From contig JAUVNS010000002.1 in assembly GCA_030599585.1 (NCBI GenBank), positions 160,001-224,000 of the forward strand: a stretch of 64,000 nt of DNA, read 5' to 3'. A model generated the notes under the pieces. It saw only the letters and a program-made list of their open reading frames with translations, had not been told where the DNA came from and did not search any database. Below are positions 1-64,000 of this stretch, piece by piece. Source of the DNA: Promethearchaeota archaeon. GTDB lineage: Archaea; Asgardarchaeota; Lokiarchaeia; Sigyniarchaeales; SOKP01. Every line of letters begins with the position of its first letter. Within the stretch, counting starts at the first letter, position 1. A program made the translations under genes and the position numbers.

Positions 1-85
1 TTTGAATAGTTTGAACTCTCTTCCGATTATTTTCTTTTAATGTTTCACTTTCTCGTTGAAAAATTGTTAATTTAAATATATCCAC
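1..85 (-). CDS. Possible 5' end of a gene running off the window (MDIFKLTIFQRESETLKENNRKRVQTIQ...)
   Basis: GTG at 85 preceded by a GGTGA SD-like motif; frame open to the window edge; product unknown. Confidence 0.3.
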   Translation of the reverse strand, partial: MDIFKLTIFQRESETLKENNRKRVQTIQ

Positions 86-137
86 TCTTTTTCACCATTA
101 TTTTATTTTATTAAATTTTTGTTAGTTACACTACTCT

Positions 138-1499
138 TTAAAGGCATTTCTTTCGCGCCACATTCGCAGCGATAAGAATAGGATCCCAAACTGGAGCAAA
201 AGGAGGTGCGTAAGAAAGATCAAGCTTTTGAATATCTTCTATTTTCATTTTCGCTGCTAATGCTGTTGCTAAAACATCAATTTTCTTTCCACCTAACGGA
301 GAGGGAGCAGTAATCTCTGCTCCTAACAGTTGATGAGTTTTGACGTCAAATAATAAATATGTTGTCATTTTGAGTTTGAATTTATTTCCTCTATTTGGAT
401 AATAATGAGCGATTTCATTGCTTTCAATCAAAACTGAACCCGGATCATATCCCAATTCTTTTGCTTCTGTTTCTGTTATCCCCGTTTTTCCACAATATAA
501 ATCAAATACTTTCCAAACAGATGTTCCAACTACACCAGGAAATGGATCAACAGTATTACCTGCAATTACATTTCCAGCAATTCTTCCTTGTTTATTTGCA
601 GCTGGGGCAAGAGGGAAGAATACATTTCTTTTTAAAATTTGATGATAAACTGTTGAGCAATCACCAGCTGCAAAAACATTTTCAATATTAGTTTTCATGT
701 ACTCATCTACAATTATCGCACCATTCATCATTTTTAGTTTTGTACTTTTAAATATATCCGTATTCGGAATGACTCCTATAGAAATCTGTATAAAATCTGC
801 TTCTAAAGAATCGCCATCCTCAAAATTAACCCTTAATCGTTTGTCTGAAACAGCCTCTAGGTTTTTAGCGTACTTTCCGAGAATTACTTTGATTCCATTT
901 TTTTCAAGCTCTTTTTTAATATAATCTTGGCTTTTTGTCCGGAAAATCAGTCTGGGTCCAACTATAGTTAAATCATCAATACCTTGTGATTTATAGGCTT
1001 CGACCATTTCCAGATTAATATAACCCGCTCCAAGAAGAATTCCAGATTTTAGTCCACTGCTGCCTAAGTAATTTTTTACGTTATCAGCATCCTCAATAGT
1101 ATGTACATGAAAAATATGTTTATGTTTAAGAGTTATTTCCGGACGCATTTTGGGCTTACCACCAGTCGAAATTACCAAGTAATCATAGTCTTTCTCGAAG
1201 ATTTCATTAGTCTTAATATCTTTAACTTTAACTATTTTTGCATCAAAATTTACAGATAATACTTCTTGAAAAATGTGAACTGGAATGTTCCTTTTTTCTA
1301 AAAAAGCTTCCTTGGTAATAGTAATTAACTTGTCTCGATCTTCAACTATTCCACTTATATAATAAGGAAGACCACATGAACCATATGAAATGTAAGGGCC
1401 TTTTTCGTAAACATTAATTGTCCAATCGGGACGTGCTCTTCTTACTGCACTCGCAGCACTCAAACCAGCGGGATTTCCCCCTATTACAACTAATTTCAT
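138..1499 (-). CDS. cdr: CoA-disulfide reductase / NADH oxidase family flavoprotein
   Basis: VVIGGNPAG FAD motif, SYGSCGLPYY redox Cys, VFAAGDC, C-terminal LDLSYAPPFAPVWDP. Confidence 0.88.
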   Translation of the reverse strand: MKLVVIGGNPAGLSAASAVRRARPDWTINVYEKGPYISYGSCGLPYYISGIVEDRDKLITITKEAFLEKRNIPVHIFQEVLSVNFDAKIVKVKDIKTNEIFEKDYDYLVISTGGKPKMRPEITLKHKHIFHVHTIEDADNVKNYLGSSGLKSGILLGAGYINLEMVEAYKSQGIDDLTIVGPRLIFRTKSQDYIKKELEKNGIKVILGKYAKNLEAVSDKRLRVNFEDGDSLEADFIQISIGVIPNTDIFKSTKLKMMNGAIIVDEYMKTNIENVFAAGDCSTVYHQILKRNVFFPLAPAANKQGRIAGNVIAGNTVDPFPGVVGTSVWKVFDLYCGKTGITETEAKELGYDPGSVLIESNEIAHYYPNRGNKFKLKMTTYLLFDVKTHQLLGAEITAPSPLGGKKIDVLATALAAKMKIEDIQKLDLSYAPPFAPVWDPILIAANVARKKCL

Positions 1500-1587
1500 C
1501 GATTTTTACGCACTCAATGTTTTAAATTTATAAAAAAACAAATGATTGATTTTATTAAAACCTAAACGTATATCTTTAAAATCGAAC

Positions 1588-2178
1588 CTAGTTGCTTTCA
1601 AATCGTTTTATTTTAAAATGGCGAGTTAAATGGAAAAATAGTCCTACAAAATAAAGGGTTGTAATATAAATAAACTGAAAGGCAAACAAGATCGCAAATA
1701 CCACCATAAGTATGAATAGAATTGCTTCGATTCCCAAACTCACCTTGCTACTATAATACTTTGAATCGAAAAAAGATTCTGCTTTTTTGAATTTTGCCAA
1801 ATATTTAGGTAGGTTTTCAAATTCCTCCTTAGATATTAACAATTTTAAACCAATTTGTTTTTTTTGAAAATAGAAAAAGTTAGTACCCCAATCAAATGTA
1901 TCTATAATAACATGGATTGAATATATTGTACCACTAAAAGCTAGGACTGGCCAATTAATAATTATTCCAAACAATAACATAAGAAATCCAGGAATTATTG
2001 AATGAGAAATAAGCATCCTGTGATTGTGATTTATCGCATATTTAGCAAACAATACATCAAGATCGCAAATAAAGGAAAATAAAACGATAAAAGAGAATTC
2101 AAATAAAGAAAAGCTGTAGAAATAGTTTAAAATTGAAGCAAATATTACACCTGCGGCAAAATGACTGTTTATGTGCAT
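1588..2178 (-). CDS. Membrane-bound metal-dependent hydrolase (YdjM-like)
   Basis: N-terminal SH, CDLD, HRMLISHS and HVIID motifs; several TM segments. Confidence 0.7.
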   Translation of the reverse strand: MHINSHFAAGVIFASILNYFYSFSLFEFSFIVLFSFICDLDVLFAKYAINHNHRMLISHSIIPGFLMLLFGIIINWPVLAFSGTIYSIHVIIDTFDWGTNFFYFQKKQIGLKLLISKEEFENLPKYLAKFKKAESFFDSKYYSSKVSLGIEAILFILMVVFAILFAFQFIYITTLYFVGLFFHLTRHFKIKRFESN

Positions 2179-2198
2179 TATTTCTACCTAAAAAGGAT

Positions 2199-3179
2199 TT
2201 AATTAATATAATTTTTACTTGCTACTCTATTTAAAATTCTTTTTCTTGCTTCAAACCCCTTTGGGCCCTTCTTTTCGACCAGGAAAGATGCTGCTGCTGA
2301 AGCTAAATGAGCGCTTTTTTCTATCTCTTCCCAACTCATATCAGAATTTAGCAATTCATATAAAAATATTGTTAAATAGACATCTCCTGCTCCTGTTTCA
2401 TCTAACACTCTTTTTGGTTTGTAAGCGGGTATTTTTAAAAGTTTTTCACCATTTTTTAAGATAAGTGATCCTGCCTCTCCCATTGTCATAATGAAGATTG
2501 CTTTGTTCCTAAATTTCTTGAAGTAATCCATTATTTTTGGATGTTCTTCATAGTTTGATAATAATTTCATCTCAACTTCAGATCCCTTAAGAATTAATCT
2601 ATCTCCAATCAAATTAATTATTGCTATCATATTTGAGATAATACCTTCATCTCTAATATACGAGACTTTCCCGTCGTCATCAATATATCTAATAAATCCT
2701 TGCAAATCAATTCCAATATATGTATTTGGGAACTTTTTTACTATTTTTGAAACATATTCAAAAGAAATTTCGTTACACAGAGGTGCTAATACTAGAATAC
2801 TAGGAGGAGTTGACAATATTTTTTCTGGAATATCTTCAAATTTTAGTTTGGGACTGCAGGATTTAAGAGTTAAACTCCTCGAATGATTTGAATAATTTAA
2901 TTCAAAATTGGTGTTATCAGTTTCGAAAGTTTTTACACCACTGAAATCAATACTTTTATCGTTAAAATGTTTTAGTAAAGATTTATTAAAATTTTGAAGT
3001 CCTAAATTAGAGATGACGCTAATTTTTGTTGATTTTGTGTAAGTTTTAAGAGCAAGGGAGCCAAAAGTCACAGTCCCACCCAAGGATGGATTTCTTTTTT
3101 GTTTAAACCGAATTATCGTATCAATTGCATGATGTCCAATGAATAAAAATGATACGTATTCTTTCTTACCAATAGCCAT
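2199..3179 (-). CDS. PfkB/ribokinase-family carbohydrate kinase
   Basis: SLGGTV near the N-terminus, TMGEAGS, DETGAGDVY signature. Confidence 0.85.
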   Translation of the reverse strand: MAIGKKEYVSFLFIGHHAIDTIIRFKQKRNPSLGGTVTFGSLALKTYTKSTKISVISNLGLQNFNKSLLKHFNDKSIDFSGVKTFETDNTNFELNYSNHSRSLTLKSCSPKLKFEDIPEKILSTPPSILVLAPLCNEISFEYVSKIVKKFPNTYIGIDLQGFIRYIDDDGKVSYIRDEGIISNMIAIINLIGDRLILKGSEVEMKLLSNYEEHPKIMDYFKKFRNKAIFIMTMGEAGSLILKNGEKLLKIPAYKPKRVLDETGAGDVYLTIFLYELLNSDMSWEEIEKSAHLASAAASFLVEKKGPKGFEARKRILNRVASKNYIN

Positions 3180-3277
3180 CTATTCTTCATGTAATATCTT
3201 ATTATTCATAAAACTTACTTAATAAAAAGTGTTCAGAGAACTGAATAGTTTCTACGTGAAAAAGTTTTTCAATTTTT

Positions 3278-4348
3278 TTAAAGGAGGTTAACTTTCAAAT
3301 CAGTAATTTCTTTTTCCTTTTCAGAAAGCGTTGTTTTTAACTTGTTTATGTTCTTCTGTAAATTTTCAACTAATCCCGCCATAGAGTTGCCCGGATCTGA
3401 AGTAGGAGATATTGCCGATAACTTTAAATCAGAAATCATGCTTTCCTTCTCCCTGACTTTGTTTTCAAGATTTTTAATTTTCTGTTCATATTCTTCAGAA
3501 CTAACAATTGGTGCTTTTTTCTTACTACTACTGAGAGAATTTTGTAATTCTGCAAGTTGTTTCTTAAGTAATTCGTTTTCTTTTTCTAGAGGTTCAAATT
3601 CATTATTCGTAAGATTAATATCCTTTCCTTCTAACGCACTTTTTAATTCGTTCTTTTCTTTCTTTAAATTTTCGACAATGCGTTTGTATTTAGTCAAATC
3701 TGATTGAAGATCTTGACATAAAGTTTCAAGAGGTTGAGTAGAAGTCTCCGGAGGCATAGGTTTAATTACTTTTTGTTCAGGAGCACTCGCTTGGACTACA
3801 AAGTCGACGGGTTTGCTTTTTAATTCTTCCTCGTAGTTTTGGGTTACTTGTTCTACTTTTTTTGATAATTCTGTCGTCTTACGCTCTAGATTTTTTATGA
3901 TTATATCCCTTTTCGATATCTCCGATTTCAATTCCTCAATAATTCCATTTTCTGCAATAGAACTCCTTCCAGTTTGTGTAGTTGCTTGAGATTGTAAATT
4001 TGAGATTAAATTATCTTTTGATTTTATTTCCGCATCCTTCTCTAATAATAACATTACCATGCTTTTAACTTTGTTTCCCAATTCTGAATTTTCTTGCTTT
4101 AGTTTATTTAATTGCATAGCAATTTCTGCTACAGCTTCGTCTTTTTCAATTTTAAGCTTTTCTTTTTCTCCAACTGCTTTTTTAAGAATTTCCTCAGATT
4201 TAGTAATTAAATTTATGTTCGCAGCAATTTTATTTCGTAATTGTTCGTTCTCTTTTTGGATATCTCCAATTATGGAGGGTGTGTTCTCTGTTGCTAATTT
4301 CTTTTTCCATAAAGAGATAAAATCTTCAGTTTTTTTTTCTTCTGACAT
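3278..4348 (-). CDS. Long coiled-coil hypothetical protein
   Basis: K/E/L heptad-rich segments broken by S/T/P linkers; ATG at 4348 (MSEEKK) preferred to the upstream TTG at 4390. Confidence 0.75.
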   Translation of the reverse strand: MSEEKKTEDFISLWKKKLATENTPSIIGDIQKENEQLRNKIAANINLITKSEEILKKAVGEKEKLKIEKDEAVAEIAMQLNKLKQENSELGNKVKSMVMLLLEKDAEIKSKDNLISNLQSQATTQTGRSSIAENGIIEELKSEISKRDIIIKNLERKTTELSKKVEQVTQNYEEELKSKPVDFVVQASAPEQKVIKPMPPETSTQPLETLCQDLQSDLTKYKRIVENLKKEKNELKSALEGKDINLTNNEFEPLEKENELLKKQLAELQNSLSSSKKKAPIVSSEEYEQKIKNLENKVREKESMISDLKLSAISPTSDPGNSMAGLVENLQKNINKLKTTLSEKEKEITDLKVNLL

Positions 4349-4427
4349 AGTCCATTTAAAACATATATTATTATTATTTAAATCAATCAAAGAATAATTA
4401 TTTTATTATAATACCGGAGAAATATTC

Positions 4428-5327
4428 CTAAATTATAACCGAATTTTCGAGTTTTAAAACTCCCGAAAAATAACCAACACAATATCCATATCCGCCCTTA
4501 ATATCGCTACTAGTATAATATTTTAACAATTCACCTTTATTTGCGTTTAATTTTTTACAAATTAACATTAAAGTCGTTATTGTTTGGGCTCCGCATACGG
4601 TTGTTTTTGAAGCAGCTGAAAGAGTCTTTTGGGGATTTAATTCTACAAAAGCATCAATAACATCTTGATCAAATTTTTTAAACTCACTTAATTGATTTGT
4701 ATCAAAAACCTCTTTATGTGACATATCAGACGATGCTACAATAACAATATCTTTATTTAACGCCTTAATTGATGCAGAAATATCAGAGGCTATTTTTTCA
4801 AATACGGCATAATCCCTTCTAATTCCAATTTTTAGTGTTACTATCTTTACATCTTTCTCTTTAGCACAATATTTAATGAAAGGTAACTGAATTTCAATAT
4901 TATGTTCTTGTTCCATGAAGCCGGTGAAAGCAGAACGATCTTCAACAATAATTTCACTGGTATCTAAAATCTTTTTAGACAATTCATCGTCAATTAGTAA
5001 GTTTCCTAAAGGTGTTTCCCAAGCTCCATCCCCTAATAGGGCCACTTTTCCATAGCCAACATGGTCAGTTCCCAAAACAATAACAGTATCTGGGATTTTT
5101 TCTTTAAAGAGATTCAAGTAAGTGTAAGCTGCACATCTTCCAGAAAAGGCGTATCCTGCGTGAGGAGAAACTCCACCAATTATAGTTCTTGTATCTTGAT
5201 TTAATGTTTCAGGTAACAAACCGGGCCCAAATTCACGTTCAGAAAAATTATATTCTAAATCTCTAATTAAATCTTCACGATTTTTAGGATACCAACTGCC
5301 TGCGTGTGATGCTTTTCTTATTTCCAT
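4428..5327 (-). CDS. MEMO1 family protein (AmmeMemoRadiSam protein B)
   Basis: HAGSWYP, SPHAGYAFSG, WETPLG, EHNIEIQLPF, ASSDMSH, CG motifs; GGTGA SD upstream. Confidence 0.92.
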   Translation of the reverse strand: MEIRKASHAGSWYPKNREDLIRDLEYNFSEREFGPGLLPETLNQDTRTIIGGVSPHAGYAFSGRCAAYTYLNLFKEKIPDTVIVLGTDHVGYGKVALLGDGAWETPLGNLLIDDELSKKILDTSEIIVEDRSAFTGFMEQEHNIEIQLPFIKYCAKEKDVKIVTLKIGIRRDYAVFEKIASDISASIKALNKDIVIVASSDMSHKEVFDTNQLSEFKKFDQDVIDAFVELNPQKTLSAASKTTVCGAQTITTLMLICKKLNANKGELLKYYTSSDIKGGYGYCVGYFSGVLKLENSVII

Positions 5328-5433
5328 TTTCTCACCTTGTTATAAATAACATTTGTTTAAAAATTTATATACTTTCATCTGGTGGAAACCAAATTGAAAG
5401 AATTATTAAACAATTTTTAATAGATCTTATTAG

Positions 5434-6036
5434 ATGACTGACGAAAAAGAACCTCCTATTTCACTAGAAGATATTGACGAAAAGGATATCCCAGAAAGAA
5501 TACCAACGACATATTTAAACAACCGCGTGATTGTTTTTAACCCCCTCTTTGCCTCGTATTTATATGTTAAAATGAAATTTTTTGGGTCTCCTTTGGGGAT
5601 AAGTAAACCCCGTTTAGAGTATTTTTCTAAACCATCAGAGTTGTCCTTAATCGAAGCCCTATTTTTGCTGAAAAATGATAAAATCACAATATTTGACCCA
5701 AAACTAGATAAGAATTACTCTTATGACGAATTTTATGATATTTGTAAAAAAATTCACCATAAATTTGAAGAGAAGTTCGTAATTTACCAAGATTTAAGGC
5801 ACAAAGGCTATATTCCTCGTCCAGGACTTAAGTTTGGAGCCGATTTCGTAGTATATAAAAAAGGTCCTGGACTAGAACATTCACCATTTATTGCACACGT
5901 ATTACCGAGTGATAGCAAGATTACAGCTATTGATATGGTTCGAGCTGGAAGATTGGCTACATCGGTTCGGAAGAAATTTGTCATCGCCAACCCTCTAACC
6001 ATGAGTTACTACTTCTTTGAATGGTTTAAACCTTAG
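5434..6036 (+). CDS. endA: tRNA-splicing endonuclease, single catalytic unit
   Basis: LSLIEALFL, YQDLRHKGY, GLKFGADFVVY, HS, RLATSVRKK (Y/H/K catalytic triad present). Confidence 0.93.
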   Translation: MTDEKEPPISLEDIDEKDIPERIPTTYLNNRVIVFNPLFASYLYVKMKFFGSPLGISKPRLEYFSKPSELSLIEALFLLKNDKITIFDPKLDKNYSYDEFYDICKKIHHKFEEKFVIYQDLRHKGYIPRPGLKFGADFVVYKKGPGLEHSPFIAHVLPSDSKITAIDMVRAGRLATSVRKKFVIANPLTMSYYFFEWFKP

Positions 6037-6112
6037 ATAGGATTTTTTACTTTTTGATAAGAAGTAGTTGTTTATGGAAAACTTTTACTTTAAGGATTAG
6101 CTATTTAATATT

Positions 6113-8098
6113 ATGGCTAATGATGTAGTATTAGCATTGGTTCTTGGAGTAATTTTTGGGTGTGTATTTTTCATTGTAGATATATATAATGAAAATAAAA
6201 CCAAAGAGATAAATACATCACTTATTGCTGGTGTAACGATTACGTATTTTTTTATCATATTATTACCTGAAATAAACTCGGGTTTGGCAGAACTTTCATT
6301 TGGATTGTATAAATTTATAGGTATTCTAATTGGGTTTTCTTCTATTCATCTTACCGAAAAATTTATATTGTTAAGAGTAGAGCAAAAATCTCAATTAAAA
6401 TTGAAGGAAATATTTAAAGAAGAAGCCGAAATAATCGAAAAAGAAAAAGAGTTTGAGAAATCTTTAATAAATAAATTAGTGGAGCCCAACAAAGATAATC
6501 AAACAGTTGAGAATTTGGTCGAAAAATTATATGCATTAGAAGAAATAAATAAAATCCAAGAAATATGGGTTAAAGAAGAACAGAGATTAAAGGAGAAAAT
6601 CTACAAAGCCGACCTTGAAAAACTCTCCTATTTAAATATTCTCTCGGCAACAAAAGAAGTAAGTAACGTACAAAAATTATGTGCAGAAGAAGAAAGGATG
6701 CTTGAGAGTTCTTTACTGAAACATTTATTGAAAAAAAACCATGAAAATCCTGCCTATAATCTTTTAACCAAAAAATTGCAGATGATTGCAGAAATACGGC
6801 AAAAAAATATAGAATTTGGTGAAAAAGCTGACAACCTGATAGCAGTTTTAATAACAAGTTTAATGGCAGATAAACGAGATAAAATTTCAAAAGAAAAATT
6901 TCTTGAAAAACTGAATACAATAGATAACATACATCAAATACTAGATGCAGGTTTAAAGGCTGAAAAAGAAATCGGTAAAGTAAAAATTGGAGATACACGT
7001 GTTCAACAATCAGAAAAGAGAGCAACCAAACATTTATATGCCTTAGAAGTGTTAAGAAAAATTCAAGAAGCATGTATAGAAAAAGAAAAAAGACTTCAGC
7101 ATGAATTAATGGAAATTGGGCATAACCGGCTTTCGCTTCTAAATAAATTTTCAGCCTTAAAAGAGATAAGTAGAATTAGGTTGAAATGTGTAAAAGAAGA
7201 AATGAATCTTGAGAAAAAACTAATTAAGAAAGACCAGGATATTTTTTCAAAGAAACATTTAATCGAAAAACTAAATTCATTAAAGGAAATAAGTAGAACC
7301 CTAGAAGAAACATTATTAAAAGAGAGAATTCTTATGAATTCATTGATCCATAAACTAATGAAGAATGATGAACACGACAAACTTTCGATAAAAGAATTAA
7401 ATGAAAAAATATCTGAGTTAGGAGAACTACATAAAATCCAAGAAGATCGTGTTGACCAGGAAAGAAACATCGAGAGATCTATAATTTTTAGTATATCAAG
7501 AGATGATGGTGAAAGATTTTCATTACAAGAATTAGCCATGAAATTAGATACATTCTGTCAGCGTGAAGAAGAACTTGAAATACAAGATTATAATTTAAAA
7601 GTTAAGATACAAAACCGTATAAACGAGCATTTAGATGAACTTCACGGCTACACCAATTTTGTTTATCATTTAATTATTGGAATCATACTTTTCGAACTGC
7701 TAACATTTGATTTTATTACTGCAATTATGTTTTTTATTTTTGCACTATTCAAAGCGTTGACATCAAAAACATCAAATGATATTCAACTCTTTCCCGATAT
7801 AGAAGTAAATGAAGAACATAATATCCGACTTTATCAAAAGATCATAATAGCATCCGCTGGTTTAATAGGAATTTTTATTGGTTTAATGTTAAACGTTGTG
7901 TTTAACCTTCCAATGGAAATAATATTTGTGTTGTTTTCATTCATTTCAGGAGTCATCCTCTACACAATTATTAGAGAAGTTTTACCCGAAAACGAAAGCG
8001 GACGACCTCTCTATTTCTTATTAGGCATAGTCTTATTCTTAATAATAATAATTACATTCCAATCCGTTTTTTCTTTATTTACTCCTCCTGGTCTTTAA
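6113..8098 (+). CDS. ZIP-like metal transporter with a large helical-repeat insertion
   Basis: N-terminal 3 TM (SLIAGVTITYFFIILLPEI; GFSSIHLTEK) and C-terminal TMs (HGYTNFVYH; SGVILYTIIREVLPE) separated by ~420 charged residues. Confidence 0.7.
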   Translation: MANDVVLALVLGVIFGCVFFIVDIYNENKTKEINTSLIAGVTITYFFIILLPEINSGLAELSFGLYKFIGILIGFSSIHLTEKFILLRVEQKSQLKLKEIFKEEAEIIEKEKEFEKSLINKLVEPNKDNQTVENLVEKLYALEEINKIQEIWVKEEQRLKEKIYKADLEKLSYLNILSATKEVSNVQKLCAEEERMLESSLLKHLLKKNHENPAYNLLTKKLQMIAEIRQKNIEFGEKADNLIAVLITSLMADKRDKISKEKFLEKLNTIDNIHQILDAGLKAEKEIGKVKIGDTRVQQSEKRATKHLYALEVLRKIQEACIEKEKRLQHELMEIGHNRLSLLNKFSALKEISRIRLKCVKEEMNLEKKLIKKDQDIFSKKHLIEKLNSLKEISRTLEETLLKERILMNSLIHKLMKNDEHDKLSIKELNEKISELGELHKIQEDRVDQERNIERSIIFSISRDDGERFSLQELAMKLDTFCQREEELEIQDYNLKVKIQNRINEHLDELHGYTNFVYHLIIGIILFELLTFDFITAIMFFIFALFKALTSKTSNDIQLFPDIEVNEEHNIRLYQKIIIASAGLIGIFIGLMLNVVFNLPMEIIFVLFSFISGVILYTIIREVLPENESGRPLYFLLGIVLFLIIIITFQSVFSLFTPPGL

Positions 8099-8268
8099 CA
8101 GAGGAAAAAATTAAAAGAATTAAACCATATATCCTGTTTACAAGACTTCTTGTTATATTCTCTTGTGAATAAAAGTAATAAACACTTTAAAAATTAATAA
8201 TTTATAGTATCTATAATGTAAAATTTTCTTTAATATTAGAAAATCAAAAATTAAAGGTAAAATTTTAT

Positions 8269-8913
8269 CTACTGATATAATAAAACTCGGATTAAATCCG
8301 CAATATCGTGTACCCTATCTGCCATTTGTTCTAAAAGAACAATCGAATCTCTAACCCTTAATAATGTTCTTAAGTCTTCAACATTAGTATATATGAATTC
8401 AAGAAATTGCCTGTATGTTTTATCTATCTTTGATTCAAGCTCGTGAATAGAAGTAGTGTTCTCAAAGACTATATCTGGCTGATCTCTCAAATGTTTTATA
8501 GTGGTTTTTAAAATATCAACCATCTCAATTATCTCGTTCAATAATTTATGGTATCTCTTTTTAATTTCCTTTTCTTTTTTTTCTTTTAGGTTGATATTCC
8601 CTAACATATCGACAAATTCGAGGGGGTAATTTATAATATTATCCATCCTCAAAACTAAATTTACGTAAGCCCCCATCTTAAATGCTTGTGCTTCGGAAAA
8701 ATTTTGAATGAGACGAATTTTTAATTCATCGCCTTCTTCTTCAGATAGTTGCATCTTAACCTTTTTCTTTTCCAAGGTTTTTTTATTATTCTCGAAATCT
8801 TCGGCCCACGAAGTGTAATATACAGCCATATCACCTGTGACGCTATATATTATTCTTGAATGTTCTATGAGTAATGTTATTATTTCTTCTCTTACTTTTC
8901 TGAGGGATGACAT
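8269..8913 (-). CDS. DUF47/PhoU-like phosphate transport regulator
   Basis: SEEEGDELK, IHELESKID, LEQMADRVHDIAD duplicated helical motifs; start taken at MSSLRK. Confidence 0.85.
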   Translation of the reverse strand: MSSLRKVREEIITLLIEHSRIIYSVTGDMAVYYTSWAEDFENNKKTLEKKKVKMQLSEEEGDELKIRLIQNFSEAQAFKMGAYVNLVLRMDNIINYPLEFVDMLGNINLKEKKEKEIKKRYHKLLNEIIEMVDILKTTIKHLRDQPDIVFENTTSIHELESKIDKTYRQFLEFIYTNVEDLRTLLRVRDSIVLLEQMADRVHDIADLIRVLLYQ

Positions 8914-9128
8914 TTTGAAAATCACTAAATTTTATATATCTAAGAATATAATATGATTAAATAAATAAAAATCATCAGTTTTTAACATTATCTAACTCAA
9001 AAAGATTATTAGCTTCAAGTATTTATAAATATTATAAGGGAGTATACACCTTATCTTTAAAAATTAGATTAATTTACACAATAGAACTATATTTTGAAAA
9101 AGAATTATAACGGTGTTTTTTAACAACA

Positions 9129-9905
9129 ATGCAATTAAAATCTTTAATTAAAAAGTGGCGCAAATATTCTGAACTATCAAATTTAGGAATAATAGTTCGT
9201 CGAAAATTCTTTAACAACGCCTTTGATGGGGCGCTTACTATTGCGGGCATAGTTAGTGGAAGTTTTATTATATTTCTTTCAAATCCAGCTCAAATTCTAA
9301 GTTCAGCCATTATTATAATAACGGGTTTTTCCACTGCTGTAGCAATTGGCATTAGTGGTTTATGGGGGGCTTTTCTTTCTGAAGAAGCCGAAAGAAAGAA
9401 AAAAATGACTGATTTAAAAAAAGATATGGTAATTTTTGAAGAAGATGAGAAAGGCAAAACAAATTTTAAAGAGATTGATTGTCTAAATAACGATGAGAAA
9501 GAAATTTTAGAAGAACAAGAGATTCAAAAAGCAATGATAACCCCCATAAATTTAAATCACTCTAATAATAAAAATTCTTTAAAGGAAAATAAAAATAAAA
9601 AAAATAATGCATCAATAATCGAACAATCTGAAAGATTTGCCACCATTATCGCATCTTTAGTCGACGGGGGAGCTCCTGTTTTAGGATCGGTACTTCCTTT
9701 GATTCCGTTTTTCTTTGGAGATACATTATCTTTATTTCATTTCATAATTTCTTATGGAGTTTTAATATCTATATTGATTTATTTAGGTATTTTTTTAGGA
9801 AAAATCTCTGGCGGGGGTCATGTTAAGTACGCAATGCATTTAGTTACAGCGGGTGTTGTGACATTACTAGTTTCTCTAATGTTACAATTAGTAATTCCTA
9901 CTTAA
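9129..9905 (+). CDS. VIT1/CCC1-family transporter (paralog 1)
   Basis: RRKFFNNAFDGALT, SGLWGAFLSEEAE, PLIPFF. Confidence 0.85.
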   Translation: MQLKSLIKKWRKYSELSNLGIIVRRKFFNNAFDGALTIAGIVSGSFIIFLSNPAQILSSAIIIITGFSTAVAIGISGLWGAFLSEEAERKKKMTDLKKDMVIFEEDEKGKTNFKEIDCLNNDEKEILEEQEIQKAMITPINLNHSNNKNSLKENKNKKNNASIIEQSERFATIIASLVDGGAPVLGSVLPLIPFFFGDTLSLFHFIISYGVLISILIYLGIFLGKISGGGHVKYAMHLVTAGVVTLLVSLMLQLVIPT

Positions 9906-10020
9906 TTTAGCCTTCATCTATAACAAAATATCAAAAAGTTGTGAATAGAAAAAATATTTCGAAAAAACTTAACAAAAAAATCATAAAAATTAGCTTAAAT
10001 CTTATTAAAGTTAAAATAGA

Positions 10021-10734
10021 ATGATAGAAAGATTTAAAACGTACGCAAAAATTTCTGATTTTGGATCTATTGCCCGTCGTTATTTTGTAAATAACTTTTA
10101 CGACGGAATGTTAACTATTATTGGCATTCTATTAGGATTTTTTATACTCATATTTAAAGAAGGACAACAAACTGTAGATAGTCATATTGTATTATTAACA
10201 GGGCTCGCAACTTCAATTTCAATGTTTATGTCGGGATTAAGTGGTTCATACATATCTGAAAAAGCAGAACAGAAGAGATCGAAATCAGAGTTAGATAAGG
10301 CTATGGTAATATTGAAGGAAGAGGACGAAGAAGATAAGTTATTAGACAAAAATGAAATCGAGAAAGCAATGTTGACGGTTAATTTTAATGATAAAAATCG
10401 AATAAAAAATCTAAATTTAAAAAAATCAAATTATAAAAGAAGGAAAGCAAAGACACTACAAGAAAAGGCAGAAAGATTTGCTAGCGTAATTGTATCGTTA
10501 GTAAATGGATGTGCGCCGCTTTTAGGTGGAATTGTTCCATTAATTCCGTTTTTTTTTACTCTAAAAGCAACATTTATTTTCTTCATCTATTCTTTTTTAA
10601 TTGTCTTTATGTGCATTGTTCTTCTAGGCGTTTTTGTAGGTTTTATTTCTCGAGAATCATTATGGAAAAATGTTCTTAAAATGCTAGTCGCTTTTGGTCT
10701 CACTATAATAATTTCAATGCTTCTACTAGATTAA
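10021..10734 (+). CDS. VIT1/CCC1-family transporter (paralog 2)
   Basis: RRYFVNNFYDGMLT, SGSYISEKAE, PLIPFF. Confidence 0.85.
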   Translation: MIERFKTYAKISDFGSIARRYFVNNFYDGMLTIIGILLGFFILIFKEGQQTVDSHIVLLTGLATSISMFMSGLSGSYISEKAEQKRSKSELDKAMVILKEEDEEDKLLDKNEIEKAMLTVNFNDKNRIKNLNLKKSNYKRRKAKTLQEKAERFASVIVSLVNGCAPLLGGIVPLIPFFFTLKATFIFFIYSFLIVFMCIVLLGVFVGFISRESLWKNVLKMLVAFGLTIIISMLLLD

Positions 10735-10814
10735 AAAAATATCTAATTTTATCGAAAAATTAAAATTTTTAAAACAATTTCATTACAAAAATAATAAATT
10801 CTATTTGATTAAAA

Positions 10815-11591
10815 TTGACTTTTATAGGTATTGATATTGGTTCTCTTGCCACAAAAATCGTTTTGCTCAGCGAGGGAAAGATGATAGATCACCGTACAGA
10901 ACGCTCAACTTATGATTTTAAAAAGATAGGTCATAATTTATTCGATGACTTATTGGATAAAAATAGTTTGAAAAAATCTGATGTGTTCGTTATGAGTACC
11001 GGTTATGGGCGGAATACGATCGATATTGCTGATGATCGGGTCACTGAAATTACTGCCCACGCAAAAGGTACGCAATACTTCTTCCCAGATGTACATTCAG
11101 TTATAGACATTGGTGGTCAAGACAGTAAGGCTATTGTAATATCTAATAAAACGGGAAATGTTGTAGATTTTCAAATGAACGATAAATGCGCAGCAGGGAC
11201 TGGCAGATTTTTAGAAGTTATGGCTCATGCTTTGGAGGTTCCCATTGACCAATTTGGAGATTTAGCTTTAAGATCTAACAAATCGGCTTCAATAAGTTCC
11301 ACATGTACTGTTTTCGCAGAGAGTGAAGTCATAAGCTTGTTTGCGAGGGGCGCTTCAAAAGAAGAAATTGCCAGTGGGATTCATAGATCAATTGCGAGAA
11401 GAGTTGCTGGAATGTCTAAACGTATCGGAGTTGGGCCAAAATTAGTTTTTTGTGGTGGAGTTGCGTTAAACCCTGCTGTGAAAAAATATCTTGAAGACGA
11501 ACTTGGATATGAAGTCGAAATTCCCGAATTTCCACAATTAACGGGAGCTATCGGTGCTGCTTTAATCGCAGAAGCGAACAACTCGCAGTAG
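10815..11591 (+). CDS. hgdC: 2-hydroxyacyl-CoA dehydratase activator (HgdC/HadI ASKHA ATPase)
   Basis: GIDIGS, TGYGR, DIGGQDSK, MNDKCAAGTGRFLE, STCTVFAESEVIS. Confidence 0.93.
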   Translation: MTFIGIDIGSLATKIVLLSEGKMIDHRTERSTYDFKKIGHNLFDDLLDKNSLKKSDVFVMSTGYGRNTIDIADDRVTEITAHAKGTQYFFPDVHSVIDIGGQDSKAIVISNKTGNVVDFQMNDKCAAGTGRFLEVMAHALEVPIDQFGDLALRSNKSASISSTCTVFAESEVISLFARGASKEEIASGIHRSIARRVAGMSKRIGVGPKLVFCGGVALNPAVKKYLEDELGYEVEIPEFPQLTGAIGAALIAEANNSQ

Positions 11592-11703
11592 ATGAGAAAT
11601 ATTCTTTTGACTTAATATTTTTATCTATATTTTAAGTCGGTAAACTTTTTTAAAGAATTAATCTTTTTCTGACAAATAACATTAAACAGTTGACTTTATC
11701 ACG

Positions 11704-12843
11704 ATGGATGACTCTAATCTACTATCTGATTTTACTTTCTTCCTTAAGGAAAAAAAACAGGAAGGGATCAAAATTGTCGCTTACTTATCCCACGATAACA
11801 TTCCCGAGGAGTTGATTGACGCTGCTGGTTTTTTCCCCTTAAGGTTAATCTTTGGAGGGAACGATGAACTAATGGACGCAAGTCACGATTATTTGCCACC
11901 TTCCACATGTGCATTTGCACAATCATGTATTGGACTATTTTCAATTAAGCCAAACTACTACAAGTTTTTGGAATTGGTTGATTACATCATAGTTTCCAAT
12001 CACTGCGTATCAGACATTTGCGTTTCAGAAATCATTTCCAAATACTTTAACATTCCTCGTTTGAATTTTTATGTTTCGTATACAAAGAATGAAAACAGTC
12101 TAAAATATTTTAAGCTCGAATTACAAGACTTTAGAAATCAACTTGAATCTACTTTGGATAGAAAGATATCCGATGAGGATATACACAACAGCATATTAAA
12201 ATTCAATAATTTCAAAAAAAAGTTATTAGAAATTAATGAACTGGAAATGTCAGGCTCGGAAAAATTGAAATTAATTCATAAATCAATGCTATTTGGACCA
12301 GATTTTCTTCACGACTTAGAAAATTTGATTCAAAAATTTAAAGACGCACCTCAACCAGTTTCCAATACAGCTATAGAAGTTTTACTTACGGGGTGCTCTA
12401 TCTTTATTGATGACAACATGATAGACTTGATTGAGGAGGGGGGAGGTAACATTGTTTTTTTTGATACCTGGATTGGGAACCATTATTATTCACAAATTAT
12501 CGAAGATAATCTAATAGATATAGAGAAAGATCCTTTGGATTTGTTAGTTCTTAAGTTTAAAAATAATATTTATAGTGACCATAGCGTACCTGACTTTCTT
12601 GAACGGAAAGTATCACATATTCTGAGATATTCTGAAAATTACGCAAAAAATAAAGGCAGAAAGTTAGGGGTCATCAATCACATAATTAAGTTTTGCGACC
12701 ATATTTCGCTCATGTCTTCTTTCTTAAAGGATACATTACAAAAAAAGGGGATTCAAGTACTAAATTTAGAAAGAGATTATTCCAGAGCTAACCGTGGCCA
12801 ATTATCAACAAGAATAGAAGCGTATTTGGAGATGATGAAATGA
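11704..12843 (+). CDS. 2-hydroxyacyl-CoA dehydratase subunit (HgdB-like)
   Basis: IPEELIDAAG, three Fe-S Cys (STCAF, NHC, KFCD), C-terminal GQLSTRIEAYLEM. Confidence 0.85.
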   Translation: MDDSNLLSDFTFFLKEKKQEGIKIVAYLSHDNIPEELIDAAGFFPLRLIFGGNDELMDASHDYLPPSTCAFAQSCIGLFSIKPNYYKFLELVDYIIVSNHCVSDICVSEIISKYFNIPRLNFYVSYTKNENSLKYFKLELQDFRNQLESTLDRKISDEDIHNSILKFNNFKKKLLEINELEMSGSEKLKLIHKSMLFGPDFLHDLENLIQKFKDAPQPVSNTAIEVLLTGCSIFIDDNMIDLIEEGGGNIVFFDTWIGNHYYSQIIEDNLIDIEKDPLDLLVLKFKNNIYSDHSVPDFLERKVSHILRYSENYAKNKGRKLGVINHIIKFCDHISLMSSFLKDTLQKKGIQVLNLERDYSRANRGQLSTRIEAYLEMMK

Positions 12844-14198
12844 GTCTAATTGCCGATGAGATAGTATCTTTTAGTTCAGTATTACGTATTGCTTACAATC
12901 TGTTAAACGGGAGAAACTACCTAAAAAGGAAGAAATTTCGAGATAAAGAAAAATTAGTAGCTATAACTTTGCCGTTTTCGGATTTAGCTTTTGCTGCAGG
13001 CACGGTACCAGTTTTACCAATAAGGATGCACAAATTTGAAATAAGTCAATACCTAAATTACCTAGGTTCTGCTTCTAGTATTTTTGGGTGGAATTCTGTT
13101 TCGAATTTTCTAAGCTTTGTTAAAAATCTGGGCATAGAACAAGTAAGTAAAATTATTGACGATATTATAGAGGGTGTAATTGATACCATTAATATAAAAT
13201 TCAACGAAATGTATGACGTAGGAGTTGAAAATGGAATTTCAAGTGATTTCTGTTACGGATTAAAAAGTTTAGCTGGCATGTATTTTACCAAAGGTCAAAA
13301 TGTTGATGCTAGTTTAAATGTTACTATTCGATGTAGTGCGTATAATAAATATTTAGAGTCTTTGAAATCAATTCATGAAGGACCAAAACAAATCTGGGTT
13401 GATATTCCACCGAGAAATCTGGGAAACTCAGTAGAATTACTCACTGATAATATTTCAAACGCCTTAAACGAGTTCGAGAAGCTAACAGGAAATAAGGTAT
13501 CAGATAACGATTTGAGAGCCCATTTTAAAATTGGAAATCAAGTAAAAAGGTCGTATAAGAACATAATTTACGATATAAGTGCTTCTGACTTTTATCCTTG
13601 CAATCCCGCAACTTTTAGTGAAATTATGGCACTGTTAAGTATTACATTTCAAGATTATAACTCTAATGCGGTTCGATATAGAGACAACATCGTATCCCTA
13701 GAAAAAGAGATGAGAGAAAGAATTAGAAAGGGAGTTGGTATGGATGTGTCAAAAATGCCGAGGATTTTCGTGACCCCCATGTTCGGAGGATGGGAACCCA
13801 AAAGTCATGATATAATATATGAGTTAGGAGGAAGAGCTTTATACGCTGATTGGGAACTACTAAAATTCTTGGAAGAAATACCAACTGGATCACACACAAA
13901 TCCTTCTGAAGAATACGCACGATTTCTTATGAATGCTACAGAAACAGGAATAGGTTGTGATAATGACAAATTAACAGATTCCTACTTGGAAATGGCAAGA
14001 AAGCTAAATGCAGACGGTATAATATTCTTTCAATTATTTGGGTGCCATTCCATCTCAAATTGTTATGCGATGTTAAGAGAGAAAGTAAGACGAGAACTTG
14101 AAATACCGATTACAGCAATTACTTTCAATAAAATTGGGGATAATGTAGAGCAAGTGAAGACAAGACTCGGTGCCTTTATGGAAATGTTTAAATTTTAG
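12840..14198 (+). CDS. 2-hydroxyacyl-CoA dehydratase subunit (divergent HgdA-like)
   Basis: Cys in SDFCY, IRCS, FGCH; C-terminal EQVKTRLGAFMEM; ATGA overlap with the previous gene. Confidence 0.8.
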   Translation: MSLIADEIVSFSSVLRIAYNLLNGRNYLKRKKFRDKEKLVAITLPFSDLAFAAGTVPVLPIRMHKFEISQYLNYLGSASSIFGWNSVSNFLSFVKNLGIEQVSKIIDDIIEGVIDTINIKFNEMYDVGVENGISSDFCYGLKSLAGMYFTKGQNVDASLNVTIRCSAYNKYLESLKSIHEGPKQIWVDIPPRNLGNSVELLTDNISNALNEFEKLTGNKVSDNDLRAHFKIGNQVKRSYKNIIYDISASDFYPCNPATFSEIMALLSITFQDYNSNAVRYRDNIVSLEKEMRERIRKGVGMDVSKMPRIFVTPMFGGWEPKSHDIIYELGGRALYADWELLKFLEEIPTGSHTNPSEEYARFLMNATETGIGCDNDKLTDSYLEMARKLNADGIIFFQLFGCHSISNCYAMLREKVRRELEIPITAITFNKIGDNVEQVKTRLGAFMEMFKF

Positions 14199-14259
14199 AT
14201 ATTTATCCTTATTTTGGAAGAAATTAAGTTTAATAATAACGTCATGAAGTAAAACAAAT

Positions 14260-15366
14260 TTAATGACTGATTTTTGCTTTTGAACTTCTTTTTATTTCAA
14301 ACACTTCTTCTCCTTTCATTTGTTTCGTTATATAGTCAGCCAAATTTAAGTTCAAAATGTTTCTTCCCTCTTTTTTAAAATCACATCCACATAAAATCGA
14401 AGATAAATTTATGATAGAATCAATTATAGGTGTAGAAATTTCTAAGAATTCTCCTAATGACGCCATAGGTACAAGTCCAGTTGGAATATCCTCAGTGAAA
14501 TATCTAGTTATTAATTCTTTTGGAGCAGCAATGTTTTTATATGCTTTTACTTTTTGAATAGCTTTATAGATACTGTTTGCTTTAAATCCATAAGATTTCT
14601 CCACCCATTTACAAAAATTTATTTGTTTTAAATTTAACTTTTCAAAAATCTTTCTGAATTCCATTTGAAGAGTCTCAAGAATTTCACAAGTATGTGAAGA
14701 TGCCCCTTGTGCATAAAATTTGAACGTTCTTCCATAATCTATTGCACTAGCGTTCATTAATGAGAGAGTTGGATGCAATAACATCCCAATATTATTTAAT
14801 GTAACTTGCAGATAATTATCATTAGGATTCATTTGGGGAAAAACATCTTTCAATGTATCACTGATGAAAAACGTATCCTTCTCTGGAAAAGCCGAAAATT
14901 CAACAGAATCCTTGAATGTAAGAATTTGGACTTTATTTTTTTTCAATTGTCTTGATGTAAAAAGTAATGTTTGAGTTTCAGCAATAAAAATAGGGAGATT
15001 CCCTCTTTCATTTTCTATTATACTTCTAACCTCTACAGCTCCAAAAGTTCTACCTGGATTCAACAATATTGTCTGATCGTTTGTTAAAAAAGGTGCAATG
15101 TTTTTAGCAATACTTTTATGTGCTGAAGCAGGAGTTACTATTAAAATAATATCTACATCCTTAACGGCCAAATGTAATTTTTGTGTAACTAGATCAATGG
15201 GAAAAAAACCTTTTAATTTTCCTTTTGCTTTTATACCTCCCTTCTTTTTGATTTCACAAATTCTAGAATATGAACGGTTATAAAGGTTCACAGAATGTCC
15301 TTTAGATGATAAATATGCCGCAAACGCTCGACCACCATTTCCGGCTCCAATAACACAGAATCTCAT
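14260..15366 (-). CDS. NAD(P)-dependent opine (octopine/nopaline-type) dehydrogenase
   Basis: VIGAGNGG Rossmann motif, LNPGRTFGA, AETQTL, NIGMLLHP, RYFTEDIPTGL. Confidence 0.88.
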   Translation of the reverse strand: MRFCVIGAGNGGRAFAAYLSSKGHSVNLYNRSYSRICEIKKKGGIKAKGKLKGFFPIDLVTQKLHLAVKDVDIILIVTPASAHKSIAKNIAPFLTNDQTILLNPGRTFGAVEVRSIIENERGNLPIFIAETQTLLFTSRQLKKNKVQILTFKDSVEFSAFPEKDTFFISDTLKDVFPQMNPNDNYLQVTLNNIGMLLHPTLSLMNASAIDYGRTFKFYAQGASSHTCEILETLQMEFRKIFEKLNLKQINFCKWVEKSYGFKANSIYKAIQKVKAYKNIAAPKELITRYFTEDIPTGLVPMASLGEFLEISTPIIDSIINLSSILCGCDFKKEGRNILNLNLADYITKQMKGEEVFEIKRSSKAKISH

Positions 15367-17117
15367 TTATCCAACACCTTTGTGATGGATTTTTCTTTTT
15401 GTTGTAATGAATTAGTAATATTTTTAAATGGGCTATTAAAAATAATGTCTTTTATTCTTTCAAGTTCATCGTAAGGTTTTTGTTGAGACTCATTCCATGA
15501 GTAGCAAGCACCATTAATTAAATTGGTTTTAATTTTACCTAACGCAAATTTATTATTGTTCAAATGTGGAGCGTCAAATATACCATATTTTACGAGTCGA
15601 TTTAAAACTTTATAATTGGTATATGGACTTTTCGATTCATCTTCATTTTTTGTTAAATGTGGTATTAAGTCGACTATCCATTTGGCTTGTCCTATTAATT
15701 CTTCTTTCCTTTCCTCAATTTTTTTATCTATAATGTTAATTTTACTAGAATAAACGTTATCTATAACTTGATCCACTATTTTACAACTTTCTATTATATT
15801 TTCTGGTCGAGCTGTATGGCTAGCTTCAGAAAAACTAACTACATGAACAATGTCTGGTCTAATAGCTAATTGAACAAACGTCGCTAGAGCAAGCTGTCCT
15901 TTGGCTTTATCCAAATCTAATGGGAAACTTGCTAATCCCGTCCGAACTTGTTTAATTATCGTAAAGTTCTCATTGACGAGCGTTTGAAGTAACTCATCTT
16001 TAGCGAGAATTTTTGCTAAGTCCATATCAAGTGAACTTGATGGAGGTGTATTAAACATATATTGTGCTATAAAATTTTTGACGCCTAATTTTTTCGCTAT
16101 AATTCCACTTAAATACATATCGGCAACAGCTATAGCATCAGGAGCATTTCGAAGGCTCCATTGATGTGGATCGTTTACTTCAACGGGAATATTATGCTTT
16201 CCGTACCATTCTATTGCGTTTAGATGCTGTTTAATCGATTCTTTTAAAGTTAAAGGCCCTCTTCTATCCATTTGATTGAACCAAAAAATAGGAATTGCCG
16301 CCCAAGCATTTTGAATTGTATCTCGATACAATTTTCCTAATTTAATGAAATCGCGTGTTCCAGCATATATCCTTAACATAGGATAGTTTCCAGTTAATCT
16401 TGCTTGATGGAGCTTTTCGAAATCTTGTTGAGTGCGCAAAGGAACCCCGCCCGCTCCAGATGATTCTTTATCTTGATTTTCAGGGTGGAAGTAATTTGCT
16501 TGCGTATTTTGATCGGGCGCAATTGAAATAACATCTAAGACTTTTGCTTTAGCAATTTTTTTTATTCCTTCGATTGTTTCATCGAAATTAGGTAATCCAA
16601 AGTGCGCTCTAATTACAGGATAAGGTTTCTTCCATTTTATTCGAGAAATAATGTCCATAGGGATTTCTGTTTTACTTTCTGATTTTCCTTTCTCATTTCT
16701 TAAGATAGAAATTAATTCAAATTTTGATTCCCCTCCGACAAAATATTCATCGATCCCTTCATATTTTCTTGCAATCTCAACTACTTCAGGTGTTCCCGCA
16801 AAAAATAATTTTTTTGGTTTTTTTTCTAATTTTATAAAACTTTTGAAAAATTCATTTAGTAAAGGTCTAACAGTGTCTGCCGTTAAACGATAACTTAACC
16901 CTACAATGTTAGGGTCATACTTTTTAATTTGATCGATAACAATTGAAATAGGGGTAGCAGGTCCTAAAAATAAATTATTATAACCTAACTGTTTTGAAAT
17001 TTGAATGAAATTATATGTACCAGCTACATGAACGCATTGTCCTATACATGCAGTTAAAATTCTTTTATTTTTTTTTTTCTCTAAATATGTGTTAGTCATC
17101 ATTATTGAATAAAACAC
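15363..17117 (-). CDS. Cobalamin-dependent protein: B12-binding domain fused to a glutamate-mutase-E-like barrel
   Basis: GQCVHVAG (DxHxxG variant), LGP, GLSYRL, FAG in the N-terminal domain; barrel segment RAHFGLP...DVISIAPDQNTQ; start may be ATG at 17102 or 17099. Confidence 0.72.
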   Translation of the reverse strand: MFYSIMMTNTYLEKKKNKRILTACIGQCVHVAGTYNFIQISKQLGYNNLFLGPATPISIVIDQIKKYDPNIVGLSYRLTADTVRPLLNEFFKSFIKLEKKPKKLFFAGTPEVVEIARKYEGIDEYFVGGESKFELISILRNEKGKSESKTEIPMDIISRIKWKKPYPVIRAHFGLPNFDETIEGIKKIAKAKVLDVISIAPDQNTQANYFHPENQDKESSGAGGVPLRTQQDFEKLHQARLTGNYPMLRIYAGTRDFIKLGKLYRDTIQNAWAAIPIFWFNQMDRRGPLTLKESIKQHLNAIEWYGKHNIPVEVNDPHQWSLRNAPDAIAVADMYLSGIIAKKLGVKNFIAQYMFNTPPSSSLDMDLAKILAKDELLQTLVNENFTIIKQVRTGLASFPLDLDKAKGQLALATFVQLAIRPDIVHVVSFSEASHTARPENIIESCKIVDQVIDNVYSSKINIIDKKIEERKEELIGQAKWIVDLIPHLTKNEDESKSPYTNYKVLNRLVKYGIFDAPHLNNNKFALGKIKTNLINGACYSWNESQQKPYDELERIKDIIFNSPFKNITNSLQQKEKSITKVLDK

Positions 17118-17439
17118 CCTTTAAACAATATTTGAACTACGCATTAAAGAAACTTACTTAATAACGAGTAGTGGTTATTAAAATTCGATCGAATAATAAC
17201 AGTATATAACCAGTTGCTCTAGTTATATCTCTAATTTATTGGATACAAAAATATATTCTAATATTTAGATAATTAATACCGTTTCAAGTTTCAATGCAAA
17301 ATTCTTCCTATCATACTAAATCTATTATAATATTTAAAATTAAGCGTCCTTTAAATAGAATAAGAGCCAAATTTTAATTCTGCAATTATTTAGATGCTTT
17401 TTTTAGAACTTTTTTTAATAAAAATTAAAAATTATCCTT

Positions 17440-17454
17440 AAAAAAAAAAAAAAA
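17440..17454 (-). terminator. T15 run downstream of the racemase gene, probable archaeal oligo-T terminator
   Basis: 15 consecutive A on the + strand, ~75 nt after the racemase stop. Confidence 0.4.
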
Positions 17455-17460
17455 TTCATA

Positions 17461-17521
17461 TTTTCATTTTCTTTTTTTAAAATTTGTTTCGTTACCATTC
17501 AGAATTAAATCATAAACCCAT
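17461..17521. repeat. ~60-bp imperfect direct repeat, copy 1
   Basis: ttttcattttctttttttaaaatttgtttcgttaccattcagaattaaatcataaacccat matches 19663-19721. Confidence 0.85.
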
Positions 17522-17527
17522 GGAATT

Positions 17528-18613
17528 TTAAATATCGATAAATTTCTTATGGATATAGGGACTAGTCATTGCTCTTAAAAGAGCTTCATAATTTAAATCA
17601 AAATGCAATTTTTGTCCAATCTGAAATTGATTATCTCTTATATCTACAACTAAGTAGTCGCTTGAAGCTCCAAGAATATTAATACTTTCTTTAGGATTTA
17701 ATCCTTTTACTGCAATATCTTGTCTACCTATATTTAAAAGTGCTTGTGTTCTAATTGTAACGCTTTTTTTTCCGTTGTTAATTTTTTTATTATAAGTTTG
17801 GACACTTTCCCCAAATGCATTTGATACAATAATCCCTTTGGGGATCATAGATCTTTGTTTTAATTCAACAATTTCTGTTATTAACCTAAAAGCGTCTGTA
17901 TAAAGATTTGGAATTGGTTCATAATTTATTGTTTCTTTTCCTAGAAATATAGCTTCTCCAATTCTAAAATTATTTATTTCACCAATGTTTTTACACGATT
18001 TAAACCAGTTAAAATTTGCAGAATTTCCTCCTGAAACAAATTCTAATTCCAATTCAAATTTATCCTTGATCCTAAAGACTAATTTTGAAAATTCATTCAT
18101 ATTTTCATCTGTCGGGATGATACCACCAAAACATTTGAAATTTGTACCAATTCCACTTAAATTTATATTTTTTAGTTTTAAAATCTCTTCGACAAAAAAT
18201 TCAATATTGAAGATATTTATTCCTTCTCTTAAATCTCCCATATCTACCATTAGAATTATATTATGTATCTTTTTTTGTTTAACGGCTTCATTTGAAAGCA
18301 TTCTTATGGTCTTTAATTCTGAATTTAGGCTATAATTTGCGTATTTAACAACAAGAGGAATTTCAGTAATGCTTGGAATACGAATTAAAACAAATTGAGC
18401 TCTAATATTATTTTTTTTCATTTTAATAATATTGTTAATTCGTGAATCTCCTAAATACTCTATTCCTCCTTGAACCAATGTCATTGCAATAGTAGGGTTT
18501 CCTAAGACAAGTTTTGTAATTCCAATAATAGATACATTTCGCTGAGTTAAAAGATTCTTTAATAATTTTGCGTTATGTCTAATTTTTCTCAAATTTATTT
18601 CAAGTATTGCCAT
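17528..18613 (-). CDS. PLP-dependent alanine/ornithine racemase family (Orr/YhfX-like)
   Basis: GITK (PLP Lys), GDSRI, MVDMGDLREG, GTNFKCFGG, SGGNS, RIGEAIFLG, GASSD. Confidence 0.88.
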   Translation of the reverse strand: MAILEINLRKIRHNAKLLKNLLTQRNVSIIGITKLVLGNPTIAMTLVQGGIEYLGDSRINNIIKMKKNNIRAQFVLIRIPSITEIPLVVKYANYSLNSELKTIRMLSNEAVKQKKIHNIILMVDMGDLREGINIFNIEFFVEEILKLKNINLSGIGTNFKCFGGIIPTDENMNEFSKLVFRIKDKFELELEFVSGGNSANFNWFKSCKNIGEINNFRIGEAIFLGKETINYEPIPNLYTDAFRLITEIVELKQRSMIPKGIIVSNAFGESVQTYNKKINNGKKSVTIRTQALLNIGRQDIAVKGLNPKESINILGASSDYLVVDIRDNQFQIGQKLHFDLNYEALLRAMTSPYIHKKFIDI

Positions 18614-18655
18614 TTTAATTCACATAATACAATTTGTTTTTAGTTTGAATGAAAG

Positions 18656-19642
18656 TTATCCAATTCTTCTTAATGCTTCTTTTATAATTTCATCTAAGAA
18701 TTCACTACTTTTTTTGTTTTCTGCAATTGCCATAAAGCCCATGTAACTATGAGGTTTATCTTTTGGTGTACACATTAATCCTGCAAAACAATTTATTTCT
18801 AATAAAAAAGGACCTTCTTCTGATAAGATCATGTCTACACGACCATAATCTCTAAGATTTATCGCTTGAAATGCTGAAATAGCTAATTTCTGTAATTCTT
18901 TATACTGTTTCGGAGTTAATTTTGCAGGGCATTGGAATTTATCGTCATCTAACTCTTTTTTATTAAATGTTAAGAATTTTTCCTTTTCCTTGTGTATTAT
19001 TTCTAATAAAGGTAAGGCTCTAATCTTATTTCCATTACCAATAATTCCACATGTTATTTCCCTACCTTTTAAAAATTTTTCAATAAGAACAGGTTGATTT
19101 ATTGTGTTTAATCTTTTTTCAACTCCTTTAATTAATTCGTTATATGAACAGATAAGTGAGGATTCGTCGATTCCAGAACTTCCTCTCCCTTGAGAGGGTT
19201 TTATAAATAAAGGATAATCAAATGGCTTGTTTTTCTTAAAAATTTCACAATCCTCTTTTGATCTTGCTAAAATATAAGGTGATGTTGGTAATCCTTTTTT
19301 AAACCACAAGTCTTTAGTAAGAACCTTATCGGTTGCTATAACGCATCCAAAAAGATCAGACCCTACATAAGGTATCTCTAATTCTTCTAAAATAGCTGTT
19401 TCAACAATGCTGGATACATTAAATACGATATCAATGTCAAGACTTTTTAAATCAGAAATAATATTGTCGTTCCATTTTAATATTTTTACATCATAACCCG
19501 CTTCATTTAAAGCACTTAAATGATGTTCTACTTCTTGATTAGTTGTATCGATAATATTCTCGTTTTTAGCAAATTTCTCTTGTATTGAAAAATTTCCTCG
19601 TTTTTTCTCAAGTACGCAAATTTTTATTTTTTCCTTAGTCAT
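18656..19642 (-). CDS. D-Ala-D-Ala ligase-like ATP-grasp enzyme with a divergent substrate site
   Basis: IPYVGS, DKVLTK, PLFIKP..GSSGI, IEKFLKGRE, GRVD, LEIN; ATG 19642 used (TTG 19651 is an alternative). Confidence 0.82.
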   Translation of the reverse strand: MTKEKIKICVLEKKRGNFSIQEKFAKNENIIDTTNQEVEHHLSALNEAGYDVKILKWNDNIISDLKSLDIDIVFNVSSIVETAILEELEIPYVGSDLFGCVIATDKVLTKDLWFKKGLPTSPYILARSKEDCEIFKKNKPFDYPLFIKPSQGRGSSGIDESSLICSYNELIKGVEKRLNTINQPVLIEKFLKGREITCGIIGNGNKIRALPLLEIIHKEKEKFLTFNKKELDDDKFQCPAKLTPKQYKELQKLAISAFQAINLRDYGRVDMILSEEGPFLLEINCFAGLMCTPKDKPHSYMGFMAIAENKKSSEFLDEIIKEALRRIG

Positions 19643-19662
19643 CTTGATCAAATTTTTTCACA

Positions 19663-19721
19663 TTTTCATTTTCTTCTTTTAAAATTTGTTTCGTTATCAT
19701 TCAGAATAAACTTAAACCCAT
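19663..19721. repeat. ~60-bp imperfect direct repeat, copy 2
   Basis: ttttcattttcttcttttaaaatttgtttcgttatcattcagaataaacttaaacccat; lies ~20 nt upstream of the ligase start. Confidence 0.85.
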
Positions 19722-19869
19722 ATAATTTACCTAATAAATTTTATTACATTTAAATAACTAATTTTAAATTATAACTGTAGAAAATTCTCATTTTATATTA
19801 GTAACTAGAGATGAACCTAAAACGAGCATATACGCTGACGATGTCCTTAGTTTTACATCCGTTCTAAAA

Positions 19870-21186
19870 ATGGCGTCAAATTTCTTAACGGGTAGAGATT
19901 ACTTAAAAAAGAAAAAATTTAGAGAAAAGAAGAAGTTAATTTCAGTTGCCTTAGGATTTCCAGATTTAGCTTTTGCTGTTGGAGCAGTTCCAGTTTTTCC
20001 AATTCGAATGGAAACCTTCGAATTTAGCAAGTATTTGATGCCTTTACAATCTGCTACATCTGTATTAGGTTGGGAATTGACATCAAAATTTTTGGATTTT
20101 GCTCGTCAGTTCGATGTTCTAAAAATTGTTGATAAAATTCTTGAAGATGTTATTACTTCGATAAACAAGAAATATAATCAAATGTACGAATTAGGCGTCA
20201 GTAATGGCGTTCCTTCGGAATTATGTTATGGGATTAACGCTCTTTATGGAATGCATAAATCTAAGGGTAAGAATTTAGACGCTAATCTTACATTCGCAAT
20301 GCGATGTGGCAGTTGGAATACTTTTTCTGAATCGTTAAAAACGACAGTACCGAGTCAAATCATAATCGATGTTCCTTCAAAGAATTCAGATAATGAGGAT
20401 ATTGCTTTAAAGGAAATGGTTAATAATGTCAAGAATGGAATTAGTGAACTAGAGAAGATAACGGGAAATTTCGTATCAGATAATAGTTTACAGAAGCAGT
20501 TTCGTATAGGCAATCAAGTGAAAAGATTTTATAAAACTATCCTTTACGAGATTGGCGATTCTAACTTTTATCCATGCAATCCCGCTACATTCGCAGAAAT
20601 TTTAGCGCTCTTAACTATCACTTTTCAAGATTATAATTCAAACTCTCAAAGATATTTAGAAAATCTGAGTAATTTAGTTAAAGAGATGAGAGAGCGGATT
20701 AGAAAGGGCATAGGGATGGATGTTTCTCATATGCCAAAAGTATTGTTTGCCCCAATGTACCAAGGATGGGAACCAGCCGTGCACGAAATTATCTATGAAT
20801 TAGGGGGTAGAATAATTTATGCCGATTGGGATATGTTAGGTTTTTTAGAAGAAATTCCCATATCTCAAAAATCTGATCCTATAGAAGAATATGCGCGTTT
20901 TCTACTAAACGCTTCAACCAAAGGAATAGGATGTGACGATGAAAACATGACTAATTCGTATTTAAAAGCTGCTGAAAACATGAACATTGATGGATTAATC
21001 TTCAATCAAGTATATGGGTGTCCATCAATCTCAAAGACTTATGAGAGGCTAAAAGAAAAACTAAAAGCGGAGTTTAACATACCAGCTATAAGTATTAATT
21101 TCAAAAAAATCGGTGATAATATAGAACAAGTTAGAAAACCTCTCATACCGTTTATGGAAAGATTAAAAGATACAAGAAATTTTTAA
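19870..21186 (+). CDS. Second divergent HgdA-like dehydratase subunit (paralog of 12840..14198)
   Basis: Shares FYPCNPATF.EI.ALL.ITFQDYNSN and EMRERIRKG.GMDVS; homology extends upstream to an ACG at 19822. Confidence 0.8.
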   Translation: MASNFLTGRDYLKKKKFREKKKLISVALGFPDLAFAVGAVPVFPIRMETFEFSKYLMPLQSATSVLGWELTSKFLDFARQFDVLKIVDKILEDVITSINKKYNQMYELGVSNGVPSELCYGINALYGMHKSKGKNLDANLTFAMRCGSWNTFSESLKTTVPSQIIIDVPSKNSDNEDIALKEMVNNVKNGISELEKITGNFVSDNSLQKQFRIGNQVKRFYKTILYEIGDSNFYPCNPATFAEILALLTITFQDYNSNSQRYLENLSNLVKEMRERIRKGIGMDVSHMPKVLFAPMYQGWEPAVHEIIYELGGRIIYADWDMLGFLEEIPISQKSDPIEEYARFLLNASTKGIGCDDENMTNSYLKAAENMNIDGLIFNQVYGCPSISKTYERLKEKLKAEFNIPAISINFKKIGDNIEQVRKPLIPFMERLKDTRNF

Positions 21187-21274
21187 ATGTGAATTCTCTA
21201 TCGTCTTTACAAGACAAATCCACATCCCTACGAGCTCGATTGGGTAAAACTCATCCCGTAAATTGCCCCGTTTT

Positions 21275-21844
21275 TTATTTTTTAAATAAATCACTCGGTT
21301 TCATCAGGTGAGGCTCGTCCTCGTCATCTTTCTTTTTCTTCTTTTTCCCAGGAACAAATCCGTAAACTTCTTGTTCCCCTGTTGTTGATGTAGAAGCTCC
21401 AGTTGGAGGGTTTAAGTTAATGTTAGCAGTTATTTGTTCTGGCGTTTGACCAATTGGAATTGATTGAGAAGCGGATTGGGCGTATACAGCTGTAGAACCT
21501 TTTAAAACTTTAAGTTCGCTAAGCACTTTCTCCAAATTCATTGATTGTACGCTTTTATTCATTGTGTCCATAATTTCTTGAAGTGATTTAGAAGTTTCTC
21601 TAAGCCCTTTAGGGTTAATTCCTGTAAGTAATGAATCTAAATTATCGTTGATATTTTCATTCAATTCTTTGAGAGAATCTAATACCGTGGACCAATGCTT
21701 GTTCATCTGAGATTCGATAGCAGTAATCATTTTAATTGTTTCGTTCATAAAATTGACATGGGCTTCATAACGTTCTTCGTCTTTGGCTCGAAGATCAGAA
21801 ATAAGCATTATCAACTTTCTTATTGCATCCTTCTCTTCACTCAC
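21275..21844 (-). CDS. Hypothetical helical protein with a disordered tail
   Basis: Amphipathic helices, S/T/Q/P linker, K6-DDEDE patch; GTG start. Confidence 0.75.
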   Translation of the reverse strand: MSEEKDAIRKLIMLISDLRAKDEERYEAHVNFMNETIKMITAIESQMNKHWSTVLDSLKELNENINDNLDSLLTGINPKGLRETSKSLQEIMDTMNKSVQSMNLEKVLSELKVLKGSTAVYAQSASQSIPIGQTPEQITANINLNPPTGASTSTTGEQEVYGFVPGKKKKKKDDEDEPHLMKPSDLFKK

Positions 21845-22046
21845 TCTTAAAATTCACTTCTTTTATTTTTCTTTATTATAGTATGATTATCTAATAATTT
21901 ATTTATATCTATTAGTAAAAAATAACAAAAAATTACACTTTGAGATTTAATCGATAATTATGTAAATAATAAAATTCATTTTTTAAATTAAGTGGTATAT
22001 TAAATAGTAATTAATCCTCAAAAATAGAATAAAAGTAAGAATTATC

Positions 22047-23537
22047 ATGCCTATCAAAGAACACTCCTGGCCAATCCATCCAAAAATATTCGAGATTAAT
22101 ACATGGCCATGGTTAACGAATTTTTCTGATATTTATGGTCGTAATATTAAATTAGATTCAATACCCATTGAATTAATAGATCAAGAATTAACTCTTTTTG
22201 ACGTCGTGTGGTTGATGGGTATTTGGGAGCGTAGTCCTATAGGGAGAGAAATTGCAATGAATCATGAGGGCTTACAGGAAGAATATCGTAAAGCATTGAG
22301 ATATTATAGCACTCAAGATGTTGTAGGATCTCCTTATTCGGTGTATTATTATCATATTAGTTCTCAATTAGGTGGTTCTGATGCACTTAAATCATTTAGA
22401 ACCGATTTAATGGATCGTGATATACTACTTATTTTAGATTACGTACCTAATCACGTTTCGATTGATCATCTCTGGACGCTTGAGAAATCGGATGTGTTTA
22501 TAAAAGGAACTTTAGAAGATTTAATGACCAAACCCTACGATTTTTTTTCTATTGGAAATATCGTTTATGCCCATGGGAAAGATCCTAATTTTCCCCCTTG
22601 GACGGACACAATACAAATAAATGCGTTTTCTTCTGAGGCTCGTTCCAAAGCGGTTAGCACTTTGCTTTCGATTGCAGAACAGTGTGATGGTGTTAGGTGT
22701 GATATGGCAATGTTAATGATTAATGATGTTTTCAGCAAAACTTGGGGTGATAAAGCTGGTTTACCTCTTGAAAAGGAGTATTGGGTTGATATCATATCTC
22801 AAGTTAAGGAAAAATATCCCAACTTTAAGTTTATTGCTGAAGTTTATTGGGATATGGAATGGGATTTAATTCAACAAGGTTTCGATTATTGTTACGATAA
22901 AAGATTATACGAGCGTTTACTACAATCTAATGTACAAGGTATAAAAGAACATCTTAACGCTGATTTAAGCTATCAAAATAAGCTACTTCGATTTATTGAA
23001 AATCACGACGAACCAAGAGCAGCTGCAGCATTTGGAGCGGATGCTTCGATGGCTGCTTCAATCATTACATCAACATTACCGGGTGCGAGACTAATTTGTG
23101 AAGGCCAAACACACGGATACGAAATCAAGATACCGATACAGTTAGGACGAGGGCCTACTGAAGAAGACAATATAGTTATTACTGAATTTTATGATAAACT
23201 TTTAAAGATACTTCCCGGAAGAGAGTGGGATGAAGCAAAATGGCTTTTATGCGATATAAAACCTACGGATTCAAACGATATTTCATTTAAAAATATTATC
23301 TCATATCAGTGGATAAAAGACGACCAGAGATTATTGATCGTAGTCAACTATAGCCCAAATCCTTCCAAGGCTCATATAATAATAAAAGAAATTGCTTATG
23401 GAATTTCTGATTGGTCCTTCACAGATTTATTAAATGAAAAAGAGTATAAGTATAACGGGAAAAATCTCAATGAAAATGGGTTATATGTCGAATTAGACAG
23501 TTGGAAGAGCCATATATTTGGCGTGAGAAAAAAATAA
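22047..23537 (+). CDS. GH13 alpha-amylase family glycoside hydrolase
   Basis: LDYVPNH, DGVRCDMA, IAEVYW, FIENHDE (D/E/D catalytic residues). Confidence 0.9.
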   Translation: MPIKEHSWPIHPKIFEINTWPWLTNFSDIYGRNIKLDSIPIELIDQELTLFDVVWLMGIWERSPIGREIAMNHEGLQEEYRKALRYYSTQDVVGSPYSVYYYHISSQLGGSDALKSFRTDLMDRDILLILDYVPNHVSIDHLWTLEKSDVFIKGTLEDLMTKPYDFFSIGNIVYAHGKDPNFPPWTDTIQINAFSSEARSKAVSTLLSIAEQCDGVRCDMAMLMINDVFSKTWGDKAGLPLEKEYWVDIISQVKEKYPNFKFIAEVYWDMEWDLIQQGFDYCYDKRLYERLLQSNVQGIKEHLNADLSYQNKLLRFIENHDEPRAAAAFGADASMAASIITSTLPGARLICEGQTHGYEIKIPIQLGRGPTEEDNIVITEFYDKLLKILPGREWDEAKWLLCDIKPTDSNDISFKNIISYQWIKDDQRLLIVVNYSPNPSKAHIIIKEIAYGISDWSFTDLLNEKEYKYNGKNLNENGLYVELDSWKSHIFGVRKK

Positions 23538-23617
23538 GTAGATCGAGATTTTGTTTAAGAGTAGCGTAATAAGATTGCACATGTAAGACAAGAATAAACA
23601 TAAAGAGATATGATTAT

Positions 23618-24859
23618 ATGGTATATAATAAAAACTCAATAATCACTGCTTTAATTGAAAAAGGAGTCAAAATACCAAATCCTTTTTCGGTTGAAATAAG
23701 CGAGGAAGTCAACATTAATCTGATATCATCTGAGGATGTTACGATACACTCAGGCTGTAAAATATTTGGTAAAAAGACACTTATTATGCCGGGAGTTAAG
23801 CTGGGCAGTAGATCCCCAGTTACTATTAAAAACTGTCAATTAGGGAAAAATGTTGAATTAAAAGGTGGATATTTTGAAGGATCAACATTTCTGGATTCTG
23901 CGAATATGGGTGATGGTGCCGAAATCCGAGAAGGATGTCTTCTGGAGGAGGAAGCTAACGGTGCTCATACGGTAGGTCTTAAACAAACAATACTTTTTCC
24001 ATTTGTGACATTAGGGAGCATAGTTAATTTTTGTGACATTTTAATGGCGGGTGGGACGAACAGAAGAAACCATAGTGAAGTGGGTAGTTCGTATATTCAT
24101 TTTAATTATACACCTAATCAGGATAAAGCAACTGCATCTCTAATTGGAGATGTCGCACATGGGGTTATGCTCAATCAACCTCCCATCTTTTTAGGTGGAC
24201 AAGGCGGAATAGTAGGCCCCAGCCAGATAGGATATAAGACCGTAATTGCAGCTGGAGTTATTTACCGAGGAGATTGTCCTCAAGGTCATAAACTTTTAAT
24301 GAATAGTGGACCTCAAAAAGAAGATATGGATTTCTATCCTGGACTATATTGGAGCGTTAAAAAAAGAGTTATAAATAGTATTGAATATATCGCAAATATA
24401 ATAGCTCTCAGACAATGGTACCTAATTGTACGTTCTAAGTTCTATCAGGGAAGTGAAATGGAAAAATTGCTTTATGAGGGTGCGGTTGAAAAACTCGAGC
24501 TTATTTTTAATGAGAGAATTAAAAGATTTAATCAATTAGTTGGTAAGATGGAAAAATCCATTGAATTGTATAAATCGATTAAGGGTATTGAAGTGTCAAA
24601 TGACTTGATAAATCAAAAAAGAGAATTATTTGAGAATATACAAGAAATAGAGAAGGGTTTTAATGAATGTCTATCATATTCTGGCGATGAGGAACTGAAG
24701 GCTGAATTTTTAAACAATTCAGATTTAAAAAATAAGGATTTTATAAGTGAGATACAAAATCTGAGTGAAGAGATCAAAAAGGTTGGAACCTCCTGGCTTT
24801 TAAGTATAGTTGAAAACACAAAAAATGTCATACTGAATTATCTTCCTTCTTTTATTTAA
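23618..24859 (+). CDS. GlmU-related hexapeptide-repeat (left-handed beta-helix) protein lacking the uridylyltransferase domain
   Basis: Starts at LIEKGVKIPNP (like the GlmU linker), hexapeptide repeats, HFNY..NQDK resembling the GlmU CNYDG..K motif. Confidence 0.7.
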   Translation: MVYNKNSIITALIEKGVKIPNPFSVEISEEVNINLISSEDVTIHSGCKIFGKKTLIMPGVKLGSRSPVTIKNCQLGKNVELKGGYFEGSTFLDSANMGDGAEIREGCLLEEEANGAHTVGLKQTILFPFVTLGSIVNFCDILMAGGTNRRNHSEVGSSYIHFNYTPNQDKATASLIGDVAHGVMLNQPPIFLGGQGGIVGPSQIGYKTVIAAGVIYRGDCPQGHKLLMNSGPQKEDMDFYPGLYWSVKKRVINSIEYIANIIALRQWYLIVRSKFYQGSEMEKLLYEGAVEKLELIFNERIKRFNQLVGKMEKSIELYKSIKGIEVSNDLINQKRELFENIQEIEKGFNECLSYSGDEELKAEFLNNSDLKNKDFISEIQNLSEEIKKVGTSWLLSIVENTKNVILNYLPSFI

Positions 24860-25137
24860 CTAAAACTATGAGAAGCCCCTTCTTTATTTAGAAAGTAGGC
24901 TTTATTTTCTTCTTTTTTGTAATTTCTACAGACTGAACATTAAGGACATAATCTCTAGCAAGTTTCAAGATGAATTATTCCTATCCGTTATTTTACCGAT
25001 TATAAACATAAATCCTAAAAAATCTTTAGAATTTAATCGGCAAATCAGATATCTTATAAGGAAACGATTATTTTACGATCTAATTAAAAAAATGTTTACC
25101 ATTCAGTCCAGAATCAGATAATTTCTGTTGAACGCCG

Positions 25138-26943
25138 ATGCAAGATCTACAAAAACTTATAGTAATATTACTCGAAAGGCACCAGGAGCCAGTACATCTC
25201 TTCCTTGCCAAGATGGGAGGTGTTCAATATATCAAGGTTGATTGTGAAGAGGAGTCATATAATGGATTCTTGCATGCGTGTCCGATTCCTAAGGAAGAAT
25301 CATTAATGAATTCAAAAATCCAAACACGAATTCTAAGGGATTTTGAAGAAATGCATTTAAAACCCAATAATAACAATGGTAAGGTGGCGCTTCCTCCTGG
25401 AAACACAATTAAAGAAATTCTAGTTAATGTTGAACACAAGCTAGATGAAATTGAGGATGAATCAAACTCTATTATCGATTTACTCGATTTGGCTTCTACC
25501 TTGAAAAAAAAAAAAGGTCAACAACTCCATGATTGGGAAGCGACACATAAAAAATTGAATTCCAACTATAAACCTTCTATCGAACAACACACTTCGGAAG
25601 AGCTGATTTCCGAGGCTGATGGCCACCTAACTGATATCAGCAATCAACTAAAAGAGACTGGAAAAGAAATTTTGGACTTGCAAAGAAATGAGTATTCCGA
25701 AGAATATTCCCTTAGAGAAATTCCTGAAATAGGTGAAGTCCAATCGAAACTCTTGGATCTTCATGGAATGACGTTAAAAATTGATGATCTCCTTGAAGCA
25801 GAGCATGATATGGCCCATTGTGATTCAATCGTTTATTTTAAGGCATGGGTTTTAAAAAAACAGATTTTTATAGCAAAAGAGGGGATAAAAAAGATCACAA
25901 ATGGCAAATGCGTTATCGAGCTGGAAAAACCTAAATCCAACGATAACGTACCTATTGTTATCAAGCGTAAAAAACGGTTGTTTGAAGGATTTGAAATCCT
26001 AACATATTCCCTTGGATTTCCGCGCAAGGGAGAGATTAATCCGGTTTATTTGATGGCATTTGCATTTCCATTCCTTTATGGCATTATGTTTGCCGATGTT
26101 GGCCATGGTGCAATTCTCTTTTTAGGGGGTATCTTGCTCCTTATCGCGAGAAACAGGAAGGATATGGAGAAAATAGGAGAAATTCCGCGTATGGTCTTGT
26201 TTGCTGCAGGAATAATAACACTTTGTGGTGTTTCAGCGATGTTCTGGGGATACTTGTTCGGAGAGTTTTTCGGTCCATCTGGAGTTCTCCATCCCGTTTT
26301 GTTGGCTCAAATCGGTCCATTCTATTTCGGTGGATTCGATCCCGTGCATGAACCACTTAGACTATTACGGTTCACGATTTTAATTGGCGTTTCCTTTATC
26401 ACGTTAAGTTTGCTTATACGCGTAATAAACCACCTTAAGAGACGAGAAGGGGCACATGCTATCGCCGGCATTTGCTGGATATGGTTTCTTCTTGGTGGGT
26501 TCTTCATGTGGGTCTATTGGGGTGGCATTTCACAAATTACTTCTTGGTTCGGCGAAGGCTTGCCAATGCTCTTGGCATTAGTCATGGCCCCCTTGATTAT
26601 AAGCATGATCATCATGGCAAAGGCTGAAAACATAATGCATGGTGTTAACTTTACCGTCGAAGTTTTCATCGAGTCATTAGGTCACACGTTATCGTTTTGC
26701 CGACTTGCAGCCTTATTTTTAGCGCATACGGCGTTAAGCACAATGTTCCTCGATCTTGCTGGAGTCAAGAACGGTAATTTCCCTCCAAGCTCTATTCCGT
26801 TAATCGCGATCGGTACGATCTTGATCCTATGCATTGAAGGTCTTATCGTCTTTGTTCATACAATAAGGCTCCATTGGATTGAGTTACTTCCAAAATTTTA
26901 CTCCGCAAAAGGTACTTTATTTCAACCTATAGAGATCAAATAA
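25138..26943 (+). CDS. atpI: A/V-type ATPase subunit I (a)
   Basis: EINP, YGIMFADVGHG, HTLSFCRL (essential Arg), HTIRLHWIE..KFY...G..F.P. Confidence 0.92.
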   Translation: MQDLQKLIVILLERHQEPVHLFLAKMGGVQYIKVDCEEESYNGFLHACPIPKEESLMNSKIQTRILRDFEEMHLKPNNNNGKVALPPGNTIKEILVNVEHKLDEIEDESNSIIDLLDLASTLKKKKGQQLHDWEATHKKLNSNYKPSIEQHTSEELISEADGHLTDISNQLKETGKEILDLQRNEYSEEYSLREIPEIGEVQSKLLDLHGMTLKIDDLLEAEHDMAHCDSIVYFKAWVLKKQIFIAKEGIKKITNGKCVIELEKPKSNDNVPIVIKRKKRLFEGFEILTYSLGFPRKGEINPVYLMAFAFPFLYGIMFADVGHGAILFLGGILLLIARNRKDMEKIGEIPRMVLFAAGIITLCGVSAMFWGYLFGEFFGPSGVLHPVLLAQIGPFYFGGFDPVHEPLRLLRFTILIGVSFITLSLLIRVINHLKRREGAHAIAGICWIWFLLGGFFMWVYWGGISQITSWFGEGLPMLLALVMAPLIISMIIMAKAENIMHGVNFTVEVFIESLGHTLSFCRLAALFLAHTALSTMFLDLAGVKNGNFPPSSIPLIAIGTILILCIEGLIVFVHTIRLHWIELLPKFYSAKGTLFQPIEIK

Positions 26944-26968
26944 TAAAAAAAAAAGAGATGATTATATT

Positions 26969-27409
26969 ATGGAACCAACAATATTAGCCATTATAGCAGC
27001 GGCTCTTAGTATCATTTTATGTTCAGGAGCGGCCCTATTAAGTATAAAAACATGTGCGCCAGCACTTGCCTCAGTGACTTCAGAAAAACCAGAATTGGGT
27101 AGCAAATTGGTGATTGCAATAATTTTAGGAGAAGCTTTAGCCATTTATGGATTGCTTATAGCATTTATGATCATAGGTCGTTTACCCGAAATCAACACTG
27201 AAGATGATGCCATGCTGACATTAATTTCAGCAATTACAATGGGTAGTACAGCTATCATGGCCAGTATTGGTATCTCATATACTGGTCCAGCGATGATGAC
27301 TGCCGCAGTTGAAAAGGACGCGAGTTTCACGACCAATATATTGGGTTTGGTATTATCCGAGGCATTGGCAATTTATGGCCTTTTAATATCTTTTATGATT
27401 CTTGGATAG
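26969..27409 (+). CDS. atpK: A/V-type ATPase subunit K (c), double hairpin
   Basis: Two copies of EALAIYGLLI, four TM helices. Confidence 0.92.
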   Translation: MEPTILAIIAAALSIILCSGAALLSIKTCAPALASVTSEKPELGSKLVIAIILGEALAIYGLLIAFMIIGRLPEINTEDDAMLTLISAITMGSTAIMASIGISYTGPAMMTAAVEKDASFTTNILGLVLSEALAIYGLLISFMILG

Positions 27410-27531
27410 AAAGTGGATCTTGAGGATTCAAGAAAATTTTTCCTTCTTTTTTTTTAATGCAACAAATCTCATCATTGACTCCAATTGATGCTACAAATGG
27501 ATAAAATAAGTACTCACTGCGGACAATCATA

Positions 27532-28626
27532 CTAAACTGATTTAAGTTGATAATTTTCAGGTAAAAAAAGTAAGTCTAGAGTTTGATCCGAATCGATGTT
27601 TCTCGCCATCGCATTGATGATACATCTCAAATTCTTTATTTCCACCCATTTCAAATTTAGGAATGCCAAGATATACCCGATATTGTAATATCGCAGATTA
27701 TTCTTCAACTCGAAAAAACTCATCTCGAACGGAGCTTTCTCCAGTATAAATTCCAGATGCGATATCGGCGTATCGGATTCTTTCACTAGTTTCGTGAAGA
27801 TAGTTCGATATACTTGATGCTTGGTTTCAACAGACCTTAAGAGGCGTTGAAGTGTAGATTTTATATCAGGTTCCTTGATAGCAGACACTAAGGCTTTTTC
27901 ATTGATTAACGCTACGGGCATCAAATTGTTTTTGATATTTTCGAGATCGATCATCAATAATTTGTGTTTTAGTATGATCTTAACATTCAAAACATCAATC
28001 TCTATTCCCAGAATATTGGTAGCAATTTTTTTATCAAGTTTATTGAGATTTTTGATCTCATTTAATATTCCCTTGTATACTTCTTTTTCCAGAGCAGCTT
28101 CCAGTGGTGATAAATCACCGATATTCTTTTGAGACCATAGTGTCTCTTTTAAAATAGAGCCAAAATCCTGATCCTGAAGAGACCCTACGATATCGCTGAT
28201 CCAATTGACATCAGAAAGAATAACTTGGCACTTTTTTTTATTATATGTTCCTAAAGGTATGATATGTGGCAGTATATCTTCGGTGTTAGTTCCAGCTTGT
28301 ACCATTCTAAACATGGTTTTAAGATTCATTGCGTCAAACTTATGTGAAATAGACATGAGTAAGTTTTTAATATATTTTGAGGAATATTTCAGCAATTTAT
28401 TGAATGTTTTTGCATAATTCAGAAAGAGAGCATCTTCGAGGAGCCCTGGTTCAACTTTATCCCCACATGCACTGACAATTTCTTCCCCGTACGCAGTAGT
28501 TGTCAAGAAACTAAAGATCCCTTCAAGATCTTTACCGATTAAACCGACTAACTCTTTAAAATCGATAAGCTTGTGATTTTCGAGTGCAACCCGAGGCATT
28601 ATAATGCTATATTTACTAGGTTTCAT
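27532..28626 (-). CDS. atpC: A/V-type ATPase subunit C (d)
   Basis: DAMNLKTMFR, EIDVLNVKIILK, EIKNLRCI; operon context. Confidence 0.88.
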   Translation of the reverse strand: MKPSKYSIIMPRVALENHKLIDFKELVGLIGKDLEGIFSFLTTTAYGEEIVSACGDKVEPGLLEDALFLNYAKTFNKLLKYSSKYIKNLLMSISHKFDAMNLKTMFRMVQAGTNTEDILPHIIPLGTYNKKKCQVILSDVNWISDIVGSLQDQDFGSILKETLWSQKNIGDLSPLEAALEKEVYKGILNEIKNLNKLDKKIATNILGIEIDVLNVKIILKHKLLMIDLENIKNNLMPVALINEKALVSAIKEPDIKSTLQRLLRSVETKHQVYRTIFTKLVKESDTPISHLEFILEKAPFEMSFFELKNNLRYYNIGYILAFLNLKWVEIKNLRCIINAMARNIDSDQTLDLLFLPENYQLKSV

Positions 28627-28634
28627 AAGATTTA

Positions 28635-29282
28635 TCAGTTCCTCTCTTTTCGTTTTCTTTGAAGAACCCTTACGCGAATGGCGTCCTGTTGTTCAATTTC
28701 TTCTAGTATATATTCGATGTAGTCAATTGTCGAATCTAACTGCGGGACGATCTTGAATCGAATTCGATTAATTTGCCTTCTTTTAAGCGATATTACTTCA
28801 AGAAGTTCTCGTATTGCCGCAAGAAGGCTTGCTAGCTCGACAATGGCATCCATTACATCATTAATCTTTGAAGCGGCTTCTTCTAGCTGGATTGGAGCAT
28901 CAAACAAGCTTAAACGAGGTTTATGCTCGCTTACCTCTTGTTTGATGAGTTTCAGAGACGGGAATTGAATCCCAAGAACACCTGTTGATGAACTTGTTTC
29001 TACCTTAAAATCTTTCGGGGTAGTTGTTACTGCTAACTCCTTTACTTTCAAGCTACCACTCACCATTTCGGCTTCGATAAATTGACTATAAGACCTTAAT
29101 AAGATGTCATATAATTGTGTTCGCAAAATAGATGCTCTTTCCCTATATTTAACAAGGGAGATTATCAATACCTCGAGATCTTTCTGTAATATGTCTGCTA
29201 TTCCTTCTGCTAATGTTTTTCGGCGTTTTAATGCTAACATTTCTAAACGCGTTGGGTGTACCTCTAATCTTTCAGCAGACAT
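28635..29282 (-). CDS. atpD: A/V-type ATPase subunit D
   Basis: PTRLEML, KRRQINRIRFKIVP, LEEIEQQD. Confidence 0.9.
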   Translation of the reverse strand: MSAERLEVHPTRLEMLALKRRKTLAEGIADILQKDLEVLIISLVKYRERASILRTQLYDILLRSYSQFIEAEMVSGSLKVKELAVTTTPKDFKVETSSSTGVLGIQFPSLKLIKQEVSEHKPRLSLFDAPIQLEEAASKINDVMDAIVELASLLAAIRELLEVISLKRRQINRIRFKIVPQLDSTIDYIEYILEEIEQQDAIRVRVLQRKRKERN

Positions 29283-29293
29283 TGCAAATCACT

Positions 29294-30688
29294 TTATTTT
29301 CGGTAATTTGGATGGAATTTCTTTAATATTTCGGGATCGATTCTAGCGAGTTCTGACTCGGGTAATATTGATAGGAGATCCCAACCGATGTTAAGAGTAG
29401 TCTCGATATCACGGTTTTCATAATACCCTTGGTTGATGAATTCCTTCTCGAAACGATCCATAAATTTGAGATACAGTTTGTCTGTATCTGTCAACGCCTT
29501 TTCTCCCGAGACCATAGCCGTTCCTTGGATTATTTTTCCCTCAGCATAGGCATAATAAATTTGGTCTGACAATTGCTTGTGATCCTCCCTTGTTTTATTC
29601 AAGCCAATGCCCTTATCCATCAATCTGGATAAACATGGTAAAGGATCTATGGGGGGATAGATTCCCCTTTTGAACATATTTCGGTTCAAGATAATCTGGC
29701 CTTCTGTAATATAATTTGTTAGATCTGAGATCGGGTGCGTTACATCATCGTCAGGCATCGTCAAAATTGGGATCATAGTTATTGATCCTTTCTTTCCTCG
29801 GATTATACCTGCTCTCTCATATAACATAGCCAAGTCCGTGTACATATAACCTGGATACCCGCGACGTCCTGGAATCTCCAAGCGAGAAGCGGAAATTTCA
29901 CGTAGTGCTTCGCAATAATTGGTCATGTCAACCAAAATGACGAGTACATGGTGGTCATGCTGGTATGCAAGGTATTCGGCAGTGGTTAATGCAAACCTCG
30001 GAGTGAGCAGTCTCTCGATGGCAGGGTCTTCAGCGAGATTGATGAACATAACAACTCTTCCAATCGCCCCCATTTTCAAAAAATCATCTCTAAATAACAC
30101 CATTTCATCAGAAGTTATACCCATCGCGGCAAACACGATCGTGAATGGCTCATCTGACCCTGGAACTCTTGTTTGACTCACAATTTGGGAAGCAAGTCGT
30201 TTATGCGGCATCCCCGACCCAGAAAGAAGTGGGAGCTTTTGTCCCAGCAATAAAGTGTTTAAACCATCGATCACGGAAATCCCAGTTTGGATAAACTTTG
30301 TGGGGAATGTGCGTGAATACGGATTGATCGTTGCGGCGTGCACATTAAGATAATCCTCTGGAATTATATCTGGACCATTATCTATTGGTTTGCCGACTCC
30401 TGAAAATATACGACCAAGCATATCAGTAGAAACTGCTAACTTTATATTATCACCCGTAAAACGAATTCCTGTAGATCCAACGCTCAATCCAGATGTTTTC
30501 TCGAATACTTGAATAACCGTGAACTTATCACTCACGTCGATGACCTGACCAGTTTTTTCCTCACCGTCTCGGGTCAAAATTTTTACAACCTCACCAAAAC
30601 CGATCCCAACCACGGATTCACATATTAATAGTGAACCCTCAATTTCATTGACTGTAAAAAAATTTATATTTTTGTTGGATTTAGTCAT
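29294..30688 (-). CDS. atpB: A/V-type ATPase subunit B
   Basis: [40 protein letters not shown]; start MTKSN at 30688 overlaps the atpA stop. Confidence 0.95.
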
Positions 30689-32471
30689 TATTATTCTCCT
30701 CCTTTGCTTCTTGAATAAGGATCTCAAAATCCTTATCCATATCGGCTAAAAGCTTCGAATTATATGCATCGAATTCATTCATTGGAATGATTTTCATCCG
30801 ACTTATCCCTACTTTAACAGGAAGGGCTAATATTTTTTGTAATGGTACTTCCAATTCTATCGCAGCTCTGGTTTTTTCGTTAAACTTGAGTAAGGTTCTA
30901 AGCATTTTATAGGTTTTTTGAATGGGACAATATACATCAACTGGATGGTAGGCACTCTGCAACAGGAAATTTTCTTTCAACATCTTTGCTACTTCAAAAA
31001 CACCTCGTTGTTTATCACCTAAAATGTCGGCTCCAATAAGTGCCACGATTTCTTTGAGTTCTTCCTCCTCTCGCAACAATGCTCTCGCATCTCCACACAA
31101 TCTTTGCCAATCCCTATCAACACGTAAGAACCAATCTTCGAGAAAAGACATGTATTCGGAATAGCTCATGAACCAGTTGATAGCAGGATAATGCCTGCGA
31201 TGAGCAAGATTGAAATCAAGTGCCCAAAATACTTTGGCTAATCGGAGCGTGTTTCTTGTTACTGGCTCGGAGAAATCGCCTCCAGGTGGAGAAATTGCCG
31301 ATAATACGGTGATTGAGCCTTCTCTTTCATCCGAACCGAGTGTTTTTACGCTTCCCGCACGCGAATAATATTCAGCTAAGCGAGATGAAAGATAAGCGGG
31401 ATACCCTTCCTCACCGGGCATCTCTTCTAACCGCCCAGAAATTTCACGAAGCGCTTCGGCCCACCGCGATGTGGAATCTGCCATTATTGCAACATTGTAC
31501 CCCATATCCCTGTAATATTCAGCGATCGTAATACCGCTATAGATACTTGCTTCTCTTGCAAGGATTGGCATATTTGACGTGTTTGCTATTAAGACTGATC
31601 TACTCAAAAGCGGATGATCTGATCCAGTTTTTTTGAGATGACTGAATCTTTCTAGAACCTCTGCCATCTCGTTCCCGCGTTCACCACAACCTATATACAC
31701 AATAATATCTGCATCGATCCACACCGCAATTGTTTGTAACAAGACTGTTTTTCCTGTTCCAAATCCACCAGTAACAGCTGTGATCCCTCCCTTAGCAACT
31801 GGGAAGAAAGAATCGATGATACGCTGACCAGTTAAAAGTGGTGTGTCTATATGGAGCATTTCCTTGTATGGACGTGCCTGCCGAACAGGCCATGTTTGCA
31901 TCAAGAATACTTCCTTAATTCCATTATGCGTCTTGATCTCAGCAATTGGTTCAGTGACAGTGAAATCTCCCTCGGAATTAATGGTTTCCACGACTCCGAC
32001 GACTTCTGGGGGAACCATGATTTTATTTTCAATGGAGGGTGTTTCTTGTACTACACCAAGGATATCACCGCTGGTAACCTTGGCACCTTTCGAAATTATT
32101 GGTTTAAATTGCCATTTTTTTTTGCGATCGATTGCAGGAACCTCGATGCCCTTTTCAATCCATGGACCAATTTTTTTTGCAATCAAAGGGAGCGGTCGTT
32201 GAATTCCATCGAGAATTTGTCCCATAAGCCCGGGACCAAGCTCCACAGACAGTAGATTCCCAGTGCCGATAACTTTTCCACCGAGTTTTATCCCTTCCGT
32301 TTCTTCGTAGGCTTGGATAATTCCCGTGTTCCCTGAGACGCGGATTACTTCTCCAATGATGCCAGCCTCCCCTATTTTAACAAGTTCAAACATTTTTACA
32401 TTAGGCATACCCTTCGCCGTGACAAATGAACCGGCAATACGGGATATCGTACCAATTGTTGTTTCTGCCAA
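30681..32471 (-). CDS. atpA: A/V-type ATPase catalytic subunit A
   Basis: P-loop [40 protein letters not shown]; TTG at 32471 (MAETTIG) avoids overlap with atpF. Confidence 0.95.
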
Positions 32472-32487
32472 GATATAATTCCCTTTT

Positions 32488-32796
32488 TTATTCTGATTTG
32501 AGTTCAATACCTGTTTTTCTTCTAATAAGCTCCGTGATAGTATCTGTAATAGGTTGGGAGGAGTCTCCAAGAGCTGGAATTGAAATGATTATAGGGAACT
32601 CATGTTCTTCTATGATTTCATTAATAAGTGCCCGATTTTTGTTGGCTATGTAATCCGTCGTGATTAGAATCGTATACTCTGGTTTTTCAATGAGTTCTTG
32701 CAGATGTTGCTTCGCCTCCTCGGGATTATTAGCCACGAATACATGCTCCAATCCGCCTAACTTGAAGAAACTTACCGTATCAACATCGGCAATCAA
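32488..32796 (-). CDS. atpF: A/V-type ATPase subunit F
   Basis: IADVDTVSFFKLGG, PIIISIP, IRRKTGIEL; true start uncertain (see findings). Confidence 0.88.
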   Translation of the reverse strand: MIADVDTVSFFKLGGLEHVFVANNPEEAKQHLQELIEKPEYTILITTDYIANKNRALINEIIEEHEFPIIISIPALGDSSQPITDTITELIRRKTGIELKSE

Positions 32797-32835
32797 TGCT
32801 ATTTTTATAAGACATCACGGTTTTTTTTTAATTAT

Positions 32836-33462
32836 TCATGTAAATAATGTCTGTGCTATTTTAAATCGGATCTCGCTTTCAGAATTATTCAACATGCCTT
32901 CAAATGTGTTATTCAAAACAATTTTACCATCAGTCGTTTGGATTATCACTCCGCCAATTGCATCTATTTTTTTTGCAGATTTCGTGATATTGGTCTTTTT
33001 CCCCGTTTTCTCGCCTATTATCTCTGCCAATTTATCCAAATCCAGCGGAAGAGTTGAATCCCTTCCATTCAAGATCACTTCCAGGTCTGTTGCACCCAGG
33101 ATAATGCCTCCTTCCACGATGAGGTTTTCGAGGACATGAAAGTATTTATCCGTATTTATATGCGTGCGTAGCTCGTCCTTTACTTGGTTTAGAACGTTTT
33201 CGATCAATTCGTGTTTTTTCTCGAGAATCAACCATTTTGCTTTACTTTCGGCTGAAATTGTGTCGCGTAACTTGATTAGCTCGAAGTCGTTTTGTGCTTT
33301 TTTATCTATTGAAATAATAATCTCCCTCGCCCTTTCCCTACCTTTTTTTCGTTGCTCTTCTATGGTGCTTTGAACCGTTATTTTCACATCTTGGATGATT
33401 TTTTCAGCTGTTTCATGTGCCTCGGACAATAAGGCTTCTATTAACGCATCAGCCGATGTCAT
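32836..33462 (-). CDS. atpE: A/V-type ATPase subunit E
   Basis: N-terminal coiled coil, IGGVII...DGKIVLNNTFE. Confidence 0.9.
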   Translation of the reverse strand: MTSADALIEALLSEAHETAEKIIQDVKITVQSTIEEQRKKGRERAREIIISIDKKAQNDFELIKLRDTISAESKAKWLILEKKHELIENVLNQVKDELRTHINTDKYFHVLENLIVEGGIILGATDLEVILNGRDSTLPLDLDKLAEIIGEKTGKKTNITKSAKKIDAIGGVIIQTTDGKIVLNNTFEGMLNNSESEIRFKIAQTLFT

Positions 33463-33803
33463 TTTTTCTCGCTCCTGTTGAATATTATGTCTAGAACATT
33501 ATTTACTGCTTTCTCGTGATTGATCTTTGCCTTGATTTCAATTTCTTTTGCTTGTTGCTCTCCTTTGCTTAGGATCTGTTTTATACGTTGATCGATTCCC
33601 AAGCTGCTGCTGTTTAGCAACTCATCAGCTCTTTTCTCCGCCTGGGCAATTTCGGCAAGATAGGCCTCTTCATTTACGGCTACTGATTTCTCTAACAAAC
33701 CTTGCTTGATCTTTTGAGCCTCGATAGAAGCTTCACCTATTATTTTTTTAGCTTCCTGTTGTTTTTCTTTTATTTTTTTCAAAACTTCAAGCATGAATAG
33801 CAC
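33459..33803 (-). CDS. A/V-type ATPase subunit H/G (peripheral stalk)
   Basis: LKKIKEKQQEAKKII..A, Ala-rich coiled coil, KAVNNVLDII; ATGA overlap with atpE. Confidence 0.8.
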   Translation of the reverse strand: MLFMLEVLKKIKEKQQEAKKIIGEASIEAQKIKQGLLEKSVAVNEEAYLAEIAQAEKRADELLNSSSLGIDQRIKQILSKGEQQAKEIEIKAKINHEKAVNNVLDIIFNRSEKK

Positions 33804-34027
33804 CTATAATATTCTTATTTCAATCCTTTTCTCCATCACAACAAGTATTGCTTCAGTATGAAAGGGATTATTGACATTTAAATTATTCCACCAGCTGGAG
33901 TTCGTTATTTTTTTCCACAGTAACGATCATCTTTTGTAGAATAGCCAGAGCTATATAGAATTTATTCGAAGAAACAGACATTTTTACCTTCCCCATTAAT
34001 GAATGTTGAAAAGATAAAAGAATATTT

Positions 34028-35881
34028 TTAATGAACGGTTACCGTCTTACTAAGATTTAATGGTTTATCGGGATCTAGATCATGAGCTAAGGCAGCATAA
34101 TAGGCTAATAATTGTAAGGCAGGCATGAAAGTAATTGGGCTGAAAAGATTATGATATTTATCAGCGGGTTGAGGAATTCGAATTGTTATATCGCTTAATT
34201 TTGTTATTTTTTCATCGCTTTCCACAACGACGGAAATAATTCTTCCACCTCGAGATTTGAACTCCATTACGTTCCCAACTAACCTATTATATGTCTCGTC
34301 TGGAGGAGCTATAAATATTATAGGAAATCCTTCTCTTACCAAAGAGATTGGTCCATGTTTAGCAGAAGCTGCAGAATAACCTTCGATAAACCGACAAGCA
34401 ACTTCCTTCAATTTTAATCCTCCTTCTTTGGCAGTTGCGATTGAAATACCTCGTGCTAAAAAGAAATAATTCATATTTTTTTCTAAATGGTTTACGATAT
34501 ATTTAATTAAATCAACATTTTTTTCAAGGAATTGTTCAATGATATTAGGAATTCCAGTTAAAGCATCGTAGTATTTTATTATTTCTTCATCAGATATTTT
34601 TTTTCTAATTTTAGCGATTGAAACTGCTATCAAAGCAAGAGCAAGAACTTGCGTGCTATACGTTTTTGTTGCTGCAACACCAATCTCAGGTCCCGCATTT
34701 GTTACGATCACGTGATCGGAATACCTAGTAATGGATGAGCCTACTACATTAGTAATCGTTAGAATTTTAACACCTTTTGTTTTTTTTGCCCACCTAATCG
34801 CTTCAATCGTATCAATTGTTTCGCCTGATTGTGAGATTGCGATAATTACGGAATTTTCTTGTAAACTACCATTTAATTGGGTCTCAAATTCAGAGCATTC
34901 GATATCTTGAATGTTTTTATTAAGAAATCTAGAAATTATAAATTTGCCTGCTAGTGCTGCGTGATAAGATGTACCCGCTGCTGTGATATATATGTTATTT
35001 GCTGATATTAAAGCGTTTGCAAACTTACTTAAAATTTGCTCTGAAATTTTCATGGTAAGCCTTAGCGCATTTGGTTCTTCGAAAATTTCTTTTAGCATAA
35101 AATGCTCATAACCCCCCTTTTCTGCCGCATCAATATTCCATTCGATGGTTTGAATTTCTTTTTTAATCAATTCATTATTGTTTTTAAGATCAAAAAATTC
35201 TACTTCTCCCGCCTTCAAAACAGCAAGTTCGTTATCTTCCATTATATAACATTTTTTTGTATAAGGTAAAAAAGCAGGAATATCTGAAGAGCAATAAGTT
35301 GTTTTTCCTTCTTCTATTCCAATTATTAAAGGAGATTCTTTTCGAGCGGCTATAATTAAATCAGGATAATTAACCTGACAAACTGCAATTGCATATGCTC
35401 CCTTGCATTTTTTTAACGCATTTATAGTTGCGTCCTTAAGACTATTACCTTTTTTCATAAAATCTTCAATTAAATGGGGAATTACTTCAGAATCAGTCTC
35501 AGATTTAAATATATGTCCTAGAGAAGTAAGTTCATCTCGTAATTCTATAAAATTCTCTATTATTCCATTATGGACAACTGCAATCTCGCTTAAACAATCT
35601 AGATGTGGGTGGCTATTTTGTTTAGTAGGTGCTCCATGAGTAGCCCATCTTGTATGGGCTAATGCAAGTTTTGAATCCCTCGGAAATTCATCTAATTTGA
35701 CTCTTTTATGGATATCATCAATTTTTCCAGCTTCTTTTTTAATAAATAGTTTTGAATTATAAAGTGAAACAATACCACATGAATCATAACCACGGTATTC
35801 TAAACGTTTTATTCCTTCAAAAACCACTTTTCCTACTGAGATTTCTTGATTGTTTGTAACTATTCCAAAAATACCACACAT
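34028..35881 (-). CDS. glmS: Glutamine-fructose-6-phosphate aminotransferase
   Basis: MCGIFG, LEYRGYDS, HTRWATHG, SQSGET, GPEIGVAATKT, NLSKTVT. Confidence 0.96.
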   Translation of the reverse strand: MCGIFGIVTNNQEISVGKVVFEGIKRLEYRGYDSCGIVSLYNSKLFIKKEAGKIDDIHKRVKLDEFPRDSKLALAHTRWATHGAPTKQNSHPHLDCLSEIAVVHNGIIENFIELRDELTSLGHIFKSETDSEVIPHLIEDFMKKGNSLKDATINALKKCKGAYAIAVCQVNYPDLIIAARKESPLIIGIEEGKTTYCSSDIPAFLPYTKKCYIMEDNELAVLKAGEVEFFDLKNNNELIKKEIQTIEWNIDAAEKGGYEHFMLKEIFEEPNALRLTMKISEQILSKFANALISANNIYITAAGTSYHAALAGKFIISRFLNKNIQDIECSEFETQLNGSLQENSVIIAISQSGETIDTIEAIRWAKKTKGVKILTITNVVGSSITRYSDHVIVTNAGPEIGVAATKTYSTQVLALALIAVSIAKIRKKISDEEIIKYYDALTGIPNIIEQFLEKNVDLIKYIVNHLEKNMNYFFLARGISIATAKEGGLKLKEVACRFIEGYSAASAKHGPISLVREGFPIIFIAPPDETYNRLVGNVMEFKSRGGRIISVVVESDEKITKLSDITIRIPQPADKYHNLFSPITFMPALQLLAYYAALAHDLDPDKPLNLSKTVTVH

Positions 35882-36018
35882 TAAAAAAAGAAAGGAATAA
35901 AAAATTTAAATAGGTTTTTTTTATGGATTATATAAATCAACTGTAAAATGTGATAATATCTATATTTAATTCTTGAAATTATAAATATATTAGATTAGGA
36001 TTTTAAATTTAATATTTT

Positions 36019-39000
36019 TTATTGATTGAAATTTAACCGGTTAAAAGTATTAGCAACCCAAAATCGATAAGGGGAAGCCCATATAGCAAATAACTTTTCA
36101 GATTTTTTTAGATGTTTTAAAGCCTTCTTTAATTTTCCTTCTGCAAGTGCTTGAATACCTCTTACATAAGTCTTTGCTGATCTTACATGCAGATTATTGA
36201 TATTCTGAGAATAGTTTATTGCATCGTTACATAATTTAATTGCTTCATAATATTCTTTTCTACGTATACAAATCTCAGCCAATTCTCCATAGGAAGTAAT
36301 GGCAGATGCTTTTTCTCCAGCTAGAATGAATTCTTCTAAAATTTCTTTAAATATTTGTTTCAATTCTCCGGAATTAATATCTGGATTAATCAATGAAAGC
36401 TTAGCATTAGCATTTTTTATATCGCGTTCAGCATGTGCATTTTCTGCCATTTTTAACCACATTTCCCAGGATTCTTTTGCAAGAGAGAAATTATTTGTTT
36501 GATAGCCAATGCTACCTCGAATCTTCAACATACCAATTATCTCAGATTTATTTGAAGGAATTAAATCACTGTTCTTTAAATTACGATTCTCATCTACTCC
36601 TTGTTCTGCAGATTTATATAGTTCAAATGAATCATCATAAAGTTTAAGCGCTTTTTTAAAATTTCCTAAACCATGTTCAGCTATACCTTTAGTGATCAAA
36701 CTTTTTATTAAGATATTAGTATCATTTATGGATCGAGCAATTTTTTCAGCTTTTTCGATGTATAGAAAGAGATCATCCAGGTTGCCCATATATCGTTCAG
36801 TTGTACCGAGATGCCATAAAATATTCGCTTCTAGCTTTTTATTTTTCTTAATAAGAACTAATTCTAAAGCTTTCTTACATAGTTTTTCTGATTTTTTATA
36901 TTGTCCTCGATGCAATAATGTTCGAGCAAAACTGTATAAATAAAGCGCTTTTTTATCAATTAAATTCAAGCTTTCTGCAGATTTTATACCTATAGCTAAA
37001 AATTTTTCTATATGAGTCCAATAACATTGGTTCTCTATTTCTTCAAGCGTGTCATCGACTAGACCAATAACATTTTCATGTTTATTGATGTTAAATAACC
37101 ATTTACCTATTGGTTCTATCTCTTCAATATGTTTTGCAAGATCTCCTTTATTGTCTTTACTTACATTTATTAAACATTCAGCAGCTTGCTGTACTATGAG
37201 AGACTCCTCTTCCTTTTCATTATCATTAAATCGGCTGGGTAATGAATGCATAAGATTATAAGGTAACTCAGAAATCTTACGAGGATTAATTTTTTGCTTT
37301 CCAAAATAACGAGCTAAAATTAAATGATTCCTTTTTCTAACTTTCTTTGTTAAATAATATTTAATTATTGCTTTCTGAAATTGACTGTGAAAAAAATTGA
37401 GCGTATATGTTCCATCTGCTCTACGATTAGTTAAGTATGGTTCAATATCATGATAAAATCGAGACCATAATACGATAGGTAGTTTTATTTTCCCGTTATA
37501 AGTGATTAATTTATGTCTAGATTGAATATCAAAATCTTTTAATACATCCGGATCATCCGAAAGTATGTCAATAATTTCATCTTCTGTAAGTCCATTTTTA
37601 GCAACAGCCAAATAACTTAAGCTGTTGGAGACAAATACTTGACCATGGTTTGTATCTAAAGATAGCCATTTAAACAAATCTATAATAATGCTTGGAATAC
37701 TAGTACTAATTTTTGTTTTTTCAGGTTCAGTATAAGATTTCCAATGTCGTGATTTTTCAAATGCTAGTTTAAGATATAAAGGTAACCCACAATTATAGAA
37801 TTTACTAATAATTTCTTTATTTTGATGAGTTTGAAGGGTTCTATTAGCACCTTTTAACCATAAATTTAGTAATTCTTGACCTTCAACCTGAGACATATAT
37901 TTTAATTCAATGAAATTTATATCTGGTAATCTCATTTTAAGTAAATCAAGGTGTTTACCATGTGTAGTTGATACGATTATTCGAACATAATTAGGCAAAG
38001 TAAAAGGAAGCCAAGTAAGATTTTGCCCTTCATCAAAGCTTGAAATCTGATCTAAAGCGTCTAAAATGATGATTAAAGGTTGATGCTCCCTAGCTATAGA
38101 TAGGATATTCTTGAATTCAAAATTAAGTTCTTTATAAATAAAGGGAACATTGGACTCCTCCTTACCATACACCCTATATATTTGATGAACAACATTTTCT
38201 AATAAATCCCGACAATTTGAGGAATTAGGTGTTATACCAAAAAATCTTATTATAATATTAGCGCTCGAGTTTATTTCACTGATTATTTTAGCAATTTGAG
38301 CCATCAACGCTGATTTTCCTGAACCGGAATCACCATAAACCACTAGGGGATGATCGTTCTCATTTAAAACATAGTCTTCAATTCTTGTTAATATCTCTTT
38401 TCTTCCAGTAAAGTTTTCCCGGCGTTCTTTTGCAAATCTTTTGTGCTCTTCAACTTCTCTAGCAAGAGAGTCTATTTCTTTGAATTTTGCAATTTCCTTT
38501 AATATTATTTCTGATAGTACATCATACACATTATCGCAGAATAAATTAATATCATAATTTCCAATTCCTTTTTTGTCCCAAACTACAGGATACTCCTTGA
38601 TATTATTTGGGATTTTCTTTCTTAATTTGTCTTTCAGTTTCGTTAATAATTCTTGTGTTTTTTGATTAATATTACCTTTTTCATCTAAATCAACAAACCC
38701 TCCCATTTTTGGGTCTAAGGGGGTCTCTATATTCCGGAAGAAACCAAAAACATGATCATAATTATCTTCAATTTTCAATGCACCATTAAAAATTTCTTGT
38801 TCCGTAGCTGAGGACTCATATTTAATGCGTTCCTCTTCTTTTAAATTTATTTTTTTAATAGCATTAAGAAGGATATTTCGAAGTTTACGCTCAACTAGCG
38901 CCCATTCTTCGTCAGTTTCATAAATTTCTTCCCTTGGTTGGAGAATATAAACAGAGGGCACAGAATTTTTATCTAGACGATACCATTTCTTAAGAATATC

Positions 39001-39372
39001 ATGTTCGTATTTTTGGTGGTTATTAATTTTATTTGTATTTTTTAAAATAGATATAAAAGATTCCTCAGGAATCTTATATGGCAAAGGTCTCCAACCATAT
39101 CGATTTCCTAATAAAATTAAGAAATTTGGTCGTGGGTTGACATTTTGACATCGTTTAATCTCTTCTATACAAATTTCTAACGCTTTATGATCAAGAGCAG
39201 CTTCTTTACGAACCCCCCATCGAAGATCAATGGCTTGAAAGCGAGCTCCGTGTAGTAGACAAAGTTCACGTAACTTAGGAAAAACTTGTTCGTGCAATTT
39301 ATTACGTTCATTTATCATATCTTCAAAAGTTGAACTTACAAAAATTCGGAATGTTCTATTAATATTCGTCAT
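36019..39372 (-). CDS. STAND NTPase: DUF4062 + NACHT + TPR (NWD/TEP1-like)
   Basis: IFVSSTF.DM..ER, IDLRWGV, LLGNRYG, Walker A GDSGSGKS, Walker B IILDALD, LPLYLKL, C-terminal TPR-like repeats. Confidence 0.88.
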   Translation of the reverse strand: MTNINRTFRIFVSSTFEDMINERNKLHEQVFPKLRELCLLHGARFQAIDLRWGVRKEAALDHKALEICIEEIKRCQNVNPRPNFLILLGNRYGWRPLPYKIPEESFISILKNTNKINNHQKYEHDILKKWYRLDKNSVPSVYILQPREEIYETDEEWALVERKLRNILLNAIKKINLKEEERIKYESSATEQEIFNGALKIEDNYDHVFGFFRNIETPLDPKMGGFVDLDEKGNINQKTQELLTKLKDKLRKKIPNNIKEYPVVWDKKGIGNYDINLFCDNVYDVLSEIILKEIAKFKEIDSLAREVEEHKRFAKERRENFTGRKEILTRIEDYVLNENDHPLVVYGDSGSGKSALMAQIAKIISEINSSANIIIRFFGITPNSSNCRDLLENVVHQIYRVYGKEESNVPFIYKELNFEFKNILSIAREHQPLIIILDALDQISSFDEGQNLTWLPFTLPNYVRIIVSTTHGKHLDLLKMRLPDINFIELKYMSQVEGQELLNLWLKGANRTLQTHQNKEIISKFYNCGLPLYLKLAFEKSRHWKSYTEPEKTKISTSIPSIIIDLFKWLSLDTNHGQVFVSNSLSYLAVAKNGLTEDEIIDILSDDPDVLKDFDIQSRHKLITYNGKIKLPIVLWSRFYHDIEPYLTNRRADGTYTLNFFHSQFQKAIIKYYLTKKVRKRNHLILARYFGKQKINPRKISELPYNLMHSLPSRFNDNEKEEESLIVQQAAECLINVSKDNKGDLAKHIEEIEPIGKWLFNINKHENVIGLVDDTLEEIENQCYWTHIEKFLAIGIKSAESLNLIDKKALYLYSFARTLLHRGQYKKSEKLCKKALELVLIKKNKKLEANILWHLGTTERYMGNLDDLFLYIEKAEKIARSINDTNILIKSLITKGIAEHGLGNFKKALKLYDDSFELYKSAEQGVDENRNLKNSDLIPSNKSEIIGMLKIRGSIGYQTNNFSLAKESWEMWLKMAENAHAERDIKNANAKLSLINPDINSGELKQIFKEILEEFILAGEKASAITSYGELAEICIRRKEYYEAIKLCNDAINYSQNINNLHVRSAKTYVRGIQALAEGKLKKALKHLKKSEKLFAIWASPYRFWVANTFNRLNFNQ

Positions 39373-39539
39373 TTAAAGCACGAAATTTCTAAAATTTAAT
39401 TCAGCTATCTGATTAGTTGGTATTAAATGAGACATATTTATATAAATTTTAATAAAAATAAGGTTTGTAAAGTCCCTATAATTAAATTTTTATTAAAGAG
39501 AACTTTTTTTAGTATAAAATATATTTAAGAGAATTAATA

Positions 39540-40502
39540 ATGGCAATTAAAGTAATAGTAACAGATAATTTTGAAAAGTTAAGTGAGGTTGCGGCAGAAA
39601 TCGTAAAAGAACAAATCATTCAAGGATTACAAGATAAGAGTGAATATGTTTTAGGGCTTGCAACAGGAAATTCACCAACAGGTCTTTATAAAGAACTTGC
39701 TAAAATGGCAAACGCTAAAAAATTCGACAGCAGCAAGGTTCGCAGTTTTAATCTCGATGAATATATTGGTCTTCCGGGAGAAAATGCTCAACAACGCACG
39801 ATACATCCACAAAGTTATTGTTACTTTATGATTAAAGAATTCTTTGGGCTTCTTAGCGATAAATTCATTGAAACAACTTTGCCTTACGCTTGTTTGATTG
39901 ATCAAAAAAAACTTATTGAAGAATTATCATCCCATACTGAAGATTGGACCGAATTAGGAACTGATTCCGGAAAATCAATCAATATTAAGGATAACGCTTC
40001 TTCTGAATACTTAAATTGGATTCGTAAAACAGTTTTAGATGGATACGCCCAAAAAATTGAAAAATCGGGTGGTATTGATTTACAGATAATTGGAGTTGGT
40101 GGACGTGGTCATGTGGCATTCCACGAATCAGGAATTCCCTTTGAAGGAAGTAAAGTCATGTTAATAAAACTTGATAAAAATACAGTAACTAATGCAGTAA
40201 TCGATGGACAATTTAGCTCAGAAAATGAATGCCCTCGTTATGCTATCAGTATGGGTGCTGAGTTAGTATATAAGTCGAAAACTGTGTTGTTATTAGCTAA
40301 TGGAGAACGAAAAACTGAATCTGTTACTGAATCATTACTAAATGCACCTACTCCAGATGTTCCTATATCTTATGGTCAGAGATATTCCGAAAAAGCGGGC
40401 AATTTAATTTATGTTTTGGATAAGATTGCTGGCCGAGAACTTCTTGCTAACAGAAAAAAGCTTGAACAAAAAGGAATAGAAATTGAAATTAGAAACGGTT
40501 AA
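39540..40502 (+). CDS. nagB: Glucosamine-6-phosphate deaminase (divergent, with insertion)
   Basis: LGLATGNSP, FNLDEYIGL, GGIDLQIIGVG, GHVAFHE, AISMG. Confidence 0.85.
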   Translation: MAIKVIVTDNFEKLSEVAAEIVKEQIIQGLQDKSEYVLGLATGNSPTGLYKELAKMANAKKFDSSKVRSFNLDEYIGLPGENAQQRTIHPQSYCYFMIKEFFGLLSDKFIETTLPYACLIDQKKLIEELSSHTEDWTELGTDSGKSINIKDNASSEYLNWIRKTVLDGYAQKIEKSGGIDLQIIGVGGRGHVAFHESGIPFEGSKVMLIKLDKNTVTNAVIDGQFSSENECPRYAISMGAELVYKSKTVLLLANGERKTESVTESLLNAPTPDVPISYGQRYSEKAGNLIYVLDKIAGRELLANRKKLEQKGIEIEIRNG

Positions 40503-40536
40503 TTTTAAATATAGAAATTAAGGTTTAACAAAAACT

Positions 40537-41964
40537 CTATATTAAATTTAACTTCTTCATTTTTTCTTCCGCTATTTTATTCATTTCAATTGATTGATTT
40601 ATATCTATGCTAGATTCACCAGAGATTCTTAAATATGGGCTTGTTCCTGAACGTCTTATTAAAATCCACCCATTATCGTAATCGAATCTACAACCGTCCA
40701 TTTTGTTAATCGCTTTTATTTTTTTTCCCATAGAATCAAAGCTCTCTTTCATCTCAGTAATGATTTTTTCGTTCATTTCATCAGAAAAAGGGATATCTTT
40801 TATAAGCGGAAATTGCTGGCGGTAATAGGGATATTTTGGAATTTCTTTCAATAATTCTATTAATCTTTTTCCTGTTTTTACCATCATTTGTAATACTAAT
40901 CCGATTGTGACTATTGAATCGGGTCCTAAATGGAAGCTGGGCCAAATATAAGTACCTGAGGTTTCTCCACCTAAAAAACCCCCATTCTCACGTAAGGCTT
41001 GAGCTACTTGGATATCTCCGACTTCAGTTCTTATTATCTCGCAACCTAATGGTTGTAACACATCCTCAATTAAACTAGATGAATTTACAGGAGTAGAAAC
41101 TTTCATATCGTTACTAGAAAGGCTATCTTTATTATTTTTTAAATAGCATTTTGCTAGGAGTGCTAGTAACCTAACTGGATCAACAATTTCACCAGTTTCA
41201 TCTAAAAAAATAACTCTATCAGCATCCCCATCGAGCGCTATTCCAATATCTTCTTGTGTAGATATTTTTAGAAATTTGGATATCTGAATTAAATTTTTCT
41301 CGCTAGGTTCTGAATTTCTTCCAGGGAATTTACCATCCATTTGTGCATTGATTGTAATAATATTTACATTATATTCACTTAATAGTCTTGGGACAATTTC
41401 ACATCCCGCTCCATTTCCGGGGTCGACTATAACATTAAGTTTACTCCCATCAAATTTTATACGGTTCTTTATTTCTGAAATGTGTTTATCGTTAATATCA
41501 TTAACAGATGTAACTTTTCCAATTTGATCCCATTTGATATCAAGAAAATCTTTTTCGTCATATATTCGCGATATTTCTTCTTCTTGCTCGTGGGAATACC
41601 CTATACCTGAAGGATTCCAAAATTTTAATCCAATATATTCGGGAGTATTATGAGACGCAGTAATCATAACTCCAGCATTCGCATCCAAAAATCTTTGAGA
41701 CAATGCTAATGTGGGCGTGGTTACAATTCCTAATGTTTTCACATTACATCCAGTACTTAAAATCCCAGAAATTAATGCATATTCTACGGGTAAAGCAGAA
41801 GTTCTAATATCCTTCCCGATAACAACGATACCGTCACCCTTTAAATATGTTCCCAAGGCCAATCCCACATCTAAAGCCATTTGCGGCGTAAACATAAGAT
41901 CCGTTGTACTATAATTTTGGAACACCATTCTTATGCCTGAAGTACCAAATATATTTGATGTCAT
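40537..41964 (-). CDS. glmM: Phosphoglucosamine mutase / phosphohexomutase
   Basis: FGTSGIR, ITASHNT, DGDADR, GGETSG, RRSGT; amino-sugar context; ATG at 41964. Confidence 0.82.
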   Translation of the reverse strand: MTSNIFGTSGIRMVFQNYSTTDLMFTPQMALDVGLALGTYLKGDGIVVIGKDIRTSALPVEYALISGILSTGCNVKTLGIVTTPTLALSQRFLDANAGVMITASHNTPEYIGLKFWNPSGIGYSHEQEEEISRIYDEKDFLDIKWDQIGKVTSVNDINDKHISEIKNRIKFDGSKLNVIVDPGNGAGCEIVPRLLSEYNVNIITINAQMDGKFPGRNSEPSEKNLIQISKFLKISTQEDIGIALDGDADRVIFLDETGEIVDPVRLLALLAKCYLKNNKDSLSSNDMKVSTPVNSSSLIEDVLQPLGCEIIRTEVGDIQVAQALRENGGFLGGETSGTYIWPSFHLGPDSIVTIGLVLQMMVKTGKRLIELLKEIPKYPYYRQQFPLIKDIPFSDEMNEKIITEMKESFDSMGKKIKAINKMDGCRFDYDNGWILIRRSGTSPYLRISGESSIDINQSIEMNKIAEEKMKKLNLI

Positions 41965-42325
41965 ATTTTTCAACTTTGTCTTAAAAATTATCTTATATTA
42001 TATAGAGATTTTTTTTAAATTTTAAATTTTATGAAGCAATTTTTTCAAATTTCAAATATCCATTAAGATTAAAATTCAAATAGATAAGTCTTTATTTCCT
42101 CTTGAGGTTGTGGAGAAATTATCATCAAGTTCTGAAATAAATAGGGTTCAAGCAAGGTTTAGGCATTTGAAGGTTAACCGGATTACCGGAGAAACTCATT
42201 ATTAAACAAAAGGATCACTGCTCATTAGAAATAAAAATTTCTGTTTTTAAAAAGTAGAAATTTTAAATTATCTTTTATCATTTAATTAGATTAGATAATA
42301 AAACTAGAATGGGTTTAAAGATTAT

Positions 42326-43807
42326 ATGAAGTTTGACGAATTTGAATTGATTTATAAGAAGGATCGTAAAGAAATTAAAAATAAAGCGAAGTTAGAATCA
42401 GAGTTAACAGAAATATTAGGTAACCAGAATGTTTCTTCTGAATCTATTGATATTTTCGCGTATAGTAAGGATTCTACGCTCATCGCTTTTAATTGGACGC
42501 TTCAAGGTAAAATGATGTCTTTACCAGATATTATTACCTGGCCAGAAACTGTAGAACAGATTTCTGAAATTTTAAAATATGCAAACAAAGAAAAAATACC
42601 TGTTATACCGTATGCTGAAGGATCCGGCGTTGTAGGAGGTGCTATTGCACTACGCGGTGGAATTATTCTAGACATGAAGAAATTTAATAAAATCTTAGAG
42701 ATAAACGACAAAGACTTAACTGTTACAGCTCAAACTGGAATAAATGGCATGAATTTAGAGAGATTTTTAAACGATAAAGGTTACACTTCCGGTCATATAC
42801 CGCAATCCCTTTACACGTCTTCATTGGGAGGTTGGATAGCTCATAGAGCAGCGGGACAATTCTCAACAAAATACGGTAAAATCGAAGATATCGTTATGGG
42901 TATGGAAATCGTTTTACCTCAAGGAGATGTTATAAATTTTAAGCCAATTGCCAGAGCATCAACAGGGCCTCAATTTGACAAACTTTTCATTGGGGGAGAA
43001 GGTACGATGGGAATAGTAACAAAAGCCACGCTAAAAATTTGGCCCTATCCAGAAAAGAGAACGTTCATATCTTATGCGTTTCCTACTTTTGAGGATTCGT
43101 TAGAAGCTACGAGACTAATATTAAGGCAACAAATATATCCTGCAGTTATGCGAATTTACGATGCTGATGAAACATTCAGACATTTTGGTCATCTAGAAAA
43201 AGCTAAAGACAAGGTTATGGTTGTATTTGTTTGTGAAGGTATTGGAAAGCTCGTTGATCTTGAAGAGCAAATTACAAAAGAGACATGTGAGAAGAATAAA
43301 GGCGTTGAATGCGGCGAAGAACCAGTTGAGCACTGGTTTGAAACTAGATTTAAAGTAACAGATACATCATCAACTCCAACCTTTCAAATGGTTTTCGATA
43401 CCATTGAAATTGGATTTTTATGGGATAAAGCGGCAGACATGTATCATTCGGTAATAGAAGCTACAAAAAAAGTGAAGGGTATTGTAATGATAACTGCCCA
43501 TGTATCACACTTTTATCCTAACGGAGTAGGGTTTTATTTTACTTTTGCTGGAGTTCCTCCAAAAGAATTAACAGATCTTGAATTTTACCAAGAAGTGTGG
43601 GATACGGTTATTAAAACGGTAGAGGATTGCGGTGGATCGTTTGGGCACCATCACGGTGTTGGAATCAATAGATCTAAGTGGATGCCAGTAGAATGGGGAA
43701 AATCTTTTGATACTTTAAAAAGTATTAAGAAACTGCTTGACCCCAATAATATTTTAAATCCAGGGAAAATTTATGAAAGTCCTTGGAAAGAAAGAGGTGA
43801 AAATTAA
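42326..43807 (+). CDS. FAD-linked oxidoreductase, alkyl-DHAP-synthase/GlcD family
   Basis: GSGVVGG, GHIPQS..SSLGGW, GGEGTMG, HHHGVG, LDPNNILNPGK. Confidence 0.85.
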   Translation: MKFDEFELIYKKDRKEIKNKAKLESELTEILGNQNVSSESIDIFAYSKDSTLIAFNWTLQGKMMSLPDIITWPETVEQISEILKYANKEKIPVIPYAEGSGVVGGAIALRGGIILDMKKFNKILEINDKDLTVTAQTGINGMNLERFLNDKGYTSGHIPQSLYTSSLGGWIAHRAAGQFSTKYGKIEDIVMGMEIVLPQGDVINFKPIARASTGPQFDKLFIGGEGTMGIVTKATLKIWPYPEKRTFISYAFPTFEDSLEATRLILRQQIYPAVMRIYDADETFRHFGHLEKAKDKVMVVFVCEGIGKLVDLEEQITKETCEKNKGVECGEEPVEHWFETRFKVTDTSSTPTFQMVFDTIEIGFLWDKAADMYHSVIEATKKVKGIVMITAHVSHFYPNGVGFYFTFAGVPPKELTDLEFYQEVWDTVIKTVEDCGGSFGHHHGVGINRSKWMPVEWGKSFDTLKSIKKLLDPNNILNPGKIYESPWKERGEN

Positions 43808-45067
43808 ATGGCTGAGATTTTAAAGAAATATAAATGGATGGGTCCAATCATTCAAAAAATGGATCGTGATACCAAAAAAGTATTTATGAAAAGTTTTCGA
43901 ATGCGAGATAAGAACTTTTTTCCAGAAGGGGATTATAAAGCTGATGTTAAGAACTTAGTAAATTGTATGCTCTGTCCAAACATGTGTAGGTTCGATTGTG
44001 GAACACTTCAAGCATCTCAGAAAGAAACAATGAGTCCCGCCTATAAGGCAAGAATTGGGTATTATCTAACAATTGGAAAAATAGATTATAATGATTCTGA
44101 GTTTGTAAATTTGATGTATAAATGCACGAATGAGGAAAATTGTAAAGTATGGTGCCCATTTGGATTTTCAGTCGTATCACTACTTGAGACTGTACGAGAC
44201 GATATTAATGAGAAGGGTTTCATGCCAGATTATTGCAAGGAACAAGTCAAGAAGTTGAAAGAATCTAATACAATCGAAGGATACAACATCTACGAAACTT
44301 ATAAAGAAAATGGTATAGAGAATATCGAAACTGATGGAAATGATGATGTGTTTTATTACCTTGGATGTGAATCAATGAAATTCCCAGAAGTCATAAAAGC
44401 TAATATGAATATATTGAAAAAAGCAGGAATTAAATTCTCTACTAATCTTGACACTAAGGTTTGTTGTGGAGGTCCATTATTTAATATTAGAGATTTAACC
44501 ACAGCAAAAGATTTTGCTGAAAAAAATAAGAACTTAATTGAATCAACAGGTGCTGAAATTATCGTCTCAGACTGCCCCGGATGTGTATTAACGCTTACTA
44601 AAAGATATGAAAGTCTTGGTATAAAAATTAATAAAGAAATAATTCACATTGTCGAATATATTAAAAAATTGCTAGATGAAGGAAAAATCAAGCCAACAAA
44701 AAATATAACAGATGATTTGAAAAAAGTAACGATTCACGATCCCTGTCTTATTGCGAGAAATTTGGAAGATATTTCATCTATTAGAGACATTCTCGGCAAG
44801 ATTCCCGGTCTGGAATTAGTAGAACCAAGATTTAATAAAGAAGACGTCCATTGTTGTGGTTGGAGCGGTACAGCCCATTGGGCTGATAGAGATTTAGCGA
44901 TTAAAGAAGCAACGATACGAGTTAGTGAATTAAAGGACACGGGAGCGGAAATCTTTGTTTCTGCATGTCCATTATGTGAATTAGGCTTGGCTTACGGACT
45001 TAAAGAAGATGAAAAAGAAAAGATTAAAATAGTAGACGTGTCTGAATTACTAAATAAAGTAATTTAA
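43808..45067 (+). CDS. Fe-S oxidoreductase with CCG domains (GlpC/GlcF/HdrD-like)
   Basis: CMLCPNMCRFDC, CxxxxxCxxxCP, VCCGG, CPGC, HDPC, HCCG, CPLC. Confidence 0.88.
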   Translation: MAEILKKYKWMGPIIQKMDRDTKKVFMKSFRMRDKNFFPEGDYKADVKNLVNCMLCPNMCRFDCGTLQASQKETMSPAYKARIGYYLTIGKIDYNDSEFVNLMYKCTNEENCKVWCPFGFSVVSLLETVRDDINEKGFMPDYCKEQVKKLKESNTIEGYNIYETYKENGIENIETDGNDDVFYYLGCESMKFPEVIKANMNILKKAGIKFSTNLDTKVCCGGPLFNIRDLTTAKDFAEKNKNLIESTGAEIIVSDCPGCVLTLTKRYESLGIKINKEIIHIVEYIKKLLDEGKIKPTKNITDDLKKVTIHDPCLIARNLEDISSIRDILGKIPGLELVEPRFNKEDVHCCGWSGTAHWADRDLAIKEATIRVSELKDTGAEIFVSACPLCELGLAYGLKEDEKEKIKIVDVSELLNKVI

Positions 45068-45120
45068 CGTAAAAAGTTATTTTTAATTAATTTATATAAA
45101 AAATATTTTAAAGTGATTAG

Positions 45121-46584
45121 ATGAGCGATTTAATATGTGTTTTTGATGTTGGAACAACAGGTACAAGAACAATGATTTTCGATATAAACGGGAAAGAAAT
45201 AGCTCGGGCTTATGAAGAGTATCCCGTTGTAGAACAGCCAATTGGAATATCAGAGCAGGATCCAATAACATGGTGGAATGCTGTCAAGAGTACTTGCAAT
45301 AAAATTATAAAAAGTGGAGTAATAGACCCAAATGACATAATTGGAATTTCAGCAGCCTTTCAAAGAGCAACTACGACCATCATTGATATAAATGGTGAAA
45401 TATTGCATCCAGCACTTACATGGATGGACGAACGAGAAGTTACGGACTTTAAAGGTTTTCAAGAAGAGGGAGGTTTACGAAGAGCCATCCCAAAAATACT
45501 CTGGTTGAAGAATAATGAATCGGAATTATATAATAAAACGTCTAAAATAATTTCCACCGACTCATATATTTACATGAAATTATGTGGAGCGTGCGTTACA
45601 GATCCCACGAATGGAATATATGGTATCTTAAATATGGATACATTGCAATGGGACGCTGGTCTTGCTGATCTTTATGATTTGCCACTAAATTTATGGCCAG
45701 AACTTCATACTCCCGGTGAAAAAATCGGTGAGTTGACAAATGAAGCAGCAATAAGTCTAGGTTTAAATCCAAATATACCAATCATAATGGGAGGTGGAGA
45801 CCAACAATGTGCTGCTTTAAGTTTAGGAGTAATTAATAAAGGGCAAGCAAAGGTGACCTTTGGGACGGGGACATTTGTAGATTTAATTGTTGATGGTCCA
45901 ATAAAAGCTGCTGGAGATGTACCAATTTTCTCCTTACCACATGTTATTAAGGGAAAGTGGTTTATTGAAGGCACTATGCCGGGAACTGGTACATCCTTGA
46001 AATGGTTTAAAGACAACTTCTCACAACTACAGGTTAAAGAATCTGAAGAATTAAATAGAGATATTTACGATATTTTAACAAAGGAAGCAGAACAGATTAG
46101 ACCCGGAAGCGCAGGTTTATTATTTATTCCATTGTATATATTCAGAAAAGGAACAATTCATGGATTAAGCTTAAATCACACAAGAGGTCATATGATTAGA
46201 GCAATTATGGAAAGTGCTGCTTTAAGTGCTCAAATGTACCTAAATATGTTAGAAGCTATGGCAAAAGTTAATATCGATGAATTAAAAGTAGATGGAGGTG
46301 GTATGAATAGCGATTTTTGGGCACAAATGGTTGCAGATGTTATGAGCAAGAAGGTAATGATCCCAGAAATCAAAGACGGAGCTGCTTTAGGTGCTGCAAT
46401 TCTAGGTTTCTATGGACTTGCTAAATATAACAGTATTGAAGATGCAATTGAAAAAATGGTAAGATTTACTGACGTTAAAACCCCAAATAAAGAAAATTCA
46501 AAAATTTACAAAAAATTAGGTCGAATTTTCCTTTCCACTGTACTTGAAACTAATGATAAAAAACGAGTAACAAAAAATCTCTAA
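45121..46584 (+). CDS. FGGY-family sugar/polyol kinase (xylulokinase-like)
   Basis: DVGTTG, EQDP, QR, WMDER, GGGDQQC, GTG, DGGG, ALGAA. Confidence 0.9.
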   Translation: MSDLICVFDVGTTGTRTMIFDINGKEIARAYEEYPVVEQPIGISEQDPITWWNAVKSTCNKIIKSGVIDPNDIIGISAAFQRATTTIIDINGEILHPALTWMDEREVTDFKGFQEEGGLRRAIPKILWLKNNESELYNKTSKIISTDSYIYMKLCGACVTDPTNGIYGILNMDTLQWDAGLADLYDLPLNLWPELHTPGEKIGELTNEAAISLGLNPNIPIIMGGGDQQCAALSLGVINKGQAKVTFGTGTFVDLIVDGPIKAAGDVPIFSLPHVIKGKWFIEGTMPGTGTSLKWFKDNFSQLQVKESEELNRDIYDILTKEAEQIRPGSAGLLFIPLYIFRKGTIHGLSLNHTRGHMIRAIMESAALSAQMYLNMLEAMAKVNIDELKVDGGGMNSDFWAQMVADVMSKKVMIPEIKDGAALGAAILGFYGLAKYNSIEDAIEKMVRFTDVKTPNKENSKIYKKLGRIFLSTVLETNDKKRVTKNL

Positions 46585-46774
46585 TTTTTTTCTTCTCTAT
46601 TTTTAAGTAAAGTTAATATATGTGAAAATAGTTCACTAAATTTCGTTTTTCAGATTAGTAGTTCTTTAAATTTTTCAGAAGAACTGTCTAAATTTAAATG
46701 ATTTTCATTTTAGAAAAGTATTTGTTTGTACTTTAATTTTCAAAATTAAACCCAATAATTTAAAATGTGATACC

Positions 46775-47611
46775 ATGCCCTTCTTTAAAAACCAAGAAGG
46801 TTATAACCTGTATTACGAAGATATTAACGGCGATAATAGGGGCCATACAGATGGCACTATAATCCTACTTCATGGTTTCGCCTCTTCAGCTTCATTTTTT
46901 AAAGGGCAAATTAAATTGTTAAGAAATAAATATCGTATCATAGCATTTGATGCGTTGGGGCATGGAAAAAGCGATCATACTGTAAAACTTAATCTTTCAA
47001 AAAATCTTAGATTTGATATAATTAGAGATCTTGAGGACCTCCTGGTTTTCCTCAATGTAAATGAAAAGTACGGAATTATTGGCCACTCCCTGGTAGGAGG
47101 CATGACTGGTCAATTAATAAGTATGAAACATCCAGATAAAATTAATTTCTTAATCTTGCTTAATTCTGGTTATATAATGATCGATAATGTAATTAGAAAT
47201 ATCTTTTATAATTTGCTTCCGTATTTTATCCGTATGAATTTTTTGGATGTTGTTGCAAACTCAGTTGAGGATATCTTGGATAAAGTTATTCCGTATATTT
47301 TAGCATCGTTGGCTGATTCTATGAATGGAATGAAGTTAACTAAAGATGAATTATATATGCTCATTGAAGACCAGATCTTTTCTATGATTAATGAAATTAA
47401 TGTGTATGATCCTTCTGGGATTGAGTGCCCTACATTGATTATCGCTGGAAGATTAGATAACTTTGCTCCAGAACAAATGTCAGAAGAACTCCACAAGAAG
47501 ATTCCTAATTCTAAGTTGGAAATATTAGATATGGCCGGCCACTTCGCACCTGCTCAACGTACAGACGTAATTAATGAGTTAATATGTAATTTTATTAAAA
47601 CACTTGGTTAG
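46775..47611 (+). CDS. Alpha/beta hydrolase
   Basis: LLHGF, DALGHGKS, GHSL, PTLIIAGRLD, AGH. Confidence 0.88.
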   Translation: MPFFKNQEGYNLYYEDINGDNRGHTDGTIILLHGFASSASFFKGQIKLLRNKYRIIAFDALGHGKSDHTVKLNLSKNLRFDIIRDLEDLLVFLNVNEKYGIIGHSLVGGMTGQLISMKHPDKINFLILLNSGYIMIDNVIRNIFYNLLPYFIRMNFLDVVANSVEDILDKVIPYILASLADSMNGMKLTKDELYMLIEDQIFSMINEINVYDPSGIECPTLIIAGRLDNFAPEQMSEELHKKIPNSKLEILDMAGHFAPAQRTDVINELICNFIKTLG

Positions 47612-47653
47612 TATATCTTAAAGGACTACCGATTAAGTGTATAGTGCGTATTT

Positions 47654-48022
47654 ATGAATATCAAACCCGAAGACAATAATACTACAATCTCTTATTTCAA
47701 AGAAGAAATCGAACGCTTTGTTAAAGAGCGTAGATGGACGAAATTTCATAATCCTAAGGATTTAATTCAAGCTATTGGTATTGAAGTGTCTGAATTATCC
47801 GAAATATTTTTGTTTAAAGACCTTACACTTGGTACAATACACAAAGACAAAGATATTTTAGAGAATATTTCTGATGAGATCGCTGATATTTTTATATATC
47901 TAGTTAGCCTTTTAAATAGCTTAAATGTAGATTTGACGAGTGCTTTCATAAGAAAAATGAAAAAAAATGAAGATAAATATACAAAAGAAGAATTTAATGA
48001 CGGTTCATACCGCAAACTGTAA
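47654..48022 (+). CDS. MazG-like nucleotide pyrophosphohydrolase
   Basis: ERRW..FHNPKDL, EVSEL.E, DEIADI, KM.KN..KY. Confidence 0.88.
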   Translation: MNIKPEDNNTTISYFKEEIERFVKERRWTKFHNPKDLIQAIGIEVSELSEIFLFKDLTLGTIHKDKDILENISDEIADIFIYLVSLLNSLNVDLTSAFIRKMKKNEDKYTKEEFNDGSYRKL

Positions 48023-48051
48023 AACCGCTATATTTTGATATGGTGCCCAAT

Positions 48052-48363
48052 CTATACTTTCTTAGGAAATGTCCTCAATTTTAGAATAGTCTCATCCCCC
48101 TTAGCCCAGTTCTTCAGATTAGCCAATCTTTCACCATGATCACCATGTTCAGGATGATCGAATGCTTGTTGAAGCTCCGTACAAGGTAGATCTGGGCAAA
48201 AACCACAATGAAGATATCCTTTCTCATAACAGCATTTTGCTACACCGCATTCTCCATAGAACATCTCTCCTTTACAAATTTGGCATCCCAAGCAGTTAGT
48301 TTTCTCTTTCCATTCGCATATCCCACAATATGCTCCACACATACCTATTTGTTCTTTATCCAT
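48052..48363 (-). CDS. DUF3795 Cys-rich protein
   Basis: CGAYCGIC, CLGC, C..AKCC, HCGFCPDLPC. Confidence 0.85.
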   Translation of the reverse strand: MDKEQIGMCGAYCGICEWKEKTNCLGCQICKGEMFYGECGVAKCCYEKGYLHCGFCPDLPCTELQQAFDHPEHGDHGERLANLKNWAKGDETILKLRTFPKKV

Positions 48364-48406
48364 TAGTCAATAACACTTCTTTCAGTTATTATTGGGTAAT
48401 ATTTAC

Positions 48407-48640
48407 TTAGATAATTATATTATAGAATTTTTCCTTTATTTTTTTTTTATAATAATTTATAGTTTCTTTATCCAATCGTATAAACTCTCGCTTATTTCTA
48501 TTATATTCAACTTTTCTAATCATTTGAATATAATTCATTTTCTCAAACCATTTATCAAATTCATATTCAAATGTGTCCCCTTCTTCTCTGTCAAAATCTA
48601 TGTCTGGTATAAATGATACTTATTCTAAAAGTTCTAACAT
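48407..48640 (-). pseudogene. Probable gene remnant (MLELLE*VSFIPDIDFDREEGDTFEYEFDKWFEK...)
   Basis: 78-codon protein-like frame with an in-frame TAA at codon 7; explains the + strand shadow ORF. Confidence 0.35.
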
Positions 48641-48832
48641 TTTATTTTTTACACACCATTGCAACTTTAGTAAAAACAACTCCTGATCAGATTTAAATGA
48701 TGTAAATTTAACCTATGCATCAAGCATGCTACAATTAATAATGAACTTATTCAGTCCTATCAGATGAAAGAATTTATCCCTTGATAATGTCAGATCAGAA
48801 AAAAGAAAAAAAATTATGATTTAATAATAAAA

Positions 48833-49006
48833 TTATATCGTAGAATCTCCAGTAGTTCCCTTTTCTTCTCTCTTTTTTTCTAAATATTCTTTATATTCAC
48901 TCTGAGAATGTTTCTTTTTAATTAAGCCATATATACAAATAGCAATCATAAGTACTATACATACTAAAATAACTATTGTATAAAGATTTGATAATGCTTG
49001 AGACAT
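48833..49006 (-). CDS. 57-aa single-TM protein, below the ORF-track length cut-off
   Basis: MSQALSNLYTIVILVCIVLMIAICIYGLIKKKHSQSEYKEYLEKKREEKGTTGDSTI; purine-rich leader. Confidence 0.65.
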   Translation of the reverse strand: MSQALSNLYTIVILVCIVLMIAICIYGLIKKKHSQSEYKEYLEKKREEKGTTGDSTI

Positions 49007-49164
49007 TTTTTATCCCTTTTATTAATTTCTGAAATTTTTTGTCAAAAAATGGAATGTAATTTTATATTTAAATTTTTTAAAATATATATAGGAAAAAATC
49101 TTAGTATTATTATCAAAAATCTATTAATTTAAAAATATCCAGGAAAATAAGAGGTTAATCGAGA

Positions 49165-49599
49165 ATGTCAAATATACATGTTCCAATTGATAGTTCTAAC
49201 CTTTCTGAAATAATCCCAGAAGGAGAAGATATTTTATATAGTACGATGTGCAAAGTTAAAGCACTCGGTTATAATGCTGATAGTAAATGGGAGTCCCATG
49301 TTTTGGTATCAAAATCAGGTTTCGCATCATTTACTAGATTTAAACCATATGAAACGAAATCTGGAGCCTCCAGATATAAAGTAGGGAAAAAAAAAGAAGG
49401 TTTAAACATGCTATTTACTAGATGGGAGGAACTTTCAACAAATATTGAAAAACCACCTTTTAGAGAAGATGAAATTAGTCACGTATTAAATCCTGAGGTA
49501 TCATTGTTAAGGAGGACATTTGCTCTTTATAAAGGAATAACTGCTAAAGGATTTGGTCATTTCTGTAGAGATTTATGGCTAGAAAAAGTAATGAAATAA
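49165..49599 (+). CDS. Hypothetical protein
   Basis: 144-aa ORF with a GAGGT SD-like motif; no motif recognised. Confidence 0.7.
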   Translation: MSNIHVPIDSSNLSEIIPEGEDILYSTMCKVKALGYNADSKWESHVLVSKSGFASFTRFKPYETKSGASRYKVGKKKEGLNMLFTRWEELSTNIEKPPFREDEISHVLNPEVSLLRRTFALYKGITAKGFGHFCRDLWLEKVMK

Positions 49600-49647
49600 A
49601 ATTAATTAATAATTTTTATTTATTTTTAATATTTTGATGGAAAGTTT

Positions 49648-50241
49648 ATGGATCCTGAAATTACTCATCCTGAATTGTTAAATAAATGTGTTAGATGCCG
49701 TTTACATAGTAATGAATTACTCACTCAAACGATCAGAAAACCGATTGGAGATTACGAAGTAAGATTCTATAATATAAAGTATTCTGTGTGTCAATTTTGT
49801 AAACCAAAGGTAGACAAAGCAATTAAAAATGAGAAGCATTATTATTCAAAATCATTTTTAGCTGGTATGTTATTAATTATATATATTGTTGGACTAATCT
49901 TAATTTTCAATACAAAATTGTATTTTCTTATTATTGCTTTAGTATTAGCTACTTTTGGCATATTTTTTTTATATCCATTGTTTAATCGAATTTACTATAG
50001 AACTCGTCCAGATAGATTAAGTTCATATTTCGAAATTAGAAAGGAGGGTATAGCTATATTAAAAGATTTCAAGACCCAAAGTGAAATAGAAAAAATTACT
50101 CTTATATCGCAGGAAAAAAGGATTGATGATACGATCTTAAAGATAACCTATCAATTTTGTCCTAACTGTGGAACTCAATTAAAAACAAATACAGGATTTT
50201 GCAAAAAATGTGGAAAGAATCTTAAGATAGAGGGGAAATAA
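49648..50241 (+). CDS. Membrane protein with zinc-ribbon domains
   Basis: CVRC/CQFC, two TM helices, C-terminal CPNCG...FCKKCG. Confidence 0.8.
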   Translation: MDPEITHPELLNKCVRCRLHSNELLTQTIRKPIGDYEVRFYNIKYSVCQFCKPKVDKAIKNEKHYYSKSFLAGMLLIIYIVGLILIFNTKLYFLIIALVLATFGIFFLYPLFNRIYYRTRPDRLSSYFEIRKEGIAILKDFKTQSEIEKITLISQEKRIDDTILKITYQFCPNCGTQLKTNTGFCKKCGKNLKIEGK

Positions 50242-50357
50242 AGGAATCCTTTTAAAGATTCCAGCGAGAGAAGCTTGTAGGATTTATTCTTAGGTTAACA
50301 AATAGCCAATACAAATGATAAAAAGGATTTTTATGCAATTTCATCTTTTTTATAATC

Positions 50358-51335
50358 ATGACATCAGAAAAATTAGATGATATTATTAGAAATCAATTCG
50401 ATAAAACTTTAGATGGTACGAATTTTGAATCATTAGGGAGTCTCTATAAGGGGAAAGTCCGAGATAATTATATAAAAAACGATGTAAGAATAATTATCGC
50501 TACAGATCGCTTATCTGCTTTTGATCGCGTGATTACAACAATTCCGTTTAAAGGACAAATGCTAAATCAAGTATCATCTTTCTGGTTTGAAAAAACTAAA
50601 AACCTAGTAAAAAACCATATAATAGATATTCCAGATCCTAACGTTGCTGTGGTTCACCAGTGTGAGATGATTCCAGTAGAAATGATTGTAAGAGCGTACA
50701 TAACTGGATCAGCGTGGCGTAGTTATACTAAAGGAAAGGCTACCTCGGGAATAATTTTACCTGAAGGATTACAAAAAAATCAGAAATTAGACGATTTTAT
50801 TTTGACACCATCCACAAAAGCGGTGAGTGGGCACGATATATATATTTCCAGAGAAAAAATTTTAGAAGATAAATTGGTTGATGAAGACATATATACACAA
50901 ATGGAGAGCGCATCGAAAAAGCTATTTAAATTTGCTCAAAATTACTGCCTTAAAAATGGTTTAATATTAGTCGATACAAAATACGAATTTGGAATAAAGG
51001 ATGGAGAATTATTGGTAACTGATGAGATTCATACTCAGGATTCTTCTAGATTTTGGGTTGCAGATAGCTATAACGAAAAGTTTGAAAAAAGTGAAGAACC
51101 CGAAATTCTGGATAAAGAGATTTTCAGAAGTTGGTTAATGGACACGTATCCAGATATTTTCCCCAATATCACCCTAAATCAAGATATACCTCCTATAGCT
51201 CCTGAGATTAAAGTAGAACTTGCCAAGAGATATATGAAAAGTTATCAAAAAATCACGGGAAATGAATTTGAAGCAGAAGTATCAGATGTAAAAAAGAGAA
51301 TCGAGGAGAATCTTAAAAAAGCTAACTATTTGTAA
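50358..51335 (+). CDS. purC: SAICAR synthase
   Basis: YKGKVRD, TDRLSAFD, IPFKG, LVDTKYEFG, DEIHTQDSSRFW. Confidence 0.95.
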   Translation: MTSEKLDDIIRNQFDKTLDGTNFESLGSLYKGKVRDNYIKNDVRIIIATDRLSAFDRVITTIPFKGQMLNQVSSFWFEKTKNLVKNHIIDIPDPNVAVVHQCEMIPVEMIVRAYITGSAWRSYTKGKATSGIILPEGLQKNQKLDDFILTPSTKAVSGHDIYISREKILEDKLVDEDIYTQMESASKKLFKFAQNYCLKNGLILVDTKYEFGIKDGELLVTDEIHTQDSSRFWVADSYNEKFEKSEEPEILDKEIFRSWLMDTYPDIFPNITLNQDIPPIAPEIKVELAKRYMKSYQKITGNEFEAEVSDVKKRIEENLKKANYL

Positions 51336-51365
51336 CTCATAGGAAAAGATTTAAATAAGATTTAA

Positions 51366-51581
51366 TTGTATTTTTTTATAATGTTTGCGTTTATTTTACT
51401 CATTAGCGTTTTTGGATTATTTATGGCTAGTTTTGTTGTGCTGATTATAGATTTAACTTCCACTAAAAGAAACAATAATAGACCGACCGACGAAAAATTA
51501 CCGAAGCTTGGTAAATATAGCTTTCTGTTTAATCTTTTTGCGCTTTTACTCTTAGTATTTGTAAGCTTTTTAAACATTTAA
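51366..51581 (+). CDS. Small two-TM hypothetical protein
   Basis: Two hydrophobic segments around a polar loop; co-oriented within the pur cluster. Confidence 0.45.
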   Translation: MYFFIMFAFILLISVFGLFMASFVVLIIDLTSTKRNNNRPTDEKLPKLGKYSFLFNLFALLLLVFVSFLNI

Positions 51582-51714
51582 TAAATTTATTTCCATTTGA
51601 TTGTTTTAAATTTTAACAGACGAAAACTATGCCATTTTTGTCGCATTTCATAGAAGAAAATTATTTATTAATTAATAAGAACTATTAAAATCATAATTCA
51701 ACTTTTTTTCTTAA

Positions 51715-51984
51715 ATGGCTCAAATGGAATTTATAATAGAAATTTCTCTTGAAAATAAGCCTGCTGCTCGTGATCCCGTAGCTGAAACTATAAAAAGAGA
51801 TTTGCTCGCAAAAAAGGGATATGAAAATGTGTCAAAAGTTCGTTCTGGTCAATATTTAAGACTTATTCTAAAAGCGAACGATGAAGAAGATGCCAAGGAA
51901 ATTGTTACAAACATGTGTAATGATTTAAGAATATTTAATCCAGTCACACAGAACCTAAACATCATAAATGTGAAGAAATTATGA
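51715..51984 (+). CDS. purS: FGAM synthase subunit PurS
   Basis: KP..RDP, VRSGQY, MC..L..NPV. Confidence 0.92.
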   Translation: MAQMEFIIEISLENKPAARDPVAETIKRDLLAKKGYENVSKVRSGQYLRLILKANDEEDAKEIVTNMCNDLRIFNPVTQNLNIINVKKL

Positions 51985-52691
51985 CTATTAAGATTGCTGT
52001 CATTCAATTTCCGGGAGCAAATTGCGATTTAGATGCAGTTCATGTCTTAAGGAATGTTGTAGGCGTCGATACCACATTAGTTTGGCATAATGATTTTAAA
52101 GAAGATAACTTTGACGGTGTAATTTTACCAGGAGGATTTAGTTTTGGTGATTATTTAAGAGCGGGAATTATCGCAGCTCATAGCCCCGCGTTAGATGAAG
52201 CGAGAATAATGTTAAAGGATGGTAGACCCATTCTTGGCATATGTAATGGTTTTCAAATTTTAATCGAAGCTGAATTTCTTCCTGGAGCTTTACTACAAAA
52301 CGAATCGTTAAAGTTTGTTTGTAAATGGGTAAACATTAAGGTGATAAATAATCAAACTGCCTTTACTCACAAAATGAAGAAAAATGATGTTCTTGCGATT
52401 CCCATTGCTCATGGAGAAGGAAGATATTACACCGACAATTTAAAGGAGTTAGAAGAAAACGATCAAATAGTATTCAAGTATTCAACTGAGGACGGAAGAT
52501 TCAAATCTGAAGCAAATCCGACCGGAACTTTAGAAAATATTGCGGGAATCTGTAATATTGAACAAAACTGTGTGGGATTAATGCCACACCCTGAACGCGC
52601 ATCTGAATCGATCCTTAGTCCCAACCAAACTACTCATGGTAAAATCTTTTTTGAATCTATGATTGAATTTATAAAAGGGAGGCTAACTTGA
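51981..52691 (+). CDS. purQ: FGAM synthase glutaminase subunit PurQ
   Basis: FPGANCD, PGGFSFGDYLRAG, GICNGFQ, MPHPER. Confidence 0.96.
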   Translation: MTIKIAVIQFPGANCDLDAVHVLRNVVGVDTTLVWHNDFKEDNFDGVILPGGFSFGDYLRAGIIAAHSPALDEARIMLKDGRPILGICNGFQILIEAEFLPGALLQNESLKFVCKWVNIKVINNQTAFTHKMKKNDVLAIPIAHGEGRYYTDNLKELEENDQIVFKYSTEDGRFKSEANPTGTLENIAGICNIEQNCVGLMPHPERASESILSPNQTTHGKIFFESMIEFIKGRLT

Positions 52692-54937
52692 TGACGAAAG
52701 TAAAATTAAACGGAGAAGAAGTAAATGTTGAGATGCCAAAGAATGAATTCGAAAAAGTTAAAGAACTTCTAAATAGAGAGCCTAGCATAACAGAATTAGG
52801 TGGATTCGATGTGATGTGGAGCGAACATTGTTCGTATAAGTCGTCGCGTCCGAAACTTAAACTGTTTGAGGATGCTGAGGCAAATTACGACTATGTATTA
52901 GCAGGTCCCGGAGAAGACGCAGGAGTAATTGATATAGGGGATGGATACGCACTAGCATTTCGTATTGAATCTCACAATCATCCATCGGCAATAGAACCCT
53001 ATCATGGTGCTGCTACAGGTATTGGTGGGATTATCCGTGATGTTCTATGTATGGGCGTTCGACCGATTGCCTTGCTCGATCCCTTGAGATTTGGCCGTTT
53101 AGCGGGTAACTCACACTCTCAATGGCTATTTAAGTATGTTGTGAAAGGAATTGCTGATTATGGAAACTGTACCGGCATTCCTACGATTGGTGGTGAAGTT
53201 GAATTTGACGATAGTTTTGAAAATAATTGCTTAGTCAATGTCGCATGCATAGGTCTAGGCACAATAGAAGATTTTAAACACGCTCCAAGTAGAGCATATA
53301 ACCCTGGCGATTATATAATCCTAATGGGGGGGTCTACTGGGAGAGATGGAATTCATGGAGTAACGTTTGCTTCTCGAACTCTGACTGAAATGTCTGAAGC
53401 TGATAGACCCGCAGTACAAATTGGTGATCCTTTTACAAAAAAGATGATAATCGAAGCTACTTTAGAGGCTGTGAAAACGGGATATGTTAGAGGTTTAAAA
53501 GATTTAGGAGGAGGAGGTCTTACCTGCGCAACTAGCGAATTAACTGGAGATGGTAATACTGGAGCTAACATAGAACTGAGAAAAGTTTTTACAGCAGAAC
53601 CAGGTATGACATCATACGAAATAATGTTATCTGAATCTCAAGAACGAATGGCTTTTATCGTTAAACCAGAAGGGTTAGAAACCGTTCTTAACGTGTTTAG
53701 AAAGTATGAAGTGGCACACGCAGTAATAGGGAAAACTGACGATTCAAAAGTATTGAAAGTTTTTGACGGGGAAGAACTTGTCGTAAATATTCCGGCAAAA
53801 GCTCTTTCTGTATCTCCGACATTTAAAAGACAAGAAAAACGACCGGAATATTTAGATCAACTGCTCGCTCAACTTACTCCTGATCCAAGCAAGCAAATCG
53901 AAGAAATTATAGAAATACTGATTGCTTCTGAAAATATTTGTAGTAAGGAATGGATCTACCGTCAATACGATCACGAAGTCGGCGTAAGATCTGTAGTAAA
54001 ATGTGGAGACGGAGATTCGGGAGTGTTAAGAATAATAGGAACAAATAAATTCATAGCTGCGAGTGTTGGCGTAAATTCTAAACATTGTTATCTGGATCCT
54101 TACGAAGGAGCTAAAGGAGGGCTAGTAGAAATATGCGGAAATGTCATTACTACTGGCGCAAAGCCCATGGCGATGGTTAATTGTTGTAACTTTGGCAATC
54201 CAGAAATACCGGAATCGTTCTGGTATTTTTCTAAAGCTGTGGAGGGAATGAACGATTTTTGTAGATCTTTAAAAATACCGATAGTGGGAGGGAACGTTTC
54301 TTTTTATAACGAGGATGAAGTTACTAAGACAGCAATCAAAGCGACACCTCAGATTATGATTGTTGGATTAATTGAGGGTTTTGACAACATAATCACATTA
54401 CCCTTTAAAAAAGCAGGAAACGACATTCTTATTCTTGGTGAAACAAAGGCTGAACTTGGCGGTTCAGAATATCACTCGGTAGTACATGGACTTGAAGGTG
54501 GGATTCCCCCTAAAGTTGATGAAGCTCAGATAAAAGCTAAATGGGATTTCTTATCAGAAATGTACGATAAAAAGTTAATTAAAGCAAACCACGATATAAG
54601 TAAAGGGGGTTTTATTATAACTATTGCTGAAATGTGCTTTAAGAACAAGTTAGGAGCGGATTTAGATTTAAGTAGCTATAATAATAATGATTTAAGAGAT
54701 GATGAGCTACTTTTTAGTGAAACTGTTGGCAGATTCATTATAGAAACTGAGCCGACAAGTTTAAATGATATTATGCTTCTCGCGACTGAATTTAAAGTTA
54801 AAGTAACAAAATTAGGAGAGATACTCAATCAGCCAAAAATCTCGATAAAAGGTTTGAAAAATCAAGATATATCCCTGGATACTAATAAATTAAAAGAGAG
54901 ATTTCAAGACACAATACCGAATCTTATGGATAAATGA
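52688..54937 (+). CDS. purL: FGAM synthase subunit PurL
   Basis: WSEHCSYKSS, ESHNHPS, DLGGGG, SESQERM, GGNVSFYN. Confidence 0.96.
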   Translation: MMTKVKLNGEEVNVEMPKNEFEKVKELLNREPSITELGGFDVMWSEHCSYKSSRPKLKLFEDAEANYDYVLAGPGEDAGVIDIGDGYALAFRIESHNHPSAIEPYHGAATGIGGIIRDVLCMGVRPIALLDPLRFGRLAGNSHSQWLFKYVVKGIADYGNCTGIPTIGGEVEFDDSFENNCLVNVACIGLGTIEDFKHAPSRAYNPGDYIILMGGSTGRDGIHGVTFASRTLTEMSEADRPAVQIGDPFTKKMIIEATLEAVKTGYVRGLKDLGGGGLTCATSELTGDGNTGANIELRKVFTAEPGMTSYEIMLSESQERMAFIVKPEGLETVLNVFRKYEVAHAVIGKTDDSKVLKVFDGEELVVNIPAKALSVSPTFKRQEKRPEYLDQLLAQLTPDPSKQIEEIIEILIASENICSKEWIYRQYDHEVGVRSVVKCGDGDSGVLRIIGTNKFIAASVGVNSKHCYLDPYEGAKGGLVEICGNVITTGAKPMAMVNCCNFGNPEIPESFWYFSKAVEGMNDFCRSLKIPIVGGNVSFYNEDEVTKTAIKATPQIMIVGLIEGFDNIITLPFKKAGNDILILGETKAELGGSEYHSVVHGLEGGIPPKVDEAQIKAKWDFLSEMYDKKLIKANHDISKGGFIITIAEMCFKNKLGADLDLSSYNNNDLRDDELLFSETVGRFIIETEPTSLNDIMLLATEFKVKVTKLGEILNQPKISIKGLKNQDISLDTNKLKERFQDTIPNLMDK

Positions 54938-55109
54938 AATTAGAAATGTCTATCCATTAACGCTCTAGTTGAGCCTAAACCCAATTTTTCCTATATTTTT
55001 TTTTTGCTTGTTCGTATATCACGAACAATTATAAAAAATAATCGAAGTTTAGATGTGTTCTAAGTTTTTCCTAATTATCAAATATAATGCTATATTTTAA
55101 GGAAGAATT

Positions 55110-55316
55110 ATGAGAGCCCGAGCATGTATTAAGTGTAAGGAATATATGATAATCCATGCAGATAACCCTTTAAATCGTAATAAAATTGATTTTTTTGAGA
55201 GAAAGCATCATTTACATACGCTGATTACCGTAGATCTTGAAGAAATAAAGGATCAATATCAAATAATAAAAAATAACGGTTCAAAAGAACCCTCCAACGA
55301 AACTACTAATTCTTAA
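55110..55316 (+). CDS. Small putative Zn-binding protein (CxxC...HxxH)
   Basis: ACIKCKEY and FERKHHLH. Confidence 0.7.
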   Translation: MRARACIKCKEYMIIHADNPLNRNKIDFFERKHHLHTLITVDLEEIKDQYQIIKNNGSKEPSNETTNS

Positions 55317-55869
55317 GATTCTATTTATAAATTATAATAGAATTTTAAAGCCATTCATCTGCTTTTAAATTTTTACTCACTTTTAGGAACATAAATTAGA
55401 TTACATTAACTCATTTAAAGAACTAAATGAATCTATAACTTTATATGATATAATAAGAAAAGGAGAAAAAAAAGAGAGATTATATTGGTTTAATTTCAAA
55501 ATTTTTAAGTAATAGTAGAGGAGTGAATATTTCTATACCGATTTTGTTTAGAAGTTTTTTAAATCATCACCTATTTTACTTAGTATTTTGTGGGAATTTA
55601 ATCCCATTTAATAAGTAGAACTGTGGCTATATAAATTTATCGATGGAATTATTTCAGAAGAAAGCTAATAATTATATTTTTTTGCCAACAACAAGTTTAA
55701 TTTTTGAACGTTTTATAAATATATGGTAAAACCTTGAACGTTTTAAAATTAAATTTGCTTTGCTAATTCCTAATTTAAAAAGTATTCATTTTTCAATTAT
55801 ACATATAGAAAACCTAATTTATAAGGAGTAAATAAATGTATTTATAGTATTATAGTTAAATAAATTATA

Positions 55870-56436
55870 ATGAAAATTGCGATTGATATTGACGGTGTTC
55901 TATTAGATATCATTATTACATATTGTGAAATTTATAATAGAAGATACGGCACTAATTACAAAAAGAACGATGTCGTCAAGTGGGATTTTTTTGCCGATTG
56001 GAATATGGATGAAGAAACAGGGTTCAAAATATTTTATGAAATTTATGAAGATTCTGGAAACATCCCTTTCATAGGTGAGGGTGCTCCGAAAATCATGAAA
56101 GAGTTAAATGAAAGGTACGACCTTGATATTGTTTCTGCACGTGTACCTGAATATCGTTCTTCAATTATAGATAAGTTAGATTCTCATGATATTATGGCGG
56201 GTATTCAATACACAGAGTTGATTTTATTACATCATCGACCGTACGATATCAAATTAAAACAAAATTACGATTTATATGTCGATGATAATCCAAACCTAGT
56301 AGAGCCAATAAAAATGATGAAAAATAGGACTCTATTACTTTTTGACCAACCTTGGAACCAAAACTCTGTGTGCGAAGATAATGTTCATAGGGTTCATAAT
56401 TGGTACGAAGTGGATAAAAAAATTAAAGAGATATAA
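55870..56436 (+). CDS. HAD-family 5'(3')-deoxyribonucleotidase-like phosphatase
   Basis: IDIDGVL, VSAR, K, YVDDNP, FDQPWN, RVHNW. Confidence 0.87.
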   Translation: MKIAIDIDGVLLDIIITYCEIYNRRYGTNYKKNDVVKWDFFADWNMDEETGFKIFYEIYEDSGNIPFIGEGAPKIMKELNERYDLDIVSARVPEYRSSIIDKLDSHDIMAGIQYTELILLHHRPYDIKLKQNYDLYVDDNPNLVEPIKMMKNRTLLLFDQPWNQNSVCEDNVHRVHNWYEVDKKIKEI

Positions 56437-56509
56437 GTTAATCTTTGTAGCGTCTTTCAGTTTGTTAAAAAATGTATCAATTAAAAGTTGGAGTAAGCTA
56501 AGCGCTTTT

Positions 56510-57517
56510 TTAGCGAGTAGCAAGTTGATATCTAGGATCAAATGCGTCTCTTAACCCATCCCCTACGATCATTAATCCAATTACACATATTGAAATCATT
56601 ACGCTGGGCCAAAAAGAGGCCCAAGGTGCATCGTAAAGATAACGTCTCCCTAAAAAAACATCACGTCCCCAGTCTACATATCGGGGATCAGTAAATCCAA
56701 GAAATGCGAGAGTGGCTAAACTTAAGATCAATCTACCGATATCAAAACTCGTAGAAATTATGATAGGTTGGATTGAATTTGGTAATACATGTTTGAACAT
56801 GATTCTCCAGCTACTCGCACCCGAAACTTTTGCTGCTGCGATATAATCTAATTCTTTTGCTTTTAAAACTGATGATCTAATTAAGCGAGAATAATAGGGA
56901 ATTCCTATTAATCCAAATATTAACACAACATGCTCAATAGTTGAACCAATTATAGCAAGAAAAGCTAAAGCAAAAATTAATCCGGGAAAAGCTAAGATTA
57001 TATCCATTGTTCTCATTATAATGGAATCAATCCATTTTCCATAGTATGCAGCTATCATTCCTAAAAAGATACCAAAAATTAGACTAATACTAACAGATGA
57101 TAAGGAGATTACCAAAGCAGTTTTCGTACCATAAATTATTCTCGATAGAACATCTCGACCAGCGTAAGCAGTCCCTAACGGAAATTCAGGGGATGGAGGT
57201 GCCCAGTCATTAATATTCCAACCCGTTGCTTGTTCATACGAATAGGGAGCAATCCAATGCCCAAATATAGCAAAAGAGATTATAATGAAGATTATAATGA
57301 CTCCAAAGAGAGTGAAAGATGATTTTAGCATCCTTTTAAGTTTACTTCTTTTTTTGGGATGGCGACTTTCGACACTCTTTCCTTGAAATTGATCAAGTCT
57401 ATATCTAGCGAGGAGGAGAAATTTAAAACTATTAATAATTTTTGTTCTTAGATTTAAATTCTTAATATTATAGCTTTTCTCCGTTTTTTCTTGAATTTCT
57501 TGATCTATATTGCTCAT
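56510..57517 (-). CDS. dppC: Peptide/nickel ABC permease DppC/OppC (copy 2)
   Basis: PLGT..GRDVLSRIIYG, R.MDIILAFP, YIAAAKVSGA, GDGLRDA.DPR. Confidence 0.9.
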   Translation of the reverse strand: MSNIDQEIQEKTEKSYNIKNLNLRTKIINSFKFLLLARYRLDQFQGKSVESRHPKKRSKLKRMLKSSFTLFGVIIIFIIISFAIFGHWIAPYSYEQATGWNINDWAPPSPEFPLGTAYAGRDVLSRIIYGTKTALVISLSSVSISLIFGIFLGMIAAYYGKWIDSIIMRTMDIILAFPGLIFALAFLAIIGSTIEHVVLIFGLIGIPYYSRLIRSSVLKAKELDYIAAAKVSGASSWRIMFKHVLPNSIQPIIISTSFDIGRLILSLATLAFLGFTDPRYVDWGRDVFLGRRYLYDAPWASFWPSVMISICVIGLMIVGDGLRDAFDPRYQLATR

Positions 57518-57535
57518 ATTTTGAAAATTTTGGTT

Positions 57536-58558
57536 TTAATTTAATCTAATCCGCGGATCTATGATCGCTATCATCATATCAACAATAAAATTGAAAATTA
57601 TAACAACTATTGAAAACACCCAAACCGTAGCAATAATAATAGGATAATCCGATCTTCTTATAGCATTGTAAAAAAGCTTACCCATACCAGGTAATTGATA
57701 TATAACTTCAACAGCAATCATTCCACCCAATACAACGGAAAATCCCATTCCAGATAGGATAATTACAGGTGTAACAGAGTTTTTAAACGCGTGCTTATTA
57801 ATTATTTGTCTTCTTTTAACTCCTTTCGCATATGCAGTTCTTATGTAATCTTCCTCTAATGTTGAAATCATGCTTGCTCTCATTTGGCGTGAAATTGTTA
57901 CTAATTGAACAATTGTCAAAGCAGAAACCGGTATAATAAGATGCCATAAGTAATCAGTTAATAAATAAATCTTACCTGAAAGAAGGCAATTAAGAAGACG
58001 AGAATAGGTAATTGGTGGGGGTTCAGGATATCCCATTGTTTTGTATCCGAACATGGGGAGGATTTTAAATGGTGTACTTATGAAGATTTGCATCAAATAA
58101 CTAATAACTATAAATGCTGGCATAGAAACAAAAAAATATGTAAAAATTCTTGTAATATTATCCCTTTTAGTGTTTTTATGAGCGCCAGTAAACTTACCAA
58201 GTTTTAAACCGAGGTAAATTGCAATAATCATACTAATAGCCATAATTTCTAACGATCTAGGAAGCCTCTGATTAATAAGAATCCAAACAGGCCAATTTTT
58301 TGCTACTGTGTAAGAAAATCCCCAATTTCCGGTTAACATATCTCCCACAAATATTAAAAACTGAACAAATATCGGTTTATCTAATCCTAATCTCGCGCGC
58401 TCCACCAGATATTCGTCCCATGTGAATTTAGCGGGCATCCTCATCATTGCAGGATCCCCAGGTAGTAATCTTGTCATAAAGAATGTAATTACAAGGATTA
58501 CCAATAATGTCGGAATTATAGTAAGTAATTTCCTTAAAATGAATTTTATAAAACTCAT
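57536..58558 (-). CDS. dppB: Peptide/nickel ABC permease DppB/OppB (copy 2)
   Basis: LPGDPA, LGLDKP, EDYIRTAYAKG, VEVIYQLPGMG, DPRI. Confidence 0.9.
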   Translation of the reverse strand: MSFIKFILRKLLTIIPTLLVILVITFFMTRLLPGDPAMMRMPAKFTWDEYLVERARLGLDKPIFVQFLIFVGDMLTGNWGFSYTVAKNWPVWILINQRLPRSLEIMAISMIIAIYLGLKLGKFTGAHKNTKRDNITRIFTYFFVSMPAFIVISYLMQIFISTPFKILPMFGYKTMGYPEPPPITYSRLLNCLLSGKIYLLTDYLWHLIIPVSALTIVQLVTISRQMRASMISTLEEDYIRTAYAKGVKRRQIINKHAFKNSVTPVIILSGMGFSVVLGGMIAVEVIYQLPGMGKLFYNAIRRSDYPIIIATVWVFSIVVIIFNFIVDMMIAIIDPRIRLN

Positions 58559-58659
58559 TGTAAATAATTATTTTTAATTAAAAGATTTTAGAAAATAACC
58601 TTAATCAACTTTTCTAGTAAATAATAGGAGTTTTAATAAATTAAAGAATCAAATCTTTT

Positions 58660-59682
58660 TTAGCGAGTAACAAGTTGAAATCTGGGATCAAGAGCATCTC
58701 TTAACCCATCCCCTACGATCATAAACCCAATTGAGGAAATTAAAATCATCACGCTCGGCCAAAAGACAGCCCAAGGCGCTCGCCAAATTTGTCTTCTCCC
58801 TGAGAAAATGTCGCTTCCCCAATCTATAAACTCTGGATCGATAAATCCAAGAAAACCGAGAATTGTAAGATTTATCATTACTCTACCGATATCAAAACTC
58901 ATTGAAATTATAACGGGTTGGATTGAATTTGGTAAAATATGTTTAAACATGATTCTCCAATTATTTGCACCTGAGACTTTTGCAGCGGCGATATAATCTA
59001 ACTCTTTTTCTTTAAAAACAGATGATCTAATTAAACGAGAATAATAGGGAATTCCGATCACCCCAAGTATCCACACAATATAGCTAAATTTAGCGCCCAA
59101 TATAGCAAGAAAAGCTAAAGCAAAAATTAGTCCAGGAAATGCTAAAATTATATCCATTACTCTCATAATAATAGAATCAACCCATTTCCCATAGTAGCCA
59201 GCTAACATTCCTAAAATTATACCAAAAATTAAACTAATACTTACAGACAATAAGGCGGTTACTAAAGCGGTTCTTGTACCATAAATTATTCGTGATAGAA
59301 CATCTCGTCCAGCAAAACCTGTTCCTAAGGGATTTTCAAGTGATGGGGGGTTCCAGAAGTTCAAACTTGACCCCATTGCTTCCTCATACGAATAAGGCGC
59401 AATCCAAGGCCCAAATAAAGCAATAGATATAATACCTAGAATTAATAAAACCCCAATGAAAGTAAAAGTTGATTTTAGCCAACCCTTAATCTTATTTTTT
59501 TTTTTACGATCTTGATATTGTATACCCGATGCTTGGAATCTTTCAATTCTAGGTTTAGGAATAAAGAGAAATTTAAAACCATTGGTAATCTTTGAAATTA
59601 GCTTCGAATTAAAATTACCTTCTAAATTTTCTTCAATATTGTTAAATTCCTGCTCCTTTTCTTGAATTTTAGTATTGCTCAT
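58660..59682 (-). CDS. dppC: Peptide/nickel ABC permease DppC/OppC (copy 1)
   Basis: Same motifs as 56510..57517; close paralog. Confidence 0.9.
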   Translation of the reverse strand: MSNTKIQEKEQEFNNIEENLEGNFNSKLISKITNGFKFLFIPKPRIERFQASGIQYQDRKKKNKIKGWLKSTFTFIGVLLILGIISIALFGPWIAPYSYEEAMGSSLNFWNPPSLENPLGTGFAGRDVLSRIIYGTRTALVTALLSVSISLIFGIILGMLAGYYGKWVDSIIMRVMDIILAFPGLIFALAFLAILGAKFSYIVWILGVIGIPYYSRLIRSSVFKEKELDYIAAAKVSGANNWRIMFKHILPNSIQPVIISMSFDIGRVMINLTILGFLGFIDPEFIDWGSDIFSGRRQIWRAPWAVFWPSVMILISSIGFMIVGDGLRDALDPRFQLVTR

Positions 59683-59705
59683 ATTTGAAAGTTTTAAGCT
59701 TTATA

Positions 59706-60728
59706 TTATTTTAATTTAATACGTGGATCTAATGCCGCTATTATTACATCAGAAAAAAAATTGAAAATAATCACAATTATTGAAAAGACCCAAACCGAAG
59801 CTATAATGACATTATAATCAGAACCTAAAATAGCATCGTAAAAAAGTTTACCCATACCGGGTAATTGATATACAACCTCAACAGCAATCATCCCTCCTAA
59901 CACAGCAGAGAATCCCATTCCAGAAACAACAATCACAGGTGCTACCGAATTTTTAAGTGCATGTTTTTTAATAACATTTCTTCTTTTGACTCCTTTCGCA
60001 TATGCAGTTCTTATGTAATCTTCCTCTAATGTTGAAATCATACTTGCTCTCATTTGTCGTGATATTCTGACTAATTGAACGATTGTCAATGCAGAAACAG
60101 GGATAATGAGATGCCACAAGTAATCAAATAATAAATAGATATTACCAGAAAGAATGTAATTTATAATGTGAGAAAATGTAATTTGTGGAGGTTCAGGATA
60201 TCCCGCGGTTTTGTAACCGAAAATGGGAAGGATTTTAAGAGGTGTAGCAACATAAAGCTGCATGAAATAAGTGATAATTACAAAAGCTGGAATAGAAACA
60301 AAAATGTAGGTAAAAATTTTCGCAAGATTATCCCTTTTAGTGTTTTTATTAGCAGCAGAAACTTTACCTAATTTAAAACCAAGAATGATCGCAATGACCA
60401 TACTAATAACCATAATTTCTAACGACATGGAAAGCTTTTGATTAATTAAGAGCCAAATAGGATAATCTCTACCTACAATATAAGAATTTCCCCAATTTCC
60501 TGAGAATATATCTCCAAGAAAAACTAAAAATTGAACATAAATCGGTTGATCTAATCCCAATCTAGTAACTTCCCTCAGATAATCTTCATATGTCGCCCTT
60601 GGGGCCATTCTCAACATTGCAGGGTCTCCAGGCAACATTCTTGTCATAATGAAAGTAATTACAAGAATTACAAATAATGTTGGAATGATGGTAAGTAGTC
60701 TTCTTAAAATAAAACGAATTAAACTCAT
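59706..60728 (-). CDS. dppB: Peptide/nickel ABC permease DppB/OppB (copy 1)
   Basis: Same motifs as 57536..58558; close paralog. Confidence 0.9.
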   Translation of the reverse strand: MSLIRFILRRLLTIIPTLFVILVITFIMTRMLPGDPAMLRMAPRATYEDYLREVTRLGLDQPIYVQFLVFLGDIFSGNWGNSYIVGRDYPIWLLINQKLSMSLEIMVISMVIAIILGFKLGKVSAANKNTKRDNLAKIFTYIFVSIPAFVIITYFMQLYVATPLKILPIFGYKTAGYPEPPQITFSHIINYILSGNIYLLFDYLWHLIIPVSALTIVQLVRISRQMRASMISTLEEDYIRTAYAKGVKRRNVIKKHALKNSVAPVIVVSGMGFSAVLGGMIAVEVVYQLPGMGKLFYDAILGSDYNVIIASVWVFSIIVIIFNFFSDVIIAALDPRIKLK

Positions 60729-60892
60729 TTTTTAGGAACTTTACTCAATATTTTACCTTAAATATTGCCTATCTATCAAAAGATAACGATATTAGATTAA
60801 TACTAGATTAGTAGAATAAATTATAAGAGCTATAAAAACTAATTGATTTAAAGGAAACTTTCATAAAAACCAAATACTAAAAAAATTAAAGC

Positions 60893-61738
60893 TCAACCCT
60901 TAGCATAAGTACCAAGAGCGTAAAAATAATCTAATTTTTGAAGAATATTTTTTCCATAACTCATTTTTAGATTTACTTCATTTTCTCTTTTAGTTAGTTT
61001 AATCAAGTCAAATAACCTATAAGAGAATTTCGAATGTTTTGGGAATATTATATTATTAGCTCCAAGTAAAATGCCCATTTTAATGAGTTCCACAGCAACG
61101 CTTAAATTTTTTGCAATTAAGGGTCCTAATCTTAATCCAGAGATTAAAGCATAACCTTTTTTTTCAACAATAATTAATTTCGAACCATGAGTCAACTTTA
61201 TGCTCAAAAATTCACGCCTGTCAAATCCAATTGCAGCTCTGTCAATATTAGCAGCCCATTCAGGAAGCTTTTTAAGAACATTCACATTTTCATTTACTTT
61301 TTGTGTTTCATGTAATTGGCTTGGTAAATCGTACAAGGCTGTAGTATAATTGCTTCGAAAGCCAAATTTTTGATAAATAGGAGCTCCTAATTCTGATGCG
61401 TATAGCATGAAAGTCTTACACCCTTTCCTTTTACCTATTTTTACCAAACTATTAAATATAGAAGTGCCTAGTCCTTTGGACCTTACTTCTGGAAGAACTG
61501 CCATATACCCAATAGAACAAGTATCTCCGAAGAAAAATATACCCCCTAATCCAATAATGATACCGTCTTCCTCAGCAACTAAGAATTCTGCAATATCATA
61601 CTTTATTAGGCTTGTTAGCAACTTTTCTTGGTTTTCAAGATCGGGGGGAATTGTACGATTAAAAGATCTATAGAGAATTATTAAAGATTTATGGAGCTCA
61701 TTTATTTTTAATTCTCTAATTAGAAAAGGTTGCATCAT
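60893..61738 (-). CDS. GNAT N-acetyltransferase (YitH-like)
   Basis: MAVLPEVRSKGLG, LYASELGAPIYQKFGF, second domain D...GFDRR and LGPLIA. Confidence 0.87.
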   Translation of the reverse strand: MMQPFLIRELKINELHKSLIILYRSFNRTIPPDLENQEKLLTSLIKYDIAEFLVAEEDGIIIGLGGIFFFGDTCSIGYMAVLPEVRSKGLGTSIFNSLVKIGKRKGCKTFMLYASELGAPIYQKFGFRSNYTTALYDLPSQLHETQKVNENVNVLKKLPEWAANIDRAAIGFDRREFLSIKLTHGSKLIIVEKKGYALISGLRLGPLIAKNLSVAVELIKMGILLGANNIIFPKHSKFSYRLFDLIKLTKRENEVNLKMSYGKNILQKLDYFYALGTYAKG

Positions 61739-61774
61739 ATTCTAATAAAAATAGCTAATTATGAAATAAAAAAA

Positions 61775-62377
61775 TTATTGCATTGAATCATATCCCATTA
61801 AGAGAGCTTTTAAATTGGCGTCAATTGCTTTTTTTGGTACAACTTTAGGTACTACTACCTCTAATTGACTTAAACTTAATGGAAATCCTTCAGTTTTAAC
61901 CAGTGCCCCTAATAAAACTAAATTTGAGGTAAGAGGGTTGCCAGCTTCATTTGCGATACTAGTAGCATCTACTAAATGAATATTTTTTGTGATTTTTTCC
62001 AGTTGCCTAAGAATAGTTTCTATTGATATATAGGTTTCTTCGTTGTTGTTTACTCTGTCAAATGTGCTCTGAACGGGATTCCAAGTGTAATTGTTAATGA
62101 TTGTAATCCCATTAGGTTTTAGAAATTCAACGTACCTTAGAGCTTCGATCGCTTCCATCCCTAACAGAGCGTCAGCTTCTCCGTATGGTATTAACGGTGA
62201 AAAAGTATTTTCTCCTATTCGAATATGTGTATATATTGACCCCGATCTCTGGGCTAGACCATGAGTTTCTGCTGTTCTGATGCCAATTCCAAATTCTGCA
62301 CAAGCTATTCCGATGACATTAGAAACGAGCATCAAGCCTTGACCTCCTACGCCACAGGTCATAAGATTATAAGTCAT
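61775..62377 (-). CDS. iorB: Indolepyruvate:ferredoxin oxidoreductase beta subunit
   Basis: GVGGQG, ETHGLAQRSGS, SPLIP.GEAD, NLVLLGA. Confidence 0.93.
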   Translation of the reverse strand: MTYNLMTCGVGGQGLMLVSNVIGIACAEFGIGIRTAETHGLAQRSGSIYTHIRIGENTFSPLIPYGEADALLGMEAIEALRYVEFLKPNGITIINNYTWNPVQSTFDRVNNNEETYISIETILRQLEKITKNIHLVDATSIANEAGNPLTSNLVLLGALVKTEGFPLSLSQLEVVVPKVVPKKAIDANLKALLMGYDSMQ

Positions 62378-64000
62378 GTCGTACCTCCCGTTTTTTTTCG
62401 TAAGTCTTAATTACGTCCATCTCAGATATGTTTTCATGATTTGTGTAAGGACAAATAATTGAACATACTCCACACCCATCACATAGTTCAGGGGATATGT
62501 ATGAAGAATAGCCTTTCCATTCTTTTTCATTATTGTCAGTGAATTGTTTTATTTGAGTATCCATGCTAATTGCTGGACAATAGAAGTCTCTCATACATGT
62601 ATGGCATTTACGACAAATATCTTGATCAACAAAGAACGGTTGTATTTTTTCTCCTCTTTTCCTTTTGTTTCGATCCTCCCATAATGCACAAGAACCTCTA
62701 GATATAATAACTGTTGGACCTCTTTCATCCAATGCTTTTTTAAAAGAGGGGATGCAATTTTTAGCGTCAAAACAATCATTAATTATAATGTTCTTAAATC
62801 CTATTCCTCTTAAGATGTCTTCAATATTGATTTTAGTTTTATTGTCAGCGAGTCCATATCCAGTTCCTGGATTTATCTGTTGTCCTGTCATTGCTGTAAT
62901 TGAATTGTCAAGAATTATTACAATTACATCTTCATTGTTATGGCAAATATTAACCATTCCCGGTAAACCTGCATGGAAAAAAGTGCTGTCTCCGATTACA
63001 GAAATTATTTTCTCTTTAGCAGCTAAAGAGATACCACTTCCAGCACCAAGCGTAGCACCCATTGATAACAACAAGTCATCACCGTTCAATTTTGGATAAA
63101 TTTTATTGTTTAAAAGAAGCATAGAATAGCAGCCAATATCGTTTATAAGTGCAATTTCATTAGACTTACCACTTACTGCTCTTTGGAGCGCCCAAAACGT
63201 AGCTCGATGAGGACATCCTGGGCAAAATACAGGGATTCTAACAGGTAATATAGATTTTAATTCCTCAGCTTTTTTTACAATAGCATCATAGTCGGTAGTT
63301 GTTTTTACATCAAAGATATTCTTAAAGACCTTGAAAACTATGGGGATGTTATATTCAAATGCTTCGCTAAAATGACCCGAATCTTTACCAATTACTTTTA
63401 GATCAAGGTTAATATCTTTTGCTAGAATTTTAACATGATTTTCAAGATATGGAGAAAGTTCCTCGACGATAATCACCTTTTCTAAGTTATTTATAAATGA
63501 CGAAATTACTTTGTTAGGAAGAGGGTAAGTCGTTCCTAATTTTAAGATAGGTGGATTGATATTAAGTTTGTTACATACTTCTAGCACATAGTTATACGAA
63601 ACACCAGATACAATTACACCAGTTTTGGAAGACCCTTCAGTGACTGTATTGAATTCAGAAGTTTCAAACTCAGCTTTTATTTGATCTCTTCGTTCTAACA
63701 TTTTTAATTTGAGCTCACGAGCTTTTGATCCGACAGTAGCATATTTTTTATTAAACGATCGAAAGCTTCCTTTACGGAATTCGGTCCGATTTAACGGTTC
63801 TAAAGGTACAATTGTAGATTGATGGTTAATTCGAGTCGTGGTCCTTACTAACACAAGGGTTTGGTGTTTTTCGGAAATCTCAAATGCAGCTTTTACCATA
63901 CTCTTTGCTTCCACGGGATCAGTTGGCTCTAGCATGGGAATATAAGAATTAGAAGCAAAAAATCTCCCATCTTCTTCACTTTGTGAAGAATGACAATAAG
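62367..64000 (-). CDS. iorA: Indolepyruvate:ferredoxin oxidoreductase alpha subunit (5' end beyond the window)
   Basis: FCPGCPH, DIGCY, IGDSTFFHAG, LDNSITAMTGQQ, two ferredoxin motifs; frame open to the window edge. Confidence 0.93.
   Translation of the reverse strand, partial: YCHSSQSEEDGRFFASNSYIPMLEPTDPVEAKSMVKAAFEISEKHQTLVLVRTTTRINHQSTIVPLEPLNRTEFRKGSFRSFNKKYATVGSKARELKLKMLERRDQIKAEFETSEFNTVTEGSSKTGVIVSGVSYNYVLEVCNKLNINPPILKLGTTYPLPNKVISSFINNLEKVIIVEELSPYLENHVKILAKDINLDLKVIGKDSGHFSEAFEYNIPIVFKVFKNIFDVKTTTDYDAIVKKAEELKSILPVRIPVFCPGCPHRATFWALQRAVSGKSNEIALINDIGCYSMLLLNNKIYPKLNGDDLLLSMGATLGAGSGISLAAKEKIISVIGDSTFFHAGLPGMVNICHNNEDVIVIILDNSITAMTGQQINPGTGYGLADNKTKINIEDILRGIGFKNIIINDCFDAKNCIPSFKKALDERGPTVIISRGSCALWEDRNKRKRGEKIQPFFVDQDICRKCHTCMRDFYCPAISMDTQIKQFTDNNEKEWKGYSSYISPELCDGCGVCSIICPYTNHENISEMDVIKTYEKKREVRHDL

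Follow-up and report, generated by a model that had tools for sequence, protein, structure and literature searches.

A GlmE-like B12 enzyme and an opine dehydrogenase form a conserved gene pair, recurrently joined by a Ddl-like ligase and an Orr-like racemase, in a candidate amino-acid pathway

Two conserved gene modules lie next to each other in the genome of a Promethearchaeota archaeon, a member of the Asgard group. The core module encodes a single-chain B12-binding/GlmE-like enzyme and a CENDH-type opine dehydrogenase; the accessory module encodes a Ddl-like ATP-grasp ligase and an Orr-like PLP racemase. All four proteins can be assigned to families, each pair is conserved, the two pairs are recurrently juxtaposed, and in this lineage the accessory pair was inserted. 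On balance we lean towards the view that both modules serve a single amino-acid pathway, so far undescribed and probably biosynthetic.

Results

ORF calling and direct reading of the sequence place four adjacent genes, all in one orientation, on the minus strand of the window, the 64,000-nucleotide stretch of DNA that was analysed. The ligase (331 aa, 18656-19651) is the first gene of its module and is followed by the racemase (361 aa, 17528-18613). The B12 enzyme, referred to below as the mutase (584 aa, GTG start, 15363-17117), and the dehydrogenase (368 aa, 14260-15366) make up the other. This arrangement had been described in the initial annotation and was re-found in full, including the 42-nt spacer between ligase and racemase and the 4-nt overlap (ATGA) of dehydrogenase start and mutase stop. 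Racemase and mutase genes are separated by 410 nt (17118-17527). The locus is composed of two two-gene modules, and translational coupling of the dehydrogenase to the mutase forms part of the explanation that we favour, with the same modest preference.

What kind of enzyme is the B12 protein? Behind the N-terminal B12-binding domain, Pfam reports PF06368 (Met_asp_mut_E) with 33.4 bits against a cut-off of 26.6. The B12-binding domain matches PDB entries 4jgi and 2yxb and carries the motif C-V-H-V-A-G, which contains His30. Among 71 family members, 69 retain His30 of the base-off/His-on motif DxHxxG...SxL...GG and 69 retain Gly33; Ser75 and Leu78 are kept in 67. At the Asp position of DxHxxG, 38 members have Asp and 31 have Cys, the residue of the mutase described here. 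The AlphaFold model (pLDDT 92.6) finds glutamate mutase E as its top Foldseek match (6h9e_B; E 9.3e-18, TM-score 0.66 on target), with ornithine and lysine aminomutases and methylmalonyl-CoA mutase next in rank. Some homologues carry a fused MutL/GlmL reactivase-like domain and one (P0127) a fused RimK/GSH-S-type ATP-grasp domain. A CobA-type adenosyltransferase and three methylmalonyl-CoA-mutase-type genes are encoded in the genome. The mutase is probably an adenosylcobalamin-dependent isomerase; its cofactor could also be another cobamide form.

The closest characterised relative is glutamate mutase, GlmS/GlmE with GlmL (EC 5.4.99.1; Clostridium cochlearium; PDB 1cb7, 1ccw, 6h9e). Both systems share the B12-binding Rossmann domain with its His ligand, putative in the present protein, and a GlmE-type TIM barrel, and the GlmL/MutL-type fusions add to the likeness. 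In contrast to glutamate mutase, the S and E parts are here united in one chain, with S N-terminal, and the constant partner is an opine dehydrogenase. The glutamate mutase equivalog model TIGR01503 gives 22.1 bits, far under its cut-off of 390, and no PF07476 match, which would represent methylaspartate ammonia-lyase, occurs in the genome, whose completeness is rated at 100%. An hhalign alignment to a true GlmE, numbered as in 1cb7_B, places the arginine claw (Arg66, Arg100, Arg149) on His172, Gln206 and Tyr251, and Glu171 on the variable residue 282, at a probability of only 50% that allows a shift of a few residues. With the claw not kept in this low-confidence alignment and a genome that lacks methylaspartase, glutamate mutase was rejected as an identity for the protein.

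The dehydrogenase is readily classified. It matches PF02317 (Octopine_DH) with 131.8 bits against a cut-off of 30 and aligns over its full length (residues 3-344, E 1.3e-75) with N-(1-D-carboxyethyl)-L-norvaline dehydrogenase (CENDH) of Arthrobacter (PDB 1bg6). Its N-terminal Rossmann motif of the GxGxxG type reads G-A-G-N-G-G. The catalytic residues of CENDH, His202, Arg292 and Asp297, are kept as His198, Arg288 and Asp293; among 42 partner dehydrogenases the His and Arg are invariant and the Asp occurs in at least 90%.

How widespread is this pair? Of 34 Asgard reference loci, 32 have mutase and dehydrogenase side by side, and the remaining two are cut by contig ends; either gene order is seen, mostly with a 4-nt overlap. 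In bacteria, 46 of 54 loci, drawn from many phyla, have the two genes next to or close to each other on one strand. An L-amino-acid-ligase-type ATP-grasp gene lies near the core pair in 22 of these 54 loci and ATPgrasp_ST genes in 16, and Mur ligases and Ddl-type genes accompany it in L082 and L093. No racemase gene occurs in the 54 bacterial loci, and neither ligase nor racemase lies within 8 kb of the pair in any of the 34 Asgard reference loci. Most mutase-dehydrogenase pairs do without the accessory genes, and the idea that all four form one obligate unit had to be given up.

The accessory enzymes belong to familiar superfamilies at some distance from their characterised members. The ligase matches PF07478 (Dala_Dala_lig_C) with 103 bits and scores under the curated Ddl cut-offs (NF002378, 149 versus 243 bits; TIGR01205, 144 versus 245.65); Pfam reports no Dala_Dala_lig_N domain. 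Its closest solved structures are true Ddl enzymes (E ~1e-23), over residues 86-293 only, and it belongs to a conserved subfamily with 57-75% identity across Asgard and bacterial metagenome proteins. The racemase matches PF01168 (Ala_racemase_N) with 87 bits and is far nearer to ornithine racemase, Orr (NF040742, 366.5 bits, E 1.3e-109, residues 4-357), than to Alr (46 bits). Because its NF040742 score falls under the curated cut-off of 480, the substrate is uncertain. The pair resembles Alr and Ddl, likewise a PLP racemase of the Alr fold and a Ddl-family ATP-grasp enzyme, but differs in that both proteins score below curated family cut-offs and the ligase has no detected Ddl N-terminal domain. 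Murein synthesis is not expected in the present host, an archaeon.

Is the meeting of the two modules more than a local event? A search with the ligase yielded 71 non-identical metagenome loci. The racemase gene directly follows the Ddl-like gene in 53 of the 58 with room for it, and the pairing is also found in the Asgard genomes G003, G133 and G125. Homologues of the B12 enzyme, the opine dehydrogenase or both adjoin the ligase-racemase pair in 22 of the 71 loci, a count that overstates the support, as loci of shared descent are not independent. Among the 11 ligase-found loci having at least 3 kb on both flanks, the modules stand side by side in seven. The combined loci show at least seven distinct gene orders, with a tight B12-Ddl-racemase order in one of them (L205; 1-nt gap and 10-nt overlap). 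Contig GC of the linked loci ranges from 29 to 61% and mutase identity from 30 to 70%; on the mutase tree, adjacency of the modules undergoes at least five state changes. Co-occurrence of the four families in other genomes, on which the original proposal had been made to depend, is in this way borne out in very different organisms. All six Asgard reference genomes with a close Ddl-like orthologue (G000, G125, G003, G133, G115 and G094, the last two holding fragments) also encode the mutase. Because each pair, and the pairs combined, recur in other genomes, the cluster is not a chance arrangement.

In the present lineage the ligase-racemase pair is a later, repeat-flanked insertion. A repeat search detected two direct-repeat copies of about 74 bp that are about 88% identical to each other and bracket the 2.2-kb cassette: copy 1 (17455-17528) abuts the racemase stop codon, and copy 2 (19657-19728) lies 6 nt upstream of the Ddl-like start. 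In the whole genome, the sole other full-length match to copy 1 is copy 2. Same-genus loci L032, L033 and L039 have no cassette at the corresponding site. Just past copy 1, the coding (minus) strand reads as a tract of 15 T residues (17440-17454). Archaeal transcription is terminated by oligo-T tracts, and this T15 is a candidate terminator between the two gene pairs. With the accessory pair inserted between repeats and the T15 tract lying after its racemase gene, the pairs may be transcribed separately here; the tract suggests separate transcripts at this locus.

Discussion

From these data we infer which form of the cofactor is used, what the enzymes act on and in which sequence, and what they make. 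The mutase, with its putative His-on B12 domain and GlmE-like barrel, would probably use adenosylcobalamin for a radical 1,2-rearrangement of an amino acid other than glutamate. The dehydrogenase, with NAD(P)H, would then condense the rearranged amine with a 2-oxo acid such as pyruvate to an N-(1-carboxyalkyl) amino acid; the 1-carboxyethyl part of an opine resembles D-alanine. The racemase would supply a D-amino acid, plausibly a basic one, which the Ddl-like ligase may join to the opine to yield a small pseudopeptide. Such a product would likely act as a solute, chelate metals or be built into the cell surface. A biosynthetic direction is hinted at by the surroundings of the core pair: in Bacteroidales it sits in polysaccharide loci together with other ATP-grasp ligases, MFS transporter genes neighbour it, and in one locus (L088) a c-di-AMP riboswitch lies directly upstream of the mutase. 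The earlier suggestion of a role in surface modification draws some support from the polysaccharide loci.

A bolder version of this proposal is possible, though we hold it with much less conviction. The GlmE-like protein would found a new class of adenosylcobalamin isomerase whose substrate is not glutamate but perhaps an opine, or an amino acid that is basic or D-configured, and the four enzymes would make a new D-configured pseudopeptide or imino acid. If so, Asgard archaea and many anaerobic bacteria would use the product as a solute, metal chelator or glycan decoration, and the four-enzyme route would be a B12-dependent counterpart of PylB/PylC/PylD logic. In pyrrolysine synthesis, PylB carries out a glutamate-mutase-like skeleton rearrangement and PylC a Ddl-like ATP-grasp ligation, followed by the dehydrogenase PylD. 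The resemblance is one of logic only: PylB is a radical-SAM enzyme rather than one that uses B12, PylD differs in fold, the conserved core here consists of mutase and dehydrogenase without the ligase, and profile searches of the cluster proteins matched no Pyl family model.

A racemase and an opine dehydrogenase also work together in staphylopine synthesis. Compared with the staphylopine and pseudopaline systems (CntM, CntK, CntL), the racemase here is of PLP fold type III, whereas CntK has a DapF-like fold; the present cluster instead includes a B12 enzyme and an ATP-grasp ligase, and no CntL-type nicotianamine-synthase-like gene is found among the ten annotated ORFs between 10815 and 23537. 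In the searchable literature we found no characterised pathway with this combination of four enzymes, in agreement with the initial annotation, and no paper describing the pairing of mutase and dehydrogenase.

Could the cluster be catabolic instead? An opine, or an amino acid that is basic or in the D form, might be broken down by the racemase, the B12 isomerase and the NAD(P)-dependent C-N oxidoreductase, and the products could feed the HGD-type neighbours. We regard this as unlikely, although several observations speak for it. The Clostridium ornithine pathway consists of Orr, OraSE and Ord, and an Orr-like racemase by a B12 isomerase and a dehydrogenase mirrors this set; in the oxidative ornithine pathway of Clostridium sticklandii (Orr, OraS/OraE D-ornithine 4,5-aminomutase, Ord) the corresponding activities likewise stand side by side. 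After GlmE, the mutase matches ornithine and lysine aminomutases best in structure, an HDAC-type amidohydrolase gene follows the racemase in 11 metagenome loci, and opine dehydrogenases are reversible. HGD-D family genes and an activator gene flank the core pair in same-genus relatives. This last link, proposed early on for the flanking 2-hydroxyacyl-CoA dehydratases, holds within the family (same-genus loci L032, L033, L038 and L039 and same-family locus L031) but not beyond it. Against degradation, the tightest partner of the core pair is an ATP-consuming ligase, which is hard to fit, the Bacteroidales pair resides in polysaccharide biosynthesis loci, and neither a thiolase nor any other gene for later catabolic steps is conserved alongside the core pair. 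The genome already encodes a canonical lysine 5,6-aminomutase (KamD gene) elsewhere. The mutase belongs to a different family from OraS/OraE: it has no Pfam match to PF09043 (Lys-AminoMut_A barrel), and at the B12 domain, where aminomutases tether PLP, no position is Lys in 60% or more of the 71 family members. In further contrast to C. sticklandii, the dehydrogenase is of the opine type and not Ord, there is no OrtAB thiolase, and an ATP-grasp ligase is present.

Shared biosynthesis by the two modules, which we continue to favour, also has to be weighed against the notion that the pairs are functionally unrelated and that a mobile ligase-racemase unit landed by the mutase-dehydrogenase operon by chance. 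The direct repeats, the same-genus relatives without the cassette at this site and the intervening T15 tract speak for it; a Y2-type transposase adjoins the ligase-racemase pair in six metagenome loci that are probably closely related, and the modules are on different contigs in G003 and G133, both of which possess them. Yet chance fails to explain the variety of gene orders, the spread of mutase identity and GC content, and the repeated state changes on the mutase tree. The presence of the mutase in all six Asgard genomes with a close Ddl-like orthologue, and the independent association of other ATP-grasp ligases with the core pair in bacteria, likewise speak against unrelated pairs, and we consider the notion decidedly improbable.

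The reading of the B12 protein as a methionine synthase or other corrinoid methyltransferase, which follows the public annotation of its relatives, is very improbable: many homologues are named 'methionine synthase' by NCBI and the B12 domain is similar to those of MetH and corrinoid proteins, but homocysteine-binding, pterin-binding and cap domains were not detected, the catalytic domain has the fold of GlmE and other adenosylcobalamin isomerases, some homologues are fused to reactivase-like domains, and the constant partner is an opine dehydrogenase.

Gene content of the window locus

The window is from an Asgard archaeon, and close homologues of its proteins bear the name Promethearchaeota. 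Four minus-strand open reading frames lie exactly where the initial annotation had placed them, and family searches bear out the assignment made there for each. The gene at 18656-19651 encodes a Ddl-like ATP-grasp ligase (PF07478, 103 bits) and that at 17528-18613 an Orr-like PLP enzyme, referred to here as the racemase, which scores 366.5 bits on the NCBIfam Orr model, below its cut-off of 480. The B12 enzyme (15363-17117; 584 amino acids), referred to here as the mutase, combines an N-terminal B12-binding domain with a Met_asp_mut_E-like domain. The last gene (14260-15366) encodes an opine dehydrogenase with a full-length alignment to CENDH (PDB 1bg6, E 1.3e-75), whose catalytic His, Arg and Asp it retains, as seen across 42 partner proteins. 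Direct reading of the sequence confirmed the ATGA overlap between mutase and dehydrogenase genes as well as the 42-nt spacer between ligase and racemase genes.

On either side of the cluster (10815-14198 and 19870-21186) are genes for an acyl-CoA dehydratase activase and three HGD-D family proteins. The latter score 146, 75 and 53 bits on the NCBIfam 'double-cubane-cluster anaerobic reductase' model, all below the cut-off of 350. HGD-type genes are syntenic with the mutase pair in four loci of the same genus (L032, L033, L038 and L039) and one of the same family (L031), and in none from other families.

Mutase and opine dehydrogenase form a deeply conserved unit

With the B12 protein as query, 151 genomes of the phylum were searched. 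A strong match is present in about 55 of them, at 66-73% identity in the window's own family and 40-50% in other families. Gene-neighbourhood analysis sustained the pairing of the B12 protein with the dehydrogenase. Among 34 Asgard loci fetched with 8-kb flanks, an opine-dehydrogenase homologue adjoins the mutase gene in 32, and in the remaining two the contig ends at the expected place. The window's family, like a few other lineages (L058, L063), has the order mutase>dehydrogenase, and most other families have the reverse; a 4-nt overlap of the two genes is seen in most Asgard loci. No third gene is consistently kept around the pair in these 34 loci. TFB and ArsR-type regulators, considered as third partners, occur nearby in a minority of loci only and were taken as synteny. 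In one genome of the same genus (L038, on G104:C23) the complete mutase-dehydrogenase pair is present twice, at 3136-6005 and 13865-16707, with about 10 kb between the copies.

The mutase family comprises about 620 clusters at 50% identity, with members in Asgard archaea, gut Bacteroidales, Bacillota, Chloroflexota and other phyla. For a bacterial branch of the same architecture (about 31% identical), we collected loci from 54 reference genomes spread over many phyla. A same-strand Octopine_DH-family gene adjoins the mutase gene or lies a few genes off in 46/54, and the others are mostly interrupted by contig ends. Mutase and dehydrogenase are thus a deeply conserved unit. A predicted complex of the two proteins scored 0.00, to which we give no weight for or against.

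Polysaccharide loci of capsule or O-antigen-like type harbour the pair in Bacteroidales and in some Clostridia (L073-L081, L085, L089, L103, L106 and L117). These loci encode a CapD-like enzyme, UDP-GlcNAc 2-epimerase, a glycosyltransferase and an initiating sugar transferase, together with an L-amino-acid-ligase-type ATP-grasp enzyme directly 5' of the mutase gene, one to four 'sugar-transfer associated' ATP-grasp genes, and also an aldo-keto reductase, a PGA_cap protein and a DegT aminotransferase. Mur-type ligases are added in one bacterial core-pair locus, and MFS transporters neighbour the pair in four loci. In a Tissierellia metagenome-assembled genome (L088), the mutase gene is closely preceded by a c-di-AMP riboswitch (7761-7888, 111 bits), and a second copy, cut at the locus end, follows the dehydrogenase gene (11458-11512). 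This is the only one of 20 scanned mutase-anchored bacterial loci with a riboswitch beside the pair; none was detected in 23 ligase-anchored loci or in the window.

Identity of the B12 protein

Could the B12 protein be a glutamate mutase? An AlphaFold model with 71 sequences as input is confident (pLDDT 92.6), and its top structural match is glutamate mutase subunit E (GlmE; E 9e-18), followed by ornithine and lysine aminomutases and methylmalonyl-CoA mutase. A PDB search by family profile matched B12 domains alone and missed GlmE; the kinship of the barrel came from Pfam and from fold comparison. We rejected glutamate mutase as the identity of the protein on three grounds. The curated equivalog model gives only 22/390 bits; methylaspartate ammonia-lyase is absent from the window organism's genome, G000; and the arginine claw of GlmE aligns to His172, Gln206 and Tyr251, in a profile alignment of only 50% probability against a true GlmE that shares the crystal-structure numbering. 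These three residues are kept in 70/71, 69/71 and 71/71 family members, respectively, and Asp284, Glu313 and Asp327 in the barrel are invariant. In the cobalt-ligand motif the His is kept, and the Asp is replaced by Cys in 31 of 71 members. Whereas aminomutases tether PLP through a Lys in the B12 domain, the 71 mutase family members have no conserved Lys there. The public name 'methionine synthase' carried by homologues is unsupported and was likewise rejected; public names of these proteins are generic or wrong, and the protein atlas offers generic names only.

Natural fusions were found in five homologues (P0145, P0149, P0151, P0127 and P0141): three with a MutL/GlmL reactivase-like domain, one of 863 amino acids with a RimK/GSH-S-type ATP-grasp domain, and one with a weak Peptidase_M15_3 match (E 5e-4). 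Since some homologues are fused to a reactivase-like domain, the mutase fits a radical adenosylcobalamin enzyme. G000 itself encodes a CobA-type corrinoid adenosyltransferase (G000:C22:186894-187406), three methylmalonyl-CoA-mutase-type genes (on contigs C50, C21 and C22) and a canonical lysine 5,6-aminomutase alpha subunit (G000:C26:141856-143379, 909 bits); neither a PduO-type adenosyltransferase nor a MutL/GlmL homologue was found in this genome.

The ligase-racemase pair as a second module

In the window, ligase and racemase constitute a second module that has been inserted at this site. Two direct repeats of about 74 bp, 88% identical (17455-17528 and 19657-19728), bracket exactly the ligase and racemase genes, and the genome holds no further full-length copies. 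In the same-genus loci L032, L033 and L039 the HGD-type gene that the window has on the far side of the cassette directly faces the mutase gene. The window shares the insertion with its nearest relative, G125, and nine near-identical metagenome contigs. A T15 tract follows the downstream repeat in the window, which makes it probable that this organism transcribes the two gene pairs separately. Elsewhere, a Y2-type transposase gene (PF04986) lies just upstream of the ligase gene in six metagenome loci, and on a 461-kb metagenome contig (L162) a group II intron (6990-7862; Rfam RF02012, RF00029) is immediately upstream of the Ddl-like gene.

Are the two modules then unrelated? This was our first reading, as none of the 34 mutase-anchored Asgard loci contains the ligase-racemase pair, and it was revised after a ligase-anchored search. 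The Ddl-like subfamily is conserved, at 57-75% identity across Asgard and bacterial metagenome proteins. Used as query on metagenome contigs, the Ddl-like protein gave 80 loci, 71 of them not near-identical to the window. Ligase is followed by racemase in 53 of the 58 ligase-anchored loci with room. The combination of four families, claimed from the window alone, recurs: mutase and/or dehydrogenase homologues stand beside the ligase in 22/71 loci, and in 7 of the 11 whose flanks both reach 3 kb or more, counts that overstate the statistical weight because the metagenome loci are partly related and not fully independent. Gene orders vary (Ddl>B12>ODH, B12>ODH>Ddl>Rac, ODH>B12>Ddl>Rac, Ddl>Rac>ODH and divergent arrangements, where ODH is the dehydrogenase and Rac the racemase), and L205 shows a tight B12>Ddl>Rac run; GC contents of the contigs span 0.29 to 0.61. 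On the mutase tree, adjacency to the ligase changes state at least five times. The mutase is also present in each of the six Asgard reference genomes that hold a close orthologue of the ligase, the modules lying on different contigs in two. Despite the insertion, the two modules are linked.

An HDAC-family amidohydrolase gene (PF00850) follows the racemase gene in 11 metagenome loci, including L163, L169, L194, L195, L197, L199 and L203, and a second, divergent Ddl paralogue does so in several others. Where ligase and racemase (L065, G003:C40, 7692-11056) or the racemase alone (L067, G138:C5) are unlinked from the mutase pair, genes for an EamA-family transporter and a PIN-domain protein lie nearby.

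Proposed pathway and its implications

What might the pathway make? The core pair would probably first rearrange an amino acid by a radical 1,2-shift and then, with NAD(P)H, turn the product into an N-(1-carboxyalkyl) amino acid. Ligase and racemase, where present, would extend this compound by a D-amino acid. The racemase's closeness to Orr, the amidohydrolase that follows it in 11 loci, and the lost arginine claw together with the invariant acidic residues of the mutase barrel suggest that the substrate may be basic rather than acidic. A catabolic pathway on the model of the clostridial ornithine pathway is less favoured. The tightest partners are ATP-consuming ligases, the context in Bacteroidales is one of glycan synthesis, four loci have MFS transporter genes beside the pair, and a c-di-AMP riboswitch precedes the mutase gene in one Tissierellia genome, all of which favours biosynthesis.

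In the literature searched, we found no paper on the mutase-dehydrogenase pairing or the four-gene cluster, in agreement with the initial annotation, which knew of no characterised pathway. New here are the two-module structure, the repeat-flanked insertion, the ligase-anchored link of the four families and the polysaccharide-locus context in bacteria. To our knowledge, adenosylcobalamin-dependent isomerases are few, so that B12 enzymology would gain substantially from a new family that is widespread and has never been assayed. That the mutase is nearly always coupled to an opine dehydrogenase, and recurrently to amide-forming ligases, predicts an unknown class of metabolite, which may matter for Asgard physiology, for the capsule chemistry of gut bacteria, and for protection against stress or the acquisition of metals in sediment communities. 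This idea can be tested directly, as the two-gene core occurs in cultured carriers that would be practical hosts for experiments. A dehydrogenase>mutase unit is present in three cultured haloalkaliphilic Bacillaceae, Halolactibacillus alkaliphilus, Amphibacillus marinus and Natronobacillus azotifigens (L100, L101 and L108); in L100 it has an AraC-family regulator gene upstream, on the opposite strand.

Follow-up and report, generated by a model that had tools for sequence, protein, structure and literature searches.

A single-chain B12-binding protein with a glutamate-mutase-like barrel, encoded with an opine dehydrogenase in Asgard archaea and anaerobic bacteria

What reaction would call for a B12-binding protein whose gene overlaps that of an opine dehydrogenase? 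The question is raised by a two-gene locus in a Promethearchaeota genome, which we analyzed within a stretch of 64,000 nucleotides (hereafter, the window). The B12-binding protein (hereafter, the mutase) had been predicted from the sequence to be a single-chain, glutamate-mutase-like enzyme with an altered cobalamin motif. To our knowledge, only about a dozen adenosylcobalamin (AdoCbl)-dependent isomerases have been described, and additions to the list are rare. The features of the locus are listed in Table 1.

Table 1. Features of the mutase locus and its neighborhood in the window
Feature	Positions	Strand	Evidence
Opine dehydrogenase gene, CENDH/ArODH-like	14260..15366	-	Pfam Octopine_DH 131.8 bits; 1BG6 E 1.3e-75
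B12-binding/GlmE-like mutase gene, single-chain, 584 aa	15363..17117	-	ORF list; Pfam PF06368 and PF02310; AlphaFold
GlmE-like TIM barrel and C-terminal domain, residues about 151-560 (about 410 aa)	15438..16667	-	VIA-align; hhalign; conservation table
Rossmann-type B12-binding domain, N-terminal, residues about 18-142	16692..17066	-	profile vs PDB; VIA-align
C28-V-H30-V-A-G33, Cys variant of base-off/His-on DxHxxG	17019..17036	-	translation
Direct repeat copy 1, just downstream of racemase gene	17455..17508	.	repeat search
Orr-like PLP racemase, lineage-specific accessory gene	17528..18613	-	NCBIfam racem_Orr 366.5 bits, cut-off 480 not reached
Ddl-like ATP-grasp ligase, accessory gene	18656..19651	-	Pfam Dala_Dala_lig_C 103 bits
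Direct repeat copy 2, just upstream of ligase gene	19657..19710	.	repeat search

Domain layout and the Cys variant of the ligand motif

The mutase ORF opens with a GTG codon, and M6 or M7 may be the true start. The AlphaFold model (pLDDT 92.4, pTM 0.91) and the alignments place a B12 domain ahead of a larger one, as the original prediction had it (a fusion N-terminal to a domain of ~420 aa). The motif read there as GQCVHVAG, with Cys in place of Asp, is found in the translation at C28 to G33, and the reported lack of a radical-SAM CxxxCxxC motif holds for the whole protein, in which the only four cysteines (C24, C28, C445 and C538) do not form one. S75 is positioned 41 residues after G33, and A107-G108 occupies the place of the GG that most homologues have; H30, G33, S75 and A107-G108 are in register with the DxHxxG...SxL...GG pattern, the Asp being changed to C28.

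The Cys of CxHxxG is invariant in 20 Asgard homologues. It is found in 60 of the 63 core-clade sequences; the other three have the canonical Asp, as do 17 of the 22 sequences of the sister clade. Across the clades, position 28 switches between Cys and Asp; every core-clade sequence keeps H30 and G33. We know of no characterized precedent for a His-Cys pair in a B12 ligand motif, and with the Asp missing, cofactor binding or redox behavior could thus differ.

The family profile matched the B12-binding domains of 4JGI (E 5e-8), 2YXB (1e-7), MttC (2e-5) and MetH (9e-5) in the PDB, and those of GlmS, OraE and KamE were matched as well. Structural alignment of model residues 14-143 gave Z 15.3 to 4jgi and 15.2 to 1y80 (VIA-align).

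The catalytic barrel and its pocket

The GlmS/GlmE (MutS/MutE) enzyme of Clostridium cochlearium (1CB7/1CCW/6H9E, EC 5.4.99.1) is the best fold match of the mutase. Foldseek ranked the GlmE chains 6h9e_B and 1cb7_B at the top (E 2.6e-17), and VIA-align superposed model residues 151-558 on residues 43-440 of 1cb7_B (Z 30.8, 375 residues, rmsd 3.0), followed by lysine aminomutase (8t0v_A, Z 29.3; 1xrs_A, Z 27.2), ornithine aminomutase (3kp0_A, Z 26.3) and methylmalonyl-CoA mutase (Z 21). This structural check had been proposed with the original prediction, and its ranking agrees with it; pterin-type methyltransferase barrels reached a Z of about 15 only, against 30.8 for GlmE, so the corrinoid methyltransferase fold that had been set against the prediction was not what emerged. 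At the sequence level, Pfam PF06368 (Met_asp_mut_E) matched residues 168-489 with 33.4 bits (cut-off 26.6, E 2.4e-8), hhalign aligned the family with a GlmE alignment over 376 columns (E 3.4e-6), and BLASTP against a true GlmE gave 21% identity (E 8e-5). GlmE was not matched by the barrel in direct PDB sequence searches. Taken together, the Pfam, B12-profile, hhalign and structural matches go well beyond what chance would give.

The mutase and GlmS/GlmE have in common the Rossmann B12 domain with its His ligand, a ribose-binding Glu, an acidic residue in the pocket and the C-terminal domain, whereas in the mutase the subunits are fused, the B12 domain comes first, Cys stands for Asp, and the identity is about 17-21%. 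The AdoCbl TIM barrels of lysine 5,6-aminomutase (1XRS, 8T0V) and ornithine 4,5-aminomutase (3KOW, 3KP1) are nearly as close, aligning over about 327-341 residues versus 375 for GlmE, but these enzymes differ in domain order and in having a PLP lysine, and the partner genes of the mutase do not belong to lysine or ornithine fermentation pathways. The PLP internal-aldimine lysine of aminomutases sits about 11 residues after the His ligand of the B12 domain. In the conservation table, no B12-domain column has Lys in at least 70% of sequences, and positions 41 and 42 (His+11/+12) are Ala and Glu in most.

Arg66, Arg100 and Arg149, which we take from the 1CCW literature to be the GlmE arginine claw for the two carboxylates of glutamate, were traced in the mutase by a single profile alignment (hhalign, 88% probability). 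This alignment reproduced the likeness to the first GlmE strands that had been seen by eye (RAHFGLP...APDQNTQ versus QPRAG...TIDSYTR). It places Q206 at Arg100 and Y251 at Arg149, with strong local anchors (D-x-x-T and G-T-x-D), so the predicted replacement of substrate-binding Arg residues stands for these two, while the Arg66 position is ambiguous, being aligned with H172 with R170 two residues before. R249 is two residues ahead of the Arg149 position, the Tyr177/Tyr181 loop of GlmE is deleted, D284 is at the position of Glu171, and E431 aligns with the adenosyl-ribose-binding Glu.

The conserved pocket residues comprise R170, H172, D195, S198, Q206, R249, Y251, W279, D284 and R286, together with E313, N315, R323, D327, Q352, N356, R392, H425 and E431. 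R170, H172, Q206, R249, Y251, D284, R286 and E431 are kept in 62-63 of the 63 core sequences, and the window protein has all of them.

A conserved pairing with an opine dehydrogenase

The dehydrogenase ATG (15366-15364) and the mutase TGA (15365-15363) overlap as ATGA, an arrangement that couples the two genes translationally. Among 80 loci from anaerobic bacteria and Asgard archaea, 70 have an opine dehydrogenase gene next to that of the mutase, as do 33 of the 51 loci of the sister clade. This synteny lends strong support to functional coupling of the mutase and the opine dehydrogenase. The same two-gene arrangement, going by the published description, was noticed in Halothermothrix orenii in 2009, when an octopine dehydrogenase gene beside a gene for a B12-binding protein "distantly similar to methionine synthase" (Hore_09740/Hore_09750) was reported from thermophilic anaerobes with its role unknown, and with no account of fold, mechanism, substrate, GlmE-type barrel or Cys variant (PMC2626281). 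The pair was found here in four Halanaerobiales loci (L051, L066, L074 and L088), and by sequence the window protein would be a member of this Hore_09750-like, opine-dehydrogenase-linked B12 mutase family.

The window dehydrogenase has R106, G194 and the catalytic H198, and this R/G/H set is invariant in all 102 partner genes; it also has Asn/Ser at ArODH positions 34 and 36. The Arg and Gly positions were shown by experiment in ArODH in 2024 to switch preference from hydrophobic to acidic substrates, and with Asn/Ser at 34/36 they mark the NADPH-preferring, Asp/Glu-preferring mODHs, which were characterized without genomic context and have low efficiency on L-Asp (PMC10787698). The window dehydrogenase shares the R106/G194 pair and the Asn/Ser changes with these mODHs, and it aligns with ArODH/CENDH (1BG6); by transfer from other enzymes, an acidic amino-acid specificity is predicted for the partner.

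Other neighbors are less constant. Upstream of the mutase gene, on the same strand and after a 410-bp gap, lies the racemase gene; a racemase is present in just 3 of 81 loci and accompanies the mutase-dehydrogenase pair only in locus L012 and an Armatimonadota locus (L068). Two 54-nt direct repeats, 93% identical, bracket the ligase-racemase cassette. Relatives from the same family lack the cassette, and in them the gene for an HGD-D paralogue immediately precedes that of the mutase. Ddl-like genes adjoin the pair in 13 loci (same strand in 8), one homologue (P0123) is fused to an ATP-grasp domain, and carboxylate-amine ligases are frequent near the module, of the ATP-grasp type here and of the AsnB-like or L-amino-acid-ligase types elsewhere. 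Asgard loci include an MFS transporter, the DxHxxG sister clade is located in glycan loci, and three homologues (P0141, P0145 and P0147) carry a fused reactivase of the MutL/GlmL family. Of 18 Bacillota loci, 11 have a c-di-AMP riboswitch (about 100 bits) immediately ahead of the operon; none was found in 10 non-Bacillota bacterial and archaeal loci or anywhere in the window. Control by this riboswitch is a link to osmotic stress.

The family was detected in 77 of 201 sampled Asgard genomes, a patchy distribution that suggests an accessory role, which may differ between lineages. A pattern scan returned at least 579 genomic matches, and the carriers include many anaerobic bacteria, among them gut and rumen Bacteroidota with the gene in glycan loci. 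The genome from which the window comes, 100% complete by markers, encodes a CobA adenosyltransferase and three MCM-type mutases, and had no match to methylaspartate ammonia-lyase (MAL, PF07476) or MutL (PF13941); the lack of a MutL-type reactivase there runs counter to an AdoCbl reading.

A favored reaction and its alternatives

We lean, with moderate confidence, toward an AdoCbl radical isomerase of the glutamate mutase lineage that forms a fixed module with the opine dehydrogenase and rearranges an acidic amino acid or opine; the two enzymes probably make an unknown acidic amino-acid derivative. Fold, motifs, conservation, synteny, riboswitch and fusions were observed directly, and from them we infer which form of the cofactor is bound, what type of reaction takes place on what class of substrate, in which order the two enzymes act and what they do in the cell, as follows. 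A GlmS-like small B12 subunit would be fused ahead of a GlmE-like catalytic barrel and would bind cobalamin base-off/His-on via H30, with C28 replacing Asp as the hydrogen-bond partner of H30. Homolysis of the Co-C bond would give a 5'-deoxyadenosyl radical, its ribose held by E431, and the radical would take a hydrogen from the substrate in a remodeled, Arg-rich pocket (R170, R249, R286, R323, R392 and D284). The specificity residues of the dehydrogenase predict that it uses NADPH to condense pyruvate reductively with an acidic L-amino acid. For the mutase, the most likely chemistry would be a carbon-skeleton rearrangement of the glutamate-mutase type, acting on an acidic amino acid or on the corresponding N-(1-carboxyethyl) opine and giving a branched polycarboxylate amino-acid derivative. 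This product may be a small stress-related solute or an exported compound, as suggested by the riboswitch in Bacillota and the transporter in Asgard loci, and in the sister clade it may decorate surface glycans.

AdoCbl chemistry is favored because relatives are fused to the MutL reactivase, and it is preferred over methyl chemistry because E431 is kept, no cap domain was found and the genome has CobA and MCM-type mutases. An ordinary fused glutamate mutase, which would convert L-glutamate to (2S,3S)-3-methylaspartate for condensation with pyruvate by the dehydrogenase, seems unlikely. In its favor, no other fold or Pfam family matches better than GlmE, D284 is retained at the Glu171 position, R170 and R249 fall two residues short of the Arg66 and Arg149 positions, and 3-methylaspartate would fit a partner predicted to accept acidic, aspartate-like amino acids. 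However, Q206 and Y251 stand in for two of the claw arginines, the loop with Tyr177 and Tyr181 is gone, the NCBIfam GlmE equivalog (TIGR01503) scores 22.1 bits against a cut-off of 390.1, and the partner is an opine dehydrogenase, not the MAL or MutL of GlmE operons, neither of which is in the genome. Moreover, Tepidanaerobacter has a canonical mutL-glmE-mal operon alongside this family, and a Tissierellaceae genome also keeps a canonical GlmE. The single-chain AdoCbl isomerase for a non-glutamate substrate that had been predicted is supported by the fold, E431, Q206/Y251, the missing MAL and the Tepidanaerobacter coexistence, and on computational grounds nothing would point to the plain conversion of glutamate to methylaspartate that had been named as its counter-case.

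It is improbable that the pair runs a PLP-independent aminomutase cycle, in which an amino acid would be loaded on pyruvate as an opine, its nitrogen shifted to the neighboring carbon by the B12 enzyme, and a beta-amino acid (e.g., beta-glutamate) released with regeneration of pyruvate. Equally doubtful is the related proposal that pyruvate serves as a removable handle by which an acidic alpha-amino acid is turned into a beta- or branched isomer as an osmotic-stress solute. The obligate pairing and the translational coupling would suit such a cycle, as would the aminomutase barrels (Z 26-29 versus 30.8 for GlmE), the missing PLP lysine, which means that an amino shift would need another handle, and an osmotic-stress riboswitch, which would fit a beta-amino-acid osmolyte. 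But the opine nitrogen is sp3, which makes the azacyclopropylcarbinyl route of PLP aminomutases unavailable, and the frequent ATP-consuming ligase partners suggest that the opine or its derivative is a product and not a transient carrier. We know of no precedent for an opine-based cycle of this kind. The earlier speculation that an imine from the opine dehydrogenase stands in for PLP in an aminomutase reaction is unlikely as well, because the opine nitrogen is sp3 and the family lacks the aminomutase PLP lysine.

The chance is slimmer still that the protein is a corrinoid methyltransferase, as its NCBI name implies, one that uses methylcobalamin for methyl transfer to or from the opine or amino acid. 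By sequence, the B12 domain alone is closest to MetH and the corrinoid proteins of methyltransferases (4JGI, MttC, 1Y80, 7XCN), which accounts for the name "methionine synthase" in many database records of the family and agrees with the distant similarity noted in 2009 (PMC2626281). Unlike those proteins, however, the mutase, whose B12 domain begins at about residue 18, has no Pfam match at E 0.01 or better to the helical cap (B12-binding_2) or to homocysteine-, pterin- or folate-type or activation domains, and its barrel is of the AdoCbl-isomerase type (Z 21-31, versus about 15 for pterin-binding barrels), with the adenosyl-ribose Glu conserved and MutL-reactivase fusions in the superfamily. 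Least probable is that the mutase belongs with the lysine 5,6- and ornithine 4,5-aminomutases, which need both PLP and AdoCbl, and acts on D-ornithine or D-lysine from the Orr-like racemase encoded just upstream, since, for all the similarity of the aminomutase barrels, the B12 domain has no conserved Lys, the rare racemase lies with the ligase gene inside the direct-repeat bracket, and the universal partner is an opine dehydrogenase of the acidic-amino-acid type.

If the PLP-independent cycle were true, it would be a new AdoCbl enzyme class with a His-Cys ligand dyad, and could explain how anaerobes and Asgard archaea make anionic osmolytes, for which a biosynthetic route is missing. Identifying the reaction, whichever it is, would enlarge the set of B12 radical reactions, show what the "acidic" opine dehydrogenases employed in biocatalysis really act on, and bring to light a hitherto unrecognized metabolite controlled by c-di-AMP (osmotic stress). 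It would also correct the systematic naming of the family as "methionine synthase" in Asgard genomes, a mis-annotation that distorts metabolic reconstructions of the archaea closest to eukaryotes. The pair noticed in 2009 belongs to a widespread family with a rebuilt pocket, a natural Asp-to-Cys swap beside the cobalt-ligating His and a fixed opine dehydrogenase partner.

Domain architecture and predicted fold of the mutase

The mutase reads as an open frame on the minus strand (Table), and plus-strand translation of the same interval gave many stops. An N-terminal Rossmann B12-binding domain (C28-V-H30-V-A-G33, S75-Y-R-L and A107-G108) follows the DxHxxG(41)SxL(26-28)GG pattern with Asp replaced by Cys, and a barrel with a C-terminal domain makes up the next ~410 residues. 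The translation thus bore out the original prediction of Cys for Asp in the motif, of a B12 domain fused to the N-terminus of a domain then put at ~420 residues, and of the absence of a radical-SAM CxxxCxxC motif (the protein has four Cys in total). In Pfam, Met_asp_mut_E covered residues 168-489 at 33.4 bits vs a curated cut-off of 26.6, and the B12-binding domain scored weakly; the glutamate-mutase equivalog of NCBIfam reached 22 bits, far under its threshold of 390. Most Asgard members (P0002, P0008, P0010 and many others) carry the NCBI name "methionine synthase", which is contradicted by the evidence here and is very likely a systematic mis-annotation, because the defining MetH domains are all absent.

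Coordinates of the features discussed, in the window and in three homologous loci
Feature	Location	Position	Strand	Remark
Tandem VIT1-family (vacuolar iron transporter-like) genes	window	9129-9905, 10021-10734		just upstream of dehydratase activator gene
BcrAD/BadFG-type activator ATPase and two HGD-D/double-cubane-type subunit genes	window	10815-14198	+	
Opine dehydrogenase gene	window	14260-15366	-	directly after mutase gene
Mutase ORF, 584 aa	window	15363-17117	-	from ORF listing and translation
54-nt direct repeats, 93% identical	window	17455-17508 and 19657-19710		flank ligase and racemase genes
Orr-like racemase gene	window	17528-18613	-	upstream of mutase
Ddl-like ligase gene	window	18656-19651	-	upstream of mutase
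Third HGD-D paralogue	window	19870-21186		other side of minus-strand mutase cluster
Gene trio	Asgard locus L018	12415-15029		near opine dehydrogenase, opposite strand
tRNA gene	Bipolaricaulota locus L054	7781-7854		~130 nt upstream of mutase gene
tRNA gene	Acetothermia locus L076	7796-7869		~130 nt upstream of mutase gene

AlphaFold gave a poor model from 20 near-identical Asgard sequences (pLDDT 59) and a pLDDT of 92.4 with a pTM of 0.91 from 85 diverse sequences. Foldseek ranked glutamate mutase E (GlmE; 6h9e_B, 1cb7_B) first for this model (E 2.6e-17), followed by ornithine and lysine aminomutases and the methylmalonyl-CoA mutase family. With VIA-align, GlmE had a Z of 30.8 (375 residues, rmsd 3.0, model 151-558 vs chain 43-440), lysine 5,6-aminomutase 27-29, ornithine 4,5-aminomutase ~26 and methylmalonyl-CoA mutase ~21. 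A methyltransferase barrel, the fold that would have spoken against the original prediction, was rejected with pterin-binding barrels at Z ~15; the B12 domain matched 4JGI and 1Y80 at Z ~15. Going by this ranking, the modelled barrel is of the AdoCbl-isomerase type, with GlmE as its nearest relative. When the PDB was searched directly by sequence, with the mutase protein and with three family profiles, the B12 domain alone gave matches and GlmE was not reached; the kinship of the barrel with GlmE was shown via Pfam, hhalign and structure comparison.

Cys28 and the substrate pocket

As judged from the alignments, Cys28 is real and constrained. All of 20 Asgard homologues (65-87% identity) have it, and it is nearly invariant among relatives 36-48% identical. 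Across an 85-sequence alignment, the core clade that includes the window mutase has Cys in 60/63 sequences with H30 and G33 invariant, the three exceptions (from Bipolaricaulota, Acetothermia and Fraserbacteria) reading D-A-H-V-A-G; among sister-clade sequences (610-636 aa), 17 of 22 have D-[AP]-H-T-x-G. The FastTree tree, rooted on the sister clade and read from topology alone, has an ancestral Asp, a gain of Cys at the base of the core clade, one reversion, and one separate Cys in the sister clade. This alternation makes Cys and Asp look functionally interchangeable beside the axial His. Selenocysteine at Cys28 was considered, since in-frame TGA codons (one each) are flagged in several Asgard homologues, and was rejected: tblastn reproduced a TGA in one of five loci, where it lies upstream of the real start (query position 16) instead of at Cys28, and no stop was present in the alignments of the remaining four. 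In the two loci with a tRNA gene near the mutase gene (Table), the motif is still DxHxxG and an AsnB-like gene separates the mutase gene from that of the dehydrogenase.

To compare the pockets, we matched an alignment of true GlmE genes to the mutase family by profile-profile comparison with hhalign (probability 88%, E 3.4e-6, 376 columns). GlmE Arg100 corresponds to Q206 (anchored by D-x-x-T) and Arg149 to Y251 (anchored by G-T-x-D), so the claim that the substrate-binding Arg residues are replaced held for these two; for Arg66 the match is ambiguous, falling on H172 with R170 two residues before. Glu171 is matched by an invariant D284, followed by an invariant R286, and the Tyr177/Tyr181 loop is deleted. 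The ribose-binding Glu corresponds to E431, which BLASTP aligns likewise. According to the conservation table, the aligned pocket residues are kept in both clades together with R249, R323, R392, E313 and H425, which suggests that core and sister clades probably share the same chemistry. A PLP-dependent aminomutase was rejected on its lysine: no conserved Lys was found in the B12 domain in the 85-sequence alignment, and the positions corresponding to the PLP-lysine site of lysine and ornithine aminomutases are Ala/Glu in the family.

Cofactor and the opine dehydrogenase partner

The host assembly, an Asgard archaeon of 4.85 Mb and 100% complete by markers, has a single PF06368 match, the mutase gene itself, and neither methylaspartate ammonia-lyase (MAL) nor the reactivase MutL was found in it. 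It encodes a CobA-type adenosyltransferase and three MCM-type mutases, and the mutase is probably AdoCbl-dependent. Canonical GlmE occurs alongside the family in a Tissierellaceae bacterium and in Tepidanaerobacter acetatoxydans, where one locus (L090) is a canonical mutL-glmE-mal operon (MutL 558, GlmE 778 and MAL 415 bits) and another (L073) a riboswitch-controlled opine dehydrogenase/fused-mutase operon. Together with the fold and the pocket changes, the lack of MAL and MutL and the parallel GlmE support the main proposal of the original prediction, an AdoCbl isomerase for a non-glutamate substrate. Further domains were seen in some homologues: MutL/GlmL is fused in P0141, P0145 and P0147, P0123 has a C-terminal GSH-S/RimK-type ATP-grasp domain, and P0137 has a weak, under-threshold match to Peptidase_M15_3.

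The TGA of the mutase gene shares bases with the ATG of the partner gene (ATGA), whose product aligns with ArODH/CENDH (1BG6; E 1.3e-75). An opine dehydrogenase adjoins the mutase in 70/80 loci from Asgard archaea, Bacillota, Chloroflexota, Bipolaricaulota, Thermococci and others, and in most of the remaining loci the contig breaks off at the mutase gene or close to it. The mutase comes first in Asgard archaea and Chloroflexota and the dehydrogenase first in Bacillota; no other general neighbour was found across the mutase loci. The partner is also kept in 33/51 sister-clade loci. Opine dehydrogenases from hot springs whose ArODH positions 111 and 198 are Arg and Gly favour NADPH as cofactor, and pyruvate and an acidic L-amino acid (Asp, Glu or cysteate) as substrates; they switch specificity when this pair is exchanged, and have low efficiency on L-Asp, with a reported kcat/KM of 0.04 s-1 mM-1 (Telek et al. 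2024, PMC10787698). The window partner has R106 and G194 at the same positions, and Asn/Ser at ArODH 34 and 36; the Arg, Gly and catalytic His are present in 67/67 core-clade and 35/35 sister-clade partners. By analogy, we infer that its native amine substrate would be an acidic amino acid, though not plain aspartate. Plausibly the mutase makes this amine; the alternative is that the mutase acts on the opine. That an imine from the dehydrogenase stands in for PLP in an aminomutase-type reaction, as once speculated, is chemically the less likely reading.

Genomic setting and distribution

Carboxylate-amine ligases recur beside the mutase/dehydrogenase pair, with Ddl-like ATP-grasp genes at 13 loci (the window among them) and AsnB-like genes at nine, in three of which they lie between both genes. 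In six Asgard loci, the gene after that of the dehydrogenase encodes an MFS transporter. A gene trio in several Asgard relatives (L018, Table; also L014, L016, L022 and L038) encodes a weak GCS2-like carboxylate-amine ligase, a gamma-glutamyl cyclotransferase-like protein and a class-I glutamine amidotransferase/C26 peptidase, a hint of gamma-glutamyl-type amide chemistry in the neighbourhood of the module. Scanned with a single-protein query, the whole-clade alignment being too diverse for a pattern, sister-clade surroundings were glycan loci with glycosyltransferases, an initiating sugar transferase, DegT aminotransferase and aldo-keto reductase, and with ATP-grasp genes of L-amino-acid-ligase and sugar-transfer types.

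The ligase and racemase genes of the window are missing in same-family relatives, so this cassette looks like a lineage-specific addition inserted beside the mutase gene. The four genes occur together elsewhere only in L012 (92-95% identical) and in L068, an Armatimonadota MAG with a different order. PylB/C/D follow the same logic as mutase, ligase and dehydrogenase; a pyrrolysine-like reading was set aside, as the ligase and racemase are rare, repeat-flanked extras, and PylC was not among the best 25 of 50 NCBIfam matches for the ligase. The split activator/HGD-D layout around the mutase cluster (Table) recurs in several Asgard relatives (L013-L017 and L036).

A mutase homologue was found in 77/201 sampled Asgard genomes (38/85 among high-quality ones), and versions at least 62% identical only within the GTDB family to which the window belongs. 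The module is an accessory one with a patchy distribution. The 2009 genome paper of Halothermothrix orenii described a putative operon, found in thermophilic anaerobes, of an octopine dehydrogenase and a B12-binding protein distantly like methionine synthase, with its role then unassigned (PMC2626281). Our literature searches on opine dehydrogenase, cobalamin, glutamate mutase and Asgard found no functional study of the family. Of 18 Bacillota loci, 11 have a c-di-AMP riboswitch (RF00379; 95-107 bits vs a gathering score of 38) immediately upstream of the operon; it is absent from 10 non-Bacillota loci, and the window holds no Rfam families. Such riboswitches govern osmotic-homeostasis genes, which fits a stress-solute role in those Bacillota. 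The mutase is a member of an uncharacterised clade of GlmE-like and most likely AdoCbl-dependent mutases, which combine a His-Cys ligand dyad with a non-glutamate pocket, and would work together with an acidic-type opine dehydrogenase on a substrate, in a reaction order and in a physiological role that we infer.

Follow-up and report, generated by a model that had tools for sequence, protein, structure and literature searches.

A single-chain, NLR-like (STAND) receptor is encoded by a gene that entered a Lokiarchaeota/Promethearchaeota MAG as a lone insert between two genes of sugar metabolism, and this receptor probably serves, on the balance of the analysis, the antiviral or anti-mobile-element defence of the Lokiarchaeon through ligand-gated NAD+ depletion. 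The gene (hereafter P0001) occupies positions 36019-39372, on the minus strand, of the window, i.e., the whole stretch of 64,000 nucleotides analysed, as an intact open reading frame of 1117 amino acids with zero internal stops. As an ordinary member of its family, which is large and was described only recently, it is accessory and horizontally moving, and it is present as a single copy whose DUF4062 is the only one in its genome. If the proposed mechanism were true, this would be an Asgard archaeal case of NAD+-depleting NLR-type immunity. As a one-gene, defence-type insertion whose empty site is known in sister genomes, it also provides a clean natural example.

The protein combines effector, STAND module and sensor in one chain (NIR(DUF4062)-NACHT-WH-TPR), a tripartite organization that is given by the Pfam domains and the AF2 model. 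Counting only Pfam matches above the gathering cut-off, DUF4062 (PF13271) covers residues 9-103 (44.7 bits versus a cut-off of 24.7, E 1.6e-11), NACHT residues 342-507 (34.3 versus 26.7 bits) and HTH_NWD1 residues 573-676 (32.2 versus 27 bits), to which TPR_12 (63.7 versus 30.1 bits) and NPHP3_N have to be added. The effector-NTPase-sensor architecture read in an earlier note on this DNA is borne out by these matches, and all the motifs quoted there are present: RIFVSSTFED at residues 9-18, DLRWGV at 49-54, WYRLDKNSVPSVYILQP at 130-146 and ELPY at 701-704. The full-length AF2 model reaches a pLDDT of 87.7 and a pTM of 0.79 (with pLDDT values of 86-88 over the models of this protein), and the top Foldseek match of the protein is RPP1, a TIR-NLR, with an alignment of 680 columns.

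The NIR/DUF4062 domain, probably TIR-like (residues ~6-296; 38485-39357, minus strand), in which strands and helices alternate in the AF2 models, has as its best PDB sequence match the NADase domain of human TEP1 (11gz_A, E 4.5e-14, or 8e-23 with the family profile). It includes an insertion of ~85 residues (residues ~100-186; 38815-39075, minus strand) bearing the motif WY.LD.N..P..Y.LQP, which was delimited by HMM alignment and by colinearity with the NWD-like protein P0413 of amphioxus. This insertion is common to the "long" family and to P0413, whose colinear alignment crosses it, and it is absent in the TEP1s and in the "short" prokaryotic TPR subfamily, where HMM positions ~105-181 are skipped. 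The catalytic motif S188-A-T-E-Q-E193 (38794-38811, minus strand) is paired by the family profile with SVTEME of TEP1, and the predicted catalytic Glu, E193, falls on TEP1 E1008 (residue numbers of 11gz_A being the chain position plus 893, as verified against the published TEP1 R908, R954 and R976). S188, T190 and E193 show no variation among 41 sequences; R91 corresponds to TEP1 R976, whose substitution reduces activity (10.64898/2026.05.01.722283), and TEP1 R908 is not conserved, E17 being found at that site. Catalytic Glu residues of published NIR domains are TEP1 E1008, PsAvs2 E108 and KpSwz E97. Depletion of NAD+ has been described for the NIR/DUF4062 domains of PsAvs2, Vulcan and Vesta (10.64898/2026.09.04.749371), for those of Swarozyc and human TEP1, the activity of the latter climbing with concentration (10.64898/2026.05.01.722283), and likewise for that of Evangelion.

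The NACHT nucleotide-binding domain (residues ~321-510; 37843-38412, minus strand) is recognized by Pfam NACHT, NPHP3_N and AAA_16 as well as by Foldseek, and on top of the Pfam NACHT match it carries the two defining motifs, a Walker A of the form GxxGxGK[ST] (G347-D-S-G-S-G-K353-S354; 38311-38334, minus strand), with G347, G350, G352 and K353 invariant, and a Walker B of the form hhhhDxxD (L433-IIILDALDQ442; 38047-38076, minus strand), with D438, D441 and Q442 invariant. As far as sequence can tell, both the NIR catalytic motif and the NTPase motifs are intact. A helical domain and an NWD1-type winged helix follow (residues ~515-691; 37300-37830, minus strand; HTH_NWD1 and secondary structure), and the conserved core closes with the ELPY motif. 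With this NBD-helical-winged helix module, the model matches RPP1, Avs3, NRC1/2, Apaf-1 and NOD2 at a Foldseek probability of 1.0.

At the C-terminus there is a TPR solenoid sensor of ~20 helices (residues ~721-1112; 36037-37212, minus strand), and Pfam (TPR_12 and TPR_MalT), the AF2 model and VIA-align all agree with the earlier reading of TPRs rather than WD40 repeats. In VIA-align, it resembles the TPR domains of NprR, Rap, MalT domain III and LGN (Z 22-26), the first three of which are peptide- or ligand-binding sensors. The solenoid is common to the TPR subclade only: relatives of the TPR type (P0002, P0004, P0006 and P0029) are colinear with P0001 to about residue 1113, and the alignment of those of the WD40 type ends at residues 706-710, in agreement with the sensor swap after ELPY that had been suspected. 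Such an exchange has occurred repeatedly among the relatives, which carry WD40 repeats, TPRs or no sensor, and some of which are tandem paralogues.

P0001 stands alone, as had been noticed before, between glmS (34028-35881, minus strand; NCBIfam TIGR01135, 643 bits) and a nagB-like gene for glucosamine-6-phosphate deaminase (39540-40502, plus strand; Pfam Glucosamine_iso, with NCBIfam nagB below the cut-off), both of which lie outside the inserted element; the 90% cluster to which this glmS belongs carries the name Lokiarchaeota/Promethearchaeota. These two genes form a conserved pair that is also adjoining in relatives, and the spacer devoid of P0001 measures 139-145 bp in eight congeneric genomes and 52 bp in a ninth. 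The ends of the congeners' spacer align to window positions 35853-35900/35912 and 39464-39569, and comparison with the empty site delimits an inserted segment of ~3.55 kb (35913-39463, with boundaries of ± ~12 nt), which comprises P0001 with ~105 bp on its downstream and ~90 bp on its upstream side and which swapped out ~35-45 nt of the ancestral spacer. The segment is bounded by an imperfect inverted repeat (I5, 23 nt, 78% complementary), with its left arm at the insert end (35915-35937) and its right arm at 39436-39458; 18 of its 23 positions match, a number that 3 of 500 shufflings of these end regions also reached, and, since the sequence is AT-rich, the repeat is only suggestive and the segment is not called a transposon. 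The right arm overlaps a TATA-like TTTATATAAATA (39435-39446, coding strand), 63-74 nt upstream of the start codon, that might be the promoter of P0001. Within the insert, neither integrase nor transposase was found, the sole other ORF being an antisense one of 83 aa, and a tRNA-linked integration site is absent, since neither Rfam nor tRNA scans of the window gave a hit. A scan for bacterial sigma-70 promoters and terminators remained at chance level, with models that are bacterial and not relevant to an archaeal host. The composition bears no sign of a distant donor, because the GC3 of P0001 (0.203) does not differ from that of its flanks (0.202 and 0.212), with GC likewise undifferentiated. 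No defence island was found at the locus, which is surrounded by glmS, nagB, glmM, an A-type ATPase and an FAD oxidase.

The accessory status proposed for the gene holds, not only by its absence from the glmS-nagB spacer of nine congeneric genomes, but also by its distribution: P0001 is present in one of ~40 congeneric genomes, and homologues occur in five of the 400 Asgard genomes searched. At E<=0.001, the family counts 13,817 representative proteins, mainly bacterial, and an alignment-based scan of genome contigs recovered 474 homologue loci, spread over numerous bacterial phyla and a few archaeal ones, where a scan with the single protein had returned no relatives. In the ESM Atlas, bacterial DUF4062/NPHP3_N clusters only were found; catalogued phages contained no homologues, and the plasmid collection gave one match, restricted to DUF4062. 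PADLOC-DB 2.0.0, which includes Avs and bNACHT models, yielded no Avs or bNACHT match for P0001, only generic TPR (E 8e-5) and mad8 (E 1.7e-3). When the neighbours of the homologues were clustered locally and cluster representatives scanned, many bacterial homologues proved to adjoin RyR/SLOG/TrkA_N nucleotide-sensor proteins; a RyR-domain partner was not found in the genome of P0001 itself. For NIR genes in general, an enrichment near defence genes has been reported (20% versus 3.9%; 10.64898/2026.09.04.749371).

How might such a protein work? From its published relatives we infer NADase activity, a trigger, oligomerization and a defence phenotype. At rest, the protein would be held monomeric by the TPR solenoid at its C-terminus and by the NACHT module with ADP bound; a ligand, probably a viral protein or peptide, would settle in the TPR groove and bring about nucleotide exchange in the NACHT domain and oligomerization; and the oligomer would cluster the N-terminal NIR domains, which, once clustered, would deplete NAD+.

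The same architecture could be read as a STAND switch outside immunity, with a TPR domain that responds to a signal from within the cell (stress, a peptide or a metabolite) and with NAD+ cleavage or ADP-ribose regulating dormancy, programmed cell death or cell-cell interactions. Many non-defence STAND clades are in fact interspersed with defence clades (PMC13581612), the TPR sensor resembles the quorum-peptide receptors NprR and Rap and the metabolite sensor MalT-III, the locus lacks a defence island, and the RyR/SLOG/TrkA_N neighbours of bacterial homologues suggest signalling over plain NAD+ depletion. However, so sparse an occurrence among congeneric and Asgard genomes fits housekeeping signalling poorly, the RyR-domain partner is missing in the same genome and NIR genes are over-represented in the vicinity of defence genes, so that a non-immune role appears unlikely. 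A different objection concerns the chemistry. The NIR domain might be catalytically silent and act as a homotypic scaffold whose output is the recruitment of a partner, a role put forward for animal TIRs and perhaps also for NWD1/NWD2, given that full-length human NWD1 and NWD2 (relatives of the long type) and NPHP3 show no NADase activity in vitro, that P0001 contains the NWD-type insertion and that E17 replaces TEP1 R908. Nevertheless, the conservation of S188, T190, E193 and R91 over 41 prokaryotic members argues for retained chemistry, no conserved partner gene is found at the locus, and all the prokaryotic NIR proteins assayed in three preprints deplete or hydrolyse NAD+, which makes a silent domain distinctly improbable. 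Finally, the position between glmS and nagB could suggest that P0001 regulates the hexosamine (glmS-nagB-glmM) cluster, but this cluster is intact without P0001 in nine congeneric genomes (spacing 52-145 bp) and no homologue at other loci shares the glmS-nagB neighbourhood; the probability of such a role is close to nil, and synteny in the congeners all but refutes it. As for defence by NAD+ depletion, the points counted against it are the inactivity of NWD1/NWD2/NPHP3, the lack of an Avs or bNACHT match in PADLOC and of a defence island, the change of R908 to E17 and the lack of homologues on catalogued phages.

Does the likeness to animal NWD1, NWD2 and TEP1 also reflect an Asgard ancestry? 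The likeness itself, already perceived from the sequence, is confirmed by the match to 11gz_A and by the colinearity of residues 2-709 with P0413 of Branchiostoma (31% identity, E 1e-113), the NIR insertion included. Moreover, the host is an Asgard archaeon, and Leao et al. (2024) hinted that some eukaryotic NACHTs share ancestry with Asgard NLRs (PMC11291487). Eukaryotic sequences were obtained only via a search seeded with a TROVE protein, after one for longer TEP1-like proteins that had yielded mostly giant prokaryotic forms and that one TROVE protein; the eukaryotic NWD-like sampling consists of a single long-branched sequence, P0413. With that one sequence, an AU test joining P0413 and the P0001 subclade gives a delta lnL of 5.9 and a p of 0.41, which does not reject this grouping. 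On the other side, the free trees place this subclade deep inside a bacteria-dominated clade and P0413 outside all 43 prokaryotic rows, TEP1 and the eukaryotic TPR forms cluster with other prokaryotic subfamilies, the Asgard copies are polyphyletic, their monophyly failing the AU test (p 2e-8), and bacterial members are as similar to P0413 as P0001, which ranks 39th of 96. Together with an insertion that nine congeners lack and with homologues in so few Asgard genomes, this makes it very improbable that P0001 or the Asgard TPR subclade descends vertically from the Asgard lineage to which eukaryotes would owe their NWD1/NWD2/TEP1-type NACHT proteins.

The TPR subclade contains P0001, P0002, the Helarchaeota protein P0029 and P0004/P0006, and the cluster of P0004 contains a fragment from the LCGC14 marine-sediment metagenome, which is the Loki's Castle core. 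It is similarly hard to credit that this subclade would be the closest living prokaryotic kin of animal NWD1/NWD2 and that the "long-NIR" NACHT module would have reached eukaryotes from an Asgard-like rather than a bacterial donor; only the AU p of 0.41 is in line with that reading, and all other lines of evidence are contrary to it. The sequences do not support P0001 as a special ancestor of animal NWD1/TEP1, and the relevance to the origin of eukaryotic NACHT proteins that the earlier note had proposed is not sustained, with the caveat of an AU p of 0.41 from a single eukaryotic NWD-like sequence. Since most of the family is bacterial, its Asgard members are few and polyphyletic, and its link to eukaryotes, like the Asgard NLRs, has already been published (10.1101/2022.07.19.500537; PMC11291487; 10.64898/2026.09.04.749371; 10.64898/2026.05.01.722283), P0001 probably has no bearing on eukaryogenesis.

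Among the systems described so far, PsAvs2 from Pseudomonas chlororaphis (10.64898/2026.09.04.749371) has the same layout, in which an NIR effector with its catalytic Glu opens the chain, a STAND NTPase follows and a sensor of the TPR type closes it, and both proteins presumably follow a common logic, from ligand to oligomer to NAD+ depletion. Nonetheless, PsAvs2 relies on an Avs2-type STAND and a terminase sensor, whereas P0001 has a NACHT domain, an NWD1-type winged helix, the NIR insertion and an unrelated TPR domain, and finds no Avs match in PADLOC. The bNACHT proteins, whose clade 16 of Kibby et al. contains TEP1 (10.1101/2022.07.19.500537), also place NACHT between an effector at the N-terminus and a sensor at the C-terminus and are patchy and horizontally spread, but those assayed belong to other clades and carry other effectors, and PADLOC gives no bNACHT match for P0001. 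Swarozyc, Vulcan, Vesta and Evangelion possess the effector domain and its catalytic Glu as P0001 does, but lack a STAND NTPase, their activation being exerted by AUX/stalk, HEAT repeats or a partner phosphatase. The Asgard "NLR" systems of Leao et al. (2024) are, like P0001, single-protein NACHT receptors from Asgard archaea, although that survey relied on DefenseFinder models and contained no description of DUF4062 effectors (PMC11291487). Regarding the animal proteins, the NWD1/NWD2-like P0413 shares the colinear NIR-NACHT-WH core together with the NIR insertion, and human TEP1 provides the best PDB match, with the catalytic Glu conserved, although without the insertion; NWD1, NWD2 and TEP1 bear WD40 propellers, in contrast to the TPR solenoid of P0001, which comes from an archaeal host, has no TROVE/vWA region and shows no specific kinship to NWD/TEP1 in the trees. 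Because its effector domain is the same as that of the active human TEP1, P0001 may be a convenient model, prokaryotic and intact, for studying the NWD-type core together with the NIR insertion not found in TEP1.

The gene under study, P0001, is real and intact, a single open frame on the reverse strand of the window (36019-39372, 1117 aa), and belongs to a known, recently characterised family. Its Pfam domains, all above the gathering score, are DUF4062 (residues 9-103), NACHT/NPHP3_N in a P-loop module (321-507), HTH_NWD1, an NWD1-like winged helix (573-676), and TPR_12/TPR_MalT repeats from residue ~810 to 1100. The frame, position and domain layout described in the earlier note are thus borne out as written, every sequence motif quoted there is found in the protein, and the proposed likeness to NWD/TEP1 proteins holds both by HTH_NWD1 and by the best PDB match, the NADase domain of TEP1. 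Pfam, one of the checks that it had proposed, recovered the domains, and a search of the defence library PADLOC-DB 2.0.0 did not recognise P0001. The Walker A (GDSGSGKS, 347-354) and Walker B (LIIILDALDQ, 433-442) motifs are intact, and invariant in the family alignment. AlphaFold2 models are confident for residues 1-720 (pLDDT 86.4, pTM 0.83) and for the full length (pLDDT 87.7, pTM 0.79), and Foldseek ranks the TIR-NLR RPP1, Avs3, NRC1/2, Apaf-1 and NOD2 at the top; the ~20 helices modelled at residues 721-1112 resemble ligand- or peptide-binding TPR sensors, namely NprR, Rap, MalT domain III and LGN (Z 22-26).

The gene is flanked by glmS (34028-35881, reverse strand) and by a gene for a nagB-like deaminase (39540-40502, forward strand), outside which lie an archaeal GlmM gene and an A-type ATPase operon. 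The 90%-identity cluster to which this glmS belongs bears the name Candidatus Lokiarchaeota/Promethearchaeota, so the host is an Asgard archaeon. In nine congeneric genomes nagB and glmS (90-95% identical) are divergent neighbours, with a spacer of 139-145 bp in eight and 52 bp in one, versus 3,658 bp in the window. Since the ends of the relatives' spacer align on either side, to 35853-35900/35912 and 39464-39569, a segment of ~3.55 kb (~35913-39463) has been inserted, displacing ~35-45 nt of the old spacer and carrying the P0001 gene only, in agreement with the former observation that the gene sits alone there. A few bases from each end of the segment lies one arm of an imperfect 23-nt inverted repeat (35915-35937 and 39436-39458; 18/23 matches, a level reached in 3/500 shuffles), which is no more than suggestive in AT-rich DNA, and which may be left over from the insertion mechanism or be due to chance. 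Neither an integrase, a transposase, a tRNA nor an Rfam element was found in the ORF list and the tRNA and Rfam scans. The gene has the same GC3 (0.203) as its flanks glmS (0.202) and nagB (0.212), which points to a donor of similar composition or to amelioration of the gene. Its accessory status, as previously proposed, also follows from its distribution: the window genome holds one copy of the family and one DUF4062 domain, homologues (30-41% identity) occur in 3 of 40 relatives, and 5 of 400 genomes of the phylum, the window genome included, have a match at E<=1e-20, none of them to the TPR part. Separately, the A-type ATPase genes (29294-33462) stand out from their neighbours by a clearly higher GC content (GC 0.39-0.42, GC3 0.37-0.41, versus GC3 0.20-0.27 in glmS, nagB, glmM and the P0001 gene), which may stem from the codon bias of highly expressed genes or from a foreign source. 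The 320-aa nagB-like protein, in turn, matches deaminase models in two separate stretches (~4-103 and 166-302), below the NCBIfam cut-offs, and appears to contain a ~60-residue insertion.

With residues 1-720 as the query, an exhaustive HMMER search retrieved 13,817 representatives of clusters at E<=0.001, 3,825 of them at E<=1e-30. The nearest relative, the metagenomic P0002, is 62-63% identical, and the others reach at most ~50%; their named sources include Altiarchaeales, Helarchaeota, Hodarchaeota, Methanobacterium and Methanoperedens among archaea, as well as Proteobacteria, Desulfobacteraceae, Anaerolineae and Armatimonadota. When one genome of each prokaryotic species was scanned, 474 loci were confirmed, and the 79 examined come mostly from Chloroflexota, Acidobacteriota, Thermodesulfobacteriota, Planctomycetota and Bacteroidales, with some methanogens and Halobacteriota. 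The C-terminus is WD40, TPR or none (~780 aa). The alignment of WD40-type relatives to P0001 breaks off at residues 706-710, directly past the ELPY motif (701-704) that ends the conserved core, and the TPR-type P0002, P0004, P0006 and P0029 (Helarchaeota) are colinear to ~residue 1113, which supports the suggestion that the sensor was swapped after ELPY. One metagenomic protein from JGI (P0249, 2313 aa) reaches 1262 bits with the 720-aa query, roughly double the score of its list neighbours, suggesting two tandem DUF4062-NACHT modules in one chain.

Within the 79 loci tandem paralogues are frequent; two or three, some of them highly divergent, sit no more than 8 kb apart at L010, L012, L013, L015, L020, L033, L038, L051, L053 and L064. 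Stand-alone WD40 genes adjoin repeat-less cores (37 ORFs, 24 loci; for example L007:5309-7642 and L007:10248-12629, the 22 further loci falling within L007-L085), and such a pair is a split NLR architecture. Other neighbours are ~900-aa proteins with a terminal RyR domain (18 loci), TrkA_N-RyR proteins (9 loci) and RelA_SpoT-SLOG-RyR proteins (3 loci), as at L007:2601-5309, L017:5312-7981, L034:10341-12146 and L008:1805-4321; their recurrence suggests that some family members signal to nucleotide-sensing partners. The P0001 locus has none of these WD40 or RyR-type partners, and no RyR domain was found in the window genome.

Trees on the NIR (the newer name of DUF4062)-NACHT-WH core, the comparison with bacterial and eukaryotic homologues proposed earlier, took in rows from Asgard and other archaea, from bacteria and from eukaryotes (TEP1s, TPR forms, Ank forms and P0413, an amphioxus NWD-like protein), and were concordant between FastTree (97 rows) and IQ-TREE LG+C20 (63 rows). 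P0001 pairs with P0002 (100) and is joined by P0029 (96) and then by P0004/P0006 (99); this TPR subclade groups with Hodarchaeota, Altiarchaeales, Methanoperedens and one Thermodesulfobacteriota row (95), and that small group lies inside successive bacteria-dominated clades (94-96). The remaining Asgard rows fall elsewhere, and a constraint that unites five Asgard rows lowers the log-likelihood by 229 units (AU p 2e-8); the row of G010, another genome of the genus, was left out of this constraint after tree inspection, and its inclusion would only worsen it. G010 encodes a distinct DUF4062-NACHT-TPR protein (L004:532-3750, forward strand, 1072 aa, 30% identical to P0001) that in both trees branches beside the clade of eukaryotic TEP1s (SH-aLRT 92, IQ-TREE), apart from the other Asgard copies; this may be long-branch attraction, all branches concerned being long.

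Is there, then, a vertical line from the P0001 lineage to eukaryotic NWD/TEP1 proteins? Leao et al. 2024 (PMC11291487) already listed NLRs among Asgard defence systems and noted a hint of common ancestry with some eukaryotic NACHTs, and P0001 and the amphioxus protein share a ~85-residue NIR insertion that TEP1 and the short-NIR subfamily lack. Nonetheless, such descent is very improbable, and the link to the origin of eukaryotic NACHT proteins drawn in the earlier note is unsupported: P0001 is nested within bacteria-dominated clades, the eukaryotic rows are split in both trees, the amphioxus protein branches as sister to the whole set of 43 prokaryotic long-NIR rows (99), the TEP1s fall in with another set of rows, and the eukaryotic TPR forms join the short-NIR TPR subfamily of prokaryotes (99). 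All prokaryotic long-type members are about equally close to the amphioxus core (31-35% identity), P0001 ranking 39th. An Asgard ancestry of the NWD type is not formally rejected, as constraining the amphioxus row into the P0001 subclade costs 5.9 log-likelihood units (AU p 0.41) with one long-branched eukaryote. P0413 itself (Branchiostoma, 1642 aa, named 'TEP1-like' at NCBI) reaches 436 bits against the prokaryotic long-NIR family and 107 bits or less against any TEP1, far nearer the former; either it is typical of the NWD type or it was acquired later.

As to function, P0001 is probably a self-contained NLR-like receptor, in which a ligand bound by the TPRs would release NACHT oligomerisation, this would switch on the NIR NADase, and the active enzyme would cause NAD+ collapse; an immune role is a reasonable reading of this horizontally moving gene. 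Three 2026 preprints establish DUF4062 as a TIR-like NADase: renamed NIR, it depletes NAD+ in Vulcan, in Vesta and in PsAvs2, a STAND protein whose sensor is of TPR type (10.64898/2026.09.04.749371), Swarozyc and human TEP1 are active NADases (10.64898/2026.05.01.722283), and Evangelion is another DUF4062 defence family (2026 preprint); the Rousset-lab and Tagliabracci-lab DUF4062 preprints make no mention of Asgard archaea. A non-immune signalling switch is unlikely. Unlikely, too, is a catalytically silent NIR scaffold, as may hold for NWD1/2: full-length NWD1, NWD2 and NPHP3 were inactive in vitro (10.64898/2026.05.01.722283), but S188, T190 and E193 of P0001 show no variation in either family alignment. 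A hexosamine regulator, which the flanking genes might evoke, deserves next to no credence and is refuted by synteny, nine congeners having nothing but a 52-145 bp spacer between glmS and nagB.

The top solved-structure match of P0001 is the NADase (TIR-like, DUF4062) domain of human TEP1, 11gz_A, at E 4.5e-14 when P0001 alone is the query and at 8e-23 when the query is a profile of 41 family sequences. The SVTEME of TEP1 pairs with the family motif S188-A-T-E-Q-E193 in the profile alignment, and numbering the chain as position + 893, under which R908, R954 and R976 named in the TEP1 paper are all Arg, equates the catalytic E1008 with E193. R976, whose substitution reduces activity (10.64898/2026.05.01.722283), corresponds to R91, R908 is replaced by E17, and TEP1 differs from P0001 in having no NIR insertion.
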